Source: a virus (lineage: Duplodnaviria; Heunggongvirae; Uroviricota; Caudoviricetes). From it: a stretch of DNA of 64,000 nucleotides. How positions within the stretch are numbered: position 1 is the first letter of the stretch; each line of letters begins with the position of its first letter. The notes under the pieces are model-generated. The model saw only the letters and a list, made by a program, of their open reading frames with translations, had not been told where the DNA came from and ran no database searches. A program made the translations under genes and the position numbers. Below, one piece after another: positions 1 to 64,000 of this stretch. The stretch lies in the IMG/VR virus record IMGVR_UViG_3300034283_001314; one strand, 5' to 3'.

Positions 1-32
1 AAGAAGTGTTGATTAATAATTAAAGATAAGAT

Positions 33-314
33 ATGAGATACGATAAGTTAGAAATAGAAAACAAAAAAGGCAAAGGTAATGTATATGTACCCCAAGCGTT
101 ACCATATATTCCACCGAGTGATGGTGATATTTTAATTTATACAACAGCGGAAGATAGATTAGATTTATTAGCATTATCATATTATAATGACTCAAATCTA
201 TGGTGGGTAATTGCAATGGCTAATAATTTAACTGATATTGATTTAAAACTTAATCCAGGAACTCAACTTAGAATTCCAATGAGAGCAAGTGAAATAACAC
301 AATATTTAGGATAA
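33..314 (+). CDS. baseplate wedge/tail protein X-like (LysM-like, T4 gp53-type)
   Basis: DRLDLLALSYYNDSNLWWVIAMAN...PGTQLRIP matches the TailX/gp53 LysM-like pattern; lies upstream of a hub-like gene. Confidence 0.75.
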   Translation: MRYDKLEIENKKGKGNVYVPQALPYIPPSDGDILIYTTAEDRLDLLALSYYNDSNLWWVIAMANNLTDIDLKLNPGTQLRIPMRASEITQYLG

Positions 315-329
315 TAAAAAAATAAAGTT

Positions 330-2492
330 ATGTCTAGATTTCCATATATTACAGGTATCAAACAATCGATAGTTGATCAAATTCAAAACACATCAAAAAT
401 TGAAGCAGCTGGTGAAAAACCATTTATTCAATTTACTAATTTTATTGATGGTGATAATCAAATTTCATACAATAGTTATTTAACATATAAGTTAGATGAA
501 GCAGTTTATGGTGCAAATAAGAAGCTTCAGAGATTTCCACCCGTTATAACAGGTTTAAGTGTAACTGCAGCCGGTAGTTTAGGTTCACTTAGAAAAGCAA
601 AGGTAACTGTTAAATTTGCATCTACTCAGGATTTATTAGAACATAAGAATCATTTTAGAGTAGGAAACACACAATTAGTAACTTGGGGATGGCTTAATAA
701 AAATCAAAATTTTAGTGGAGATGGGCCACAAAGTAGAGCAATAGCAGAAAAAATTGTAAATAACATAAATGGATATATTGAATATACAAATGAATTTAAA
801 AATAATGTAGATTTTTTAGCAGGTATCCTTACTAATTTTAATATGGTAATAAATTCCGATGCAAGTGTAAATGTTGAATTTGAAATATCATCTCCATCAG
901 AATTAGTAGCATATTTAGAAATACATAAACAAGGAAAAACATCAAGTGTAGAAGCAAAAACCGAAGAAAAGGGAATGGTAGAAGTGCTTCAGGCATTGGA
1001 TATAGAAGGAAGATTGATAGAATCTAAAGATAAAGAAATTCGTAATTATGTAATTAATTTAAAAGAAGATAGAGAAAGTAACTTGACTACATTTGGTCAA
1101 ACGGATGATAGCTATATTCAAATGGGATATGCAATAAACTCAATCGTTAATAAATTTAGGCAAACTACTGGTGATGCATATGGTGTTTTAGTAAATGTAG
1201 ATATAGAAGAAAGTATTGCAAATTGTCATCCAAATATGATAAGTGTTACCGATAATGTTATATTTCCCAATAAAACAACAATGGGTTTTAAAGATTCAGT
1301 AGATTATGAGGGAGCAAGAGTAATTGAATGGGATTTAAAAAATACACAACCATTAGGTCCATTTAATTTTCAAAGAGATAATGTTGGTGATATATTTCCA
1401 AGTGACCAATCTATTACTATATCGAATAATTTTTTCCAACCATTTAAAGCTGGATATATTAAAAACATATATTTAAAAACCCAATTTTTAAAAGAAATTG
1501 CAAAGGGTTCAAATACGGTACATGAATATTTAGAAAAAATAGTATCAGAGTTAAATATTGCAGGTGCGGGAATATATGAATTAGTAGTTAGAGAAAGTTT
1601 TAAAGAAAAAACAGGACAACACATTTATAGTATAGTAGATTTAACATTAGAACGAGATACAAACAACGACAAAGTATCTATTCCAAGTTTAGAATTATTT
1701 AGAGATACAAGTAGATTAATTGAATTTAGAGCTAATGCAGATTTACCAAAAGAATTAGCAACTATAATGATGATGGGTGGTGTAAATGCAAATACAACTA
1801 CAACAAGTAGAAATAGGGAAATGGCAAAATATATGTTTGAAACCAAAAGTCCAGATCCTATTTTAAATTCAGTAAGAATTAATAATAATACAGTACAAGC
1901 AACTTTAACGGATAGTAGTGCTGATAGGCAACAAACATCAGTAACAACAGCTACGGAAGCAGGTGGCACAACACAACCAACAACTACAACAGATCCAAAA
2001 TCTAGTAATCCTAATTTTAAAGAAATATGGGAGGGATTTAAACGTGCAAATCCCAATCTAAGGCCAATAACAAGTCCAATAGAATCTACAAGAAAATTAG
2101 TTACAGAGGCAGCAATATATTTGAAACTACCAGGTGCAAATAGAGTTAAATTATGTGCAAGTAAAAAATATGGAAAAGCTGGACAGCCATATTTCGCAGT
2201 ATTTACAGATGTTAGTTGTGTAAAAACCGTATATTTCGGAGAGAATTATAAAAGAAAAGATGCATTAGTTCCAATATCAGTAACAATGACAATATTAGGA
2301 TTATCAGGAATAACAATAGGACAAGCATTAGAATTAAATCCAACTCCGGTTCCTTGGTTAGATAGTGATATGGGATATTGGCAAGTAACAAATGTAGAAC
2401 ATGAGGTAGATGATACAAGATGGACTACTGATGTAGAATTAAAATTTAGAGTTAGAGATAACAAAAAAAGAGATGAGGCTAGAAATAAATAA
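330..2492 (+). CDS. putative baseplate hub / tail-associated protein
   Basis: 720 aa; C-terminal 'MTILGLSGITIGQ...YWQVTNVEHEV...WTTDVE' resembles phage hub (gp27/late control D-like) C-termini; context. Confidence 0.55.
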   Translation: MSRFPYITGIKQSIVDQIQNTSKIEAAGEKPFIQFTNFIDGDNQISYNSYLTYKLDEAVYGANKKLQRFPPVITGLSVTAAGSLGSLRKAKVTVKFASTQDLLEHKNHFRVGNTQLVTWGWLNKNQNFSGDGPQSRAIAEKIVNNINGYIEYTNEFKNNVDFLAGILTNFNMVINSDASVNVEFEISSPSELVAYLEIHKQGKTSSVEAKTEEKGMVEVLQALDIEGRLIESKDKEIRNYVINLKEDRESNLTTFGQTDDSYIQMGYAINSIVNKFRQTTGDAYGVLVNVDIEESIANCHPNMISVTDNVIFPNKTTMGFKDSVDYEGARVIEWDLKNTQPLGPFNFQRDNVGDIFPSDQSITISNNFFQPFKAGYIKNIYLKTQFLKEIAKGSNTVHEYLEKIVSELNIAGAGIYELVVRESFKEKTGQHIYSIVDLTLERDTNNDKVSIPSLELFRDTSRLIEFRANADLPKELATIMMMGGVNANTTTTSRNREMAKYMFETKSPDPILNSVRINNNTVQATLTDSSADRQQTSVTTATEAGGTTQPTTTTDPKSSNPNFKEIWEGFKRANPNLRPITSPIESTRKLVTEAAIYLKLPGANRVKLCASKKYGKAGQPYFAVFTDVSCVKTVYFGENYKRKDALVPISVTMTILGLSGITIGQALELNPTPVPWLDSDMGYWQVTNVEHEVDDTRWTTDVELKFRVRDNKKRDEARNK

Positions 2493-2494
2493 TT

Positions 2495-2851
2495 ATGGAA
2501 GAGTCAATAATAAAAAATTACTTACAACTAAATACTAATGTAATATTTACAGATAATTTTAGTGCATTTCAACCAACTCCAAATGAACAGGATTATAAAA
2601 ACGAATTTATTTATCGTTATTTTATAAGAAAAAGAAATCAGGACAATGGTTTAATATATGAAGTAAGTGCAGATACTTTTAAAGATTTTCAAAATAATCA
2701 ATTATACTTTGGAACCAAAATTAAATGGAAAATAACAGGACAAATTGATGAAGTAAGTAAATTAAATCAACGTTCAATTGCATTTGGAAAACAAACACTT
2801 TCTAATTTAGATACTCATATAAAAAACTATACTAAGTTTTGGAAAGGGTGA
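2495..2851 (+). CDS. hypothetical protein (baseplate-region)
   Basis: 118 aa ORF starting 2 nt after the upstream stop. Confidence 0.5.
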   Translation: MEESIIKNYLQLNTNVIFTDNFSAFQPTPNEQDYKNEFIYRYFIRKRNQDNGLIYEVSADTFKDFQNNQLYFGTKIKWKITGQIDEVSKLNQRSIAFGKQTLSNLDTHIKNYTKFWKG

Positions 2852-2920
2852 TAAAAGTCATACTATTATTTGGAAAGTAAAAAATAATAACATATATTTA
2901 TAATAAATAAACAAAGTTAT

Positions 2921-3730
2921 ATGAGCAATTTCAAACATCTAACCGATTTAGAAGTACAACAAATTACATTCGATTGGAGATACAGAGGATTCACCGTATT
3001 AGAATTATTAACCGAAGAAGAGGTTGATGAAGTAAACGCTGAATTAGAAAGATTAAGACAAGAAAGAATTGGTACAACTACCGAAGATGGCAAAGAGTGG
3101 GGTGAGTGGGATCCATTTGCATATCCACATAAACTATCACCTAAATTAGAAAAAATGTTTTGTCATCCAAAGATTTTGGAAGCATGTGAATTTTTAATGG
3201 AAGGTGAAGTACAAGGAATGCAAACTTGGTGTTACTTTAAACCACCAGGACAATTAGGTAGAGACCAACATCAAAACGCATTTTATACAGGATGTGGACA
3301 CAATGAAATTATCAACACTGCATTGGCGTTAGATAATCACGACCCTGAAAATGGTGCAGTATGGAACTACGAAGGTTCACATAGATTACAAACTTTACCA
3401 ATTGAAGTAGATGAAGATAGAACAAAAACAAATCCTACATTTTGGAGAAACGAAAGAGGTAAACCTTGTGTAATGCCTGAAGGACATGATTTTAGAAAGG
3501 TAGAAGGTTATTTAAGAAAAGGACAAGTAGTATTGTTACACTCACATTGTGTACATGGTTCTGAAGCAAATAACTCAAATAGATTCCGTAGAAACTTATT
3601 AGGTGGTTATCTTAAAAAAGGAGCAATCTTTAATAAAGGTGGGCATATGAAAAGAGAACCAATTGATTTGCACGCATTAAAAGTAAAACATTGGACAGAA
3701 TCAGATGAAAAGAATTTCGGTGGATTTTAA
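2921..3730 (+). CDS. phytanoyl-CoA dioxygenase (PhyH) family Fe(II)/2OG dioxygenase
   Basis: KPPG...HQN, ALALD...ENGA...GSH and HGSEANNSNRFR motifs; the usual HxD is HQN here. Confidence 0.8.
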   Translation: MSNFKHLTDLEVQQITFDWRYRGFTVLELLTEEEVDEVNAELERLRQERIGTTTEDGKEWGEWDPFAYPHKLSPKLEKMFCHPKILEACEFLMEGEVQGMQTWCYFKPPGQLGRDQHQNAFYTGCGHNEIINTALALDNHDPENGAVWNYEGSHRLQTLPIEVDEDRTKTNPTFWRNERGKPCVMPEGHDFRKVEGYLRKGQVVLLHSHCVHGSEANNSNRFRRNLLGGYLKKGAIFNKGGHMKREPIDLHALKVKHWTESDEKNFGGF

Positions 3731-3733
3731 TAT

Positions 3734-3760
3734 AAAGGGAGTTTAAATACTCCCTTTTTT
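3734..3760 (+). terminator. intrinsic terminator
   Basis: AAAGGGAGT-ttaaat-ACTCCCTTT hairpin followed by a T run. Confidence 0.75.
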
Positions 3761-3797
3761 ATTTTGATTTGTAACGAAAATAGATTATATTTGTTAC

Positions 3798-5144
3798 ATG
3801 AGATTTGTAGAGGATAAATTTGATTTTGAAGATTTCTTACGAGAGTATAGAAAAGGTAGCAATAAAATATATGTTAGATTATCAGATGATGAAAAACATT
3901 CAATGAATAATCGTATATCATTTATTTATATCCTTTCAGAAAATAATGAATATGTCATAAATGTAAACAATGGTGATGGGTTAGGAATTAAAGTAGAAGC
4001 ACTATCACAATTATTAGATACAAAACATAGACAATTAGTATTCAATCTTAAATCAGTTCAACATCTATTACCTTTTAAAAATGCATTTGATATGGATTTA
4101 GGTAGATTTGTTGGGTATGGTTATCATGATATTGAATTAGGTGATACTCAACTCAATCAATTTTACAAATCAAAGTTTAAAAATGAATCATATTTGAACG
4201 ATAGTATTCCAATGATGAAACAATTGGAACTAATAGGACAATATGTTAAAAAATGTTCAACTACAACTACATCAAACACCGATAAATTTATAATCGATGC
4301 AACTGAAGCATTTAATTATATTGAACATAGTGGTTTGAAAGTAGATGAAGAATATCGTTTAACACTAAATCCAGTTCATTTAACGAAGGATAACATAATT
4401 TATACTGAATATAACCTAATGACATCTACACTCCGACCATCGAACCGACATGGGGGTGTAAACTATGCAGCACTAAAAAAAGATACTGGTGTAAGAAAAG
4501 CATTTGTTAGTAGATTTGAGGGTGGAGAATTAATTAGTTGTGATTTTGAAGCATATCACCCTAGATTATTAATGGATATTATCTATCAAACCAAACTTAA
4601 TTCAAAGGTAGATATAAAACAAATGAAATGGATTAGTGATTTTTATGGTTGTGGATTAGATTTCTATACATGGATTGGTAAACAAATGGGTATTGATGAC
4701 AGAAGTGAAGTAAAAACTTTAATATTCCAAAACCTGTATGGTGGAATTAGAAGTGAATTATTACATATTCCATATTTTAAAGAGATACAACATCTTACTG
4801 ATTTATTATATGATACGGTTACTAAAAATAAATGCATGTTTACACACTTATACCACATTCAGTTTAATGAAGATAGATTTGAACCTATAACTCCTGCAAA
4901 AGTTTTAAATTATTACATTCAATCATACGAAACTGAACGAAATATACAGAAAATTTTAGATATTAAGGACATATTGAAAGGAAAATTAACAAAATTGATA
5001 TTATATACTTACGATGCATTTGTTTTTGATGTGCATCCACTAGAAAAACAATATTTATATAGTGATATCATCCCATTATTAAGAGGTGGACATGGTAGGT
5101 ATGAAGTAAAAACAACAACTGGCAAAAATTATGATGAACTTTAG
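3798..5144 (+). CDS. short family A DNA polymerase-like protein
   Basis: TLRPSN, motif A (SCDFEAYHPRLL), motif B (KTLIFQNLYGG), NYYIQS and motif C-like (YTYDAFVFD). Confidence 0.75.
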   Translation: MRFVEDKFDFEDFLREYRKGSNKIYVRLSDDEKHSMNNRISFIYILSENNEYVINVNNGDGLGIKVEALSQLLDTKHRQLVFNLKSVQHLLPFKNAFDMDLGRFVGYGYHDIELGDTQLNQFYKSKFKNESYLNDSIPMMKQLELIGQYVKKCSTTTTSNTDKFIIDATEAFNYIEHSGLKVDEEYRLTLNPVHLTKDNIIYTEYNLMTSTLRPSNRHGGVNYAALKKDTGVRKAFVSRFEGGELISCDFEAYHPRLLMDIIYQTKLNSKVDIKQMKWISDFYGCGLDFYTWIGKQMGIDDRSEVKTLIFQNLYGGIRSELLHIPYFKEIQHLTDLLYDTVTKNKCMFTHLYHIQFNEDRFEPITPAKVLNYYIQSYETERNIQKILDIKDILKGKLTKLILYTYDAFVFDVHPLEKQYLYSDIIPLLRGGHGRYEVKTTTGKNYDEL

Positions 5145-7353
5145 TTTAGAAAATCTTAACGAAATTATTGATGATGTTTTATTGGAATTTTGTGTTACAT
5201 ATCCAATTCCTGATTTCCAAAATGAGGAACAATTGTTACATTTAAAAACAATATTAGAACAATTTGGTGTAACAATACTAGATGATGCAGAATTAATGGA
5301 AGCTATATCATTAGCACCAAAGAAATTTACATTAGAAGCACCTATAAAAAACAAAGCAGTTAATCCAAAAGATAAAGTTAGAGTAGATGCACATAAAAAA
5401 GGATTAGAAGGTAAAGGTGGTAAAGCATATGGACCTAAAGGTAAAGATTTAATTACACACAGAAACCAAAATGGTAAATTAGTAGCAGTAAATCCACCAG
5501 TTAAAATAGGAAAGGCAGCACAACAACAAAAAGTTGCAGCACAACAAAAGAAAGTAGTAGCACAACCAAAGGCTACAACTAAACCAACTACTAAACCAAC
5601 TGATAAATTAAAAACTAAACTCCCACAACAAACTGCACCACAAGTACAACAAGGTGCACCTACTAGTGGTAAGAAGGTTAAAAAGGTAAATGATTCTATT
5701 AGAAAAAAGGATAGTTTCAATACCGATAAATCAATGACAATTGGTTTAGATGATAAGACAAGTGAAGCAAGAGCAAAAGCAAACAAAGCTAAAAAAATAA
5801 ATTCAAAGCCATTATTTTCAACAAAAGATACACAAACTATATTTGATGGTAAACCAAAATTCCCTAAAAAGTATTTAAAGGTTTTAGAAAGAATGATGCA
5901 GTATGGTAAAGAGAATATTACAATTACAACTCTTACCGATAAAGCAGGAGCAGGAACATTAGAATCAACTTGTGGTGAGATTGTGGGGATGATAGGATTG
6001 AGTATTCAAGATGCTAGTAAAAGAGCAATGTTCTTTAGATTATTAAAAGCTAGAGCAGAACAAAATGGAAAGGCCGGCATATTAGATGCTAGTTGGGTTA
6101 CAGCAGGTGAAGCACATTGTATTGCAAATGAAAGAAAATTAAAAAGAGATTTTCCAAATGGATATACAATTTTAAATACGTTTTGGGATGTAGCAGATGA
6201 GGCAGCGGCAATTGGTGTTGAAGGATATAGGCAAAACAAAGGATTTTCTACTGATGTTAATATGTTGGTAATGGATAATAAAACCAAACAAACTAAGTGG
6301 ATAGAACCTTCATTAAAGAAAGATGAGGTTGTAAACTTATTAAACGGAACTACAAATAGAATCCGTTCAATTGCAGTATTGGCATCAAAGAAAGTAAGTA
6401 ATAAAGAGAAGGATCAATACGAATCAGCAACAAAGGAATTAGAAGGAATGGGTGAGGTTAAGAAAGGAAAAACTCCGGAGTATGCTAGAAAAGAACAACT
6501 TCAAAAATATATAACAGGATTAGAGGAAAGAGTAAAAGCTGAAATTCCAAAAAATGCAAATGCAGAATATGCATATTCAGTACAAGAAAAGTTACATTCA
6601 ACCGCTTGGGAAAATAAAGATGTAGTTAAACAAAGTAAATTATTGTTAAATGCATGGGCTAAATTAACTCCAAAACAAAAACAAGAAAGAGCTTTATCTA
6701 TTATTGAAGAAATGGGGCAAAATGATAAAGGTGGATTAAGAGCTGAAATCGTAGATACTATTAATAAACTTTATAAAAATAAAGATTCAATTAATGGATT
6801 AGATAGCATTGGACAAATCATAGGTGATAATACATCTAGAGGAAAACAAAAAGCATCTATGATTTTATTAAATTTAGGAAGTTCTACTGGTAAAGCAAAT
6901 TCACTATCGACAGTAAGAGATAAAATATATAAAAATACATACGCACACTCAAAGGCAGCATCAGAATATCTATTATCTACAAATGAAACTAAAACCGCAT
7001 TATTAAGAAGTATTAGGGATGCATTTCCTGTAAAATCTTTATTAGAAGGTGAGGAAAATATGTTATTAGGTGATTTCAAAAAAGGAAAAACACCGGGTAC
7101 AAACATAGATCAATATGTATTACAGAGAGTATTTAACATTAAATCAGCTGAAGAATTCCAAAGTGGATTAAAAGTATTAGATACACCACCACCACCACAT
7201 ATTAGTTTTATAGGTAAAGGTAAAAACTCAAAACCTATTGAAATTGCAGAAATAAAATCTCGTTCCGATGGTAAAGGATATGGTGGTACATGGAAATTGG
7301 AAATGAGTTTATCAAAAAAATTCGTTGAATTGTGTAAACAATACGATACATAA
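5131..7353 (+). CDS. large Lys-rich hypothetical protein, possible PD-(D/E)xK-like domain
   Basis: 740 aa; Q/K/T-rich linker; 'GE...STDV...EPSLKK' resembles a restriction-endonuclease-like core. Confidence 0.4.
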   Translation: MMNFSLENLNEIIDDVLLEFCVTYPIPDFQNEEQLLHLKTILEQFGVTILDDAELMEAISLAPKKFTLEAPIKNKAVNPKDKVRVDAHKKGLEGKGGKAYGPKGKDLITHRNQNGKLVAVNPPVKIGKAAQQQKVAAQQKKVVAQPKATTKPTTKPTDKLKTKLPQQTAPQVQQGAPTSGKKVKKVNDSIRKKDSFNTDKSMTIGLDDKTSEARAKANKAKKINSKPLFSTKDTQTIFDGKPKFPKKYLKVLERMMQYGKENITITTLTDKAGAGTLESTCGEIVGMIGLSIQDASKRAMFFRLLKARAEQNGKAGILDASWVTAGEAHCIANERKLKRDFPNGYTILNTFWDVADEAAAIGVEGYRQNKGFSTDVNMLVMDNKTKQTKWIEPSLKKDEVVNLLNGTTNRIRSIAVLASKKVSNKEKDQYESATKELEGMGEVKKGKTPEYARKEQLQKYITGLEERVKAEIPKNANAEYAYSVQEKLHSTAWENKDVVKQSKLLLNAWAKLTPKQKQERALSIIEEMGQNDKGGLRAEIVDTINKLYKNKDSINGLDSIGQIIGDNTSRGKQKASMILLNLGSSTGKANSLSTVRDKIYKNTYAHSKAASEYLLSTNETKTALLRSIRDAFPVKSLLEGEENMLLGDFKKGKTPGTNIDQYVLQRVFNIKSAEEFQSGLKVLDTPPPPHISFIGKGKNSKPIEIAEIKSRSDGKGYGGTWKLEMSLSKKFVELCKQYDT

Positions 7354-7369
7354 TTAAGGAAACAAAAAA

Positions 7370-7768
7370 ATGAAAACACAGTTATTATGTACATTTAGTA
7401 CAAAAACCGATGTAGATAAACATATAGAAATAATAAAAAGTAATTATACTTTGGCATATAATTACATTTATATTTTACAAAACAAAAACATTCCAAATGA
7501 ATTGTTTGTAACTTATAATGTAGTAGTAGAAAATGAACAACCAAACTTAGAAATGAAAACTATTTTGGTTCATAGAAAAAAACAAAGTAATACATTGTAT
7601 ACAATCAATGCATTGAACAATGTTATTATGGAAGCTACGGGTGGGCAATTAGATAACAAATTTGAAGTAGATTGGGAACATTATAGAAATTGTATTTTAG
7701 TTACAAATACAGAAGGTGTAAAGAAAATTTATACTAGAGTATTTGATGTAATAGATTTAAATAAATAA
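7370..7768 (+). CDS. hypothetical phage protein
   Basis: 132 aa ORF with an A-rich leader. Confidence 0.55.
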   Translation: MKTQLLCTFSTKTDVDKHIEIIKSNYTLAYNYIYILQNKNIPNELFVTYNVVVENEQPNLEMKTILVHRKKQSNTLYTINALNNVIMEATGGQLDNKFEVDWEHYRNCILVTNTEGVKKIYTRVFDVIDLNK

Positions 7769-7769
7769 T

Positions 7770-8102
7770 ATGATTAAGTTAAAAAGTTTATTAAAAGAAG
7801 TAAAAGAAACATTTGAAAGTTTTGCAACCACTAGAGGTAAGGGTGCATCTAAGATTGCATCAACTGCAGAAGAAAAGGGTGGTTTATCCTTATTAACTTA
7901 TGAACATTTTAAAGTTAAAGCACCTTACTACAAAAACGCAGTTGAAGGTAAATTCAATAAAGAATCAGCTATTAAAGAATATTGGGAAACATTTGGTAAA
8001 ATATCATTAGATATGGAACAAATGGAATTTCAAAGAGAAGTAGGTCGTTTAGAAGTATTAGGTGAATTATTAATTAGAGATAAGAATAATAAAAATGATT
8101 AG
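7770..8102 (+). CDS. putative head-internal protein (MIKLKSLLKE N-terminus)
   Basis: shares an N-terminal MI.LK.LL.E motif with 8095, 26924 and 58314. Confidence 0.45.
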   Translation: MIKLKSLLKEVKETFESFATTRGKGASKIASTAEEKGGLSLLTYEHFKVKAPYYKNAVEGKFNKESAIKEYWETFGKISLDMEQMEFQREVGRLEVLGELLIRDKNNKND

Positions 8103-8592
8103 ATTAAAAAATTTATTATCCGAAGACCTTCGTAAATGGTTTGGTAAAGGACCAGAAGGTTCAACTACCGGTGGTGGTTGGGATAGATACAATACTAAAG
8201 GTGAAAAAGTTGGTAAGTGTGGTGATAGTAAAGAGGGTGATGCATACGCAGCTTGTTTATCAAAAGAGAAAGCGGCTAAATTAGGTAAGGATGGAATAGC
8301 ATCATTTGTAAAAAGAAAGAGAGCAGCACAATCCGATGCAGGAGATGCAAAAAAAGGTGGTGAACAAAAAAAAGGACAAAAACCTACATTTGTAAAAACA
8401 GGTGCTAGTGAAGGATTGGAAGAAAAGATAAATTTATTCTTAGAAAAAAATGTACCAACTGACCCCGCAAAATGGGCAGCATCTAAAGCAGCAGCTAAAA
8501 GAAAGTTTGATGTTTATCCTTCAGCATACGCAAACGGATGGGCTGCAAAAAATTACAAAGCTAAGGGTGGTGGTTGGAAAACTGAAAAATAA
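8095..8592 (+). CDS. basic two-module protein, putative head-internal
   Basis: MIRLKNLLSE N-terminus; C-terminal KFDVYPSAYANGWAAKNYKAKGGGWK module. Confidence 0.45.
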   Translation: MIRLKNLLSEDLRKWFGKGPEGSTTGGGWDRYNTKGEKVGKCGDSKEGDAYAACLSKEKAAKLGKDGIASFVKRKRAAQSDAGDAKKGGEQKKGQKPTFVKTGASEGLEEKINLFLEKNVPTDPAKWAASKAAAKRKFDVYPSAYANGWAAKNYKAKGGGWKTEK

Positions 8593-8597
8593 ATAAT

Positions 8598-9044
8598 ATG
8601 ATTATATGGTTAACCGGACAACCTGGTAGTGGTAAGACAGTATTAGCAGGTTGGTTAAGAAGTATTAGTAGTTTAAATAGTAGAATTGAAGTAATTGATG
8701 GTGATGATATACGAGAAATATTTGAAAACAAAGATTATAGTGAAGCAGGTAGAAGACGTAACATAGAGCTAGCACAGAATCTAGCATTATTTCTACATAA
8801 AAAGAAATATAATGTTATAGTTTCATTAGTATCTCCTTATAGGGATCAAAGAGAAGCATTCAAAGAAACATTAGGAAAGGATTTAAAAGAGTTATATGTT
8901 CATTGTTCGGATGATAGAGGTAGAACTCATTTTCACGTAGAAAACTACGAACCACCTTTAGAAAATTTCATTGATGTAGACACTACGGATGAAAGACCGT
9001 TTGAAACTTATGAGAAAATCAAAGAAAAATTAGGTTTATATTAA
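8598..9044 (+). CDS. cysC: adenylylsulfate kinase
   Basis: IWLTGQPGSGKT P-loop, IDGDDIR, DYSEAGRRRNI, SLVSPY, YEPP. Confidence 0.85.
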   Translation: MIIWLTGQPGSGKTVLAGWLRSISSLNSRIEVIDGDDIREIFENKDYSEAGRRRNIELAQNLALFLHKKKYNVIVSLVSPYRDQREAFKETLGKDLKELYVHCSDDRGRTHFHVENYEPPLENFIDVDTTDERPFETYEKIKEKLGLY

Positions 9045-9065
9045 AATAAATTGTAAATTAGAGTT

Positions 9066-9443
9066 ATGAAAAGAAAATACGCAATGTTCATCGGAAGATG
9101 GCAAACTTGGCACGCAGGACACGAATGGTTAATTCGTCAACAATTAGACAAAGGAAAGGATGTTTGGGTAGCAATTAGAGATGTACCAGAAGATGAAAGT
9201 AATCCTAAATCAGCTTACAAAGTTATGATGGATTTAATGGAAGAACCATTTTTTCAAGAAAATATAGATAAAATTTTAGTAAGTATTATTCCTGATATTG
9301 AATCAGTAAACTATGGTAGAGGTGTAGGGTATGAGGTTATTAATCATCCACCACCTGCAGATGTTGAATTGATTAGTGGAACTAAAATTAGAAAAGGTTA
9401 TATGGATTCCAACGGAGATGTTATAGAATATGCCGTTGATTAA
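9066..9443 (+). CDS. HxGH nucleotidyltransferase (cytidylyltransferase-like)
   Basis: FIGRWQTWHAGH and ISGTKIR motifs. Confidence 0.7.
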   Translation: MKRKYAMFIGRWQTWHAGHEWLIRQQLDKGKDVWVAIRDVPEDESNPKSAYKVMMDLMEEPFFQENIDKILVSIIPDIESVNYGRGVGYEVINHPPPADVELISGTKIRKGYMDSNGDVIEYAVD

Positions 9444-9636
9444 GAGACATATTGCCAAAACCATCTCATATCGAATTGTAAGTACCTTAGTTGGATTCTT
9501 ATTAATGTGGTGGATAAGTGGTTCAATAAAAGTAGGTGCCGCATTTGGTGTAGCAGAATTGATTTACAAACCAATTCAGTATTATCTACATGAAAGAGTT
9601 TGGTATAAATGGATTAAGTACGGACTTAAAAAATAA
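9430..9636 (+). CDS. DUF2061-like small membrane protein
   Basis: RHIAKTISYRI...YYLHERVW signature. Confidence 0.75.
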   Translation: MPLIKRHIAKTISYRIVSTLVGFLLMWWISGSIKVGAAFGVAELIYKPIQYYLHERVWYKWIKYGLKK

Positions 9637-9649
9637 AAACATTATTATA

Positions 9650-10210
9650 ATGATAAACTATACTACTATACCAAATTTTCTATCAAAAAAAGAATGTGAA
9701 GATTTGTTACAATTTTCATTAACCAAAGAATTGAAACCAGCATTGGTAGGTGGGGACAATGGTTTGAATCTAAAAAGTAGAAAATCAAATATATTTTTCT
9801 ATGATTATAGTTTAGATTTTCCAAATTTAAATGAAAAATTAATTAATATTTTTAAAAAAGAAGTAAATGTAAAAGGTTATAATATTGATTTTACGAATAA
9901 TCAATTTCAATTTACAGAATACACAACAGACGGATATTATAATTGGCACGAAGATTCTGCAGAGGGAATCTATCAAGAAAGATATTGTTCAATGGTTATA
10001 CAATTAAATGAAGAATATACAGGAGGTGAATTACAAATAAAAGATAAAGATGATAATGAAATAACATTAGAAAAGGGATTGGGTAATCTATTTATTTTTT
10101 ATTCACACTTAACACATAGAGTAAAACCGGTAATATCAGGAACTAGATACTCATTGGTTAATTGGTTTAGGCTAACACCAATAGAAAATTTTAAAAAAAC
10201 ATTAATATAA
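9650..10210 (+). CDS. 2OG-Fe(II) oxygenase (prolyl-hydroxylase-like)
   Basis: YNWHED...YTGGEL...HRVKPVISGTRYSLVNW; start moved to the ATG after the upstream stop. Confidence 0.85.
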   Translation: MINYTTIPNFLSKKECEDLLQFSLTKELKPALVGGDNGLNLKSRKSNIFFYDYSLDFPNLNEKLINIFKKEVNVKGYNIDFTNNQFQFTEYTTDGYYNWHEDSAEGIYQERYCSMVIQLNEEYTGGELQIKDKDDNEITLEKGLGNLFIFYSHLTHRVKPVISGTRYSLVNWFRLTPIENFKKTLI

Positions 10211-10241
10211 TCTATAAATACAGATTAAAAAAATAAGTTAT

Positions 10242-10550
10242 ATGCCAGCAAAACCAAAAATTAGTAAAGAAGAATACTCATTTTCAGGAACACCCGAATA
10301 CACAATACCAATTCGTAAAGAAACGGAGATGGTCAATGGCCCTAAACATTACGGAGGAGTAGACAATCCATACGAAGTAATTAAAGTATGTGAAGCATGG
10401 GGATTAGACAAGGATGCATACCTATTTAATGTAGCAAAATATATAGCAAGAGCAGGTAAAAAAGACCCTCAAAAAGAACTAGAGGATTTGAAGAAAGCGG
10501 TATTTTATTTAGAAAGAAAGATAAAAAATTTACAAAATGAAACTAATTAA
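10242..10550 (+). CDS. DUF3310 family protein
   Basis: VNGPKHY...NVAKYIARAGKK...EDLKKAVFYL. Confidence 0.8.
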   Translation: MPAKPKISKEEYSFSGTPEYTIPIRKETEMVNGPKHYGGVDNPYEVIKVCEAWGLDKDAYLFNVAKYIARAGKKDPQKELEDLKKAVFYLERKIKNLQNETN

Positions 10551-10785
10551 ATCAGAAAAATTATTAGAATTATTAGAAGGAATAGGTGTTGTTATGCGAA
10601 TAATGGCATTTGGTATGTTATCTATAATGGGAAAGGATACTCCATTCTTTTGGATGTGGGTATGGAATAGTATTGATGCACTAATATTAACTTATTGTGC
10701 ATGGGAAAGAGATAATAGACCTTATATTTTACTCAATATCTTTTGGCTAATCGTTGGAGTCATTGGCATATATAATTCCCTATAA
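10537..10785 (+). CDS. small multi-TM membrane protein
   Basis: three hydrophobic segments. Confidence 0.55.
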   Translation: MKLIKSEKLLELLEGIGVVMRIMAFGMLSIMGKDTPFFWMWVWNSIDALILTYCAWERDNRPYILLNIFWLIVGVIGIYNSL

Positions 10786-10787
10786 TA

Positions 10788-10819
10788 TTTGGTAGTTTCA
10801 AATAATTATCGTATCTTTA
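10788..10819 (+). promoter_or_regulatory. Bacteroidota-type promoter upstream of the replication operon
   Basis: TTTG-N20-TATCTTTA. Confidence 0.55.
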
Positions 10820-10920
10820 TTGTATAGGAATTAAGAAAATCGATATTTATACGTGAGATTAAATCGCGATAATCTTAAAACTTAAAACAAACAATTTTTA
10901 AAACTTAAAACAAAAACAGC

Positions 10921-11778
10921 ATGAACATTAATGCAATCAAGCAACGTCTTAATTCGTTGCAAAACACTTCGAAGAAAACGGACTCATTGTGGAAAACCAA
11001 ACCTGGTAAATACCAAGTTCGTATCGTACCTTACAAATTCAATAAAGAAAATCCTTTCATTGAATTGTTATTTCACTACAACATTAACAACAAAACTTAT
11101 TTGAGTCCAGCTTCTTTTGGAAGACCTGACCCAATTTTAGAGTTCGCAGAGAAACTTAAGAAATTAGGTGATACTGAGAATTGGAAAGCGGGTAAGAAAA
11201 TGGAACCAAAGTTAAGAACATTCGCACCGATTATCGTAAGAGGTCAAGAAAATGAGGGTGTTAAATTTTGGGGATTTGGTAAGACTGTGTATCAAGAAAT
11301 TTTAGCTATCGTAGCTGATCCTGATTACGGTGATATTACTGATGAAACAAATGGTAGAGATATTGTTATTGAAATTGTAGAAGAAGCAGGTAAAACATAT
11401 CCTGAAACTCGAATCAGAGTAAAACCAAATGTATCTTTATTACATGATAATTCTGCAATCGCATCTAAATTATTAGATGAACAAACTGATATTACAGATA
11501 TCTATTCGGAATTATCTTATGCAGAATTAAAGACTGTGTTAGAAAATTGGTTAAATCCAACTGCAGTAGTTGAAGATGAAAACCCAACTCCTTCAGTATC
11601 TCAACAAACATTAGCTCCTCAACCAAAGAAAGTTGAAGAACAATTGGTAAGTAAAGATGCGGCACCTGAAATTGGTGGTACCGGTATCATTAACGATTTA
11701 CCTTGGGATGAAGAAACACCTGCACCAGCACCTAAAGTAGATGTGGCAGCAGCATTTGATGATTTATTTAATTCATAA
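10921..11778 (+). CDS. single-stranded DNA-binding protein (T4 gp32-like)
   Basis: RIVP...WGFGKTVYQEI...DITD...GRDI; acidic tail ending AFDDLFNS. Confidence 0.8.
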   Translation: MNINAIKQRLNSLQNTSKKTDSLWKTKPGKYQVRIVPYKFNKENPFIELLFHYNINNKTYLSPASFGRPDPILEFAEKLKKLGDTENWKAGKKMEPKLRTFAPIIVRGQENEGVKFWGFGKTVYQEILAIVADPDYGDITDETNGRDIVIEIVEEAGKTYPETRIRVKPNVSLLHDNSAIASKLLDEQTDITDIYSELSYAELKTVLENWLNPTAVVEDENPTPSVSQQTLAPQPKKVEEQLVSKDAAPEIGGTGIINDLPWDEETPAPAPKVDVAAAFDDLFNS

Positions 11779-11783
11779 TTATT

Positions 11784-12905
11784 ATGGCTAAAATTGACTT
11801 AGCACAAGAAATAGCCGACAGTTTAAACAAAAAGTGGAAAGACCAAAAGGTTGCCTTCTTTTTGGATGATGATTCTGATGGAGCCCCAACCAATGTACCA
11901 GGTTGGGTTTCCACCGGAACAGCAATGTTAGATGTTGCTATTTCTAATAGACCTTATGGGGGTTTACCCGTAGGAAGAATCACGGAAATTACCGGATTAG
12001 AACAAAGTGGTAAATCACTTTTATCAGCTCACTTATTAGCTGAAACTCAAAAGCAAGGTGGGGTAGCAGTATTGATTGATACCGAAACCGCAGTAAGTAG
12101 AGAATTCTTTGATGCAATTGGAGTAGATGTTTCTAAATTGTTATACGTTTCAGTAGACACAGTTGAAGATATTTTTGAAACAATTGATACAATCATAGAG
12201 AAAGTTCGTAAGGGTGATAAAGATAGATTAGTTACAATCGTAGTCGATTCAGTAGCCGCAGCATCAACTAAAAAGGAGATGGATGCGGATTATGATAAAG
12301 ATGGTTACGCAACTGACAAAGCTATTATCATTTCAAAAGCAATGAGAAAGATTACTAATGTAATTGGTAGACAAAAAATATCAGTTATCTTTACTAATCA
12401 GTTACGACAAAAGTTAGGTGTTATGTTCGGAGATCCTTGGACTACATCAGGTGGTAAAGCATTAGCATTCCACGCTTCGGTTCGTATTCGTTTAAAGAAT
12501 ATGGGACAGATTAAAGCAGGTGAGAGAATCATTGGTATCAAAGTAAGAGCACAGGTTATTAAGAATAGATTAGGACCACCATTACGTTCAGCAGATTTTG
12601 ATATATTCTTTGATAGAGGTATTGATAATTTCGGTGGATGGTTAAAGGTGATGAAAGATAACAAATTAGTTAAGCAAGGTGGGGCATGGTACGAATACAT
12701 TGACACTGATACTGGTGAAGTTATTAAATTCCAATCAAAAGATTTTATTCAGATGATGGGAGTTAGAGATGAATTAAGAGACCAAATTTATAGAAAGATT
12801 TGTGAATCAACAATCTTACAATATAAGAAGGAAGGAATTGATCCGGATGAAATTACATATGATAGTGGTGGTGAAATACCAGAACCAGATATCGAAACAG
12901 AATAA
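11784..12905 (+). CDS. recA: RecA/UvsX recombinase
   Basis: GRITEITGLEQSGKS, IDTE, VVDSVAA, FTNQLR, TTSGGKALAFHASVR. Confidence 0.95.
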   Translation: MAKIDLAQEIADSLNKKWKDQKVAFFLDDDSDGAPTNVPGWVSTGTAMLDVAISNRPYGGLPVGRITEITGLEQSGKSLLSAHLLAETQKQGGVAVLIDTETAVSREFFDAIGVDVSKLLYVSVDTVEDIFETIDTIIEKVRKGDKDRLVTIVVDSVAAASTKKEMDADYDKDGYATDKAIIISKAMRKITNVIGRQKISVIFTNQLRQKLGVMFGDPWTTSGGKALAFHASVRIRLKNMGQIKAGERIIGIKVRAQVIKNRLGPPLRSADFDIFFDRGIDNFGGWLKVMKDNKLVKQGGAWYEYIDTDTGEVIKFQSKDFIQMMGVRDELRDQIYRKICESTILQYKKEGIDPDEITYDSGGEIPEPDIETE

Positions 12906-12911
12906 AGGTTT

Positions 12912-13940
12912 ATGAACGAAACATACAAAAAGTTACTAAACGAGGTAGAGAAAGACCATCAGCAATTAGGAAAAGAAAAGGTATTAATTGTTGATGGTCT
13001 TAATACCTTTATAAGAAGTTGGACAGTAAATCCTACTATGGATGATAACGGAGACCACATTGGTGGTATCGTTGGATTCTTAAAAGGAATTGGGTTTGCT
13101 ATTAGAGAACAAAATGCAACTCGTTGTATTATTGTATTTGATGGTAAAGGTGGTTCTAAAAGTAGAAAGGATTTATTTAGTGGTTACAAAGAGAATAGAG
13201 GTAACAATCGTTTTAGAGTGAATAGAGCATACTCAGATTTGATGAATAAAGAAGAAGAGGGTGTATCTATGAAACGACAAATGATTGGTTTAATCGAACT
13301 GCTAGAGTACCTACCGGTGGAAATAATGTTATACGATAACATTGAAGCAGATGATGTTATGGGCTATATTGCATCACAACTTTTAAAAGAGGATGAATTG
13401 GCAGTTATTATGAGTGCCGATAAAGATTTCCTACAATTAGTAAATGAAAGAGTCACAGTTTATTCCCCAACAAAAAAGAAAGTTTACGATACGAAATTGG
13501 TTTTGGATGAGTATGGTGTTCATCCCTCAAATTTTATGGTTTATCGTACTCTTGATGGTGATAAGTCCGATAACATTGATGGTATTTCTGGGTGTGGGCT
13601 TAAGACTATTGTTAAGAGATTTCCAGAGGTGGTTGAGGAAACAGAACTTACGATAGATAAAATGTTTGAACTATGTGAAGAACGCAGAAGTGAAAACAAA
13701 ATCTATGACAAAATATTAGATGGTAAAAAATTAGTAGAAAGAAATTTTAAACTAATGCAATTATCCGATCCAGATATACCTTCTAATAAGAAATTAACAA
13801 TTAACCAAAAATATTTGGATAATTCAGCAAAATTGGATAAATTAGGATTCATTAAAAAGGCAATGGGAATGCGAACTATTAATTCATTCGGTGATGTTAA
13901 TAGTTGGATTCAAAGTACATTCGCCAAATTACATAAATAA
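12912..13940 (+). CDS. 5'-3' exonuclease / RNase H (T4 rnh, PolI 5'-nuclease family)
   Basis: IVDGLN, VFDG, YKENR, EADD, SADKDF, GDKSDNIDG. Confidence 0.9.
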   Translation: MNETYKKLLNEVEKDHQQLGKEKVLIVDGLNTFIRSWTVNPTMDDNGDHIGGIVGFLKGIGFAIREQNATRCIIVFDGKGGSKSRKDLFSGYKENRGNNRFRVNRAYSDLMNKEEEGVSMKRQMIGLIELLEYLPVEIMLYDNIEADDVMGYIASQLLKEDELAVIMSADKDFLQLVNERVTVYSPTKKKVYDTKLVLDEYGVHPSNFMVYRTLDGDKSDNIDGISGCGLKTIVKRFPEVVEETELTIDKMFELCEERRSENKIYDKILDGKKLVERNFKLMQLSDPDIPSNKKLTINQKYLDNSAKLDKLGFIKKAMGMRTINSFGDVNSWIQSTFAKLHK

Positions 13941-13966
13941 AAAAAATACATGGAGGAAACAAACCT

Positions 13967-14119
13967 ATGAAATGTTTAAAAAGTACAAAGACTGGTAAAA
14001 TTATCAGAGTATCAAACAAAGAAGCTTACAACGCAACAAGTGAATGGAAATTCATTCCTAAGAGTGAATGGAAAGCAGAAGTAAGACCATCTAAAAAAGA
14101 AGAAAAAGAAAGTAAATAA
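13967..14119 (+). CDS. small basic protein (50 aa, not in ORF track)
   Basis: MKCLKSTKTGKIIRVSNKEAYNATSEWKFIPKSEWKAEVRPSKKEEKESK; fills the gap, and its stop overlaps the helicase start (TAATG). Confidence 0.65.
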   Translation: MKCLKSTKTGKIIRVSNKEAYNATSEWKFIPKSEWKAEVRPSKKEEKESK

Positions 14120-15477
14120 TGCAAGCAGTAGACACATTAGAAAAATTTGGACAATCGTACCAATCTAAAGTCATAGCTGCATTATTATCCGACCTACCAT
14201 TTCTTAACCAAGTTTCAGAAATTACTAGTAAGGATTATTTTGAGAGTGAACAGGATAAGTGGATTATTGAATCTATTTTGGATTACCAAAGTAAACAATT
14301 CGCTGCACCTACTCTTGATGTATTCAAAGTAAAGTTATCATCTCTAAGTTCCGAATCACAAAAGAAACAAATCGTAGATAGAATCAAACAAATCTATGAT
14401 GTATTCGGTGCAGAGGATATGGAGTTTGTAAAACAAGAATTCATTAAATTCTCAAAGTTTCAGAAACTAAAAGCCGCAATATTTCAATCAGTAGACCTAA
14501 TCAAATCCGAAAAAAGTTGGGATGAGATAGGAGTTGTAGTTCAGAACGCATTAAGGGCGGGAATGGAAAACAATTTAGGACATGATTACTATAAGGATAT
14601 TGCAATGAGAATGGAAGTTACAAAGAGAAGTTCAGTACCAACTGGATGGAAACCTATCAATGAATTAATGGATGGAGGTTTAGGACCAGGTGAATTGGGA
14701 GTAATTGTAGCACCGAGTGGTGTGGGTAAGACTTGGGTATTGTGCAAAATTGCAGCCGATGCGGTAAGAGCAGGTTACAATGTGATGCATTATACTTTAG
14801 AGCTATCCGAAATCTATGCGGGAACAAGATACGACACTATTATGACTGGTATTCCATCTAACGAATTAAGAGATAGAAAGGAAGAAGTTGTAGCTAAACT
14901 TAAAAACCACAAAGCAAATCTAATGGTGAAATATTATCCACCGAGAGGAGCAAGTACTAAAACAATCAAAGCACATTTAGATAAGTACAAAGGATTTGGA
15001 TTTAAACCAGATTTAATTATCATAGATTATGCGGATTTATTAAAGCCGGTAAACAAAAGAGATAGTACATACGCAGAATTAGGTGGTGTGTATGAAGAAA
15101 TTAGAGGATTGAGTGGTGAGTTAGGTGTTCCAATTTGGACAGCATCACAAACAAATCGTTCAGCAATTGATTTCGAAGTTATTCAAGCTGATTCAATTGC
15201 CGATTCTTATGCAAAAGTAATGACAGCAGATTTCATTATGAGTGTAAGTAGAAAAGCAAAAGATAAATTAAGTAACACAGCAAGGTTTCACGTTATGAAA
15301 AATCGTTTTGGAGCAGATGGATTAACATTCCCTGCGAAAATGGATACTATGGTTGGATTGATAGATGTATTTGAACCACAATCATCGGATGGTGTGATGG
15401 CCCAAAAGGAATCTAATAATGGAAGTAACTTAGAAAAGAAACTTTTGCATAAAAAATATATTGAAAATATGGGTTAA
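14119..15477 (+). CDS. replicative DnaB-like helicase (T4 gp41)
   Basis: APSGVGKT Walker A, YTLE, IIIDYADLL, TASQTNR, KNRFG. Confidence 0.9.
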   Translation: MQAVDTLEKFGQSYQSKVIAALLSDLPFLNQVSEITSKDYFESEQDKWIIESILDYQSKQFAAPTLDVFKVKLSSLSSESQKKQIVDRIKQIYDVFGAEDMEFVKQEFIKFSKFQKLKAAIFQSVDLIKSEKSWDEIGVVVQNALRAGMENNLGHDYYKDIAMRMEVTKRSSVPTGWKPINELMDGGLGPGELGVIVAPSGVGKTWVLCKIAADAVRAGYNVMHYTLELSEIYAGTRYDTIMTGIPSNELRDRKEEVVAKLKNHKANLMVKYYPPRGASTKTIKAHLDKYKGFGFKPDLIIIDYADLLKPVNKRDSTYAELGGVYEEIRGLSGELGVPIWTASQTNRSAIDFEVIQADSIADSYAKVMTADFIMSVSRKAKDKLSNTARFHVMKNRFGADGLTFPAKMDTMVGLIDVFEPQSSDGVMAQKESNNGSNLEKKLLHKKYIENMG

Positions 15478-15633
15478 TAAGTATAAAACAATGTGAAAAA
15501 AAATATGAAAAAAAGTAGGTTTTTTTTATCCAAAATTGGTATCTATATATGAATATACCGATAGTTATAATTACTTTTCACACTTTTATCGAAAAAAGTT
15601 TTATTTATTAATCTTACAAAAAATTACAAAAAA

Positions 15634-17490
15634 ATGGACATTTCACAAAGAATCCTTTCGGACATTACGGTGTATATGAAATACGCAAAATATCAACCGG
15701 AATTAAAAAGGAGAGAAACATGGGACGAATTGGTTACTAGAAATATGAATATGCATATTAAAACGTATCCAAATTTAGAGCAAGAAATTAGAGAAACGTA
15801 TAAATTCGTTTATGACAAGAAAGTTTTACCATCAATGCGTTCAATGCAGTTCGCCGGTAAACCAATTGAAATGTCACCAAATAGAATCTACAATTGTGCA
15901 TTTGCACCGATTGATGATTGGAGAGTATTTTCAGAAATTATGTTCCTACTTTTAGGTGGAACAGGTGTAGGATATTCAGTACAAAAACATCATGTAGATG
16001 CATTGCCTGAAATTAGAAAACCAAATGCAGACAAAACTCGTAGATTTCTTATTGGAGATTCTATCGAAGGATGGGCGGATTCAATTTCAGTATTAGTAAA
16101 ATCATATTTCTTTGGTGGTTCAAAGCCAGTATTTGATTTTAGAGATATTAGAGCTAAAGGTGCTCGTTTAATTACAAGTGGTGGTAAAGCACCAGGACCT
16201 CAACCCCTAAAAGAATGTTTGATTAAGATTGAAGGTATCTTAGATTCAAAGAAAGATGGTGATAAATTAAAACCAATTGAAGTTCATGATATTGTGTGCC
16301 ATATTGCAGATGCAGTATTGGCAGGTGGTATCCGTAGAGCAGCATTGATTTCTTTGTTCTCTGCAAATGACGAACAAATGATTAGTTGTAAGAGTGGTGC
16401 ATGGTGGGAAACAAATCCACAAAGAGGTAGAGCAAATAACTCAGCAGTATTAATGAGACATAAAATTGACAAATCGTATTTTATGGACTTATGGAAAAGA
16501 ATTGAAGCAAGTGGAGCAGGTGAGCCTGGTATCTACTTATCAAACGACAAAGATTGGGGAACTAACCCATGTTGTGAAATTGCATTAAGACCTTTCCAAT
16601 TTTGTAACTTATGTGAAGTGAATGTAAGTGATGTAATTGACCAGGATGATTTAAATGCAAGAGTAAAAGCAGCATCATTCATCGGAACATTACAAGCAGG
16701 TTATACTGATTTCCACTATCTTCGTCCAATCTGGCAAAGAACAACTGAAAAAGATGCACTTATTGGTGTATCTATGACAGGTATCGGAAGTGGTGCAGTT
16801 TTGAAAATGAATATGAAAGAAGCGGCAAAAGTTGTAAAAGAGGAAAATAAAAGAGTAGCAGATATCTTAGGTATCAATCATTCAGCAAGAACTACAACGG
16901 TTAAACCAGCAGGAACAACCTCATTAACATTAGGTACAAGTAGTGGTATTCACGCTTGGCATAATGATTACTATATTCGTAGAGTAAGAGTAGGTAAGAA
17001 CGAATCAATCTACAATTATTTATTATTAAATCATCCTGAATTAGTAGAAGATGAATACTTTAGACCACATGATACTGCGGTAATTGGTATTCCACAAAAA
17101 GCACCATCGGATGCAATCTTTAGAACTGAATCTCCAATTCAATTATTAGAGAGAGTTAAAAGAGTTCATAGTGAGTGGATTAAACCAGGTCACAGAAACG
17201 GAAACAATTCACACAATGTATCTGCAACGGTTTCTATTAGAGAACATGAGTGGATTGCAGTTGGTGAGTGGATGTGGGAAAATAAAGAATATTACAACGG
17301 ACTTTCAGTATTACCTTACGATGGTGGAACTTACATTCAAGCACCATTTGAAGATTGTACAAAAGAAAAGTATGAAGAATTAATGAAAGTTCTGCATGAT
17401 GTAGATTTATCACAAGTGATTGAGTTAGAAGATAACACAGATTTAAGTGGTGAAGTAGCATGTGCAGGAGGTGCTTGTGAAGTTAAATAA
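15634..17490 (+). CDS. nrdJ: class II (B12-dependent) ribonucleotide reductase
   Basis: YNCAF, TNPCCEI, FCNL, VKPAGT and C-terminal ACAGGACEVK. Confidence 0.9.
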   Translation: MDISQRILSDITVYMKYAKYQPELKRRETWDELVTRNMNMHIKTYPNLEQEIRETYKFVYDKKVLPSMRSMQFAGKPIEMSPNRIYNCAFAPIDDWRVFSEIMFLLLGGTGVGYSVQKHHVDALPEIRKPNADKTRRFLIGDSIEGWADSISVLVKSYFFGGSKPVFDFRDIRAKGARLITSGGKAPGPQPLKECLIKIEGILDSKKDGDKLKPIEVHDIVCHIADAVLAGGIRRAALISLFSANDEQMISCKSGAWWETNPQRGRANNSAVLMRHKIDKSYFMDLWKRIEASGAGEPGIYLSNDKDWGTNPCCEIALRPFQFCNLCEVNVSDVIDQDDLNARVKAASFIGTLQAGYTDFHYLRPIWQRTTEKDALIGVSMTGIGSGAVLKMNMKEAAKVVKEENKRVADILGINHSARTTTVKPAGTTSLTLGTSSGIHAWHNDYYIRRVRVGKNESIYNYLLLNHPELVEDEYFRPHDTAVIGIPQKAPSDAIFRTESPIQLLERVKRVHSEWIKPGHRNGNNSHNVSATVSIREHEWIAVGEWMWENKEYYNGLSVLPYDGGTYIQAPFEDCTKEKYEELMKVLHDVDLSQVIELEDNTDLSGEVACAGGACEVK

Positions 17491-17668
17491 AGATGATAAG
17501 GAATTATATTATTTGGAAAATGGTAAAGTGGTGTTCACTCCTGAGTATCACCTTCAACGAGGTGATTGCTGTGGGAGTGGGTGCCGCCATTGTCCATATA
17601 TTCCAGTTGGTATAAAAGGAAATAAACAAATAAAAACAAAAGAAAATGGTAGTAGTGAAGAAATTTAG
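17462..17668 (+). CDS. small Cys-rich protein (DUF5522-like); start uncertain, GTG 17477 possible
   Basis: YHLQRGDCCGSGCRHCPY. Confidence 0.7.
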   Translation: MQEVLVKLNKDDKELYYLENGKVVFTPEYHLQRGDCCGSGCRHCPYIPVGIKGNKQIKTKENGSSEEI

Positions 17669-17918
17669 TGCAACATGGTGTGGACCGTGTAGAGCATTAG
17701 CACCGGTTATGGGGCAAATTAAAGAAAGTTATGTTGGTAATTCAAATGTAGTATTTGAAGAATATGATGTAGATGTATATAACGAAGAAACTCAAAAATA
17801 TGCAGTAACATCAGTTCCAACAATCATCATTGAAAAAGATGGTGAAGTAGTAGAACGTTTTACTGGGTTAAGTTCTAAGATAGCATATGTAAATGCTATA
17901 AATGAATCCTTAAAATAG
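17646..17918 (+). CDS. trxA: thioredoxin
   Basis: FSATWCGPC and SVPT. Confidence 0.9.
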   Translation: MVVVKKFSATWCGPCRALAPVMGQIKESYVGNSNVVFEEYDVDVYNEETQKYAVTSVPTIIIEKDGEVVERFTGLSSKIAYVNAINESLK

Positions 17919-17955
17919 TTGGATTTATCAAATAAGTTTCGTAAATTAGAGTTAT

Positions 17956-19188
17956 ATGTATTTAGATTATTTTGATCAATTTAAGAATATGTCTCCATAT
18001 CTGTATATTAACGCAGAACAATGGAATCATATCAAAGAAACTTATAGTAAAGAAGATGTGTGTGAGTCCTTAGCTAAAATAGCTATGGACTACCCACTTC
18101 CATATCAAGAAATTAGTGAAGAAGATGCAAGAAAAGAATATCTAGCATTGAAAGCAACTAGATGGAATGAATTACTTAGAGATGATGAGTGGTTTATCCG
18201 TAAAGCGGGTGATAGTAAATTCGGATTAGGATTTGAAGATAAGCAATTATATTTTAGACGAGTTAATACTGGAAACCAAGCATCAAATTATTTCCAACAA
18301 GCTAATAGATGGGGTGTAGATGGAACGGTATCACCAGGTCCTGATAGAACTTGGAGAACCTATGAGTTTATGTATACCTTAATGGGTGCAATGTATACTT
18401 TAAAGTTTGATGAAGTAAATAGAGGAAGTTTAAGAGTAGCATTATCACTTCGTAAATATATTTGTTCTCAGTTCAAACCAAATGTAGCAAAAGCATTATA
18501 CGATTATTTCAAAGCAGAGACCGTATTAGATTTTGCAGCAGGATGGGGTGATAGATTATGTGGTTTCTATGCAAGTGAATATGGTAAACATTATGTTGGT
18601 ATAGATCCTCGTAAAGAAAACCATCCAATTTATAGACAACAGGCAGACTTCTACGAAAAGAATAATGGATTTTTTGAAATTGAAAAACAATCTACTTTTG
18701 TGGAGAGTCCTGCGGAAGATTTTGATTACGAAGGATATGATGAATACTTTGATATTGCATTTACAAGTCCACCTTACTTTAGTGTAGAACGATATTCATA
18801 TGATGATACTCAAAGTTGGATTAGATATAAAACAATTGATGAGTGGAATGAATTATTTTTACACAGAGCATTGGGAAAGATTTGGAAAACTCTTAAAAAG
18901 GGTGGAACATTGATTGTAAATATTGCAGATGTTTATGCAAGTTCAAAAGGAACGGATAAAGGGTATAGAGCAATCACTACTCCTATGAACGAATTCTTGG
19001 AGAAACAAGAGGGGGCAGAATACTTAGGATGTATGGGTATGGAAATGGCAAAAAGACCTGGTTCTGCAGGTGCAGGAGCAATAATAGAGGGTGATGAGGA
19101 TAGATACACCGAAGAAGCATTAGAAAAAGCAAGAGAAGCAGCTGATAAAACATTTTGTGAACCAATGTGGGTATGGCGAAAAAACTAA
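17956..19188 (+). CDS. amino (m6A/m4C) DNA methyltransferase-like protein
   Basis: LDFAAGWGDRL SAM-binding motif; FTSPPYF catalytic motif. Confidence 0.75.
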   Translation: MYLDYFDQFKNMSPYLYINAEQWNHIKETYSKEDVCESLAKIAMDYPLPYQEISEEDARKEYLALKATRWNELLRDDEWFIRKAGDSKFGLGFEDKQLYFRRVNTGNQASNYFQQANRWGVDGTVSPGPDRTWRTYEFMYTLMGAMYTLKFDEVNRGSLRVALSLRKYICSQFKPNVAKALYDYFKAETVLDFAAGWGDRLCGFYASEYGKHYVGIDPRKENHPIYRQQADFYEKNNGFFEIEKQSTFVESPAEDFDYEGYDEYFDIAFTSPPYFSVERYSYDDTQSWIRYKTIDEWNELFLHRALGKIWKTLKKGGTLIVNIADVYASSKGTDKGYRAITTPMNEFLEKQEGAEYLGCMGMEMAKRPGSAGAGAIIEGDEDRYTEEALEKAREAADKTFCEPMWVWRKN

Positions 19189-19925
19189 AAGTATTATACA
19201 CAAACGGAGATTCAGTTAGTTGGGGTTCAGAATTAAAGGACAGAACTAATAGATTCTCTACATTAATAGCCAAAGAAAAAGATTTGGTAGATTTTAATGT
19301 AGCTAGTAGTGGTATATCTAATGATAGAATTTTTAGAAATACTATGAGAGATGTTTGTAAATTCTTAAATGGTGAACCAATATACAATGAAGAATTAGGT
19401 TATGTTAAAGTAGATGAAATGTTTGTTTTACTTTCATTTACTGCACCGACTAGATTTGATTATTTTGATGGTGAGGTTTTTATTAGAGAACATTTGTGGT
19501 CAGATAAAGATAAATGGGGTAGAACTGATGCAAATAAACAAAATGATAATAAATATGTTATAAATCATTCACATTTAGCACCTTCTTTCGTTAGAATATT
19601 TCAACAAATAATATCCCTAACAAGTTTTCTTAAATCAAATAATATTCCGTATCTTTGTATAAATGCATTCTTTGAATATAATATTGCTGAGATAGCAGAT
19701 GTAAACAAAAATATAAATGCTGATAAAGTATCTAATCAGTTTGATGATATTGAAGATTATTTTGGTTTATTAGATTTATATAAACATATTCCACAATCAT
19801 TTAAGGATATAAACTTAACAACGTATTTAAAAGAGTTCAATGATGTAGATATGTTTGAAGAAAGAGGACATCCATCACCAAAAGGACACAGAGCAATAGC
19901 AGAATTATTAAAAAATAAAATTTAA
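19167..19925 (+). CDS. SGNH/GDSL-like hydrolase or acyltransferase
   Basis: NGDSVSWG, GISNDRI, GHPSPKGH. Confidence 0.65.
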   Translation: MGMAKKLKVLYTNGDSVSWGSELKDRTNRFSTLIAKEKDLVDFNVASSGISNDRIFRNTMRDVCKFLNGEPIYNEELGYVKVDEMFVLLSFTAPTRFDYFDGEVFIREHLWSDKDKWGRTDANKQNDNKYVINHSHLAPSFVRIFQQIISLTSFLKSNNIPYLCINAFFEYNIAEIADVNKNINADKVSNQFDDIEDYFGLLDLYKHIPQSFKDINLTTYLKEFNDVDMFEERGHPSPKGHRAIAELLKNKI

Positions 19926-19928
19926 AAA

Positions 19929-21053
19929 ATGTTACCAAAAGAGAATTACAGATTATATAGTCCAGCACATGGTGGAGAATTTCCAGTTGAGAAATACCTA
20001 TCAGAAAAGACAGGACATTCAGTTAATTGTGTTTACTATGGTAGTGGTGTTGTGTTCGATACGAAAGTAATTGAATATTTAAAAAATAATGGAGCAAAAT
20101 CTATTTATGAAAAAAGACATTACTATGAACCTGATACATTTTCTGTTACTGAAATGTTTGAATTACAAATAGGTGAACACGTAGCGGTAATTGGTTTTTC
20201 AAATAGAGCAGATGATGATTATCCTGGTGAAGAACCAGATGAAGAAAAAATATCAAAGTTAAAATCAGCACCTTTAAAGGGATGGATTACTACTACATCA
20301 CCTATTGATGATGTGTTCAAACGATTACCTGAACTATCAACTTTTACAAAGAAAGATATGAAAGGACAAATTCATTTATTAAAATCAACATCATATGGGT
20401 TTGAAACTGAAGCATTTGATTTGGGTAAACCAATAATTGATTTAGATTTAAATTACGGAACTGATTTTAGTAAGATGCATACAAATATTGTTGAAACTAT
20501 TCAAGGTAAAAACGATAACAAAGCTAAATTAGTATTGTTACACGGATTGCCAGGAACAGGAAAGACAACTTATTTGAAATACTTAGCACATGAATTGGGA
20601 AAGAAAGTTTTATTCTTACCACCAATTATGGCAGAGAGTATTGTTAATCCAGATTTTGTTCCTTTCTTAATGGAGAACAAAGATTGTGTTTTGATTATTG
20701 AAGATGCTGAGAAAGTAATCGGAGATAGAAATAATAGTGGTAGTTCAGTTGGAGTTTCTAATCTATTGAACTTAAGTGATGGTATTTTAGGTGATATTTT
20801 AAACATACATGTAATTGCTACTTTTAATATGGATAAAGAAAAGATTGATAGTGCATTATTAAGAAAGGGTAGATTGATTGCAGAACATAAATTTGGTAAG
20901 TTAAGTTTAGAAGATACACAAACTTTACTAAAGAAATTGAATAAACAAACTGAAACAACCGAAGGATTGACATTAGCTGAGATTTATAACATAGATAATC
21001 AGCAAGACAAATCAGAGGAAGATAGACCTACAATTGGGTTTAAAAGATATTAA
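19929..21053 (+). CDS. AAA+ ATPase
   Basis: LHGLPGTGKT, IIEDAE, LLNLSDG, IDSALLRKGR. Confidence 0.85.
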   Translation: MLPKENYRLYSPAHGGEFPVEKYLSEKTGHSVNCVYYGSGVVFDTKVIEYLKNNGAKSIYEKRHYYEPDTFSVTEMFELQIGEHVAVIGFSNRADDDYPGEEPDEEKISKLKSAPLKGWITTTSPIDDVFKRLPELSTFTKKDMKGQIHLLKSTSYGFETEAFDLGKPIIDLDLNYGTDFSKMHTNIVETIQGKNDNKAKLVLLHGLPGTGKTTYLKYLAHELGKKVLFLPPIMAESIVNPDFVPFLMENKDCVLIIEDAEKVIGDRNNSGSSVGVSNLLNLSDGILGDILNIHVIATFNMDKEKIDSALLRKGRLIAEHKFGKLSLEDTQTLLKKLNKQTETTEGLTLAEIYNIDNQQDKSEEDRPTIGFKRY

Positions 21054-21103
21054 TATTTATAAAAGGTTGATAATCAACAAGTTATAAAAAAATACCTTAA
21101 ATA

Positions 21104-21135
21104 TTTGGTAAATTAAGATAATTGTTGTATCTTTG
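21104..21135 (+). promoter_or_regulatory. Bacteroidota sigma-A-type promoter for tmRNA
   Basis: exact TTTG-N20-TATCTTTG (-33/-7 consensus). Confidence 0.7.
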
Positions 21136-21159
21136 TTAAAGAGAGTTCATTGAAATATT

Positions 21160-21525
21160 GGGGATGCTATGGAATTGATTGCAATGTAAATGGTAGTACC
21201 ACACGTGGAGAGAAGTGCTAGTTCTCCTTAAATCTGCACAAAACAATAACTGACGAAATGTCAACTATGACTTACGATGACCTTATGGCCTTCGTAGGTA
21301 TGGATTACGCTGTAGCAGCATAACCAATCCCGTACACATCATGGGACTTTAAATAGAATGTGAAACTAAGTTTACCGAAACTTTAAATCGGTTGGTGGAA
21401 AGTTGGACTAACCATCCGACCTCAATTATTTTGGAAAGTGAATAAGATTAAACTTTATCTAAACGTGTGATATGCTGGTATTATTAGTTCTTTGTAAGAC
21501 ACGAGTTCGAGTCTCGTCATCTCCA
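21160..21525 (+). ncRNA. ssrA: tmRNA; tag peptide (A)DEMSTMTYDDLMAFVGMDYAVAA* at 21252-21323
   Basis: GGGGATG/CATCTCC-A acceptor stem with G3:U, T-arm ACGAGTTCGAGTCTCGT, ATAACT resume context, tag ending YAVAA-stop. Confidence 0.93.
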
Positions 21526-21531
21526 CAATAT

Positions 21532-21603
21532 CGCGGTGTAGAGCAGAGGTAGCTCACTAGGCTCATAACCTAGGGGTCAGTGGTTCGAATCCGCTCACCG
21601 CAA
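21532..21603 (+). tRNA. tRNA-fMet(CAT)
   Basis: cloverleaf, C1:A72 mismatch, CTCATAA loop. Confidence 0.9.
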
Positions 21604-21885
21604 CAAATGTTAGGGTTGAAGCCATCAAATAATAAAACCGATTGAGTGGAGCCAGACCATTAAGGAAAGGCATAAAGCCGGACACCTTAACAAAAAAATC
21701 CCCAAAGAAATTTGGTAGATTGAAAAACTTAATGTATCTTTACTATATAAGATTGAAACTTATAGGTGATGAAAGATACTCGGTATTCAATCTTGGGAGA
21801 AAAAAGTTGTAAAAATATTTGGTAAATTTAATGTTTTAATTTATATTTACATATATATAACAACAAAGAAGTTCTTTAAATTATT

Positions 21886-22765
21886 AAAAATATTCTATAT
21901 AGTAACCTTGTGTTACATAATAGCTACCGGCCGCATATGGTCGTTAAATAAACTACGAAAGTAGGATAAAGTGGGTGTATTAAGTGATACGCCGGCGGCT
22001 CCTTCCCCGTAAGGGAGAATAGCTTAAGTATGCAAGTGGGATATTATTTAGGCTTTGTAAGTGGGGGTAACACTACCATTGAAGAGTTTGAGTAACTAGG
22101 GTATTGTAGATACTTTAGTTGAGGTGGGAACACCAATAAGAATAACCCATAGAATATCAGTAAGAAGTGTAGACTTAATCCCTCTACATAATTGCGGTAT
22201 TCATTATTAGAGTGGTCTTAACATCAAACTATACGAAAGGTAGTAAGATAAGACTGTGTACAGGTGGTGCTGTTACTATCCTTTTATAAATCGTACCAAC
22301 GATTATAAATGAAGATGACTCAAAATAACGCAGTAGGGATATTGCATCGAGTAGTATAGTATTTCGTTGTTCAAAAGATAACGGAGCTGGTGGCAAACCA
22401 CTACTTGAATCATTCTACAAAACTAAAACTCAATTTTTTATTTCGGTATAAAAAACTACAATTAAAAATTAAGCTTAAGTGTTTGCCAGTTATAGACGAA
22501 AGGTGTGTACATAGTTAAGAGTTGTTCTTAGCCACGATACTTCCGCAAGAAGTCTGTGATTCTTTCGAAAAACTTCTAATCCCGCAAGGATTAATTAGGC
22601 TGATAGGTTTAAAGAAGCGTAGTAAAAAGAGAGTAGTTTATAACTCAAAGATTGGTTGACTCAATTAACCCACATTGAATTGGTACTACTCAAAAGGTGG
22701 TGGAAACGGAAGGAACTAATAATCTTTCTAAAGCTGGTTCTCAATATGGAGTATTCTCATCCCTA
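21886..22765 (+). ncRNA. large ornate ncRNA, GOLLD-like (boundaries approximate)
   Basis: ~870 nt without an ORF, raised GC, many GNRA-type hairpins, long-range helix ATATTCTAT(21890)/ATAGAATAT(22149), located among tRNAs. Confidence 0.7.
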
Positions 22766-22912
22766 TTTTATTTTATCATAATGGTTAGAGTTGGTTCGAT
22801 TCCAATAATGATAGCAAAGTAATTTATCGAGGCTTGTATTAACCGGAGCATGACTTGACGTGGCGTATTTTGAAGATTGATTACTTTTTTAATTCGATTA
22901 TAGTTATAACAA

Positions 22913-22981
22913 ATGAAAGCATTAACATTACATACACTTTGTAGCACACCGAATCAGATTTGGGGTGGCAGAGATATGTAA
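22913..22981 (+). CDS. putative attenuator leader peptide MKALTLHTLCSTPNQIWGGRDM
   Basis: 22-codon ORF just upstream of a terminator and tRNA array; stop codon overlaps the antiterminator strand. Confidence 0.65.
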   Translation: MKALTLHTLCSTPNQIWGGRDM

Positions 22982-23012
22982 AGTTAGGCTAGATTTATAT
23001 TAAGAATTTTAG

Positions 23013-23050
23013 AAAACCCTGACTTTAATTAGTTGGGGTTTTTTGTTTTT
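23013..23050 (+). terminator. intrinsic terminator / attenuator directly before the tRNA array
   Basis: AAAACCCTGACT-ttaatt-AGTTGGGGTTTT followed by TTGTTTTT. Confidence 0.75.
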
Positions 23051-23122
23051 GGGATGGTAGCTCAGCGGCAGAGCAGATGACTGTTAATCATCAGGTCGAG
23101 ATATCGTAATTCTCCCTTCCCT
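23051..23122 (+). tRNA. tRNA-Asn(GTT), atypical T-loop
   Basis: GATGA-CTGTTAA-TCATC anticodon arm; T-loop ATCGTAA. Confidence 0.8.
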
Positions 23123-23140
23123 CAATTGTTTATTTGATAT

Positions 23141-23213
23141 GCAGATGTCGTATAATGGCTCATTACTCCTTCCTTCCAAGTAGGAGACGGAGGTTCGATT
23201 CCTCTCATCTGCT
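23141..23213 (+). tRNA. tRNA-Gly(TCC)
   Basis: GCAGATG/CATCTGC-T acceptor; CTTCCAA loop. Confidence 0.88.
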
Positions 23214-23293
23214 CAAACGGTTACCAATCCGGAACACGCCTGGAAGTTTAGTGTATTAGCACACCGGGAAATGGTGATAACAAAATTGGAAAT

Positions 23294-23366
23294 TGTCGGA
23301 TGGTGTAATTGGTCAGCACAATAGATTTTGATTCTATTAGTTTTGGTTCGAGTCCAGGTCCGATAA
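23294..23366 (+). tRNA. tRNA-Gln(TTG)
   Basis: ATAGA-TTTTGAT-TCTAT anticodon arm. Confidence 0.88.
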
Positions 23367-23371
23367 CAAAA

Positions 23372-23445
23372 TGGGAATTAGCGTAGTCCGGTATCGCGCT
23401 AGCTTTGGGAGCTAGAGGCCGTAGGTTCGAATCCTGCATTCCCAA
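23372..23445 (+). tRNA. tRNA-Pro(TGG)
   Basis: CTAGC-TTTGGGA-GCTAG anticodon arm. Confidence 0.9.
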
Positions 23446-23450
23446 CATAT

Positions 23451-23523
23451 AGGAATATAACTCAGCTGGTAGAGTGCTAATCTGATACGTTAGATGTCAC
23501 AAGTTCGAATCTTGTTATTCCTA
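23451..23523 (+). tRNA. tRNA-Ile(GAT)
   Basis: CTAAT-CTGATAC-GTTAG anticodon arm. Confidence 0.88.
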
Positions 23524-23529
23524 CACACA

Positions 23530-23600
23530 TCCGGTTTGGTGCAATGGTAGCATGTAGGTCTCCAAAACCTTTGATTACAGTTCGAGTCTGTAAACCGGTG
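23530..23600 (+). tRNA. tRNA-Trp(CCA)
   Basis: AGGT-CTCCAAA-ACCT anticodon arm; G discriminator. Confidence 0.85.
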
Positions 23601-23605
23601 CAAAT

Positions 23606-23678
23606 AGTTTCATAGTGAAATGGATTATCACACAACACTACGAATGTTGGATTGTGGGTTCGAATCCTACTGAAACTA
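23606..23678 (+). tRNA. tRNA-Arg(ACG)
   Basis: CAACA-CTACGAA-TGTTG anticodon arm. Confidence 0.88.
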
Positions 23679-23684
23679 CAATAA

Positions 23685-23755
23685 GGTGAGTTGTCCGAGT
23701 GGCTAGGGGGAGGTCTGCAAAACCTCTTACATTGGTTCGAATCCAATACACACCT
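23685..23755 (+). tRNA. tRNA-Cys(GCA)
   Basis: GAGGT-CTGCAAA-ACCTC anticodon arm; U discriminator. Confidence 0.88.
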
Positions 23756-23762
23756 CGAAAAT

Positions 23763-23834
23763 GTTGAGCGTAGCCTAATGGTAGGGCAAAAGTTTGTGGC
23801 ACTTTGTGTGTGGGTTCGATTCCCATCGTTCAAC
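23763..23834 (+). tRNA. tRNA-His(GTG)
   Basis: G-1:C73; AAAGT-TTGTGGC-ACTTT anticodon arm. Confidence 0.88.
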
Positions 23835-23839
23835 CAATC

Positions 23840-23924
23840 GGAAAGATGGGTGAGGGATTTAAACCAGCAGTTTACTAAACTGCCGACTGTTAAAGGTCCG
23901 TGAGTTCGAATCTCACTCTTTCCG
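23840..23924 (+). tRNA. tRNA-Ser(ACT), rare A34 anticodon
   Basis: GCAGT-TTACTAA-ACTGC anticodon arm, long variable arm, G73. Confidence 0.85.
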
Positions 23925-23931
23925 CATAAAT

Positions 23932-24006
23932 ACCGGTATGGCGGAATTGGCATACGCAGTGGTCTTAGAAGCCATACAATTATAGGTTCGAATCCTATTA
24001 CCGGTA
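23932..24006 (+). tRNA. tRNA-Leu(TAG), short variable arm
   Basis: GTGGT-CTTAGAA-GCCAT anticodon arm; A73. Confidence 0.87.
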
Positions 24007-24064
24007 CAAAATGTACTTTTTTTCGATTTTATCAAAAGTCCCAAAATTTTTTTGAGGGAAATTT

Positions 24065-24096
24065 TTTGGTATATAGGAAAAATTAGTGTATCTTTA
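24065..24096 (+). promoter_or_regulatory. Bacteroidota-type promoter starting the second RNA block
   Basis: TTTG-N20-TATCTTTA. Confidence 0.55.
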
Positions 24097-24102
24097 AGAT
24101 AT

Positions 24103-24210
24103 AAGGTTGATTGGGAAACTAAATAGGAAACTATGGCGTGAGGAGGGTAAAATCCAAAGTAATGCCAATCATAAAAGTAGTCGTCCACGCACCCATCTTC
24201 TACTTTCCTT
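24103..24210 (+). ncRNA. unidentified pseudoknotted structured RNA
   Basis: AAGG/CCTT, TGATTGG/CCAATCA and AAAGTAG/CTACTTT stems; loop-loop GCGTG/CACGC. Confidence 0.5.
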
Positions 24211-24214
24211 AAAT

Positions 24215-24286
24215 GCTCAGTTCGACTAAGGGTTAGGTCACATCCCTTTCACGGATGTAATACGGGTTCGAATCCCGTACTGAGTA
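24215..24286 (+). tRNA. tRNA-Glu(TTC)
   Basis: CATCC-CTTTCAC-GGATG anticodon arm. Confidence 0.9.
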
Positions 24287-24291
24287 CAATA

Positions 24292-24364
24292 GCCCGAGTA
24301 GCTCAGCTGGTAGAGCAACTGATTTGTAATCAGTAGGTCGTAAGTTCGATTCTTATCTTGGGCT
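24292..24364 (+). tRNA. tRNA-Thr(TGT)
   Basis: ACTGA-TTTGTAA-TCAGT anticodon arm. Confidence 0.92.
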
Positions 24365-24438
24365 CAAAAAGTTCCGAGCTTTGCAAGGCTAAAGTAATGA
24401 TGTACACATTACACGATAGGAAGGGAAACCTATCAAAA

Positions 24439-24512
24439 GGAGTGGTAGTTCAGTTGGTTAGAATGCTGCCCTGTCACGGCAGAGGTCGCGGGTTCGAATC
24501 CCGTCCACTCCG
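24439..24512 (+). tRNA. tRNA-Asp(GTC)
   Basis: CTGCC-CTGTCAC-GGCAG anticodon arm; G73. Confidence 0.93.
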
Positions 24513-24517
24513 CAATC

Positions 24518-24589
24518 GGTCTGTTAGTTAAATGGATATAACTTCTCACTTCTAATGAGATGTTCGTGGTTCGATTCCACGACGGACTA
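24518..24589 (+). tRNA. tRNA-Arg(TCT)
   Basis: TCTCA-CTTCTAA-TGAGA anticodon arm. Confidence 0.88.
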
Positions 24590-24642
24590 CGTGGGTTTCG
24601 GTGATGAAGCCATAAAGAGAGATAGATGTTTCTCATTCACTA

Positions 24643-24678
24643 AAATAGGTAGGTGATTCCACACCTGCTTATTTTTTT
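24643..24678 (+). terminator. intrinsic terminator
   Basis: AATAGGTAGGTG-attcca-CACCTGCTTATT followed by a T run. Confidence 0.65.
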
Positions 24679-24681
24679 ATT

Positions 24682-24755
24682 GGGAATGTAGCTCAGTTGG
24701 TTAGAGCAAATGACTCATAATCATTAGGTCTTTGGTTCGAACCCAGACTTTCCCA
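24682..24755 (+). tRNA. tRNA-Ile2(CAT, lysidine type); elongator Met not excluded
   Basis: AATGA-CTCATAA-TCATT arm resembles ileX-type tRNAs. Confidence 0.8.
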
Positions 24756-24801
24756 CAAAGTATTTGGTAAATAAATTTATTTTTTGTATATTTAAGATAC
24801 A

Positions 24802-24957
24802 ATGGAAATTACAAAAGAAAATATTAGTAAATTAATTGGAAAAGAAGTTTCCGGTTATGTCTATACAAAAGATAAAAAGACTGGGGTAACAATTATTAAA
24901 GTAAATCCATCTATAAAAGAAGAATCTATAAAAATTAAAATAAAAATTAAAAATTAA
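24802..24957 (+). CDS. small basic hypothetical protein (51 aa, not in ORF track)
   Basis: MEITKENISKLIGKEVSGYVYTKDKKTG...; follows a TTTG..TATATTTA promoter-like site. Confidence 0.45.
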   Translation: MEITKENISKLIGKEVSGYVYTKDKKTGVTIIKVNPSIKEESIKIKIKIKN

Positions 24958-24962
24958 AAGTT

Positions 24963-25220
24963 ATGTTTTGGACCTATTACGCAATTTGTGTTATTTATTG
25001 TTTCTATCAACTATTCACAAAATATCAAGAAAGATATAATGATGGTATGATTGGATTATCACCGGGATTGGATGCAATTATGGTAGTGATTATGGCTTGG
25101 ATTCTTGCACCTGTTGATGTATCTTTAACTTGGATTCGTTGGTATAAAGATGCAGAGGAAGCAAGAAGAAATCAAAGTAAATTTGATATTAAAATAGATA
25201 AAGACGATAATATATTTTAA
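24963..25220 (+). CDS. small membrane protein
   Basis: two hydrophobic segments. Confidence 0.55.
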   Translation: MFWTYYAICVIYCFYQLFTKYQERYNDGMIGLSPGLDAIMVVIMAWILAPVDVSLTWIRWYKDAEEARRNQSKFDIKIDKDDNIF

Positions 25221-25228
25221 TATTAAAG

Positions 25229-25313
25229 AGAGAGTTGGCCGAGTGGTTGATGGCACCAGTCTTGAAAACTGGCAAGTGTAACAGCTTCTGGGGTTCGAAT
25301 CCCTAACTCTCTG
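25229..25313 (+). tRNA. tRNA-Ser(TGA)
   Basis: CCAGT-CTTGAAA-ACTGG anticodon arm, long variable arm, G73. Confidence 0.92.
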
Positions 25314-25325
25314 CAAAAATAAAAT

Positions 25326-26351
25326 ATGAAGTTCTTAATTACATCAGGTTGTTCATTTACATCAGCACATAGAGTTAATTATCATAGAAAAGATGATGAG
25401 TTCTTAAAAGATGAACCTAAATTTTGGTATTATACACATTGGATTCAGAAAAACAAACCTGAATTGAAAATTTATAATATGGGTAGTCCTGGTAATAACA
25501 ACTCAATCATAGCTCGTTCTGCAATTTACAAAGCAAAACAATTAATTAAAGAGGGTGTTCCTTCAAACGAAATCGGTATAATCATCCAATGGTCATCTTA
25601 TTTTAGACGTTCGCATTTTATTTCAAATGATATAAAAGAATTTATTCCATTTGATGAACATAAAGATTATGTAAACGATTATTTAAGAGAAAAAATAGAA
25701 CCAGGTGAAAATGGGTATTGGATGAATTTAGCAATACCAGATATGAAATATTCATCAATGGAAAAAGATAATAAGAGAATGTTTAAATACAATCAATCTT
25801 ATTTAGAAACACTTTATAATGATGAAAGTAGATATTTTGAATGGTTAGAATATTTTGATTATATTATTAATTTTTGTAAGGCAAATGATATTCAATTAAA
25901 ATGTTTCTTTATGCATAATTCATTTTCAGCACAATATGATTATGGATTAATGCCAGGAAATTATAATGATGGTAATGCAATGATTAAAGGTATATTTGAT
26001 GATAAAAATATATTTAATACATGGAATGAAACTCGATATAGAATCGACAATTATCCATATACAAAATATCTTTATAATTCAATAGATTGGGATAAATATT
26101 GTTGGTTCTTTAATGAAGATGGATTACATAAAATGGGTGGTGTATTTGAATGGACAATTAGAAATCAGGTAAAAAGTAGTGATGAAAATTTCAATCCATT
26201 ATTTATGGAATATGAAGATTTTGGTTCACAATCTAAATTAGAAGATGCAATTATAAATGGTAAAATGGGATGGACAGGACACGTTAGTAGTTGTAATTAC
26301 AAAAAGTTTACAGAAGAAGTTATTTTAAAATGGGACATGTTCCAAAAATAG
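25326..26351 (+). CDS. SGNH-like hydrolase/acyltransferase
   Basis: SGCSFT, GNNN, IQWS, C-terminal GH. Confidence 0.55.
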   Translation: MKFLITSGCSFTSAHRVNYHRKDDEFLKDEPKFWYYTHWIQKNKPELKIYNMGSPGNNNSIIARSAIYKAKQLIKEGVPSNEIGIIIQWSSYFRRSHFISNDIKEFIPFDEHKDYVNDYLREKIEPGENGYWMNLAIPDMKYSSMEKDNKRMFKYNQSYLETLYNDESRYFEWLEYFDYIINFCKANDIQLKCFFMHNSFSAQYDYGLMPGNYNDGNAMIKGIFDDKNIFNTWNETRYRIDNYPYTKYLYNSIDWDKYCWFFNEDGLHKMGGVFEWTIRNQVKSSDENFNPLFMEYEDFGSQSKLEDAIINGKMGWTGHVSSCNYKKFTEEVILKWDMFQK

Positions 26352-26360
26352 TGTATATTT

Positions 26361-26927
26361 ATGAGTATGAGAATTAAATTATTTGTTGCATTACCAAGTG
26401 AATTTCCAAAAGAAAAAGCACCTTTAGGAGTAGATGTTATTTATACCGGAGTTGGTAAAATAAATGCAGCAATTAAAGCAACTGAAATACTTAAGGAATT
26501 ATCACCATCAGAAACCATAGTTATTAATTATGGAAGTGCAGGTGGGCATATTAGTATGATAAATAATTTGTTCAAATGTAAAAATTTTGTACAAAGAGAT
26601 ATGGATGCCAGACCATTTGCTAAAAAAACAATTACTCCATTTGATGAAGTTGTTTGGAATAAATTACATTTAGTAAATGATTCTATTGATTTTAATGGAT
26701 TAGGATACCATACATGTCATACACAAGATCGGTTTGAACAATCACCGAATAGAATTTCCGATATGGAAGCATATTCAATAGCAAAAGTATGTAAAATTTA
26801 CGGATTTGATTTTACAGCATATAAATTTATATCAGATGATGGTAATCATGAGGATTGGACAAAAAATCACAATAAAGGAATTGAACTATTTTTACAACAA
26901 TTAAAAGATGATTTTAAAATATCGTGA
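26361..26927 (+). CDS. mtnN: 5'-methylthioadenosine/S-adenosylhomocysteine nucleosidase
   Basis: TGVGKINAA, NYGSAG, DMEAYSIA, KFISD. Confidence 0.8.
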   Translation: MSMRIKLFVALPSEFPKEKAPLGVDVIYTGVGKINAAIKATEILKELSPSETIVINYGSAGGHISMINNLFKCKNFVQRDMDARPFAKKTITPFDEVVWNKLHLVNDSIDFNGLGYHTCHTQDRFEQSPNRISDMEAYSIAKVCKIYGFDFTAYKFISDDGNHEDWTKNHNKGIELFLQQLKDDFKIS

Positions 26928-27454
26928 TAAAATTAAAAAAATTATTAAAAGAGATAGAAAGTGGCCCTTATGAATATGGGTGTGTAATGTTATATTTTGA
27001 TTTTGAAGAAACTTTTATAACAAAAGCAATATCCGATTCTGATTTATATGATGATGGTAGTGGTAAGTATGGAAAAGAAACTGAACCACATGTAACCCTA
27101 TTGTATGGGTTACATTCTAATGTCACTCCACAAATTATTCAACAAATCTTAGATACAATTCATTTTGGAGATATAACTTTAAATAATATTTCTTATTTCA
27201 CTAATGCAGATTATGATGTATTAAAGATGGATGCAAGTGGTGACGGGTTAGAAAAAGCTCACGCAATTTTAAGTAAATTACCAAACTCAAATGAGTATGA
27301 TGAATACTATCCACATATGACAATTGCATATTTACAAAAAAATAAGTGGCAAAAATATATTCCAAAATTACAAAGTTTCACAACAACGGTAACACCACTA
27401 TTCGCAATTTATTCAGTTCCGAGTGGTAAAAAATACAAATTAAAGATAAAATAA
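26924..27454 (+). CDS. 2H phosphoesterase, T4 gp57B/Acb1-like
   Basis: two HxT motifs: PHVTLLYGL and YYPHMTIAY. Confidence 0.7.
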   Translation: MIKLKKLLKEIESGPYEYGCVMLYFDFEETFITKAISDSDLYDDGSGKYGKETEPHVTLLYGLHSNVTPQIIQQILDTIHFGDITLNNISYFTNADYDVLKMDASGDGLEKAHAILSKLPNSNEYDEYYPHMTIAYLQKNKWQKYIPKLQSFTTTVTPLFAIYSVPSGKKYKLKIK

Positions 27455-27492
27455 TTTTGTAATCTAAGAGTTATTCGTTATCTTTAGATCAT

Positions 27493-30018
27493 ATGTATCA
27501 AAACGTCTATTTACAAAAAGGAAAAGATTTAGTTCATCTTTGGGATGATAAATTAGGTTATCAAACATTCCCTTACAAAACATTTAATTACGCCTACGCA
27601 CCGGCAGAAAGAGGTCAATCAACTGCATTAGATGGTACGAAAGTAACTAAAATCTATGAGTTTGAAAAGGATGATCCGGCATATTACGAAACGGATGTAC
27701 CAGAAACAACACGTATCTTAGTAGATTTATATTCAGAAAGTGATTTACCATCGGAAGGACATGTGGTGATGACATTTGATATTGAGGTAGAAATGGAAAC
27801 AGGTCTGCCTGATACCGATAAAGCTGAGAATGAGATTACGGCAATAGCAATGCACGATGGGGCAACGGATACTTACTACGCATTGATTTTAGATAAAGGT
27901 GGTAAGTTACAATCAACAATCAAAAAAGATAATAGAATTATTAAAGCATTCAAAACCGAAAGGGAAATGTTGAATGCCTTCTTAACTATTTACGAATACA
28001 TACATCCAACAATATTAACAGGTTGGAATGTAGATGCATTTGATATTCCGTACTTATTCAATCGTTTGGCAAATGTATTGGGTAAGCAAAACGCATATAG
28101 ATTATCACCGATTAGAGATGGTTTCTATTCACCTTACCGAAAGAAGTGGAGTTTTGCAGGTGTATCTATTTTGGATTACATTACATTATATAAAAAGTTT
28201 ACTTATTCATTAATGCCTTCATACGCATTGAACTATATTGCAAAGCAGGAATTGAGTAGAACAAAATTAGAATACGAAGGAAGTTTGGATGATTTATTCA
28301 GAGATGATATTGAGAAGTTTATTGAGTACAATATTATTGACGTTGAGTTAGTTGTTGAGTTTGATAAAAAATTACAATACATTGACTTGTGTCGAGGTAT
28401 TTGTCACGCCGGACATGTACCATATGAGGATTATTGTTTCTCATCAAAATATTTAGAGGGAGCATGTTTGAACTACTTAAAGAAAAGAAATTTAGTAGCA
28501 CCGAACAAACCAGCAGATAGAAGGGAGCAAATGGAGGCTTTGAAGGAAAGTGGTGAGCAGGGTTTCATTGGAGCATATGTAAAAGATCCAATACCAGGTA
28601 AATACGATTGGTTATATGATTTGGATTTAACATCACTATATCCATCAATCATTATGAGTTTGAATATCAGTCCTGAAACAAAGGTGGGTAAGATTGCAAA
28701 CTTTGATGCAGAGGCATTTGTTAAGGGTGATTATAGAGTATGGAATATAGAACATACAGCTCTTAACTATACTACCGAAGAATTGAGAAAAGAATTGAAT
28801 GAGGAGAATTTATCTATATCATCTAATGGGGTATTGTACACACAAGAGAAAGTAGGATTGATTGCAGATATCCTAAATGAGTGGTTCTCTCAACGTGTGG
28901 AGTTTCGTAAGTTAGAGAAAAAATATGGTAAAGAAGGTGATAAAGCAAAGCACGCATTCTACGCAAAAAGACAGTTAGTACAAAAAATCTTATTGAACTC
29001 TTTATATGGAGTATTAGGATTACCTGCATTCCGTTTTTATGATGTGGATAATGCAGCAGCCGTAACTACAACAGGTCAGACGGTAATTAAGAATACAGCA
29101 AAGATGGTAAACATTAAGTACAATAAGGAGTTGAGTACGAATGAAGATTACAACATTTACATTGATACGGATTCAGTATTCTTTTCAGCATTACCATTAG
29201 TTAAACATAGGTTTCCAAATTGGGCAGAGTTTGATGATGCAGCAATGACAGAAAAGATTGATGAGATAGCAGGTGAAGTACAAGATTTCTTAAATAAGTT
29301 CTATGATATGATGTCGGATAAGTTCTTTAACATTAAGAAACACAGATTTGAAATTAAGAAAGAGTATATCAGTAAGGCAGGTATTTGGATTGCAAAGAAA
29401 CGATATGCACAATGGATAGTTGCAGCGAATGGTTTACCGATGGATAAATTGGATGTAAAAGGTTTAGATGTAGTTCGTTCATCATTCCCCAAAGCATTTC
29501 AAGATTTTATGGCTAGAATGTTAAGAGATATTCTACAAGGTAAATCGAATGATGCAGTAGATACTGAATTAAGAGATTTCAAATTATCATTAGCGGGATT
29601 AGATGTGGCACTTATTGCAAAAGGTGGAGCAGTAAAAGAGATTAGTAAGTATGATAAAGGGGGTAAGAATAAGATATTAGGAGATTTTGAGAAAGGAACG
29701 CCTGCACACATTAAAGCAGGTATAACTTACAATAGATTACTTAAACACTTTAATTGCCCTTTCAAATATGAACCAATGAAAAATGGTGATAAGATTAAGT
29801 GGGTATATCTAAAACAAAATCCATTGAGTTTAGAAACAGCGGCATTCAAAGGTTATCAAGACCCTCCTGAAATAATGGAATTTATCCAAAAGTATATTGA
29901 TGTGGATAAGATATTTGAAGCAGAATTAGAAAACAAAATGGATGATTTCTATAATGCATTAGGTTGGGAAAAATCATCATTCAGTTCAAAGAAATTAGAG
30001 GAATTTTTCTCCTTTTAA
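27493..30018 (+). CDS. polB: family B DNA polymerase (T4 gp43-like)
   Basis: FDIE exonuclease I motif, DLTSLYPSII, KILLNSLYG, YIDTDS, KKRY. Confidence 0.95.
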   Translation: MYQNVYLQKGKDLVHLWDDKLGYQTFPYKTFNYAYAPAERGQSTALDGTKVTKIYEFEKDDPAYYETDVPETTRILVDLYSESDLPSEGHVVMTFDIEVEMETGLPDTDKAENEITAIAMHDGATDTYYALILDKGGKLQSTIKKDNRIIKAFKTEREMLNAFLTIYEYIHPTILTGWNVDAFDIPYLFNRLANVLGKQNAYRLSPIRDGFYSPYRKKWSFAGVSILDYITLYKKFTYSLMPSYALNYIAKQELSRTKLEYEGSLDDLFRDDIEKFIEYNIIDVELVVEFDKKLQYIDLCRGICHAGHVPYEDYCFSSKYLEGACLNYLKKRNLVAPNKPADRREQMEALKESGEQGFIGAYVKDPIPGKYDWLYDLDLTSLYPSIIMSLNISPETKVGKIANFDAEAFVKGDYRVWNIEHTALNYTTEELRKELNEENLSISSNGVLYTQEKVGLIADILNEWFSQRVEFRKLEKKYGKEGDKAKHAFYAKRQLVQKILLNSLYGVLGLPAFRFYDVDNAAAVTTTGQTVIKNTAKMVNIKYNKELSTNEDYNIYIDTDSVFFSALPLVKHRFPNWAEFDDAAMTEKIDEIAGEVQDFLNKFYDMMSDKFFNIKKHRFEIKKEYISKAGIWIAKKRYAQWIVAANGLPMDKLDVKGLDVVRSSFPKAFQDFMARMLRDILQGKSNDAVDTELRDFKLSLAGLDVALIAKGGAVKEISKYDKGGKNKILGDFEKGTPAHIKAGITYNRLLKHFNCPFKYEPMKNGDKIKWVYLKQNPLSLETAAFKGYQDPPEIMEFIQKYIDVDKIFEAELENKMDDFYNALGWEKSSFSSKKLEEFFSF

Positions 30019-30073
30019 ATTTGGTAGATTGGAAATAAAATCGTATATTAGACATATAAATAAAACATAAATT

Positions 30074-30793
30074 ATGAACAAAACAAGAATTACACGCTTT
30101 ATCTCTAAGTATAACTTAGCAGGATTAGTTGAATCGGTTTCATGGAATACCGATGGCCAGAAATTATCTACTCGTTTTATCGCAGATGATAAAACAATGT
30201 TAGGTGAAATCATTTTAGATAACTTTACTTTTGAAAATGCAGAGTTGGGTATCTATACAACTTCTAACTTAAACAAAATGTTATCAGTATTAGGTGATGA
30301 TATTGATTTAGAAGTTCAAAAAGTAGAAGATAAATCTATTGCATTGGGTTTATCAAGTGATGATACTAAAGCTAGTTATCAATTAGCAGATTTAAGTGTT
30401 ATCCCAAATGTACCGGAATTAAAATCATTACCTCCATTTGATATTGAGATTGATTTAGATGGTAAGTTTATTGAGAAGTTTGTAAAAGCTAAAAACGCAT
30501 TGAGTGATATCGATACATTCACTGTCTTAACTGAAAAAGGTAATTTGAATTTAGTGATTGGTTATTCTAATGTAAACTCAAATAGAATTACTTTCAAAGC
30601 AAAAGAAGGATATGGTGAGGAAGTAAAAGCAATTTCATTCTCAGCAAAGTATTTGAAAGAAATATTAAGTGCTAACAAAGAAGCTACATCAGCAAAACTA
30701 TTGGTATCAACAAAAGGTTTAGCTCACATCCAATTCATCATTGATGATTTTGTTTGTAAGTATTATTTAGTTGAAGTTCAGTTATCAGCATAA
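30074..30793 (+). CDS. sliding clamp (T4 gp45-like)
   Basis: 239 aa directly after PolB; GIY...L..MLS and C-terminal YYLV typical of clamps. Confidence 0.7.
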   Translation: MNKTRITRFISKYNLAGLVESVSWNTDGQKLSTRFIADDKTMLGEIILDNFTFENAELGIYTTSNLNKMLSVLGDDIDLEVQKVEDKSIALGLSSDDTKASYQLADLSVIPNVPELKSLPPFDIEIDLDGKFIEKFVKAKNALSDIDTFTVLTEKGNLNLVIGYSNVNSNRITFKAKEGYGEEVKAISFSAKYLKEILSANKEATSAKLLVSTKGLAHIQFIIDDFVCKYYLVEVQLSA

Positions 30794-32358
30794 TGAATTA
30801 CGAAAAGAAATATTTTTACGAGAGGAGTGGGTGGTTCTATGATGAACATGTAAATCTTAAATACGAAGAAGTATTAGAGATGTCATTTCCTGATTTTGAG
30901 GCATGGGTTGCTATGTTCCGTAAGACCGCTAAGGATCAATGGGATGCAACCGGTGCACCTCCTAAAATTGGTGTAGATGAAGCAGATATCATAGAGAACT
31001 TTTCTAAATTACAAGGTTATAGAATTAACAAGTTTGAAGAAAAAGATGATGACGGAAACGAAGTCATCTTTAACTTCAACAAATTTGCAACACCTGTAAA
31101 TCAATTCTTTCCTGCAATGTATAAGACTGGTATCGGTGGTAGTACATACGACAAACCAAAACCATCTATTTACGATATATTTACAGATGATACATATCTA
31201 CCTGAGTTTACAAAACAAATGCGAAGATTGACTAGACAAGATGGTATGTATCGTTTCTCTAAAACTCTTCATAAAGATAATGTAGAGTTTCATAATTCAC
31301 ACTTAGCAACTGGTAAGGAGTGGATTGAGAAATGGCAAAATGGTGATAAAGGAGAGGGATTAGGATTCGCCCTATCACAAGCAGATAGTAGAATTCCATC
31401 ATTACCAATTTCAGCTGAAGAAGTAAAAGAGTTATATAAAAGTGGTGTATTGGAATATAAAAATATATCTTCATTAAAAACAGCAGATTGGGGTGAGAAT
31501 ATAGACAACTTAGTTGATTTACCTAAACAACCAATTCAAATCAGGGTGTACCCATTGGGTCAGAGAATATTTCCTGAAGCAACAGCCGCATTTAGAATTG
31601 GTATGGGTTCTCAACCAGCGGTAAACTTTCCACCACTAACTGCAAAGTATCTTTATGAAAGGTTTACGAATCATATTAAAGACCAGGATAAAATTAACAT
31701 ATACGACCCTTCGGCTGGCTGGGGTGGTAGAATATTAGGAGCATTGAGTGTAGGTGATAGAAATATACATTATATAGGAAATGACCCTAATACGGAAAAC
31801 TATATAGATGAAATACAAAAGAGTAGATACGAATATTTGGCAGAGTTTTTTAATTCACAAGTACCTGGTGTGGCAAATCCGTTTTGGGGACATCAGAATA
31901 CTTATGAAATTTTTAGAACAGGTAGTGAGATAATTTCAAATGAACCGGAGTTTCAAAAATACAAAGGTAAGTTAGATTTTGTATTCACTTCACCACCATA
32001 TTTTGACAGAGAACGATATTCAGATGATGATACACAATCATTTAAGAAGTTCAATTCATACGAAAGTTGGAGAGATGGATTTTTAAGACCTACTTTAACA
32101 ACCGCATTTGAATACTTAAGAAATGATAGATATATTTGTTGGAATATTGCAGATATTAAAATAGGAAAAGATAAGTTTTTCCCATTAGAACAAGATAGTA
32201 TTGATATTCTTACAGAGTTGGGAATGGAATACAAAGATAAGTTAAGAATGACAATGAGTCCAATGACAGGGGTAGATATGAGTGGTGTGAAGAACTCTAT
32301 GAAATTAGAGGGAACTTCATACAAATACGAACCAATTTTTATATTTTATAAACCATAA
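30793..32358 (+). CDS. amino DNA methyltransferase-like protein, paralog of 17956
   Basis: YDPSAGWGGR, FTSPPYFDRERYS, C-terminal EPIFIFYK. Confidence 0.75.
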   Translation: MNYEKKYFYERSGWFYDEHVNLKYEEVLEMSFPDFEAWVAMFRKTAKDQWDATGAPPKIGVDEADIIENFSKLQGYRINKFEEKDDDGNEVIFNFNKFATPVNQFFPAMYKTGIGGSTYDKPKPSIYDIFTDDTYLPEFTKQMRRLTRQDGMYRFSKTLHKDNVEFHNSHLATGKEWIEKWQNGDKGEGLGFALSQADSRIPSLPISAEEVKELYKSGVLEYKNISSLKTADWGENIDNLVDLPKQPIQIRVYPLGQRIFPEATAAFRIGMGSQPAVNFPPLTAKYLYERFTNHIKDQDKINIYDPSAGWGGRILGALSVGDRNIHYIGNDPNTENYIDEIQKSRYEYLAEFFNSQVPGVANPFWGHQNTYEIFRTGSEIISNEPEFQKYKGKLDFVFTSPPYFDRERYSDDDTQSFKKFNSYESWRDGFLRPTLTTAFEYLRNDRYICWNIADIKIGKDKFFPLEQDSIDILTELGMEYKDKLRMTMSPMTGVDMSGVKNSMKLEGTSYKYEPIFIFYKP

Positions 32359-32361
32359 TAA

Positions 32362-32787
32362 ATGAGAACATACATAAAAAAATTACATCCAAACGCGGTT
32401 ATACCTACATATGCAAAGCAAGGTGATGCTGGGATGGATTTAGTAGCAACTGAAATTCTAAACGAAGAAGCATTTCAAATTACATACGGAACAGGATTAG
32501 CAATGGAAATCCCATTAGGATTTGTAGGATTAGTTTTCCCACGTTCATCAATTAGAAAATACGATTTAAGTTTAACAAATTGTGTGGGTGTAATTGATAG
32601 TGGATATAGAGGTGAACTACAAGCCACATTCAGAAAGGAAAGAGGAGTTGCATCTACGAAATATGAAGTAGGTGAAAGAATTGCACAAATTATGATTATT
32701 CCACATCCAGATATTACCTTTATAGAAACCAATGAGCTTTCTGAAACCGATAGAGGTGAAGGTGCCTTTGGTTCAACAGGCAAGTAG
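32362..32787 (+). CDS. dut: dUTPase
   Basis: AGMDL, PRSS, GVIDSGYRGE, RIAQ, RGEGAFGSTG. Confidence 0.95.
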   Translation: MRTYIKKLHPNAVIPTYAKQGDAGMDLVATEILNEEAFQITYGTGLAMEIPLGFVGLVFPRSSIRKYDLSLTNCVGVIDSGYRGELQATFRKERGVASTKYEVGERIAQIMIIPHPDITFIETNELSETDRGEGAFGSTGK

Positions 32788-32788
32788 T

Positions 32789-34012
32789 ATGATTTATTTA
32801 CATGGACCATTTGATAGTTCAACTAATAGAGCATTATTTTATAATACAAAATGGTGGGATTTATATCATAGATTTTTAGTATTAGAACCATCACATGAAA
32901 TTGGAGATGAGCTAAGAAAAACTTTACATACGGAACAACGTGATTTTTTTGTAGAGAGTGCTTTTATTTATGATAGAGAATTTGAATTAGTAGAAGAACC
33001 AGGATATCATATTATTCCTACCAATTTGATGGGATATCAATCTAATATTGCAGAAGCTATTAAAAAATATCCAAATAATAAATACTACATATTTGATACT
33101 GCAAATTTAGAACCATATAATATTTTTGATAATATAGGTTATATTAAAAATAACCCTAATTGTATTTTTTACACTACACTAATAATCGGTGAACCTAATA
33201 AACTTTTTGATTTTGGATTTATATTAAGAAAATTCATAGCAAACAGAATTGTATTACAACATTATCAATGTAATGATATTTTTAAGAATACTAAAAAATC
33301 ATATAGATTAGATTTATCAGTTAGAAATTTTCCTCAAAAAGATGAAAGGGTTGAGTTATTAAAAGTTTTACAAAATTATCAAAAGGATAATATTAATCTT
33401 AGAGTAAATGATTACTATGTAAATAGGATGGAGCAATTATATGAATTTGCAACAAAACATAATAACGCAAATAAATTAGATCAATACAAAAATGAATTTA
33501 AGTTATTAGATAGATTAAAACAAAGTTTAGTGCCAACTACTACATTAGTAGCTGGACAACAGGAACATATTGGGGCAATGAAATTAATTGATGTTACACT
33601 TTCATCGGATATACAAATTATGTTTGAATCCAATCAAAATGGATTATATATACCAAATGAAAAAGAATGGTGTAACATTACTGAGAAAACAATTGATAAT
33701 TTATTAATTGGTAAACCATTCATAATTTGTAGTAAAGTAGCATATGATTTTTTAAAACACTTTGGACTTGAAACATATGAAACTGAATTAAAAATAGATT
33801 ATGATGAAATTTGGGAAAATCCAGATTTTATAGTTAAAAATTTAACTAAGAATATAATCCGTATTTCAGAAATGGAACAAAATGAATATGAGATAATCTT
33901 AAATGAATGTGCTATAGCAGCCGAAACAAATAGACAAAAATGTTTGGAATATATCGAAGAAAACACTATCTTAGATAATATAATAGATGATTACACTTTA
34001 AATTTTATATAA
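32789..34012 (+). CDS. hypothetical protein, possible GT-B glycosyltransferase-like C-terminus
   Basis: FES...ITEKT...IGKPFII motif; start reassigned to ATG 32789. Confidence 0.45.
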   Translation: MIYLHGPFDSSTNRALFYNTKWWDLYHRFLVLEPSHEIGDELRKTLHTEQRDFFVESAFIYDREFELVEEPGYHIIPTNLMGYQSNIAEAIKKYPNNKYYIFDTANLEPYNIFDNIGYIKNNPNCIFYTTLIIGEPNKLFDFGFILRKFIANRIVLQHYQCNDIFKNTKKSYRLDLSVRNFPQKDERVELLKVLQNYQKDNINLRVNDYYVNRMEQLYEFATKHNNANKLDQYKNEFKLLDRLKQSLVPTTTLVAGQQEHIGAMKLIDVTLSSDIQIMFESNQNGLYIPNEKEWCNITEKTIDNLLIGKPFIICSKVAYDFLKHFGLETYETELKIDYDEIWENPDFIVKNLTKNIIRISEMEQNEYEIILNECAIAAETNRQKCLEYIEENTILDNIIDDYTLNFI

Positions 34013-34962
34013 TGAGCTTCTTTGAACAAGACAAAGCAACAAAAAAAGAAAATAGTTTGTGGGTAGAAAAATACAGACCACAAACATTAAAAGATTATAT
34101 TGGTAACGAACTTCTTAAGGAAAAAGTTCAAAGTTACTTAGATAATAATGATGTTCCACACTTACTATTATATGGTAAAGCTGGGACAGGCAAAACAACA
34201 TTGGCTAAAATTATCGCAAACACAATTGAATGTGATTATATGGTAATTAACGCATCAGATGAAAACAATGTAGAGACAGTTCGTAATAAAGTAAAAAACT
34301 TTGCAAGTGGTGCAAGTTTTAAAGGATTTAAGATTATCATATTAGATGAGTTTGATTATATGACACCAAACGCACAGGCTATTCTTAGAAACTTAATGGA
34401 AACATTTAGTAGACATACTAGATTTATCTTAACGTGTAATTATCATGAAAAAATTATTGAACCAATTTTATCGCGTTGTCAAACTTTTGCAGTAAATCCT
34501 CCATCAAAGAAAGAAGTGGCAGTGCATGTTTCGGATATCTTAAATAAAGAAGCTATTAAATTTGATATAAAGGATTTAGCAGATATCATTACAAATTTTT
34601 ATCCAGATATAAGAAGGGTTATGAATACCTGTCAATTACAATCATCTAAAGGTGAATTAAAAATTGATAGACAAACTATTTTACAGGCTGATTTCAAAAA
34701 TAAAATTGTAGATATATTAGCAGGTGGTGAGGAAAAGAGAAATGCATATATTCAAATCAGACAATTAGTGGGTGATAATAAAGTAAATGATTTCGCAGAA
34801 CTATATTCAACCTTATACGAAAGATTAGATGATTACGCAGCAGGAAATACGGCAAATGTAATCTTAGAATTATCACAAGGACAGTTTAGAGATGCATTGG
34901 TTATCGATAAAGAAATCTGTTTTATGGCAACAATTATAGCAATTATAAACATTATTAAATAA
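34012..34962 (+). CDS. clamp loader ATPase subunit (T4 gp44/RFC-like)
   Basis: LWVEKYRP, GKAGTGKT, NASD, ILDEFD, SRC. Confidence 0.92.
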   Translation: MSFFEQDKATKKENSLWVEKYRPQTLKDYIGNELLKEKVQSYLDNNDVPHLLLYGKAGTGKTTLAKIIANTIECDYMVINASDENNVETVRNKVKNFASGASFKGFKIIILDEFDYMTPNAQAILRNLMETFSRHTRFILTCNYHEKIIEPILSRCQTFAVNPPSKKEVAVHVSDILNKEAIKFDIKDLADIITNFYPDIRRVMNTCQLQSSKGELKIDRQTILQADFKNKIVDILAGGEEKRNAYIQIRQLVGDNKVNDFAELYSTLYERLDDYAAGNTANVILELSQGQFRDALVIDKEICFMATIIAIINIIK

Positions 34963-34969
34963 ATAAAAT

Positions 34970-35284
34970 ATGGCAAAGAAAGAGGAATTTAAATTAGCAA
35001 AACCATTAGGTGATAGAGTTCTAATTGAAATTGAAACGAAAGAAAAGACAGTGGGTGGTATTATCATTCCTGATTCGGTAAGAGTAGGTGATAATAAGAT
35101 TGGAAGGGTCGTAGCAGTTGGTGACGGTGTGTATACCCATAGTGGAGTTAAAGTTCCAATGACAATTAAACCAGGTGATAATGTATTACTACCTACCGGA
35201 GAAATGAGTTTACAAAGAATTAAATTAGAAAACAATGATTATCTTTTGTGTAGAGAGATGGATTTACTAATGGTAATCAGATAA
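34970..35284 (+). CDS. groES: co-chaperonin GroES
   Basis: KPLGDRVLI, TVGGIIIPD, VVAVGDG. Confidence 0.9.
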   Translation: MAKKEEFKLAKPLGDRVLIEIETKEKTVGGIIIPDSVRVGDNKIGRVVAVGDGVYTHSGVKVPMTIKPGDNVLLPTGEMSLQRIKLENNDYLLCREMDLLMVIR

Positions 35285-35295
35285 AAATATAAGAT

Positions 35296-35553
35296 ATGCA
35301 ACCAATGGATTTATCAAACTTAGGACAACAATCAGCAGCACAACCTGATTTAAGTAAAACAACGGCATTAGAATGTAAGTGTGGTGGACAATTTTTCTCA
35401 CCTGCTATTCATTTTAGACAAGAAAGTGCATTAGCAAGTACAAGTGGACAATCACAAACTATTCCGGTAGAGGTTTATTTGTGTATTGATTGTGGTGAAG
35501 TATTTGACCAGTTATTACCAAAATCATTAAGACCAGATAATGGCCAAGATTAA
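35296..35553 (+). CDS. zinc-ribbon protein
   Basis: CKCG and CIDCG motifs. Confidence 0.6.
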   Translation: MQPMDLSNLGQQSAAQPDLSKTTALECKCGGQFFSPAIHFRQESALASTSGQSQTIPVEVYLCIDCGEVFDQLLPKSLRPDNGQD

Positions 35554-36028
35554 AAAAGAAACAAATGAAGTTACAGCAAAGAGATTGGGATTATTTGACC
35601 ATATCTCAGCTGTAACGGAATATCAAGATCCGGAGTATTGGGATAAAATATCAGATGATGATAAAAAGACATTTGGTAACTTTATTATACAAAGGTATCT
35701 ATCTATGAATCCTGATTGGATAGAGTGGATGGCAGATGTGCAACCATATATTCAATCACTACCAAATGAATATTTCTATCGTTTTTTTATTGATATGATT
35801 CCACCTAAAAAATATTATCTAAAGTATATTAAAGGTAGAAAGGCAACTGAATACGAAGACTGGTTAATGGAATTAATTATAAAAGAATATATGTGTTCCT
35901 CTAAAGAGGCATGTGATTATTTAGAAATATTATACAACACTAGAGACGGTAGAGAACAAATTCAATCTATTTGTCAAAAATACGGAATTGATAAAAAACT
36001 AATAACATCGCTTAAGTTAAAAATCTGA
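35540..36028 (+). CDS. clamp loader small subunit (T4 gp62-like)
   Basis: FIIQRYLSM...YLKYIK...EYMCSSKEACDYLEIL; near the gp44-like gene. Confidence 0.65.
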   Translation: MAKIKKETNEVTAKRLGLFDHISAVTEYQDPEYWDKISDDDKKTFGNFIIQRYLSMNPDWIEWMADVQPYIQSLPNEYFYRFFIDMIPPKKYYLKYIKGRKATEYEDWLMELIIKEYMCSSKEACDYLEILYNTRDGREQIQSICQKYGIDKKLITSLKLKI

Positions 36029-36077
36029 TAATAATCAGTATTTATTCTATACTTATATAAGTAAAAGGAGTAAATAA

Positions 36078-36728
36078 ATGAAAGCAAAGTTATTAGAATT
36101 AAAAGAAAATTGGAATGATATATTTATATCATTTCTTGCATACATTGGATTGGCATGGGTAATAATTGCATTACTATTCCAATTTACAATGATTGGTTTA
36201 CATTATACTGGAAGTGATATTCCTACTCAAGTTGGAAATTGGTTCGATCATAAATTTAATGGTTCGTTTAAAAATATGCCAGGTAATATTTGGTATAACG
36301 CAGATGAACACATTTGGGTTGAAAGTGTTACTAATGAAGTTAAGATTGGTAAATTAGCAGGTAATAGAAAATTAGAGTTCGGAGTAAAAAATATATTAGA
36401 AGAATTCTTACAAGAAAAAGAGTATAACCTATCTCCAACTTCAACTAATAAATTATTAGTACAAATTATATTTTTAGATGTTCTTACAACAAAAAAGAAT
36501 GTATCTGTTTTTCATAAAAATGAAGAAGAAGTTGTAATTCGATTAAGAGGAGTATTGAAATCTCCTGGTAAAAAAGATAAAGTAGTTATTGTAGAAGAGT
36601 CCTCATCAGAAATTTCAATGAGTACATTGATAGTGGATGAAGGTGGTGGTTTTAATCAAACAAGTTTAAGTAATGCACTTAAAAAAAGTTGTGATAAACT
36701 AATCACTAAATTATCAGAGGTTAAATAA
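36078..36728 (+). CDS. membrane-anchored protein, possible CsgG/LptE-like alpha/beta fold
   Basis: N-terminal TM; FGVKNILEEFL and FNQTSLSNALKK resemble segments of 46085. Confidence 0.4.
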   Translation: MKAKLLELKENWNDIFISFLAYIGLAWVIIALLFQFTMIGLHYTGSDIPTQVGNWFDHKFNGSFKNMPGNIWYNADEHIWVESVTNEVKIGKLAGNRKLEFGVKNILEEFLQEKEYNLSPTSTNKLLVQIIFLDVLTTKKNVSVFHKNEEEVVIRLRGVLKSPGKKDKVVIVEESSSEISMSTLIVDEGGGFNQTSLSNALKKSCDKLITKLSEVK

Positions 36729-36730
36729 AA

Positions 36731-38383
36731 ATGAAGAAATTCTTTATTATTTTAGGGGTAACAATACTATCCCTATTAGCATTTACAGCAAATGCACAAT
36801 TAAATATTAGTCAATCATTAACTCCAACAACTGGATTAAAAGTTGGTGATACGATTACGATTCGATATAATCTAACAAAAGGAGACACTATTGTTAATCC
36901 TCGTTATCTTTGGTTTAGATACCAATTTAACAATAAGGCATTGACTTACCTTTCAACTGAATTTAATCAGGGTGCATCAACACAAACATTTTATACAGGT
37001 TGGGCTAATTATAAGTTCACTCCAAATGTAGGTGCAAATGATAACGCTTTGAATTTACAATATAGTTTGAGTCCTTGGAATTATGCAGTAAATGCAGATT
37101 GGAATGTTGGTCAATTAACAATTCAAAGAGCAGACCGTTCTATTACTGGATTGTTGGCAACACAAAAATACATTTTAAAAGACCAAAATACTTATAACAA
37201 CATTTTCAAAATAGACTTAGCAACTGGTACTGATACAACTGGTGCAAATGTTGGTACTATTACCGGTGGTGGGTTTTCATCTATATCAAATGTAACAGGT
37301 AACACATCTCAATTTAAGGTAAGAGTTCTATTCCCACAAGGATATGCAATTAGTGACCATAATGTTCAATTGATGAGATTGAAAACAGATGGTAGTGGTG
37401 ATATTGATTGGTCACAACAACCTATTACACAAGCTGCATTAGATGCAAGTGGTGAGGTAATATTCACATCAGGAGTTAAAGTTGGTGATAGTGTTGGTGT
37501 ATTTATATCGCCTGCTTCTCAAAAGACTTGGATGAATAATGTAATCACAGTTTCAGATGCATATAAAGCATTTTTAGGACACTCTCAAACTGATATTACT
37601 GGAACTGCAAACTTCTTTACAAGACCTGTTTTGGAAAGAAAAATAGGTAATGTAACAAAGAACGATATGACATTCAACGAAGCTGACTCATATAACTTAT
37701 TTGCATATGTAATCGGACAAGATGTATCTACAAATGCATTTATCCCAACATCAACTTCAACTTCGTGGAGATGGCATAGTGGTTTGTTGAATCAAAGTTG
37801 GTTAGATGGTGTTACTAAGAATAGAGTATATGTTACGGCTCCATCACAAACCGTTGATGCGGTATTTGCATGGGCAGGTGATTTAAACTGGTCACACTCA
37901 TCACATCCTGACACAATTGCAACTAGAATTACACAAGGTACTTTTACAAACTCAATAAACGATAGAAACTTCCAATCACTTTCAGTAAAATCAATGTCAT
38001 ATACTCAACCTACATTTGAAAAGGCAACATTGGGTATTAACTCTACTTTGGAAAATGGTAAAGTTATATTAACTGCAACATTGACAAAAGAAGGATTGGC
38101 GGGTTTACAAGTTATTATGAATTATGACGAAAGTAAATTAACTTTAGATAATGTTTCATTTGATGCAGGAAGTACAATTACAAACTTCTCAACTCGTGAT
38201 GGTAGTAGATTAACATTTGGTTCTATTGACCAATTAAAGACAGCAAGAATCAAAGTAGGAACACCATATAGATTAGTATTCACACCAAAAGAAACTTTAA
38301 CAAATACTGCAGGATTATTCTATTTTATATTAGCAGATGCAGTTGATGGTTTGGGTAAGAAAGTTGATTTGACAATAGAATAA
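36731..38383 (+). CDS. secreted beta-rich protein with dockerin-like and C-terminal cohesin-like regions
   Basis: signal peptide (ANA|Q); GLQVIMNYDESKL cohesin-like motif; C-terminal half paralogous to 39040. Confidence 0.55.
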   Translation: MKKFFIILGVTILSLLAFTANAQLNISQSLTPTTGLKVGDTITIRYNLTKGDTIVNPRYLWFRYQFNNKALTYLSTEFNQGASTQTFYTGWANYKFTPNVGANDNALNLQYSLSPWNYAVNADWNVGQLTIQRADRSITGLLATQKYILKDQNTYNNIFKIDLATGTDTTGANVGTITGGGFSSISNVTGNTSQFKVRVLFPQGYAISDHNVQLMRLKTDGSGDIDWSQQPITQAALDASGEVIFTSGVKVGDSVGVFISPASQKTWMNNVITVSDAYKAFLGHSQTDITGTANFFTRPVLERKIGNVTKNDMTFNEADSYNLFAYVIGQDVSTNAFIPTSTSTSWRWHSGLLNQSWLDGVTKNRVYVTAPSQTVDAVFAWAGDLNWSHSSHPDTIATRITQGTFTNSINDRNFQSLSVKSMSYTQPTFEKATLGINSTLENGKVILTATLTKEGLAGLQVIMNYDESKLTLDNVSFDAGSTITNFSTRDGSRLTFGSIDQLKTARIKVGTPYRLVFTPKETLTNTAGLFYFILADAVDGLGKKVDLTIE

Positions 38384-38384
38384 T

Positions 38385-39038
38385 ATGAGTTATTTAGTAG
38401 CCAACATACCACCAATTGAAGTCTTAGTAGATAAGAAATTTTTATACGATTTTCAAAAAGATGAGAAAGGTAATTATTTGGGTGATGGTGAATGGGAAAC
38501 GGGACATTGGGTAAGTGTTAAATCAATTGCAAATCGTGCATTGTTATTTGAAACTTACATTGATGCATTTGGAGCAGTATATGACAAATTACCTATCCAC
38601 GCATTCCGTTGGAGACCATTAGAAACGACAGATAGGGTGTTTCCTTTGGACTTCTTACAACTTTGGGATTGTCTATCATATAACATATCAGTTATCGAAA
38701 AAAGGGTTCTAAGGGGTGTTAAAACCTATACCACAATGAAAGACCATTCGGTAATAGAGGGTGATTATCTATTTACAATTGATACATCACATTCTGACCC
38801 AAATGAAATAGATTGTGGATGGAGTGAAACACCAAACGAACATAAATGTTATAATGTATCTAAATTGGAAAATGGTCAACTATGTGCACAACCAAATAAT
38901 AGAACAAGATTTCACCAACCAAGTAGAACTGCAGATATTACTCAAATACCTTACTTTAGATATTCTACAAAAGTGTGGAAATGTGAAGATTTTGGTAAAT
39001 GGAGGCCCTCGGACATAAATTGGGATTATACCACATAA
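38385..39038 (+). CDS. conserved phage hypothetical protein
   Basis: 217 aa; LPIHAF, LQLWDC, AQPNNR motifs. Confidence 0.55.
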   Translation: MSYLVANIPPIEVLVDKKFLYDFQKDEKGNYLGDGEWETGHWVSVKSIANRALLFETYIDAFGAVYDKLPIHAFRWRPLETTDRVFPLDFLQLWDCLSYNISVIEKRVLRGVKTYTTMKDHSVIEGDYLFTIDTSHSDPNEIDCGWSETPNEHKCYNVSKLENGQLCAQPNNRTRFHQPSRTADITQIPYFRYSTKVWKCEDFGKWRPSDINWDYTT

Positions 39039-39039
39039 T

Positions 39040-41358
39040 ATGAAACATCTATTAGTTATATTATTTTTATTAACATCATTTTTAGGGTTCGGACAAAGTG
39101 TATCTGCTCCGGACTCTAAATCGTTTATACCATCCACTACCGGACAAGATGCAAGTGGATTTGTATTGAGTGGATTTAGTTCTACTGCAACACTATTAGC
39201 ATCAATCAGTTTAGTTAATCCACCATCAGGTACAACATTCGTATTAAACACAACAACAGGTTTAACTGCCGCAAGTGGATTTACTTTAAGTGGTAATAAG
39301 ACTCGTTTAGTAGTAACGGGAACAATGGTAGATATTAACACCGCATTGGCATCACTTAAAGTAAACACAGGTTCTATAAAAGGAAATGTTTTATTATCTG
39401 TGGCAGCAACAATCAATCCAACGGGATATTTCTACAATGGTGTAAACGGACATTTTTATAGACCAATATCAACCGGAGCAACTTATACAAACGCAAGAAT
39501 TTTATCCGAAGCAACAACATTCAAAGGACAAAAAGGATATTTAGTAACAATCACTTCCGCAGATGAAGATTTGTTTATTTTTAATAATGTTCCACAAAGT
39601 AGTATTTGGTTTGCACTAACGGATGAAGAAACGGAAGGTCAATGGAAAATTGATGCCGGTCCTGAAAAAGGAACTCTAATCAAAACATCAAACGGGCAAA
39701 CTGCAGGAAACATACAAGGACAATACAATAACTGGGCAGGTGGTGAACCAAACAATAGTGGTAACGAAGATTATGCAGTAACTAAATGGGGTGGTGGTTC
39801 TCAATGGAATGATTTACCAAATGGGTTTAGTTGTGCTTATGTAATTGAATTTGGAACTTGGACTAATCCAGATGATGCAACATTTACAGAGTTTTATACT
39901 AATTCAGTAACTCACTCAAACGGAGAAGTCCTAACTGCACGATTCAATTTTGACTTTGGTAGTAATGTGGATGAAACTAAATTTTCAGCAAAAGCAAACA
40001 CATATAAAAATAATATATGGGATGTAACAACCAACGCATCAAGAACATTAAGTGGATTAGGTAAAGCAGATATTACAAATGATTTAGATACTACCAAATA
40101 CCCAACAGGAACTAAATATGTAAACTTAACACCTGGTGAAATTGAATTTTGTGTTATATACGAATACGATGCAACCAATAAAAGATATAGAGTTGGTTTA
40201 GATAGTAGATTATGGGAATACACACAAAACGCTCCGGTATGGAATGATGTAAAAAACTTAAAACTTTTTGATTTATACAACGGACCAGTAATACCAAATT
40301 CAACTGGAAGTGGTGATGTTTGGTGGAATGAATATTACATTTATACTGATACTCAATTTAATTATGCAAATTCAACATATCAATCAAATTTAAGAAATGG
40401 TGGTGGTTATTATGCATTAAAATTGGCATCAACTTTTACATTTGGTGATAATACATCTTTGGCACAACACGGAATTGATTTATCATATACCAATCAAACT
40501 GAATTAAATACTTTGTATAGTAGTATAGTTAGTGTTGCAGATGTATATTTGGCATTTAAAGAATTATCAAATGGTGGGTTGTTTGGTAATGAAACTGGTA
40601 ATGAGTTTGGATATGGTATTCAATATATGAACGCCGATGTAAATGGTGATGGTTTATTTAATGAAGCAGATACATATAAATTACTGCAACATTTAACGGG
40701 TGTAGAATCACTTACACAATATTCAACCCTAACATATTTGATGAAACTATATGGTAAATCGGAATATGATGGTATTACAAAATCAAATTGGAATACACAA
40801 TTCAATTCAACGAGAAGTTTATATCCATTCAGTTTAAATACCGGAACACTTAATAACACATATAATGTTAGTGTAAGTTGGAGAGGTGATGTAAATCTTT
40901 CACATTCAGCAATACCTGTGGTTAATACAACCGCAAGCAATTCGGTTAGAAGTAGTATGAGTGTTAAAACAATGAGTTCACCAATATCAAACGAAATCAA
41001 CGCATCAATCATAACTGAAATAATAGGTGATAGTGTTTATGCATATATTACAATAGACCCACTACAACAAGAATTAGTAGGAACTCAATTACATTTAAAT
41101 TATGATAATAGTTTGTTAAAGTTTGGTAGTGTATCTTATAAAACAATAGGTTCACCAACCAATTACGGAACGGACAAAAGTGATTATGTGAATTTTGGTT
41201 CATTGATTACCGATGGTGGTGTTTTGAATAACACAACGGAATATAAAATTACATTTACAACTAAAACAAAATTGGATAATATATTGGGATTGGTTTCGGT
41301 TGGATTTATGGATGCAGTTAACAAAAGTGGGAAAACATTAAAAATAATAATGAAATAA
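39040..41358 (+). CDS. secreted C-type lectin domain protein with dockerin-like and cohesin-like C-terminus
   Basis: signal peptide; NGHFY, GYLVTITSADE, WAGGEPNN, WNDL, YVIEF (CTL); DVNGDGLFNEAD. Confidence 0.7.
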   Translation: MKHLLVILFLLTSFLGFGQSVSAPDSKSFIPSTTGQDASGFVLSGFSSTATLLASISLVNPPSGTTFVLNTTTGLTAASGFTLSGNKTRLVVTGTMVDINTALASLKVNTGSIKGNVLLSVAATINPTGYFYNGVNGHFYRPISTGATYTNARILSEATTFKGQKGYLVTITSADEDLFIFNNVPQSSIWFALTDEETEGQWKIDAGPEKGTLIKTSNGQTAGNIQGQYNNWAGGEPNNSGNEDYAVTKWGGGSQWNDLPNGFSCAYVIEFGTWTNPDDATFTEFYTNSVTHSNGEVLTARFNFDFGSNVDETKFSAKANTYKNNIWDVTTNASRTLSGLGKADITNDLDTTKYPTGTKYVNLTPGEIEFCVIYEYDATNKRYRVGLDSRLWEYTQNAPVWNDVKNLKLFDLYNGPVIPNSTGSGDVWWNEYYIYTDTQFNYANSTYQSNLRNGGGYYALKLASTFTFGDNTSLAQHGIDLSYTNQTELNTLYSSIVSVADVYLAFKELSNGGLFGNETGNEFGYGIQYMNADVNGDGLFNEADTYKLLQHLTGVESLTQYSTLTYLMKLYGKSEYDGITKSNWNTQFNSTRSLYPFSLNTGTLNNTYNVSVSWRGDVNLSHSAIPVVNTTASNSVRSSMSVKTMSSPISNEINASIITEIIGDSVYAYITIDPLQQELVGTQLHLNYDNSLLKFGSVSYKTIGSPTNYGTDKSDYVNFGSLITDGGVLNNTTEYKITFTTKTKLDNILGLVSVGFMDAVNKSGKTLKIIMK

Positions 41359-41371
41359 AAAACTAAAAATT

Positions 41372-41668
41372 ATGAATGTATCGTTTGATTATAATGAAAT
41401 GAAGAATTTTATATCACACACAGGTAAATATAAAATTGTAAATGTTAAGTGTTTTATTCAAGTTCCTAGTAGTTGGTATAATCAATTTAGAAGAGAAGAA
41501 GAAGAAGTAGAGATGGAAGTGACTTACCTAATAGATGATATTGAGACTGAAAAATGGATATTTGACGAAAGATATAGAAAAAGAAAAGACGAACTTATGA
41601 GATGGAGTATCGAATCAGTTTTTTACAGAGAATTCAAAAGTAAAATATTAGATTTATTATATAAATGA
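41372..41668 (+). CDS. hypothetical protein
   Basis: 98 aa ORF. Confidence 0.45.
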   Translation: MNVSFDYNEMKNFISHTGKYKIVNVKCFIQVPSSWYNQFRREEEEVEMEVTYLIDDIETEKWIFDERYRKRKDELMRWSIESVFYREFKSKILDLLYK

Positions 41669-42558
41669 AAAAACTATTATTAATCATATCGTTAGTTTTA
41701 ATTGGGTTTGTTGCAAACTCACAAATCCAAAAACCTGATACATTACAACTATCTGCAAAGGAACTATTTGGAGAAAGTGATGATTGGAACGATGTGGGTA
41801 TATTACAATCATATGTTAATTTTTCAAAAGATGTACTTTCATCATCAAATCTTTCAATTGGTGTAATTGGTAGACAAGTATCAACTACTCTTAATTTTGG
41901 ATACCATAAATCATCTTTAAATGGACAATGGGGACATTCATTTGCAGCATCAATAAATCCTATATGGAACTATTATGGTGTGGGATATGGACTTAGTAGA
42001 AATACAGAAAAAAGAACAACAACAATACAAACATTTTATTCTACGGACTTTGATTTCCAAAAAGATATTAACCTATCTTTTATAGATGTGTTTAGAACAA
42101 AAAAGTATGGAACATTCGGTTATAGTTTAACAGTATCAAAATCATTTTGGGGAACTTATCAAGGTGAATGGGAAGGAAAATATACGGTAGATGAAAATGG
42201 TGATTTTAAAGATTTAATATATCCAATGATGCCGGCATCATCTGAACTTACTTATAGAGGTATGGTGATGTACACTTATACATTGAAAACAAAAAGGGTA
42301 GATATTTCACCACAAGTATTCGCAATGAGTGATGTATATAAAGTATTCAAAGATGGTACTGAATCGGATTTGGCATATGTGGATGATTTCAATTTGGACT
42401 TATATTATGGTGTGTCTATGGATTGGAAAATAACTAAAAGATTTGTATTAAACACTAATATCAGATATAACACAACTTGGGATAAATTAAGTGAGTCAGT
42501 TGGATATAAAAAGAGTAACCCAATCCTATTTATGATAGGAACAAACTTTCAATTTTAA
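41665..42558 (+). CDS. putative outer-membrane beta-barrel protein
   Basis: signal peptide; alternating aromatic beta-strands; C-terminal IGTNFQF beta-signal. Confidence 0.6.
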   Translation: MKKLLLIISLVLIGFVANSQIQKPDTLQLSAKELFGESDDWNDVGILQSYVNFSKDVLSSSNLSIGVIGRQVSTTLNFGYHKSSLNGQWGHSFAASINPIWNYYGVGYGLSRNTEKRTTTIQTFYSTDFDFQKDINLSFIDVFRTKKYGTFGYSLTVSKSFWGTYQGEWEGKYTVDENGDFKDLIYPMMPASSELTYRGMVMYTYTLKTKRVDISPQVFAMSDVYKVFKDGTESDLAYVDDFNLDLYYGVSMDWKITKRFVLNTNIRYNTTWDKLSESVGYKKSNPILFMIGTNFQF

Positions 42559-42899
42559 TGAAAAAGATATTATTCATATTAATTTTATCATTGGTAGCAT
42601 GTAGAAAAACACAAGTTCCACCAATACCACAACCTGTTCCAAACATATTTAGTGTTAAAGAAAGTAGTGTAACAAATGGACAAGAAATACAATTTGAATT
42701 AACTCAAACTGGGGTATATACATTAACAATTGGTGATAGTGTAACTAAACAAGTTTTGACAAGAGAAAGATTTAATGGACAAATTGGACAAAATAAAAAG
42801 AAAATATACACTAAAGGACTAGAAAGTAAATATTTATATCTGTTATTGGAAGATGTTACTAAAAATAAATTAGGTAAAACAATAATAGTAGTAAAATAA
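42558..42899 (+). CDS. lipoprotein
   Basis: lipobox LVAC followed by RK. Confidence 0.65.
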   Translation: MKKILFILILSLVACRKTQVPPIPQPVPNIFSVKESSVTNGQEIQFELTQTGVYTLTIGDSVTKQVLTRERFNGQIGQNKKKIYTKGLESKYLYLLLEDVTKNKLGKTIIVVK

Positions 42900-42900
42900 A

Positions 42901-43284
42901 ATGAGAAAAATTGATAAACTTTTAGGATTAGGATTTTTGGTAACCCTTTTGGCATTGAGTTGTAGAAAGATTGACTTACCTGCACCAATTGCACAAGAAT
43001 TACCAACGGAATTAAAAATATCAAATTCAGTAGGTATTAAATTACAAACTGCATTCGTAACTTCGGAAGTTGCAATGAATGTGAAAAGTGATGTAGCACA
43101 AACTGTGACTATTAGAATATTTGATATTGCAAACAAAGTTGTATCAAAATCTACAAGTGATGTTAATGTTGGTGACAATGTATTAAAAGTATATACAAAT
43201 GCACTACCATCATCTGCTTATAGAATTGGAATATACGATATGAGTGGTAAACAATTAGGAATAACAGATTTTAACAAATTATAA
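42901..43284 (+). CDS. lipoprotein with Ig/T9SS-CTD-like domain
   Basis: lipobox LALSC; 'TIRIFDIANKVV...LPSSAYRIGI' resembles T9SS CTD-type sandwiches. Confidence 0.55.
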   Translation: MRKIDKLLGLGFLVTLLALSCRKIDLPAPIAQELPTELKISNSVGIKLQTAFVTSEVAMNVKSDVAQTVTIRIFDIANKVVSKSTSDVNVGDNVLKVYTNALPSSAYRIGIYDMSGKQLGITDFNKL

Positions 43285-43297
43285 AAAACAAAAATTT

Positions 43298-43606
43298 ATG
43301 TCAGAAGAAGTAGAAAAATCAGAATCAACCGGTGGTTCAATTAAGAATATACTTATCGGTTTAGTATCAACAATCACATTAGGTGTGGGCGGTTGGTTTA
43401 CAACAAAATTAACAGGTGGTGACGAAAAAGAAGCTCCAGTTCAACAAGCAGCTCCTGTAATCAACATTACAAATTCTAACCAACAATCTGCAGGTGGAAC
43501 AACTAAAGTTATCGAAAGAGAAAGAGTAGTTGAAAAAGAAAAACCAGCTCCAAAACCTAAAAAGAAAGAAGGTGATGAGTTTAAGGAAGAAGCACCTAAG
43601 TGGTAA
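43298..43606 (+). CDS. single-TM protein
   Basis: one TM followed by a low-complexity charged tail. Confidence 0.5.
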   Translation: MSEEVEKSESTGGSIKNILIGLVSTITLGVGGWFTTKLTGGDEKEAPVQQAAPVINITNSNQQSAGGTTKVIERERVVEKEKPAPKPKKKEGDEFKEEAPKW

Positions 43607-43632
43607 TTTAACATATTAAAAATTTATATAAA

Positions 43633-44289
43633 ATGGCAGAGCAACCGAGTGGTTTTAAAGACCTATTGAGTAATATGATGAAACGCAGATGGTATATCAC
43701 TGCGTTGGTATTGGGTGGATTTATGTTTATTATAGGAGGAATGTTCTTCGCTATATTTTCTAAATCCGAAATAGCAGGAGAATGGAAAGAACTTTTACTT
43801 TTATTGTTAGGAGCATTTATTGGTTCTTATGGTAAAATCATTGACTATTGGTTTAGTGATACTGATAAGGATAAGATGTTAGTACAAAAGATGGATGAGG
43901 AAGATGGCACATCAATGAGCAATACTGCTGATATGCCTGTAACTCCACCAAACAATACTCCATTGATTCCAGATGCATTTGTACAAGCTGCAAAAAACGC
44001 ACATGAAATCAATTTAATCGAAGCAAACAAAGTAGATGTAAAATCGGAACCAAATAATCCACAACATATCGAAACCCCTTTCAAACCACAACCAAGAACA
44101 GGCGTAGAGGTAGACGAAGATGGTGATGGTGTAATGGATGGTATTGATTTTGATGGTGATGGTAAGATTGATGTATATTTTGCACATAGACAATGTGAAC
44201 ATATTTGGGGTGATGTGGATGGAGATGGTGATGAAGAATGTTTGAAGTGTGGAAAGATTAAAGATGAAGATGCTGAAATGGCAGGATAA
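43633..44289 (+). CDS. 2-TM membrane protein with DxDGDG repeats and a Cys/His cluster
   Basis: two TMs; DEDGDG, DFDGDG, DVDGDG; CEH...CLKC. Confidence 0.55.
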   Translation: MAEQPSGFKDLLSNMMKRRWYITALVLGGFMFIIGGMFFAIFSKSEIAGEWKELLLLLLGAFIGSYGKIIDYWFSDTDKDKMLVQKMDEEDGTSMSNTADMPVTPPNNTPLIPDAFVQAAKNAHEINLIEANKVDVKSEPNNPQHIETPFKPQPRTGVEVDEDGDGVMDGIDFDGDGKIDVYFAHRQCEHIWGDVDGDGDEECLKCGKIKDEDAEMAG

Positions 44290-44329
44290 ATAGAGGTTAC
44301 ACCTTAATAACAATTAAAAGGAGTAAATT

Positions 44330-44608
44330 ATGGGATTTTGGAAAGAATTATTTAAAGACAACAACGATATCAACGAAAAATCAGTAGTTGGTTTCATATC
44401 ATTCGGTATGATGGTAATCGCTCTATTCGTAGACTTGGTAACAGGTTGGATGGGTAAAGAATTATTAATCAACGAGTATATTTTTAACGGATTTTTAGTA
44501 ATCACTTTGGGTTCATTTGGTATCGCTTCAGTTGATAAGTACATCAATAGAAAAGCGGAACATGATAAGAACAAATTAGAAGCCGGAGCCGAAGAGGAAT
44601 TAGGTTAA
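44330..44608 (+). CDS. small 2-TM membrane protein (holin-like topology)
   Basis: two hydrophobic helices and a charged tail. Confidence 0.5.
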   Translation: MGFWKELFKDNNDINEKSVVGFISFGMMVIALFVDLVTGWMGKELLINEYIFNGFLVITLGSFGIASVDKYINRKAEHDKNKLEAGAEEELG

Positions 44609-44624
44609 TAATTTATTAACATTG

Positions 44625-44653
44625 AAACCCTCACTTTATGTGGGGGTTTTTTT
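44625..44653 (+). terminator. intrinsic terminator
   Basis: AAACCCTCAC-tttat-GTGGGGGTTT followed by a T run. Confidence 0.7.
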
Positions 44654-44657
44654 ATTT

Positions 44658-45359
44658 ATGCGTATGGATAACTTATTAACAATAGTAATACCTTGTAAAA
44701 ATGAAAGAGATAACATATATGAGTGTATTGGATTTATTGCAAAGCAAATGGGTTCCGCAGGACTTAAAGTTATTATTGCAGATACTTCCGATGAGGGTGA
44801 TAGTTTAGATTTTTTATATTATGTTCAAAGAGATTTTAAATACTCATTGGATATAGAAATTATACAAGGTGGTTTTCCAGCTAAAGCAAGATTAGATGGT
44901 AGTAAATTAGTAACTACACCTTACATTTTATTTTTGGATGCAGACATAATGTTGCAAGATAAATTCATATTAGGTGAATGTTTAGCATACAATACTGATT
45001 TAGTGACGGTACCATTTCAAACCGAAAAGGGATTCAATTGGATATTTCGATTATTTGATATCCAGCAAAGAATGAGTAATTGGTTAAGAACTCCTTTTGC
45101 AGTAGGTGGATTTCAATTATGGAAAACTGAAGCATATTGGAAAACCGGTGGATACGATGAAACTCATTTATTCGCAGAAGATTATTGGGTTTCTCAAAGA
45201 GCAGAAGTAATGAAAATACACAAAACAAAAGGTGTATGGACATCTGCAAGAAGATTTAAGAATAAAGGATTTTTTTATATGTTTATATTAAGTATTAAAT
45301 GCTACATCAACCGAAACAATACAGAATTTTTCAAAAATCATCAAAATTATTGGATATGA
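44658..45359 (+). CDS. GT2 glycosyltransferase
   Basis: IVIPCKNE, IIAD, FLDAD, GGYDE...AED; start moved downstream of the terminator. Confidence 0.85.
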   Translation: MRMDNLLTIVIPCKNERDNIYECIGFIAKQMGSAGLKVIIADTSDEGDSLDFLYYVQRDFKYSLDIEIIQGGFPAKARLDGSKLVTTPYILFLDADIMLQDKFILGECLAYNTDLVTVPFQTEKGFNWIFRLFDIQQRMSNWLRTPFAVGGFQLWKTEAYWKTGGYDETHLFAEDYWVSQRAEVMKIHKTKGVWTSARRFKNKGFFYMFILSIKCYINRNNTEFFKNHQNYWI

Positions 45360-46078
45360 GATATCAAACGATAATCGTATCTGATTTACATTTGGGAACT
45401 AAAGATTCTAAAGCTGAGGAGTTTATAGAATTTATAGAAGCACACCCAACCGAACTACTAATCCTTAATGGTGATATCATAGATGGGTGGGCTTTGAATA
45501 GAGGAACAAAATGGAAAAAACCACATACAAAGGTTATTTCAAAATTATTACAATTATCAAACAAAACCAGAATCATTTGGATAAGAGGTAATCATGACGA
45601 ATTTATACAAGAGTTCATCGGAACACATTTGGGAGCAATTGAAATTAGAGAAGATTATAAGTTGGATATCGATAATACTATGGAGAGTTACTATATTTTC
45701 CACGGAGATGTTATTGATGTTTTTATAACAAAATATAAATGGTTATCAAAGATAGGTTCAGTAGGATATGATTTTGCACTTTGGTTAAATAGAATTTATA
45801 ACACATATCGTAAATGGAGAAAACTACCTTACATTTCAATATCACAAAAGATTAAGGGTAGTGTTAAAGTAGCAACAAACTATGTAAACGATTTTGAAGT
45901 TACCGCATTGAGTATGGCTACTAAAAAAGGGTGTAATGGGGTGATTTGTGGCCACATTCACCAACCCGCGGATAGAATGATTAATGGTAAACGATATCTC
46001 AATAGTGGAGATTGGGTAGAAAATATGAGTGCTATTTGTATAGATAATACCGGAAAGGTATATTTATATGAAAAGTAA
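45356..46078 (+). CDS. LpxH-like UDP-2,3-diacylglucosamine hydrolase / metallophosphoesterase
   Basis: SDLHLG, GDIID, GNHD, HGD, CGHIH, NSGDW. Confidence 0.85.
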   Translation: MRYQTIIVSDLHLGTKDSKAEEFIEFIEAHPTELLILNGDIIDGWALNRGTKWKKPHTKVISKLLQLSNKTRIIWIRGNHDEFIQEFIGTHLGAIEIREDYKLDIDNTMESYYIFHGDVIDVFITKYKWLSKIGSVGYDFALWLNRIYNTYRKWRKLPYISISQKIKGSVKVATNYVNDFEVTALSMATKKGCNGVICGHIHQPADRMINGKRYLNSGDWVENMSAICIDNTGKVYLYEK

Positions 46079-46084
46079 TCATGT

Positions 46085-46807
46085 ATGAAAAAATTAAGCG
46101 TATTATTAAGTTTCTTTTTGTTAAGCAGTGTTGTGGGTGTTGCTCAAACAATAGGAAGCACTAAGACAGAACAATTTAAAGCATCGTTTGAAACAAAGAT
46201 TGATATTTCTCAATTCTTAGATTACGATGGTCCTCAAATTCCTATTCAAATTTTAAAGGCAGGTATATCTGATGAGATGTATGAAATGTATCCTGAATTA
46301 AAAGAAAAGAGAGTAGGATTGGGTGTTGCAAATATCTCAATGGAATATTTAGAAAACCTTAATCGTTTCAAATTCACCGAAGATAAAACGGAAATTAAGA
46401 ATAGAATGGTTAAACAATTCCAAGCATCAGCAGCTGGAATTTCCGAAAACAAATTAGATGGTAGAGGAAAGATTAGTTTAGCAGAATACTTTGTAACAAT
46501 TGAATGTTATGATTATTCAGTATCAGAAGATGAGACTATAAACTTAAAAGATGGTATCAAAGATAATATGGTGACAAGAATAGGTTTACAAGTTAGATTT
46601 ACAAATGCAGAAACAGGAGTGGTATTTGGTGCAAGTGGATTAGGAGAAGCAACTACCAATAGACAATTAACACTATTATCAGATGCAACGATAGACCCAA
46701 TCAAATTCAATCAATCAACTATTTCTATTGCAACAAAGAAAGCATTAGATATCGCTTGTGCAAGAATATTAGATAGGATGATTAAAAAAGGAATATTTAC
46801 AAAATAA
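46085..46807 (+). CDS. secreted CsgG/HfaB-like protein
   Basis: signal peptide; LGVANI..EYL...RFKFTE and IGLQVRFTNAETG resemble the CsgG fold. Confidence 0.55.
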   Translation: MKKLSVLLSFFLLSSVVGVAQTIGSTKTEQFKASFETKIDISQFLDYDGPQIPIQILKAGISDEMYEMYPELKEKRVGLGVANISMEYLENLNRFKFTEDKTEIKNRMVKQFQASAAGISENKLDGRGKISLAEYFVTIECYDYSVSEDETINLKDGIKDNMVTRIGLQVRFTNAETGVVFGASGLGEATTNRQLTLLSDATIDPIKFNQSTISIATKKALDIACARILDRMIKKGIFTK

Positions 46808-46818
46808 AAATTTACAAA

Positions 46819-46926
46819 ATGGGAACAAAACCTAAAAAGAAAAGAGCAATGAGAAGTGTTAAATCTGGAATTAAGACAGCAGAACAAATTAAAAAGAATT
46901 TGGCAATTTTACAAAACTTAAAATAA
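46819..46926 (+). CDS. small basic peptide (35 aa, not in ORF track)
   Basis: MGTKPKKKRAMRSVKSGIKTAEQIKKNLAILQNLK; stop overlaps the next ATG. Confidence 0.45.
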   Translation: MGTKPKKKRAMRSVKSGIKTAEQIKKNLAILQNLK

Positions 46927-47228
46927 TGAGAAAGTTATTATTAGTATTATTACTGGGATTATTTAGTTGCACACCTGTAAGATATGTGTATGTTGACCAA
47001 AAAGATTCAGTTGTAAAAAAACAAAGAGTTGTATATGATGATTTGTATGTTCCATCACCATTCTTTTTTAATTACGGATGGGGTGTTCCTTATTACAATC
47101 CAATCATTATACAAAGACAAAGACCTATTGTAATTCCACGTAGACCAATAGTACAACCAAATAGATGGGTTAGGCCTAATACTCCACAAAGAACTTTACC
47201 ACCTAGAGTACCTAGAGTAAAAAGATAA
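46926..47228 (+). CDS. Pro/Arg-rich lipoprotein
   Basis: lipobox LFSC; disordered P/R tail. Confidence 0.6.
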   Translation: MRKLLLVLLLGLFSCTPVRYVYVDQKDSVVKKQRVVYDDLYVPSPFFFNYGWGVPYYNPIIIQRQRPIVIPRRPIVQPNRWVRPNTPQRTLPPRVPRVKR

Positions 47229-48703
47229 TGAAAAAATGGATATCAACATTACTAATAATTGTTATATCCCTAACGGTATTTAAAGCCGAAGGACAAACTT
47301 ATACCCAATCATTTATAGATAAGTGTACCGGTGAGAGAAAGGTTGCAACTACAACAATGATAAATGGTAGTGCAACAGTTTCTTTTTACAATGAGGTAAG
47401 AACATTCACACCATTAGAAGTTCAAACAGGACAATTACAACTTTGGATAAATCAAGTCTATCTTAGATATTCAACTGCAGCATGTCCTACAAATGTAGTA
47501 GTTCAACAAACGGTAACTAATGCGGTAGCACAAACGGCATCAAACGCGGCAAGTAGTGCAGCAAGTAATGCAGCATCTGCCGCAGCAAGTAGTGCAGCAT
47601 CTACCGCTGCAAAACCACCTACTATAAATGTACCGCCACCACCACCACCTCCGGCGGCATCGGCACCTCCACCACCGGCACCAACGGCATCGGCACCACC
47701 TCCGGCAAGTAGTAGTTCATCAAATCCTCCACCTGCAAGTGGTGGTTCTACACAAAGTGGGGGTAGTTCTTCATCATCTTCGTCACAAAGTTCGGGCAGT
47801 TCATCTTCATCGGGAGAGAGTTCATCTAGCAGTAGTTCATCTTCATCCGAAAGTAAGACTGAAACTAAATCGGAAACAAAGAGTGAATCGAAATCAGAAA
47901 GTAAAAGTGAAGAGAAAAAATCGGAAAGTAAGAGTGAAGAAAAGAAAGAAGAGAAAAAATCTGAAGAGAAAAAAGAAGAAAAGAAAGAGGAAAAAAAGGA
48001 AGAAAAGAAGGAGGAAAAGAAAAAAGAAGAAAAGAAAAAAAGTGGTAACTTAAATCCAATGTTAGTATCATCGGATTACTCAGTTGTAGAAAGTGCAGAT
48101 AGAAAGTTTGGTTCTATATTAGGATTGGGTTGGAGTAGAGCAAGTATGGCGGGTGATGAGATGTTCTCTGCAAACGCAATGATATGGTCTAATTTGAAAC
48201 AATTTGCATTGGGTGGTGGTTATACTAAAATGGAATTTAATGAGGGTAAATTGGATGCAATACACTCTTACGGAGTAACTGGTGCATATTTGGATGGAAA
48301 CTATATGGGATTGTTAGGATATACATGGATTAAACCACATCCTAAATACGGAACATATGGTTATAATGTGGGTATGGTAAATCTATTCTTAAAAAATGCA
48401 GAGAATAAATTTGATTATTCTATCATAACATCAGCTGTTGCATTTTGGACTAAACCTTATCAGTATTCAAAGAAACTTACAATATCACCACAAGTATTCA
48501 TAATGTCATCTCCGTTATCCTATAATTCATCAACAGGTGGTACTACGGTAAATAGACATGCGGGATTCTTAATGGGTTCATCTTTTGACTATAAATTGAG
48601 TAAAAGATTCGGATTCAGTTTTAACTACAAATTCAATGGTTCTACACAACCAAATACACCATTATTACATATGTTTTTGGTGGGTTCTAGACTAATGTTA
48701 TAG
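47228..48703 (+). CDS. secreted protein with long low-complexity linker and C-terminal beta-barrel
   Basis: signal peptide; A/S, P, S and EEKK tracts; C-terminal amphipathic strands similar to 41665. Confidence 0.6.
   Translation: MKKWISTLLIIVISLTVFKAEGQTYTQSFIDKCTGERKVATTTMINGSATVSFYNEVRTFTPLEVQTGQLQLWINQVYLRYSTAACPTNVVVQQTVTNAVAQTASNAASSAASNAASAAASSAASTAAKPPTINVPPPPPPPAASAPPPPAPTASAPPPASSSSSNPPPASGGSTQSGGSSSSSSSQSSGSSSSSGESSSSSSSSSSESKTETKSETKSESKSESKSEEKKSESKSEEKKEEKKSEEKKEEKKEEKKEEKKEEKKKEEKKKSGNLNPMLVSSDYSVVESADRKFGSILGLGWSRASMAGDEMFSANAMIWSNLKQFALGGGYTKMEFNEGKLDAIHSYGVTGAYLDGNYMGLLGYTWIKPHPKYGTYGYNVGMVNLFLKNAENKFDYSIITSAVAFWTKPYQYSKKLTISPQVFIMSSPLSYNSSTGGTTVNRHAGFLMGSSFDYKLSKRFGFSFNYKFNGSTQPNTPLLHMFLVGSRLML
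47520..48040 (+). repeat. coding low-complexity tracts (AASSAAS, PPPP, poly-S, ESKS and EEKK repeats)
   Basis: visible tandem degenerate codon repeats. Confidence 0.8.
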
Positions 48704-48744
48704 ATTTTTTGGTAAATTAAGGGAATTGTCGTATATTAGAGTAT

Positions 48745-49617
48745 ATGGCAAAAGTAAGTTATTCACAATACACAATGTGGGCAAATTGTCCACAACAATA
48801 CAAGTTAGCATACATAGATAAACTAAGTGAATCTAAATCAAATATCAATATGGTATTTGGAACAGCTATGCACGAAGTTTTACAACACTATCTTACTGTC
48901 TTTTACGGAGTAAGTAAAAAACAGGCTAATCAATTAGACCTTAAAGGTATGTTATTAGAGGCTCTTAAATCCAATTTTAAGAAGGAACAAGAGAAGTTTA
49001 GTGATGGTGAGGTAGTTTGTACTAAAGAGGAATTAGAGGAGTTCTATGGGGATGGTATTGAGATATTAAACTGGTTTGAAAAACATAGTGATAGATTGTT
49101 TTCAAAGAAAGGATGGGAATTGGTAGGAGTAGAAAAAGTGCTTAATCTAAAGGTAGCTGAAAATGTAAATTATATGGGATTCATTGACGTTCTTTTGAAA
49201 CATAAAGAAAGTGGTGAATACTATATTATAGATTTTAAGACTAGTGGTAGGGGTTGGACAAAGGATATGAAAAAAGATAAAACCAAAATCAACCAATTAT
49301 TACTTTACAAATACTTTCTATCTATTCAGTATGGCATTGATATAGAAAAAATCAAAGTTGAATATCATATCATCAAACGAAAGGTAAATAAAGATTTTGA
49401 ATATCCTATTCCACATATATCAGCATTTATACCGGCACATGGAACTAATACTACATTGAAAGGCTATAAAGAATTTATGCAGTTTGTAAATTCAGTATTC
49501 AACGAAGATGGTAGTTACAAATTAGATGGAGATTATACACCAAATCCAGGTGAAAAAAATAAGAATTGTAGATGGTGTGAATTTAAGGATAGAAAATTGT
49601 GTTCTTTATTTCAATAA
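48745..49617 (+). CDS. PD-(D/E)xK exonuclease (RecB/Cas4-like, PDDEXK_1)
   Basis: SYS, CP, GTAMH, GFID, IIDFKTS, QL..Y, CRWCEF...C. Confidence 0.85.
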   Translation: MAKVSYSQYTMWANCPQQYKLAYIDKLSESKSNINMVFGTAMHEVLQHYLTVFYGVSKKQANQLDLKGMLLEALKSNFKKEQEKFSDGEVVCTKEELEEFYGDGIEILNWFEKHSDRLFSKKGWELVGVEKVLNLKVAENVNYMGFIDVLLKHKESGEYYIIDFKTSGRGWTKDMKKDKTKINQLLLYKYFLSIQYGIDIEKIKVEYHIIKRKVNKDFEYPIPHISAFIPAHGTNTTLKGYKEFMQFVNSVFNEDGSYKLDGDYTPNPGEKNKNCRWCEFKDRKLCSLFQ

Positions 49618-49658
49618 TTATATATTTATATACATATATAAAATTAAAAGGAAATATT

Positions 49659-49856
49659 ATGGCAGAAAAGACACAATTAACATCTGTAAAAATATTGACC
49701 GGTTTATACAAAGATTTCAAAGTATTTACAATTACTGATGGAATTACGTTACAAAAATTGGTTAATAGAAGTTTAGACCTCTATATGAATGATTTGGATT
49801 ATAGAGATAGATTAACAAAATATTCAGAGTTACAAGTAAGTGGTTCACAATTTTAA
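49659..49856 (+). CDS. small ribbon-helix-helix-like protein
   Basis: LTSVKI...YKDFK...ITLQKLVNRSLDLY. Confidence 0.5.
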   Translation: MAEKTQLTSVKILTGLYKDFKVFTITDGITLQKLVNRSLDLYMNDLDYRDRLTKYSELQVSGSQF

Positions 49857-49872
49857 GAAACAAAAATAAGTT

Positions 49873-51276
49873 ATGGCAAAAAAGAAAATCTTATTGTTAG
49901 CAGATGATTTAAGAATGACTAGTGGTATTGCAAATATGAGCAAACAATTAGTAATGGGTTCGTTAAATGAATACGATTGGGTACAAATTGGTGCAGCAGT
50001 TAAACATCCTGAAGAAGGAAAAATTTTAGATTTATGTGATGATGTTCGTAGTAGAACAGGAATTGAAGATGCGTATTTAAAAATATATCCATCTAGTGGT
50101 TATGGTACTCCTGAAAAGTTAAGAGAAGTAATGAATTTGGAAAATCCAGACGCTATCTTACACTTTACAGATCCGAGATATTGGATTTGGTTATATGATA
50201 TCGAACATGAAATCAGACAAACTACACCAATATTTTTCTACCACATTTGGGATGATATGCCAGACCCAAAATACAATAGAGATTATTACGAAAGTTGTGA
50301 TTGGATTGGTACAATATCTAAACAAACATTTGGTATTACAAATAGAGTTTGGAGTTTAACTACAAAGGATAGATGGAAACAACCTGCTGATTGGCAAGTA
50401 AGTTATGTACCACATGGTATTAATCCAGATGATTATAAACCAACAGAAGTACCAGCAGATTTTCGTAAACAAGTTTTAGGTGGTAAAGATTACGATTTTG
50501 TATTGTATTGGAGTAATAGAAATATTCGTAGAAAACAACCAATTGAAGTTATTTACGCATTCAAAGAATTTATTTCTAAATTACCAAAAGAAAAAGCAGA
50601 TAAATGTGTATTATTAATGCACACACAGCCAGTAGATGAAAATGGTACTGATTTACCTAAAGTGGTATTAGATAACGCATCGGAATGTAATGTATTATTT
50701 GATACTGGTAGATGGAATGAAGAACAATTAAACTACCTTTATAACATAGCTGATGTAACACTTAATGTTGCATCAAATGAAGGATTTGGTTTAGCAACAG
50801 CTGAATCAATTATGGCAGGTACACCTATTATTGTAAACGTAACAGGTGGTATGCAAGACCAATGTGGTTTCTTATTCCAAAATGATGAAGTGGGTGGAAA
50901 TTGGGATTACACAAGACCATCGGATTATGTAAAATGGGGTTCACTACATGATTGGAGATTGTGGAAAGATAAATTGAAGTGGGGAGATTGGGTAACTCCA
51001 GTATGGCCTACATCCCGTTCATTTACAGGTTCAGTTCCTACACCTTATATATTTGAAGACCATATTGATTATGTTGAAGTAGCAGATTCAATTAAGTATT
51101 GGTATGATATGGGTATAGAGAAAAGAAAAGAAAAAGGTTTATTAGGTAGAGATTTTGCTTTAGGTGTGGGTGGATTGAGTGTTAAGAATATGTGTCAAAC
51201 TCTAATTAATGGAATGAACACTGCATTCAAAAATTGGAAACCTAGAAAAAAATATGAATTATTCAAAATAAAATAA
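49873..51276 (+). CDS. GT4 (GT-B) glycosyltransferase
   Basis: VPHGI, NRNIRRK, EGFGLATAES. Confidence 0.85.
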   Translation: MAKKKILLLADDLRMTSGIANMSKQLVMGSLNEYDWVQIGAAVKHPEEGKILDLCDDVRSRTGIEDAYLKIYPSSGYGTPEKLREVMNLENPDAILHFTDPRYWIWLYDIEHEIRQTTPIFFYHIWDDMPDPKYNRDYYESCDWIGTISKQTFGITNRVWSLTTKDRWKQPADWQVSYVPHGINPDDYKPTEVPADFRKQVLGGKDYDFVLYWSNRNIRRKQPIEVIYAFKEFISKLPKEKADKCVLLMHTQPVDENGTDLPKVVLDNASECNVLFDTGRWNEEQLNYLYNIADVTLNVASNEGFGLATAESIMAGTPIIVNVTGGMQDQCGFLFQNDEVGGNWDYTRPSDYVKWGSLHDWRLWKDKLKWGDWVTPVWPTSRSFTGSVPTPYIFEDHIDYVEVADSIKYWYDMGIEKRKEKGLLGRDFALGVGGLSVKNMCQTLINGMNTAFKNWKPRKKYELFKIK

Positions 51277-51279
51277 GTT

Positions 51280-52554
51280 ATGGCAGAAATTAAAAAACCA
51301 TTATTAGTATTTCAAGCACCGGTAGCAACAAGAAGTGGATATGGTGACCACGCTAGAGATTTAGTTAGAAGTTTGATAAAGTTGGATAAGTATGATATAA
51401 AGATTGTATCAACGAGATGGGGGTCTACACCAATGACAGGTTTAGATGGTAATAAAGAATCTGATAAAGAAATTATAAGTAGAATAGGATTACCAATTGA
51501 AAGAGCACCGGATGTGTTTATACAAGTTACGGTGGCAAATGAGTTTCAACCAAAAGGAACATATAACATTGGAATCACAGCAGGAGTAGAAACGACAGTT
51601 GCACCTATTGATTTTATACATGGTTGTAATAGAATGGATTTGATTATTGTACCATCTGAATTTACAAAAGATGTGTTACTTAAAACAGCTTATCAAGAAA
51701 AAGATAACAGAACAGGACAGGTAATTAATAACTTTAAAATTACAAAACCAATTGAAGTTTTATTTGAAGGATTTAACAACGAAACATTTGGTGCCGATGC
51801 AGTTCCCTACATTGGTGAATTAGATAATATTAAAGAGGATTTTGCATTCTTAATTACAGGTCATTGGTTAGCAGGAGATTTAGGACATGATAGAAAAGAT
51901 ATAGGTATGACAATTAAATCTTTTTGCCACGCATTTAGAGGTGATAAAAAAGCACCGGCATTGGTTCTTAAAACATCATCCGCAGGATTTGGGGTTAGAG
52001 ATAGAGAAGCTATGGCAGGTAGAATCGAAGAACTTACACAAGAGTTTGGTAAAGATTGTCCTCCTATCTATTTACTACATGGTGAATTTACCGAAGATGA
52101 AATGCATGGTTTATACGAACATCCAAAAGTAAAAGCAATGGTATCGTTTACACATGGTGAAGGATTTGGTAGACCACTTTTAGAATTTAGTTTGACGGGT
52201 AAGCCGGTGATTGCATCTAATTGGAGTGGTCAATTGGATTTCTTAAAAGAAGGTGCGGTATTATTGGATGGAGAATTAAAAGAAGTACATCCATCAGCAC
52301 AAAATCAATTCTTACTTCAGGGTAGTAAATGGTTTTATGTGAATTATTCTAACGCAATTAATAAATTAAAAGATATTTATAAGAACTACGATAAGTATAA
52401 AGTTGAATCTAAAAAATTGGGTAAGCATAATAACGAAAACTTTAGCTTAGAAAAAATGACTAAATTATTTGATACAATATTAAACGAAAAAGTTCCAACA
52501 ATAAAGCAATTTATACCATTAAATTTACCAACACTTAAGAAAGTAGATGACTAG
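51280..52554 (+). CDS. GT4 (GT-B) glycosyltransferase
   Basis: SGYG, RKDI, GEGFGRPLLEF. Confidence 0.85.
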   Translation: MAEIKKPLLVFQAPVATRSGYGDHARDLVRSLIKLDKYDIKIVSTRWGSTPMTGLDGNKESDKEIISRIGLPIERAPDVFIQVTVANEFQPKGTYNIGITAGVETTVAPIDFIHGCNRMDLIIVPSEFTKDVLLKTAYQEKDNRTGQVINNFKITKPIEVLFEGFNNETFGADAVPYIGELDNIKEDFAFLITGHWLAGDLGHDRKDIGMTIKSFCHAFRGDKKAPALVLKTSSAGFGVRDREAMAGRIEELTQEFGKDCPPIYLLHGEFTEDEMHGLYEHPKVKAMVSFTHGEGFGRPLLEFSLTGKPVIASNWSGQLDFLKEGAVLLDGELKEVHPSAQNQFLLQGSKWFYVNYSNAINKLKDIYKNYDKYKVESKKLGKHNNENFSLEKMTKLFDTILNEKVPTIKQFIPLNLPTLKKVDD

Positions 52555-53092
52555 TAGTTTTTTTTATTATAAACCATACTTTTACAAAGAAGTTAATATA
52601 TCATATAATGATGTTAAGATAGGTGGTTTTTATAGAATATATAATTACAAATATGAGGATACCGGTAAAGCAAAAACCTATACTGAAGCAAAGACTCCTA
52701 TTATTTTAGTGATAGGAAAAGATCCGAGAAAATTATTAGTACATTGTATAAAATTAAATAATCTACCATTTAGACGATTTTTAAAATTATATGAAGATAT
52801 TCAAAATGAAGTTTATACTAAAGAGTTAATTTTAGAAATTGAAAAATATACGGAAGATGTTAAAGTAAAACAAAAATTAAAATATAGTAGGGGAGCTAAA
52901 CCAATTATAATAGATAAAACAGGTAGAGCTTTTTATACAAAAAAAGTTACAAGAAATAAAGATTTAGAAAAATACGATACATACAGAACATACAAACGGA
53001 TGAATTTAAAAAACATTAAAGAATTATATTTGAATGTATCTAAATTAAAAAGTAGAATTGGTTTAAAAAACTTTAATGAAGAAAAAGATTAA
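52547..53092 (+). CDS. basic hypothetical protein (possibly T4 gp2 DNA end protector-like)
   Basis: PIILVIG...HCIKLNNLP...YRTY; weak resemblance only. Confidence 0.35.
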   Translation: MTSSFFYYKPYFYKEVNISYNDVKIGGFYRIYNYKYEDTGKAKTYTEAKTPIILVIGKDPRKLLVHCIKLNNLPFRRFLKLYEDIQNEVYTKELILEIEKYTEDVKVKQKLKYSRGAKPIIIDKTGRAFYTKKVTRNKDLEKYDTYRTYKRMNLKNIKELYLNVSKLKSRIGLKNFNEEKD

Positions 53093-53094
53093 TT

Positions 53095-53721
53095 ATGAAA
53101 ATAAGTTACGCAGTTACGGTCGCAGATGAAATAAAGGAAATACAACAATTACTTCCGTTATTAATACAAAATAAACAAAATACAGATGAAATTGTAGTTC
53201 AATACGATAACCAAAAAGTTACGGTTGAAGTTTTAGAATACCTAAATGATTTAGTGTATGATAAGAAAATAGATAGATTAGTTGGATATCCATTAAATGG
53301 TGATTTTGGAACATATAAACAACATCTAAACCAAAATTGTCAAGGTGAATGGATATTTCAATTAGATGCAGATGAACTATTAGAAGAACAATTAATTAGT
53401 AATTTAGGTACGATACTTAATGGTAATGATAGTATTGATATGTTCTTTATTCCAAGAATTAATATTGTAAATGGTTTAACTGAAGCACATATCCAAAAAT
53501 GGAAATGGCAAGTTAATGATAAAGGTTGGGTAAATTTTCCAGATGTACAAGGTAGATTATATAAAAATAAACAATCTATTTTTTGGGCAGGAAAAGTACA
53601 TGAACAATTACAAGGATTCGAAAGTTATACTATATTCCCACAAGATGAAATGTATTGTATCAAACACATTAAAGAAATAGAAAGACAAGAAAGGCAAAAT
53701 AATTTCTATGAGCAATTATAA
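53095..53721 (+). CDS. GT2 glycosyltransferase
   Basis: WIFQLDADE, PRIN, PDVQGR, KVHE. Confidence 0.85.
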   Translation: MKISYAVTVADEIKEIQQLLPLLIQNKQNTDEIVVQYDNQKVTVEVLEYLNDLVYDKKIDRLVGYPLNGDFGTYKQHLNQNCQGEWIFQLDADELLEEQLISNLGTILNGNDSIDMFFIPRINIVNGLTEAHIQKWKWQVNDKGWVNFPDVQGRLYKNKQSIFWAGKVHEQLQGFESYTIFPQDEMYCIKHIKEIERQERQNNFYEQL

Positions 53722-54349
53722 AGAAGTTACAGTAGTTTGTACAAGTTGTAATAGACCAGATTTATTAGAGAAAACATTAGATAGTTTTCATACATATAAC
53801 ACCTATCAATGTGAGTCAATCAATGTAATAGATGATAGTGGTGTGGTTGGGTGTAATGACCATTTAAAAGAGAAATTCCCATCTGTAAATTTTTGGTACA
53901 ATAAAATAAATTTAGGACAAGTTGCAAGTATTGATAAAATGTATGGGTATGTAGGTACTCCATATGTTTTTCATATGGAAGAAGATTGGGAATTTTACAA
54001 AGAAGGATTTATAGAAGCATGTTTAGATGTAATTGATTTAGATGAGAAAATTATATGTGTATGGACAAGAGACCCTAACGATACACCACATCCAACTATT
54101 GACCCTACCTATGATATAAATGGTAGAGGTGTTAGACGATTGGTGTGGGGATTTGATGGACATTGGCACGGATTTACATTCAATCCATCTTTAAAGAAAA
54201 TGAAAGATTGGGATGGATATGCAAAAATTGGTAGAGAATTAGAATTAAGTAAATATTATTATGAACAAGATTATTTCGCTATGATATTCACCGAAGGATA
54301 TTGTAAACACATTGGATGGAATAGACATGTAACTGATAAAGGAGAATAA
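53708..54349 (+). CDS. GT2-like glycosyltransferase
   Basis: TSCNRPDLL, IDD, HMEEDW, FTFNP, HIG. Confidence 0.75.
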   Translation: MSNYKEVTVVCTSCNRPDLLEKTLDSFHTYNTYQCESINVIDDSGVVGCNDHLKEKFPSVNFWYNKINLGQVASIDKMYGYVGTPYVFHMEEDWEFYKEGFIEACLDVIDLDEKIICVWTRDPNDTPHPTIDPTYDINGRGVRRLVWGFDGHWHGFTFNPSLKKMKDWDGYAKIGRELELSKYYYEQDYFAMIFTEGYCKHIGWNRHVTDKGE

Positions 54350-54350
54350 A

Positions 54351-54920
54351 ATGAAAAAATTAAATGAAATTATTGATTGGTATGGTAGTGATAAAAATTT
54401 AAGTGGATATACACCATATTATGTAGAAATTTTTGAGAGTATTAGAGAACAAAAGATTGAGTTATTAGAAATTGGAATTGGTACAATTATACAACATGCA
54501 CCAAGTAGTATGGCAAACACTAGAATACAAAACTACAAACCTGGTGCAAGTTTAAGGAGTTGGCAAGAATATTTTACAAACGCTAGCATTTATGGTGGAG
54601 ATATTCAATTCGATACACAATTTTCTGAAGATAGAATTAAAACATTTTTATTTGATTCAACAAAAAAATTCGAATGTGATGTTACATTAGAAGATATGCA
54701 ATTTGATATTATAATTGATGATGGGTGGCATTGGTATGAAGCACAATTAAATACATTTGATAATTTATATAATAGAGTAAAATCAGGTGGATATTATGTA
54801 ATAGAAGATATTGAACAGGGTAGTGGTAGTCCACTATTCGGTGAGATGGAAAAAAAATTAAATGGAATTAAATATACAACAAGTGATGCAAAAAATTTAA
54901 TGATAATATGCAAACCATAG
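54351..54920 (+). CDS. class I SAM-dependent O-methyltransferase
   Basis: LLEIGI, GASL..W..YF, FDIIIDDG.H, GGYYVIED. Confidence 0.85.
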   Translation: MKKLNEIIDWYGSDKNLSGYTPYYVEIFESIREQKIELLEIGIGTIIQHAPSSMANTRIQNYKPGASLRSWQEYFTNASIYGGDIQFDTQFSEDRIKTFLFDSTKKFECDVTLEDMQFDIIIDDGWHWYEAQLNTFDNLYNRVKSGGYYVIEDIEQGSGSPLFGEMEKKLNGIKYTTSDAKNLMIICKP

Positions 54921-56071
54921 AAGTAATACCACAAATAACATTTGCAATAGCAAGTAAGAATAACTTTCGTTATGTAAAACATGCTGTTAAATATATTAGA
55001 GAAAATTGTTATCGTAAAGATCACATAATCCATATTGGAATTGATGGTGAAGATATTGAATTAGAAGAGTGGGTAAAAGAACAAAACCAAAATGGTGATA
55101 TCAACATACTGGTATCTAATGGTGTTAGTGGAATAGCAGCTATCTACAATGATATTGCAAAAAAAGCAACAACGGATTTTATCATTATATACCATGCTGA
55201 TATGATAGCAGGTAAAGATGTGGATTTGTATTTATATAAACAATGGAAGCAAGGTACGATAGTATCAGCTACTCGTATAGAACCACCTTTACATCCAGCC
55301 GATCCGGCAAAGATAGTAGATAACTTTGGATTATGGCCAGAGGAAGATTTTACCGATGGATTTAAGAAAGAACAATTCAATCAATTTGTAGAAAACAATT
55401 TGGATAATGATAAAATTACAAAAGGTGTATTTGCACCTTGGTTAATTCACACAAAAGATTATTGGGAAGTTGGTGGACATGATGAAACCCTAAACTCACA
55501 TAGTGAAGATAGAGACCTATTCAATCGTTTTTTATTAAATGGATTTGATTTCGTTCAACCATGGAACTCAATGGTATATCATTTGACATGTAGAGGTGGA
55601 CAATTTGAACACGCGATCTCAACTGAAAACTTACAAACAAAATCGGAAAGTTGGAATGCATTAGCAGCAGAAAATACAAAGAAGTTTATTCGTAAATGGG
55701 GAACTACTCCATTATATAATGAATTTCAATATCCAATTGTAGCACCTAAATATAATATTGGTTTAATCATTAATAACGCATCAATGGATTTAGTTATATT
55801 TTTAGAACCATACTTTACAACAATATACACTAACAATTTAGGTAAAGTTGAAGGTGTTAGTAAATTAAAAGATATTAATGATGAACTTACCAATGATATT
55901 TTTGTTACATTAAATGCAGAGCAACTAACTAATGAAAATATAGGATTTTTATTTCAATTACCACATATTTTAAAACAAAGTGGAGAAGTGGGTAGTATGA
56001 AATACGATATTTTTAATTTGTATATAAAATCATTAATAGAATATCAAAACGATTTAATTAAAGTAAATTAA
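54908..56071 (+). CDS. GT2 glycosyltransferase
   Basis: HADM, TRIEPP, GGHDE..SED, VYH. Confidence 0.8.
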   Translation: MQTIEVIPQITFAIASKNNFRYVKHAVKYIRENCYRKDHIIHIGIDGEDIELEEWVKEQNQNGDINILVSNGVSGIAAIYNDIAKKATTDFIIIYHADMIAGKDVDLYLYKQWKQGTIVSATRIEPPLHPADPAKIVDNFGLWPEEDFTDGFKKEQFNQFVENNLDNDKITKGVFAPWLIHTKDYWEVGGHDETLNSHSEDRDLFNRFLLNGFDFVQPWNSMVYHLTCRGGQFEHAISTENLQTKSESWNALAAENTKKFIRKWGTTPLYNEFQYPIVAPKYNIGLIINNASMDLVIFLEPYFTTIYTNNLGKVEGVSKLKDINDELTNDIFVTLNAEQLTNENIGFLFQLPHILKQSGEVGSMKYDIFNLYIKSLIEYQNDLIKVN

Positions 56072-56102
56072 TCTTATATTTATATATTAGAGGAAAAATA
56101 AT

Positions 56103-56816
56103 ATGCCAGCAGTAAGTAAAGCACAACAAAAATTTATGGGAATGGTTCACGCCGCACAAAAAGGTGAAGAACCATCTAGTCCAGAAGTAGCAAAAGTAGC
56201 TAAAGATATGAGTAAGAAATCAGCAAAAGATTTTGCATCCACAAAACATAAAGGATTACCTAACAAAGTAGTGGAATCTAGTTATGATAGTGAAACTGAT
56301 GATTTAGTATCTGCAATCGTAGTTAATCCAGCAAGAGTGGAAAGTAAATTACCAAAACCTACAAATGAAATTTTGTGGAAAGCAACCGGTAAAGTATGTG
56401 AAGGCAGAGGGATGGCAGAAAGAGTTAAGATGTATGAAAAGAAAGGTGGTGGTTGGAGAATGGGTGAGAATAGAGATGAGCAAGTATACAACAGCATAAA
56501 AGAATTCTATTACAATGAAGTTAAAAAACAAAATGTAAAAGAAGTAAGTGATTTTGTAGATGAAGGTGGTGAAGGAGATCATGAAGTATCTATGGCAAGA
56601 AATGCATTACAGGCTATAGCAAGAAACTCACAAGAAATAATGGGAAAGATTGGAATAAATGAAAAAGATATTCCAGGATGGATACAAGACCATATCTCAC
56701 AAGCAAATAGTTTTCTAAATCAGGTAGCACAAAACTATCATGAAGTAGAAGGTGATGCAAATAATAAAGACAATTTCGTAACTAACGACCCTAACAATAA
56801 ATCTAATGGAAAATAA
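56103..56816 (+). CDS. multi-module phage protein (DUF3008-like N-terminus), probably virion-associated
   Basis: MPAVSKAQQKFMGMV...KDFASTKHKGLP; DHEVSMA...IPGWIQ module. Confidence 0.55.
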   Translation: MPAVSKAQQKFMGMVHAAQKGEEPSSPEVAKVAKDMSKKSAKDFASTKHKGLPNKVVESSYDSETDDLVSAIVVNPARVESKLPKPTNEILWKATGKVCEGRGMAERVKMYEKKGGGWRMGENRDEQVYNSIKEFYYNEVKKQNVKEVSDFVDEGGEGDHEVSMARNALQAIARNSQEIMGKIGINEKDIPGWIQDHISQANSFLNQVAQNYHEVEGDANNKDNFVTNDPNNKSNGK

Positions 56817-57180
56817 AGAATTAGAAGTATACATTTTTAATTTAATGCAGTTTCAATCACAAGTTAAAATATGGCATTGGCAAACTAAAATATATTCTAA
56901 ACATCAGGCATTAGGTGAATTGTATGATTTTATATCAACTCAATTAGATGAATTTACCGAAACAGCAATGGGTAAATATGGTAGACCAGATTCTAGTGGT
57001 ATAACTCACACATTCGTAAATTTAAATGATAAAGAAATTATTACAACAATAGATAAGTATATTGAAGAATCCATTAAATTAGGTGAAGTACTACCAAAAG
57101 AAGATACTGATTTGTTAAATTTAAGAGATGAAATTATCGGAAACTTAAATAAAACAAAATACTTATTGACATTAAAATAA
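56806..57180 (+). CDS. ferritin/Dps-like four-helix protein (DUF5856-like)
   Basis: HWQT..Y..H.AL..LYD, D.F.E, DLLNLRDEI...KYLLTLK. Confidence 0.7.
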   Translation: MENKELEVYIFNLMQFQSQVKIWHWQTKIYSKHQALGELYDFISTQLDEFTETAMGKYGRPDSSGITHTFVNLNDKEIITTIDKYIEESIKLGEVLPKEDTDLLNLRDEIIGNLNKTKYLLTLK

Positions 57181-57184
57181 GGTT

Positions 57185-57985
57185 ATGGTTAAGGTAATTG
57201 CAGCAGGAACCTCATTCACATTTGGTTCAGGATTACATTTTTACGAACGATTTAAAAATAATAAAGAACTTACATTTTTTGATTTAGAACCAATTGATAA
57301 CGAAACTAATATTAAAAATTCGTATAGTTCATTATTGGCTAAAAAATTTGATGGAGAAAGTAGTATAGTAGGTACATCCGGTTATTATAATTCATTTTTA
57401 GATTCAATAGCAGAAATTAAAACTTTATTAGAAACTAATTCAAATGTAAAAATTGTTTTGTTTCAATTAATAAATCCAGAAAGAGATTTTTTTATATACA
57501 ATGATGTTATCTATTATTTAGATATTACAAATTATAATACATTTATTGATTCAAAAAATAAATTATTATCTACATTAGATGATAGTATAGATAAAACCGA
57601 TTTTACCGAAAAATTAGATAAAGATATAGAATTATACACATATGATCAATGTCAATGGAAAATAAATCACACTAGGTATTTTATTGATAAATTAACTGAA
57701 TTAAATCATTATCTTACAAGTAAAGGAATAATTTTACAAATATTATCATATTATGATTCATATGATAGTTCACTTTTAAGTTTTCCTAAAAATTCATTTG
57801 TAATTATCAATCATAATGAAATAAGATATTCTAATATTTTTAATTTTGTTAAAAATACTAAATTAAGAATTTGTGATGATATTAACATTACAGATGATGA
57901 ACATCCTAATTTTAAAGCACATGAAATTGTAGCGGAATCGGTATATCAAAATATATTAAAACATCCGTTATATAGAACAATCTAA
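57185..57985 (+). CDS. SGNH-like protein
   Basis: AGTSFTFGSG; C-terminal DEHPNFKAH. Confidence 0.6.
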   Translation: MVKVIAAGTSFTFGSGLHFYERFKNNKELTFFDLEPIDNETNIKNSYSSLLAKKFDGESSIVGTSGYYNSFLDSIAEIKTLLETNSNVKIVLFQLINPERDFFIYNDVIYYLDITNYNTFIDSKNKLLSTLDDSIDKTDFTEKLDKDIELYTYDQCQWKINHTRYFIDKLTELNHYLTSKGIILQILSYYDSYDSSLLSFPKNSFVIINHNEIRYSNIFNFVKNTKLRICDDINITDDEHPNFKAHEIVAESVYQNILKHPLYRTI

Positions 57986-57996
57986 TATTTATATTT

Positions 57997-58314
57997 ATGG
58001 AAAATATATATTCAGTTTTAATTACGGCAATAACCGTACTAGGTGGAACAGGTGCTTGGAGATACTACGAAAAGAGAGCACTAAATAAAGAAAGAGATGA
58101 TGAGTTTATCAGACACGATTGTAAAGACCGTATCTCTAAATTAGAAGCTCTATTAGAAGCTTCCTCAAAAGAAAAAGATGACCTTAGAAATATGGTATTG
58201 GCTCTTACTAAAGAAGTAGCAGCTCTATCTGTAAAAGTTGAATTTCTTACTAAAGAAAATGATAAGTTAGAAAAGGCACTACCAAAAACTAAAAAGCAAC
58301 AATTAAACGGATAA
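57997..58314 (+). CDS. membrane-anchored coiled-coil protein
   Basis: N-terminal TM followed by heptads. Confidence 0.55.
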   Translation: MENIYSVLITAITVLGGTGAWRYYEKRALNKERDDEFIRHDCKDRISKLEALLEASSKEKDDLRNMVLALTKEVAALSVKVEFLTKENDKLEKALPKTKKQQLNG

Positions 58315-58841
58315 TGATTTTATTAAAAGATTTATTAAACGAAGATAAGAAATTAAGAATATTTGATTTTGATGATACACTTGTCAAAACTAAATCGTTT
58401 ATACATGTTACACACAAAGACGGCAAAAAATCTAAATTAACTCCTGGTCAATATGCAGTATATGTAAAAAAGGCAGGTGATGAGTTTGATTACAAAGATT
58501 TTGAAAAAGTGAACAAACCAGAAATGATTGTTGGTTACACTAAATTATTAAAAAGATTTGTAGAAGGTGAAGGACAACGCAAGGTAACTATATTAACAGC
58601 AAGAGCCGCATATAAACCAGTTAAAGAATATTTAAAAGATATCGGATTAGGAAGTGTATATGTAGTTGCATTAGGTGATAGTGACCCACAAAAGAAAGCA
58701 AAATACATAGAAGATATGATTAAGAAAGGATATGATGATGTATTCTTTATTGATGATTCTCCAAAAAATATAGCAGCGGTACAAAAATTAGAGAGAGAGT
58801 ATCCAGAAGTAAAGTTTAGAATACAATTAGCTAGACTTTAA
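58314..58841 (+). CDS. HAD-superfamily phosphatase with MILLKDLLNE N-terminus
   Basis: FDFDDTL, LTAR, K, FIDDSPKN. Confidence 0.75.
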   Translation: MILLKDLLNEDKKLRIFDFDDTLVKTKSFIHVTHKDGKKSKLTPGQYAVYVKKAGDEFDYKDFEKVNKPEMIVGYTKLLKRFVEGEGQRKVTILTARAAYKPVKEYLKDIGLGSVYVVALGDSDPQKKAKYIEDMIKKGYDDVFFIDDSPKNIAAVQKLEREYPEVKFRIQLARL

Positions 58842-58877
58842 TTTGGTAGTATGGGTTTTATTTAGTAAATTAGTTAT

Positions 58878-59642
58878 ATGAAATCATTAAGGTTTTGGAA
58901 AAAAGAAGCATTCGAAGTAACTACCGAACCCATTTGGAATTTAACAGAAAGAATTAATTCAGTTCATACCACATCTGGAAATGATGAAAGTGGAACATGT
59001 ACATATACCTATAACGAATTAGGATATAGGGGTGATTCTATTTACAAAGGTGGGGTAAGAATATTATCAGTAGGTGATTCACATACTGAGGGTGTTGGTG
59101 TAAGTGATGGGGAAACTTGGTCACATCAATTATCAAAACTCATACCAAATGGTGTAGATTTAAATGCTGGATTTGGTGGTAGAAGTAACGATTATATAGC
59201 AAGAACAATACTAACAATGTTTAAGACATTTAGACCTGATATTGTATTGGTAATGTATACATATCCTACTAGAAAAGAATATTACACAAAGAAAGGTGAT
59301 TTACAACCTTTTCATGTTAATCCTTGGGGATATTTTAAAAATGATGAAGTGGGTAAAGATGAACATCAATCGTATTTAAAAATATCACATGATGAAAACG
59401 ATATGATTAATTGGTATAAGAATCATTTATTAATTAGTAATTTTTTAAAAGCTAATAATACACCTTTCTTTTGGAATGGTAGTTTTTTAAATGATAGTAC
59501 CATAAAAGAAGATAATAGATTTGATGGTGAATACGATAATTTTTTAGATAAGTCTGCGGAAAAAACACACGCCGGACCATTGCATAATAAACTTTACGCT
59601 AAAAAATTACATAACTTTTTAAAATCAAAAGATGTCTTTTAA
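58878..59642 (+). CDS. SGNH-like protein
   Basis: NELGYRG, VGDSHTEG, GRSND, C-terminal HAG. Confidence 0.65.
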   Translation: MKSLRFWKKEAFEVTTEPIWNLTERINSVHTTSGNDESGTCTYTYNELGYRGDSIYKGGVRILSVGDSHTEGVGVSDGETWSHQLSKLIPNGVDLNAGFGGRSNDYIARTILTMFKTFRPDIVLVMYTYPTRKEYYTKKGDLQPFHVNPWGYFKNDEVGKDEHQSYLKISHDENDMINWYKNHLLISNFLKANNTPFFWNGSFLNDSTIKEDNRFDGEYDNFLDKSAEKTHAGPLHNKLYAKKLHNFLKSKDVF

Positions 59643-60480
59643 AAAAATATATCTAAATGGTTGTTCTTTTATGTGGGGTATGAATCATTCTAATCCTATT
59701 ACATTCCCGTATTTTGAAGAAACAAAAGATATAGATACATCACATGGGGTTCATTGGAACGGACCCACTCAATTTAATAATTATGATTGGGTTAGACAAA
59801 AATATAATATAGCGGGTAGATTAAAAGAACATTATAATAATAAAGAAGTTATAGATGAATCGATATATGGTGGTTCATTACAAAGAGTAGTAAGAAAAAC
59901 ATACAATTGGATTATTAATAATTACGAATGTGCAACGGATACTTTGTTTATATTAGAATGGCCTATTGGAGTTAGAAACGAAATTTATATACCAATTCAA
60001 AATAGATATGTAAATTATACTTCTAATTTTGATAATTTTGATGGAATGGATCCTTATATTCATAGATTAATGATAAATGAATATTCACCTAACTTCTTTT
60101 CAGAAGAAATTCAGTTTATAGAGGATTTACATTCAATGGTTGGTTTGTTATCTCTTATAAATCAAGTTGGTGGAAAATACTTAATATTATTAGATGAGTT
60201 TCCAATTGAAAACCATTCAACTGAGACTTCAAAATATATAAACGAAGATAGAATTGATGATATATTAAATAAGTTTGTATATCCACACATTGTAAAATTT
60301 AATCATACTGAAAAACAAAATATAACATCTATGATGGAATATTATAGAGATTATGAAAAAGCAACGATTACAAATGATACACATGGAAAATTACAAGATG
60401 AACATAATTCTTTAAGAGGAACTAAATTAATTACAGAACAAATTATAAAAAATATAAATGACAGAAGTAATTATTTTTAA
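59632..60480 (+). CDS. SGNH-like protein
   Basis: NGCSFMWG, GGS, DEHNS. Confidence 0.55.
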   Translation: MSFKKIYLNGCSFMWGMNHSNPITFPYFEETKDIDTSHGVHWNGPTQFNNYDWVRQKYNIAGRLKEHYNNKEVIDESIYGGSLQRVVRKTYNWIINNYECATDTLFILEWPIGVRNEIYIPIQNRYVNYTSNFDNFDGMDPYIHRLMINEYSPNFFSEEIQFIEDLHSMVGLLSLINQVGGKYLILLDEFPIENHSTETSKYINEDRIDDILNKFVYPHIVKFNHTEKQNITSMMEYYRDYEKATITNDTHGKLQDEHNSLRGTKLITEQIIKNINDRSNYF

Positions 60481-61162
60481 GTATAATAGTGATATAGTAC
60501 CAGATTTTAAAGTGATTGCACCTCTTAAACACGGTACTCGTTTTTTATCAGATAACAATCCAGTTGAAAAAAAACGAATTAGTACAGTACACGTAATACA
60601 AAAATTTGAAGATGACCTAACTAATGAATTGTTTGATTTTATTGATAATCCAAAATCTACAAAAACAATAAAATTAAAAAAAATACAAATATTAAAAAAA
60701 CAAGAGAGTTATTTTGTATATAGAAATCCATATGATGCATTTATAAGTGCAATTCAAACTGGATATGCATCTACACAAGCTAATAAATCAACGGATGACT
60801 TAGGTGCAAATATGACAAATAATAACCATTTTTATACACACTATTATAGAGTATTAGAAAGGATTTTAGAAAATACAGAAGATGATATCATTTCGTTTAT
60901 AGAATTAAATGATTTAACTGAATTTTTTAGAATTCAAACACTTAGACCACTTAATTTTTCTAAAGAAAAATATTCATTTGATAGTTATATTACAAAAGAA
61001 GAGCTAGAAAATTTGTGCAAAGAAAAGCATCCAATGTTATGGCATAGATTTATGATTGAAATAGAAAAAGAAAAAATTGCATTAGGTAATTTACTCAAAA
61101 AATTTGATTGGAAAATTAAAATTAATAAAGAAATATCGGATATGCAAAATATAAAACCTTAA
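60458..61162 (+). CDS. putative sulfotransferase-like protein
   Basis: PLKHGTRFL (5'-PSB-like) and YRNPYDAFISA (3'-PB-like). Confidence 0.4.
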   Translation: MTEVIIFKYNSDIVPDFKVIAPLKHGTRFLSDNNPVEKKRISTVHVIQKFEDDLTNELFDFIDNPKSTKTIKLKKIQILKKQESYFVYRNPYDAFISAIQTGYASTQANKSTDDLGANMTNNNHFYTHYYRVLERILENTEDDIISFIELNDLTEFFRIQTLRPLNFSKEKYSFDSYITKEELENLCKEKHPMLWHRFMIEIEKEKIALGNLLKKFDWKIKINKEISDMQNIKP

Positions 61163-61218
61163 TTTATTTGGTAGTTTCTATTTTTTTTAATATATTTGAG
61201 TATAATATTAAATAAACT

Positions 61219-61518
61219 ATGGCACCGAAACAAAAAGAAGGAGAATTTCATATCGGAGATGGAAAGCATCTTATGGTAAAAAGTTCTACGGTCGTATCAA
61301 TGAATGATCAATTAAGATTGATGACCGGAGAAGGAAAGAGTATTACACTAAATGTAGAAATTAAAGCAGATTTTGATAAAATACCACAACCATACCATCA
61401 GATGTTTTTGCAAATGTTACAAATTCGTTATGGTGGAATCGTAAATATTTGGGATAACACACAACCTTTTACACCTCCAGAAAAACAAAAGAAAAAATGG
61501 TATCAAATATGGAAATAA
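61219..61518 (+). CDS. hypothetical protein
   Basis: 99 aa downstream of a TTTG..TATATTTG promoter. Confidence 0.5.
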   Translation: MAPKQKEGEFHIGDGKHLMVKSSTVVSMNDQLRLMTGEGKSITLNVEIKADFDKIPQPYHQMFLQMLQIRYGGIVNIWDNTQPFTPPEKQKKKWYQIWK

Positions 61519-61655
61519 TACAATATCTAATATTAGGAATAATTGGAACATTTATTTGGTTAGGATATGAAATGTATACTGCACCAATGATGGATGAAAA
61601 TGGTAGAATTATTAAGAAAGGAAAACGATTAAAAGATTTGTTTAAAAAAAAGTAA
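61509..61655 (+). CDS. small single-TM protein (48 aa, not in ORF track)
   Basis: MEIIQYLILGIIGTFIWLGYEMYTAPMMDENG...; fills the gap between two ORFs. Confidence 0.55.
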   Translation: MEIIQYLILGIIGTFIWLGYEMYTAPMMDENGRIIKKGKRLKDLFKKK

Positions 61656-61656
61656 T

Positions 61657-61932
61657 ATGAAAGAATTTATACAAAAGTATCAGAAAGCAATTGTTGGAAC
61701 AGGTGCAGTATCAGTATTATTGATATGTTATTATCAACAAAAAGAATTAGCAAAATTGAGAAGTGAAGTGAATAAAATAACTACATCTACTACAATTGAT
61801 AGTTTGGCTACTGAAAATTTTATGTTAAAAACACAGAATGGTAGATATGAATTAAGTTTAGAACACCTGTACGAAGTAAATCCTACGGCGGCTAAACAAT
61901 TTGATGAATATTTACAAAGTGAAACTGAATAA
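61657..61932 (+). CDS. single-TM hypothetical protein
   Basis: N-terminal hydrophobic segment followed by a coiled coil. Confidence 0.5.
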   Translation: MKEFIQKYQKAIVGTGAVSVLLICYYQQKELAKLRSEVNKITTSTTIDSLATENFMLKTQNGRYELSLEHLYEVNPTAAKQFDEYLQSETE

Positions 61933-62726
61933 TGGGAGCGATTTGGTGTAGAGGATGTTCGTTTACATTTGGAGAAGGATTACAATTCTTTTCTAATTTA
62001 AAATCGGTTACTATACCAAAACAACATATGTTTGATTATGAAGAACTAACACATGTTCAATATAGGTTTATTCAAAATAATAGATATTCCAAACTATTAG
62101 CAGATTTATTAGGTAGTGTAGATGTAAATTCATCTAAAAATGGAGGATCAAACGATGGAATATATAAAGAATTACGATTATTAAGTATAAATGATAACGA
62201 AATAAAAATAAAGGATAGAGTTGGGTATAATAGAGAAACATATACAAGATTAGATGAAATAGATTATATTGTAATTCAGTTTACTAACATATACAGAGAT
62301 GAACTATTAATAAATAATAAAGTATATCCACAGCTTAATATGGTTACAAATGTAGATGAGTATATTAAAACATATTTAAAAGATGATTTAACATTTGATG
62401 ATTATACAAAAATTTTATGTGAGCAAACTATTAACAAATTTAAAAATGTCTTTAAAAAGATAGAACAAAAAAAACCAAATATAAAGATAAGAGTATTTAG
62501 TTGGGAAAACGAATTGGATGAATATCTTAGATTAGATGAATATTTTAAAGATAAAATAATCACATTTAATTATAAAGATAAAGAATATAAAACATTAAGA
62601 GATATTGTATACTCAAAATCTAAACTAACAATACAAGAAACATTTCATCCAAATTGTAGAAATGATCAACATATGAATTTAGAAGGACACAAATTAATAG
62701 CAGAATCAATTTTTAAAACTTTATAA
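61932..62726 (+). CDS. SGNH-like protein
   Basis: RGCSFTFGEG, GGSND, IQFT, DQHMNLEGH. Confidence 0.62.
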   Translation: MGAIWCRGCSFTFGEGLQFFSNLKSVTIPKQHMFDYEELTHVQYRFIQNNRYSKLLADLLGSVDVNSSKNGGSNDGIYKELRLLSINDNEIKIKDRVGYNRETYTRLDEIDYIVIQFTNIYRDELLINNKVYPQLNMVTNVDEYIKTYLKDDLTFDDYTKILCEQTINKFKNVFKKIEQKKPNIKIRVFSWENELDEYLRLDEYFKDKIITFNYKDKEYKTLRDIVYSKSKLTIQETFHPNCRNDQHMNLEGHKLIAESIFKTL

Positions 62727-62739
62727 TAAAACAAAAATT

Positions 62740-63117
62740 ATGGGACAACAGCATGTAACACTAAACATCGGAGATGATGGATTAGTAAAATCGGTAGGAC
62801 ATGATATGGGTGGTTCTTACGAAATAGAAACACCTAAATATGAACAATTAGAAATCAATTTTCCAAAAGTAGATGGACAGGGTGAATCTATTTATGAAAC
62901 ATGTATTCAATGTGGTAAAGAAACTACTACATTAAAAAGTACACATATAGATTTTAGAATAGGTTATGTAGAAGGTGCAGGACAATTATGTTGGCATTGT
63001 TATACAGGTAAATCTAGGAGTCTTATCACAATAGATGAGAGAACTATCATTGATACACCTAACGATGCAGAATTGGGTGCAAAGGTACGCAGACAGTACT
63101 TTGAAAATAAGTCCTAA
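62740..63117 (+). CDS. zinc-finger hypothetical protein
   Basis: CIQC...YVEGAGQLCWHC; TPNDAELGAKVR. Confidence 0.55.
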   Translation: MGQQHVTLNIGDDGLVKSVGHDMGGSYEIETPKYEQLEINFPKVDGQGESIYETCIQCGKETTTLKSTHIDFRIGYVEGAGQLCWHCYTGKSRSLITIDERTIIDTPNDAELGAKVRRQYFENKS

Positions 63118-63227
63118 AATATTTGGAAAACTGAAAAATTGTCAGTATCTTTATGGTATAAATGGTTCGTATATATTATAGTTATTTACGAATTCGGTTA
63201 CATATTTTTTAAATTAAAAGAAAGTTT

Positions 63228-63410
63228 ATGGGAAGTAAAAAACAAGAAATTTTCGAAACAATGAAATCGTTGTTCGTAAAATTTGAAGAAGAGCACAACA
63301 AGACAACAAAAGTATCTCAAAAGAATGCACGAACGTATATCGGCGACTTAAAGAAGTTAGTTACAGATTACCGACAAGCATCAGTTGAAGAGACGAAAAA
63401 CAGTAAGTAA
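63228..63410 (+). CDS. Hc1/histone H1-like small nucleoid protein
   Basis: K...KNAR...GDLKKLVTDYRQASV helical-hairpin pattern. Confidence 0.6.
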   Translation: MGSKKQEIFETMKSLFVKFEEEHNKTTKVSQKNARTYIGDLKKLVTDYRQASVEETKNSK

Positions 63411-63417
63411 ACCCAAT

Positions 63418-63449
63418 GGGGGTGGAAAGTAATATCTCCACCCCTTTTT
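63418..63449 (+). terminator. intrinsic terminator
   Basis: GGGGTGGA...TCCACCCC followed by TTTTT. Confidence 0.7.
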
Positions 63450-63477
63450 ATTTTTAAACCAAAACACAAAAACAAAC

Positions 63478-64000
63478 ATGAAAAAAGCGATTTTATCGTT
63501 GTTCCTTTCAGTATCAGTTTTAATGGGATTCGGTCAAGTTACCACATCCTCTATTTCTGGTGTAGTTAAGAACGAAAAGCAAGAAGTGTTGGTAGGTGCT
63601 ACAATACATGTAGTTCACACTCCAACAGGTACTCAGTACAAAACCGTAACAAATAAGAATGGTGTTTATGCATTACCTGCAGTAAGAGTAGGTGGCCCAT
63701 ACACATTACATGCTTCATTTGTTGGATTTAGAAAAGGTGAAGAAACAGATGTAAACGCTCAATTGGGTGTAACTACAAATGTGAACTTTACATTAGTAGA
63801 TGAGAAATCAACTCTTAAAGAAGTAGTTGTGACTGGAACAAAATCTGGATTATTCTCAAAAGAAAAGACAGGAGCAGCACAACAATTTACTCGTAGAGAG
63901 TTACAAACTATTCCAATTACAGGAGCTAGAACAATCAATGGTATTACTAAATACAATCCATTCGGTGATGGTTCTTCATTTGGAGCACAAGATTCTCGTT
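63478..64000 (+). CDS. TonB-dependent receptor (Oar-like), truncated by the window end
   Basis: signal peptide MKKAILSLFLSVSVLMGFGQ; CarboxypepD_reg-like domain (ISGVV..GATI..RVGGPY..SFVG); LKEVVVTG TonB-box region. Confidence 0.8.
   Translation, partial: MKKAILSLFLSVSVLMGFGQVTTSSISGVVKNEKQEVLVGATIHVVHTPTGTQYKTVTNKNGVYALPAVRVGGPYTLHASFVGFRKGEETDVNAQLGVTTNVNFTLVDEKSTLKEVVVTGTKSGLFSKEKTGAAQQFTRRELQTIPITGARTINGITKYNPFGDGSSFGAQDSR

Follow-up and report, generated by a model that had tools for sequence, protein, structure and literature searches.

We found that the main tRNA array of a Caudoviricetes phage is preceded by a short cassette composed of a leader open reading frame and an intrinsic terminator. 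The cassette lies in a stretch of 64,000 nucleotides from IMG/VR record IMGVR_UViG_3300034283_001314 (this whole stretch is denoted here the window), and its anatomy is conserved, with covarying helices, among relatives. We hold with good confidence that it acts as a ribosome-mediated (leader-peptide) transcription attenuator controlling the array, and the phage would probably turn on its tRNA genes when decoding of any codon is slow.

The leader ORF, read directly from the sequence, starts with an ATG at 22913 and ends on the plus strand, after 22 codons, with a TAA at 22979-22981. Downstream is an intrinsic terminator with stem arms at 23013-23024 and 23031-23042, a loop at 23025-23030 and a T tract reaching 23050; a terminator scan picked up the same element (23013-23050). 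tRNA-Asn begins at 23051, directly after the T tract, leaving no room for a promoter between them. Nine base pairs, one of them G-U, join AAAGTTAGG (22980-22988) to CCTGACTTT (23018-23026), and since the target of AAAGTTAGG is the 5' arm of the terminator, antiterminator and terminator are mutually exclusive. The ORF, the terminator abutting the array and the pairing that excludes it had all been pointed out in an initial annotation, and each was recovered here. The leader carries no Shine-Dalgarno site, which is unremarkable, as only 6 of 48 genes of this phage have one. The block upstream of it shows no stable fold (z = +1.6), holds a sigma-70-like candidate pair (TTGATT-16-TATAGT, 22877-22904) and contains a 22-nt core that occurs once in the window; this block is probably a promoter or operator.

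Table 1. Features of the leader cassette and the adjoining tRNA block (positions in the window)
Feature	Position	Strand	Evidence
Conserved unstructured block 5' of the leader	22828..22912	+	95-97% identity in relatives; flanking genes there 73-87%
Leader ORF, 22 codons + TAA	22913..22981	+	ATG and frame kept in all variants
Segment 1, putative anti-antiterminator, partner of segment 2 when the RNA is not translated	22918..22934	+	MFE and centroid folds
Inner hairpin within the ORF, apical stem 22949-22963	22937..22973	+	Folds
Segment 2, antiterminator, core 22980-22988, overlaps the stop codon	22975..22990	+	9 bp with 23018-23026
Segment 3, terminator 5' arm, antiterminator target	23013..23026	+	Terminator scan, pairing in relatives
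Segment 4, terminator 3' arm (23031-23042) and T tract	23031..23050	+	Sequence, terminator scan; identical (100%) throughout the window's clade
tRNA block under the proposed regulation, 11 tRNAs	23051..24007	+	ARAGORN and Rfam

In the mechanism that we propose, transcription would start 5' of position 22913 and would have to pass the terminator to reach the tRNAs. With no ribosome on the leader, segments 1:2 and 3:4 would form and transcription would terminate. Fast translation would bring a ribosome to the stop codon, covering segment 2, so that 3:4 would form and transcription would again end. During slow translation a ribosome held within about the first 19 codons would cover segment 1 and leave segment 2 free to pair with the emerging segment 3, blocking the terminator and allowing transcription of the tRNA genes; residues R20, D21 and M22 are too near the antiterminator for sensing. 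Because the leader samples many amino acids, and in its long forms all 20 upstream of segment 2, the switch would answer a shortage of any charged tRNA, amounting to homeostatic control of the phage tRNA supply. Four parts of this mechanism are inferences: that the ORF is translated, that ribosome and polymerase are kinetically coupled, which way the switch responds and what triggers it physiologically.

Relatives found in lake viromes and metagenomes have this cassette ahead of their tRNA arrays; the comparison covered 27 distinct variants at the DNA level and, as peptides, 103 distinct database entries. The metagenome scan used a 7-sequence peptide alignment, a 15-sequence alignment being too variable, and a scan with a degenerate DNA pattern returned mostly chance matches and one new homolog (L043). 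The leader ranges from 22 to 54 codons across relatives, and its frame, whose conservation the initial annotation had proposed as a check, is kept across diverged relatives and indels. It is open in every variant (0 stops), whereas the other two frames contain 2-7 stops, and the ATG is invariant. Between two fixed anchors every indel has a length divisible by three, and the antiterminator core is located at nucleotide 99, 105, 123, 135 or 138 counted from the ATG, in each case 0 mod 3. Six peptide positions are invariant. The invariant residues Leu6, Thr8 and Gly21 are encoded by several synonymous codons. Most positions of the peptide are free to vary, and what is kept is its composition. No clear three-base periodicity appears in the substitutions (16, 16 and 19 variable columns at the three codon positions), so the coding case is built on the open frame together with indels and composition.

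These data bear on whether the cassette could be a structured RNA element that is not translated (for instance a riboswitch, an element that binds tRNA or an attenuator that depends on a protein), the ORF being incidental. The heavy structure of the ORF region (z = -5.0, with covarying helices), the missing Shine-Dalgarno sequence and the lack of clear periodicity would suit such an element. We nevertheless consider it very unlikely: it leaves the single open frame, the invariant ATG and the in-frame indels unexplained, RNA structure alone cannot account for the all-20 composition described below, Shine-Dalgarno sites are not generally used by this phage, and the leader matches no Rfam family at threshold and no T-box.

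All 20 amino acids are present in 90 of the 103 database peptides (37-54 residues), the remaining 13 having 19, and in 16 of 19 long forms found on loci; the null probabilities of a complete set are 0.004-0.03. The composition, which the initial annotation had suggested comparing with shuffled peptides, is thus far from shuffled or random nulls. Fifteen of the 16 all-20 leaders on loci hold the entire set upstream of segment 2, and the iid probability of all 20 within 32-34 residues is 2.4e-4 to 6.5e-4. Single-copy Cys, Tyr, Arg and Glu shift position between lineages, and under a drift null 6-15% of lineages would retain all 20, as against 10 of 11 observed. Together these data demonstrate that selection acts on leader composition and that the conserved property of the leader is the completeness of its amino-acid set. 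Runs of regulatory codons are absent from the leaders, most residues occurring once or twice. An ORF elsewhere in the window, at 63035-63181, also has all 20 amino acids; it overlaps an out-of-frame gene, agrees with the background expectation (about 1 in 59 short ORFs) and was set aside.

The window leader has 16 kinds of residue in 22 (P = 0.023) and is missing E, F, V and Y. It is a truncated derivative of the 37-54-codon all-amino-acid family and belongs to a clade whose tRNA set is reduced. The initial annotation had described a multi-residue leader that mirrors the 11 tRNAs behind it; the multi-residue character stands, but the mirror does not, the design of the family being all 20. For the lake phages we lean towards a reading in which a 37-54-codon 'pangram' leader, kept at all 20 by selection, gates a near-complete tRNA set, slow decoding of any codon turning it on. 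Starvation, decay of host tRNAs after shut-off or tRNA-cleaving defence nucleases may be the triggers under this reading, and one could speculate on a role in counter-defence.

The same RNA switch might instead read general translation status, such as ribosome availability, initiation rate or transcription-translation coupling, and not the supply of individual charged tRNAs; the tRNAs could then be turned on when host translation collapses, or only during active translation. Two features fit this: one or two copies per amino acid may be too few for specific sensing, and in the long forms the ribosome-free nascent RNA prefers the antiterminator (see below), so readthrough could also follow from absent translation. 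A pure on/off sensor, however, leaves the retention of all 20 amino acids unexplained, as it does the re-creation of lost residues at new positions and the placing of the set upstream of segment 2. We therefore regard a general translation sensor as improbable and favour attenuation that responds to charged-tRNA supply. As a separate observation, classical attenuators carry runs of regulatory codons where this leader has each amino acid only once or twice, a point against the attenuator model, in which sensitivity to a single slow codon is presumed.

Folding of the free RNA paired 22918-22934 with 22975-22990 (z = -5.0), a helix that the initial annotation had overlooked. In these models it supplies the third alternative structure, equivalent to the anti-antiterminator in classical attenuators. 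The antiterminator is a copy, inside the ORF, of the terminator 3' arm, and it covaries both with the 5' arm and with the upstream anti-antiterminator: the segment 1 homologue covaries with segment 2 in relatives. In the 2:3 helix of relatives 99.2% of cells are paired in register, compared with 19-69% when the strands are slid; a G-C pair has become A-U by a double change, with the terminator pair at the same position becoming U-G, and L013, L070 and L073 show additional U-to-C changes opposite G. The inner hairpin is a candidate RNA polymerase pause hairpin; its homologue in the long forms, which runs from the Pro13 codon to that of Trp19, shows 5 covarying pairs.

When a ribosome mask was placed at every codon, equilibrium folds predicted the terminator each time, because, as in trp, the terminator becomes the more stable structure as soon as its 3' arm has been made; the model consequently requires kinetic control. 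Ribosome-masked folding was therefore done on nascent RNA that still lacks segment 4. Masking of the 5' part then led segment 2 to pair with segment 3 in 13 of 13 lineages tested, and with nothing masked segment 2 of the window remains paired with segment 1, so masking switches it from segment 1 to the terminator arm, in line with the folding check suggested earlier. In the long forms the nascent RNA already prefers the antiterminator, with no ribosome, once segment 3 is made, and the stop codon lies 18-38 nt past segment 2, so that a terminating ribosome would cover this segment less directly than it would in the window. Three lineages fetched afterwards fit the predicted architecture and antiterminator pairing. 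The four-segment arrangement thus looks, at the level of sequence, like a classical attenuator. The core reading of the initial annotation, a translated multi-amino-acid leader on which ribosome position would decide between antiterminator and terminator, is supported by the comparative evidence: the pairing is kept with compensatory changes, and the reading passes every comparative test that had been proposed for it.

Conservation of the switch also weighs on a third possibility, that the ORF is an independent micropeptide gene followed by an ordinary insulating terminator (for the ORF or for the GOLLD RNA that lies upstream), with the tRNAs expressed by constitutive leak-through. The six invariant peptide positions are compatible with a functional micropeptide, as is the presence of a leaderless terminator directly before tRNA-Met. 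Such a gene, however, offers no reason for a conserved in-ORF copy of the terminator 3' arm with compensatory changes, most positions of the peptide vary freely with the composition held, and the cassette goes with the array and not with GOLLD in L016, L019 and L029. We consider it most unlikely, and attenuation remains our preferred reading.

ARAGORN lists the block 1 tRNAs in the order Asn, Gly, Gln, Pro, Ile, Trp, Arg(ACG), Cys, His, Ser(ACT) and Leu(TAG). After a gap of 207 nt come tRNAs for Glu, Thr, Asp and Arg(TCT), and no tRNA for Phe, Tyr, Val, Lys or Ala is found within the window. As had been noted initially, all 11 block 1 amino acids are present in the leader peptide (P = 1.5e-4, post hoc, for 21 random residues of phage composition), tRNAs for Thr and Asp lie in the next block, and F, V and Y are missing from the leader together with their tRNAs (Fisher P = 0.03). 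Phages with all-20 leaders have tRNAs for 18-20 amino acids, and the window's clade for 15. In L001 and L002 the array opens with a retained tRNA-Tyr, and a two-base change in their leader turns a Gly into Tyr. The match is imperfect: the window leader has Lys and Ala and lacks Glu, and the L013 leader lacks Arg, yet that phage has two tRNA-Arg genes. Leader codons are cognate to phage anticodons in 505 of 620 cases, compared with 460 expected from synonymous usage, a weak excess that bears out the initial caveat on incomplete codon-anticodon matching.

In the 27 DNA variants the order is fixed: the ORF, a 61-78-nt spacer with the intrinsic terminator, and the first tRNA within ~0-30 nt, the exception being L057, with an insertion after the terminator. 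The cassette is 97-100% identical within the window's clade, where the neighbouring AAA gene, tmRNA, GOLLD, tRNA block and polB are 78-91% identical, making it the most conserved stretch of the region. GOLLD RNA (RF02032) is a giant phage RNA often found beside tRNA islands (bioRxiv 10.1101/2024.12.08.627333). Its match at 22347-22763 is directly 5' of the cassette, and the two share a tmRNA / tRNA-Met / GOLLD / tRNA-array neighbourhood; unlike the proposed leader, GOLLD is untranslated, and the cassette lies beyond the end of the GOLLD match and can be found apart from it in relatives. The cassette moves with the tRNA array and is independent of GOLLD: it follows a protein gene in L016 and tRNA-Gly in L019 and L029, with GOLLD not adjacent. 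Both in the window and in relatives the leader-plus-terminator cassette is absent before other tRNA blocks. Another terminator, without a leader ORF, adjoins tRNA-Met at 24642-24675.

Leader-peptide attenuation is known for amino-acid and related operons, with runs of one or a few codons; the enterobacterial examples include trpL, hisL, pheL and leuL and the multivalent thrL and ilvL. The phage cassette resembles these in its short leader ORF, its 1:2 / 2:3 / 3:4 alternatives and a terminator just before the genes concerned, and in the window its stop codon lies within segment 2, as in trp. The proposed logic is also the same, no ribosome or a fast one giving termination and a stalled one readthrough. 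Of the hallmarks of an attenuator, a conserved ORF, an intrinsic terminator, a covarying 2:3 antiterminator and a 1:2 anti-antiterminator were found; tandem or clustered regulatory codons of the regulated pathway were not. The cassette further differs in that it sits in a phage genome, would regulate tRNAs and not biosynthetic enzymes, and samples many amino acids once or twice (20 in long forms, 16 in the window). It has no sequence similarity to amino-acid operon leaders, the best Rfam match being Thr_leader (RF00506; 20.1 bits vs a threshold of 55), and rnk leader (21 vs 55) and trpB (20.7 vs 59) also fall below the Rfam gathering threshold. T-boxes bind one uncharged tRNA directly, are untranslated and control synthetase and amino-acid genes. 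Like them, the phage leader has a terminator and an antiterminator and would report the state of the tRNA pool; unlike them, it would sense through the ribosome and cover all tRNAs, and in the window neither the gathering threshold nor a limit of E <= 10 yielded a T-box match.

The cassette thus appears to apply attenuation logic to tRNA genes, with a leader sampling the whole amino-acid alphabet. Full-text literature searches returned no description of such a leader-peptide switch on tRNA genes. If the reading is true, tRNA genes would here be under leader-peptide attenuation for the first time, and no translational sensor of all amino acids would precede this one. It would account for how large phages dose their own tRNAs, would tie tRNA arrays to the state of the host decoding machinery, perhaps including tRNA-targeting defences, and would provide a small natural device that senses global decoding speed and could be reused in synthetic biology.

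Among cultured phages, a nucleotide search gave tRNA-level matches only, and a tblastn search with one long leader found nothing. Judged by PolB, the nearest relative in culture is Microcystis phage Mel-JY01 (51% amino-acid identity), in which synteny is kept and a single tRNA, with no array, is present at this place.

The window belongs to an AT-rich, phage-like genome (G+C ~30%) whose + strand carries all long ORFs. Ahead of its tRNA array lie a leader ORF and a terminator (see table), and we regard this cassette as a probable ribosome-mediated attenuator gating the array, predicted from sequence to sense slow decoding of many codons and, in the long forms of the leader (37-54 codons), of codons for all amino acids. 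Slow decoding of any of these would act on the gate through the ribosome on the leader. The ORF, the terminator and the complementarity between 22980-22988 and 23018-23026 were recovered by direct sequence reading and a terminator scan as in the initial annotation, whose observation as a whole is confirmed. The first base of tRNA-Asn (23051) directly follows the end of the T tract (23050), indicating that the array is transcribed solely by readthrough of the terminator.

Features around the leader cassette and tRNA array of the window
Feature	Coordinates	Evidence or remark
tmRNA	21160-21528	Rfam 85.8 bits; ARAGORN tag of 23 residues
tRNA-Met	21532-21604	Rfam/ARAGORN
GOLLD RNA, 3' domain	22347-22763	Rfam 276.8 bits
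Leader ORF	22913-22981	between GOLLD and tRNA array
Terminator	23013-23050	stem 23013-23024 / 23031-23042, T tract to 23050
Block 1, 11 tRNAs	23051-24007	Rfam/ARAGORN
More tRNAs beyond block 1	to 25314	Rfam/ARAGORN

Through the neighbouring AAA ATPase gene (52-83% protein identity) we gathered 23 IMG/VR loci; extra viral and metagenomic loci came from peptide-alignment searches and 1 further locus from a DNA pattern scan. Every AAA-gene locus of sufficient extent has tmRNA, GOLLD and a tRNA array whose content varies, and in each of these loci the leader ORF was found. The leader collection comprises 27 different variants at the DNA level and 23 different peptides, 22-53 residues long. A profile search of a large protein collection returned 135 clusters, all unnamed and none with a Pfam family. 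The order tmRNA, tRNA-Met, GOLLD 3' domain is also retained in relatives; the position 3' of a tRNA-Met agrees with the description of the cryo-EM specimen of GOLLD, an RNA found near tRNA islands and of unknown function (bioRxiv 10.1101/2024.12.08.627333). Just past the GOLLD match we noticed a tRNA-like minihelix (22773-22814) consisting of a 7-bp stem that closes a T-arm-like hairpin, whose loop has the motif GGTTCGATTCC. It is kept in locus L013 and in the window's clade (relatives with the shortened 22-codon leader) and may indicate a site of processing at the GOLLD 3' end.

The leader frame, whose conservation the proposal had asked to check, is conserved in homologs across the 27 DNA variants: the ATG is invariant and there are no stops in this frame, compared with 2-7 in the other two. 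The antiterminator core lies 99, 105, 123, 135 or 138 nt from the ATG, all multiples of three, indicating that indels between these two anchors preserve the frame. Leu6, Thr8 and Gly21 are invariant, each through several synonymous codons; leader substitutions gave no clear signal of codon periodicity, the pattern to be expected where few residues are constrained. A Shine-Dalgarno-like motif precedes just 6 of the 48 long ORFs in the window, so a leader ORF without one is normal here. The rarity of the motif, together with the A-rich sequence preceding start codons, suggests a host with SD-independent initiation.

Every variant has a stretch of 6-11 nt that can pair with the core of the terminator 5' arm; it lies 18-38 nt 5' of the stop codon or, in the window's clade, overlaps it. 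Such complementarity usually arises in <1% of shuffled ORFs. When 17 long forms were aligned, the antiterminator helix was paired in 99.2% of cells versus 19-69% when slid. L034, L066, L058, L063, L013 and the window's clade were left out of this alignment owing to a C-run shorter by one base, which shifts the register. An antiterminator G-C pair has become A-U in L036, L043 and L003, while in the terminator this 5'-arm position now forms just a U-G pair, and C replaces U opposite a 5'-arm G in L013 and in two loci fetched later, L070 and L073. Segment 1 (codons 3-6) is complementary to the antiterminator, segment 2, and covaries with it, and there are five covarying pairs in an inner hairpin spanning codons Pro13 to Trp19.

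The free leader RNA of the window is folded much more stably than shuffled sequences (z = -5.0); the ORF forms a long hairpin that pairs segment 1 (22918-22934) with segment 2 (22975-22990). In ribosome-masked folding the terminator is the most stable structure once complete, under any mask, and the completed terminator of the trp attenuator is likewise the most stable structure there. In nascent RNA that lacks the 3' arm, masking the 5' part of the ORF pairs segment 2 with the terminator 5' arm (segment 3) in 13/13 lineages; without a mask, segment 2 of the window remains with segment 1. Both structural checks named in the initial annotation thus favour the switch, since in the window's nascent RNA the ribosome footprint moves segment 2 from segment 1 to segment 3 and the base changes listed for the antiterminator maintain its pairing in homologs. 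A ribosome at the window's stop codon would mask 22975-22990. We also observed that in L033 (6001-6195) an A for G in the antiterminator core creates a mismatch with the terminator 5' arm and strengthens pairing with segment 1; judged from its sequence, this variant may be a 'super-attenuated' allele.

The composition of the leader departs from the nulls, a comparison also proposed at the outset. All 20 amino acids occur in 16 of the 19 long forms on loci (19 in the other 3) and in 90 of 103 different peptides from databases, 37-54 residues long (19 in 13), even in some of 37 and 39 residues. The chance of this under phage amino-acid usage is 0.004 for 40 residues, 0.007-0.008 for 43, 0.013-0.016 for 47 and 0.03 for 53, and the same when taken from real protein windows. 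The single Cys stands at position 10, 17 or 25, by lineage, and Tyr, Arg, Glu and Asp also shift; under a drift null (an all-20 ancestor, random replacement at the observed divergence) 6-15% of lineages stay complete, versus 10/11 observed. In 15/16 complete leaders all 20 lie 5' of the antiterminator (iid probability for 32-34 residues 2.4e-4 to 6.5e-4). The window's 22-codon leader has 16 residue kinds (P = 0.023), including, as claimed, all 11 amino acids of block 1 (P = 1.5e-4, post hoc). At 63035-63181 a further ORF, of 48 codons, also contains all 20 amino acids and was rejected as a second leader; it overlaps a longer gene's end in a different frame and was taken as expected chance background.

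That leader composition tracks array content was upheld in part. The tRNAs of phages with complete leaders cover 18-20 amino acids in the fetched stretch, those of the window's clade 15. E, F, V and Y are missing from that clade's leader, and for three of them (F, V and Y) the clade has no tRNA either (Fisher P = 0.03). In L001 and L002, which retain tRNA-Tyr as the array's first gene, a two-base change in the leader turns Gly into Tyr. The match is poor in L013 (P = 0.5) and weak at codon level, 505 of 620 leader codons being cognate to phage anticodons versus 460 expected. The tRNA-Ser at 23840-23925 has the unusual anticodon ACT, common to L001, L003, L006, L009, L013 and L031; in other relatives the gene in this array position has GCT.

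In comparisons of the window with L001, L009 and L014, identity is 97-100% for the ORF, 100% for spacer and terminator and 95-97% for the 150 nt upstream, versus 78-85% for the AAA gene, 81-84% for tmRNA, 84-91% for GOLLD, 78-89% for the tRNA block and 87% for polB. The conserved upstream block has no structure and is unique within the window; we read it as a candidate promoter or operator. The cassette directly follows GOLLD in L015 and L021, a protein gene in L016 and tRNA-Gly in L019, L029, L031 and L032, and is therefore separable from GOLLD. Only in L057 (1155-1627) does the first tRNA not adjoin the terminator: ~400 nt with an ORF, which may be a mobile gene, are inserted before tRNA-Asn. 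No leader-plus-terminator cassette precedes tRNA blocks other than the first in the window or its relatives. A second strong terminator (24642-24675) lies 6 nt ahead of tRNA-Met (24682), preceded by mini-ORFs of 3 and 5 codons and no conserved leader ORF.

The cassette matched no Rfam family at threshold; the top sub-threshold matches are attenuator-type leaders, e.g. Thr_leader (20 bits, threshold 55). Full-text literature searches turned up no account of phage tRNA genes being controlled by a leader peptide. Further downstream, the ORF 26924-27454 has a hit to the 2'-5' RNA ligase / 2H phosphoesterase family (E = 4.9e-9) and another, below the Pfam cut-off, to anti-CBASS Acb1; the family B DNA polymerase gene (27493-30018) comes just after it. 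By PolB, Microcystis phage Mel-JY01 is the nearest cultured phage, at 51% amino-acid identity.
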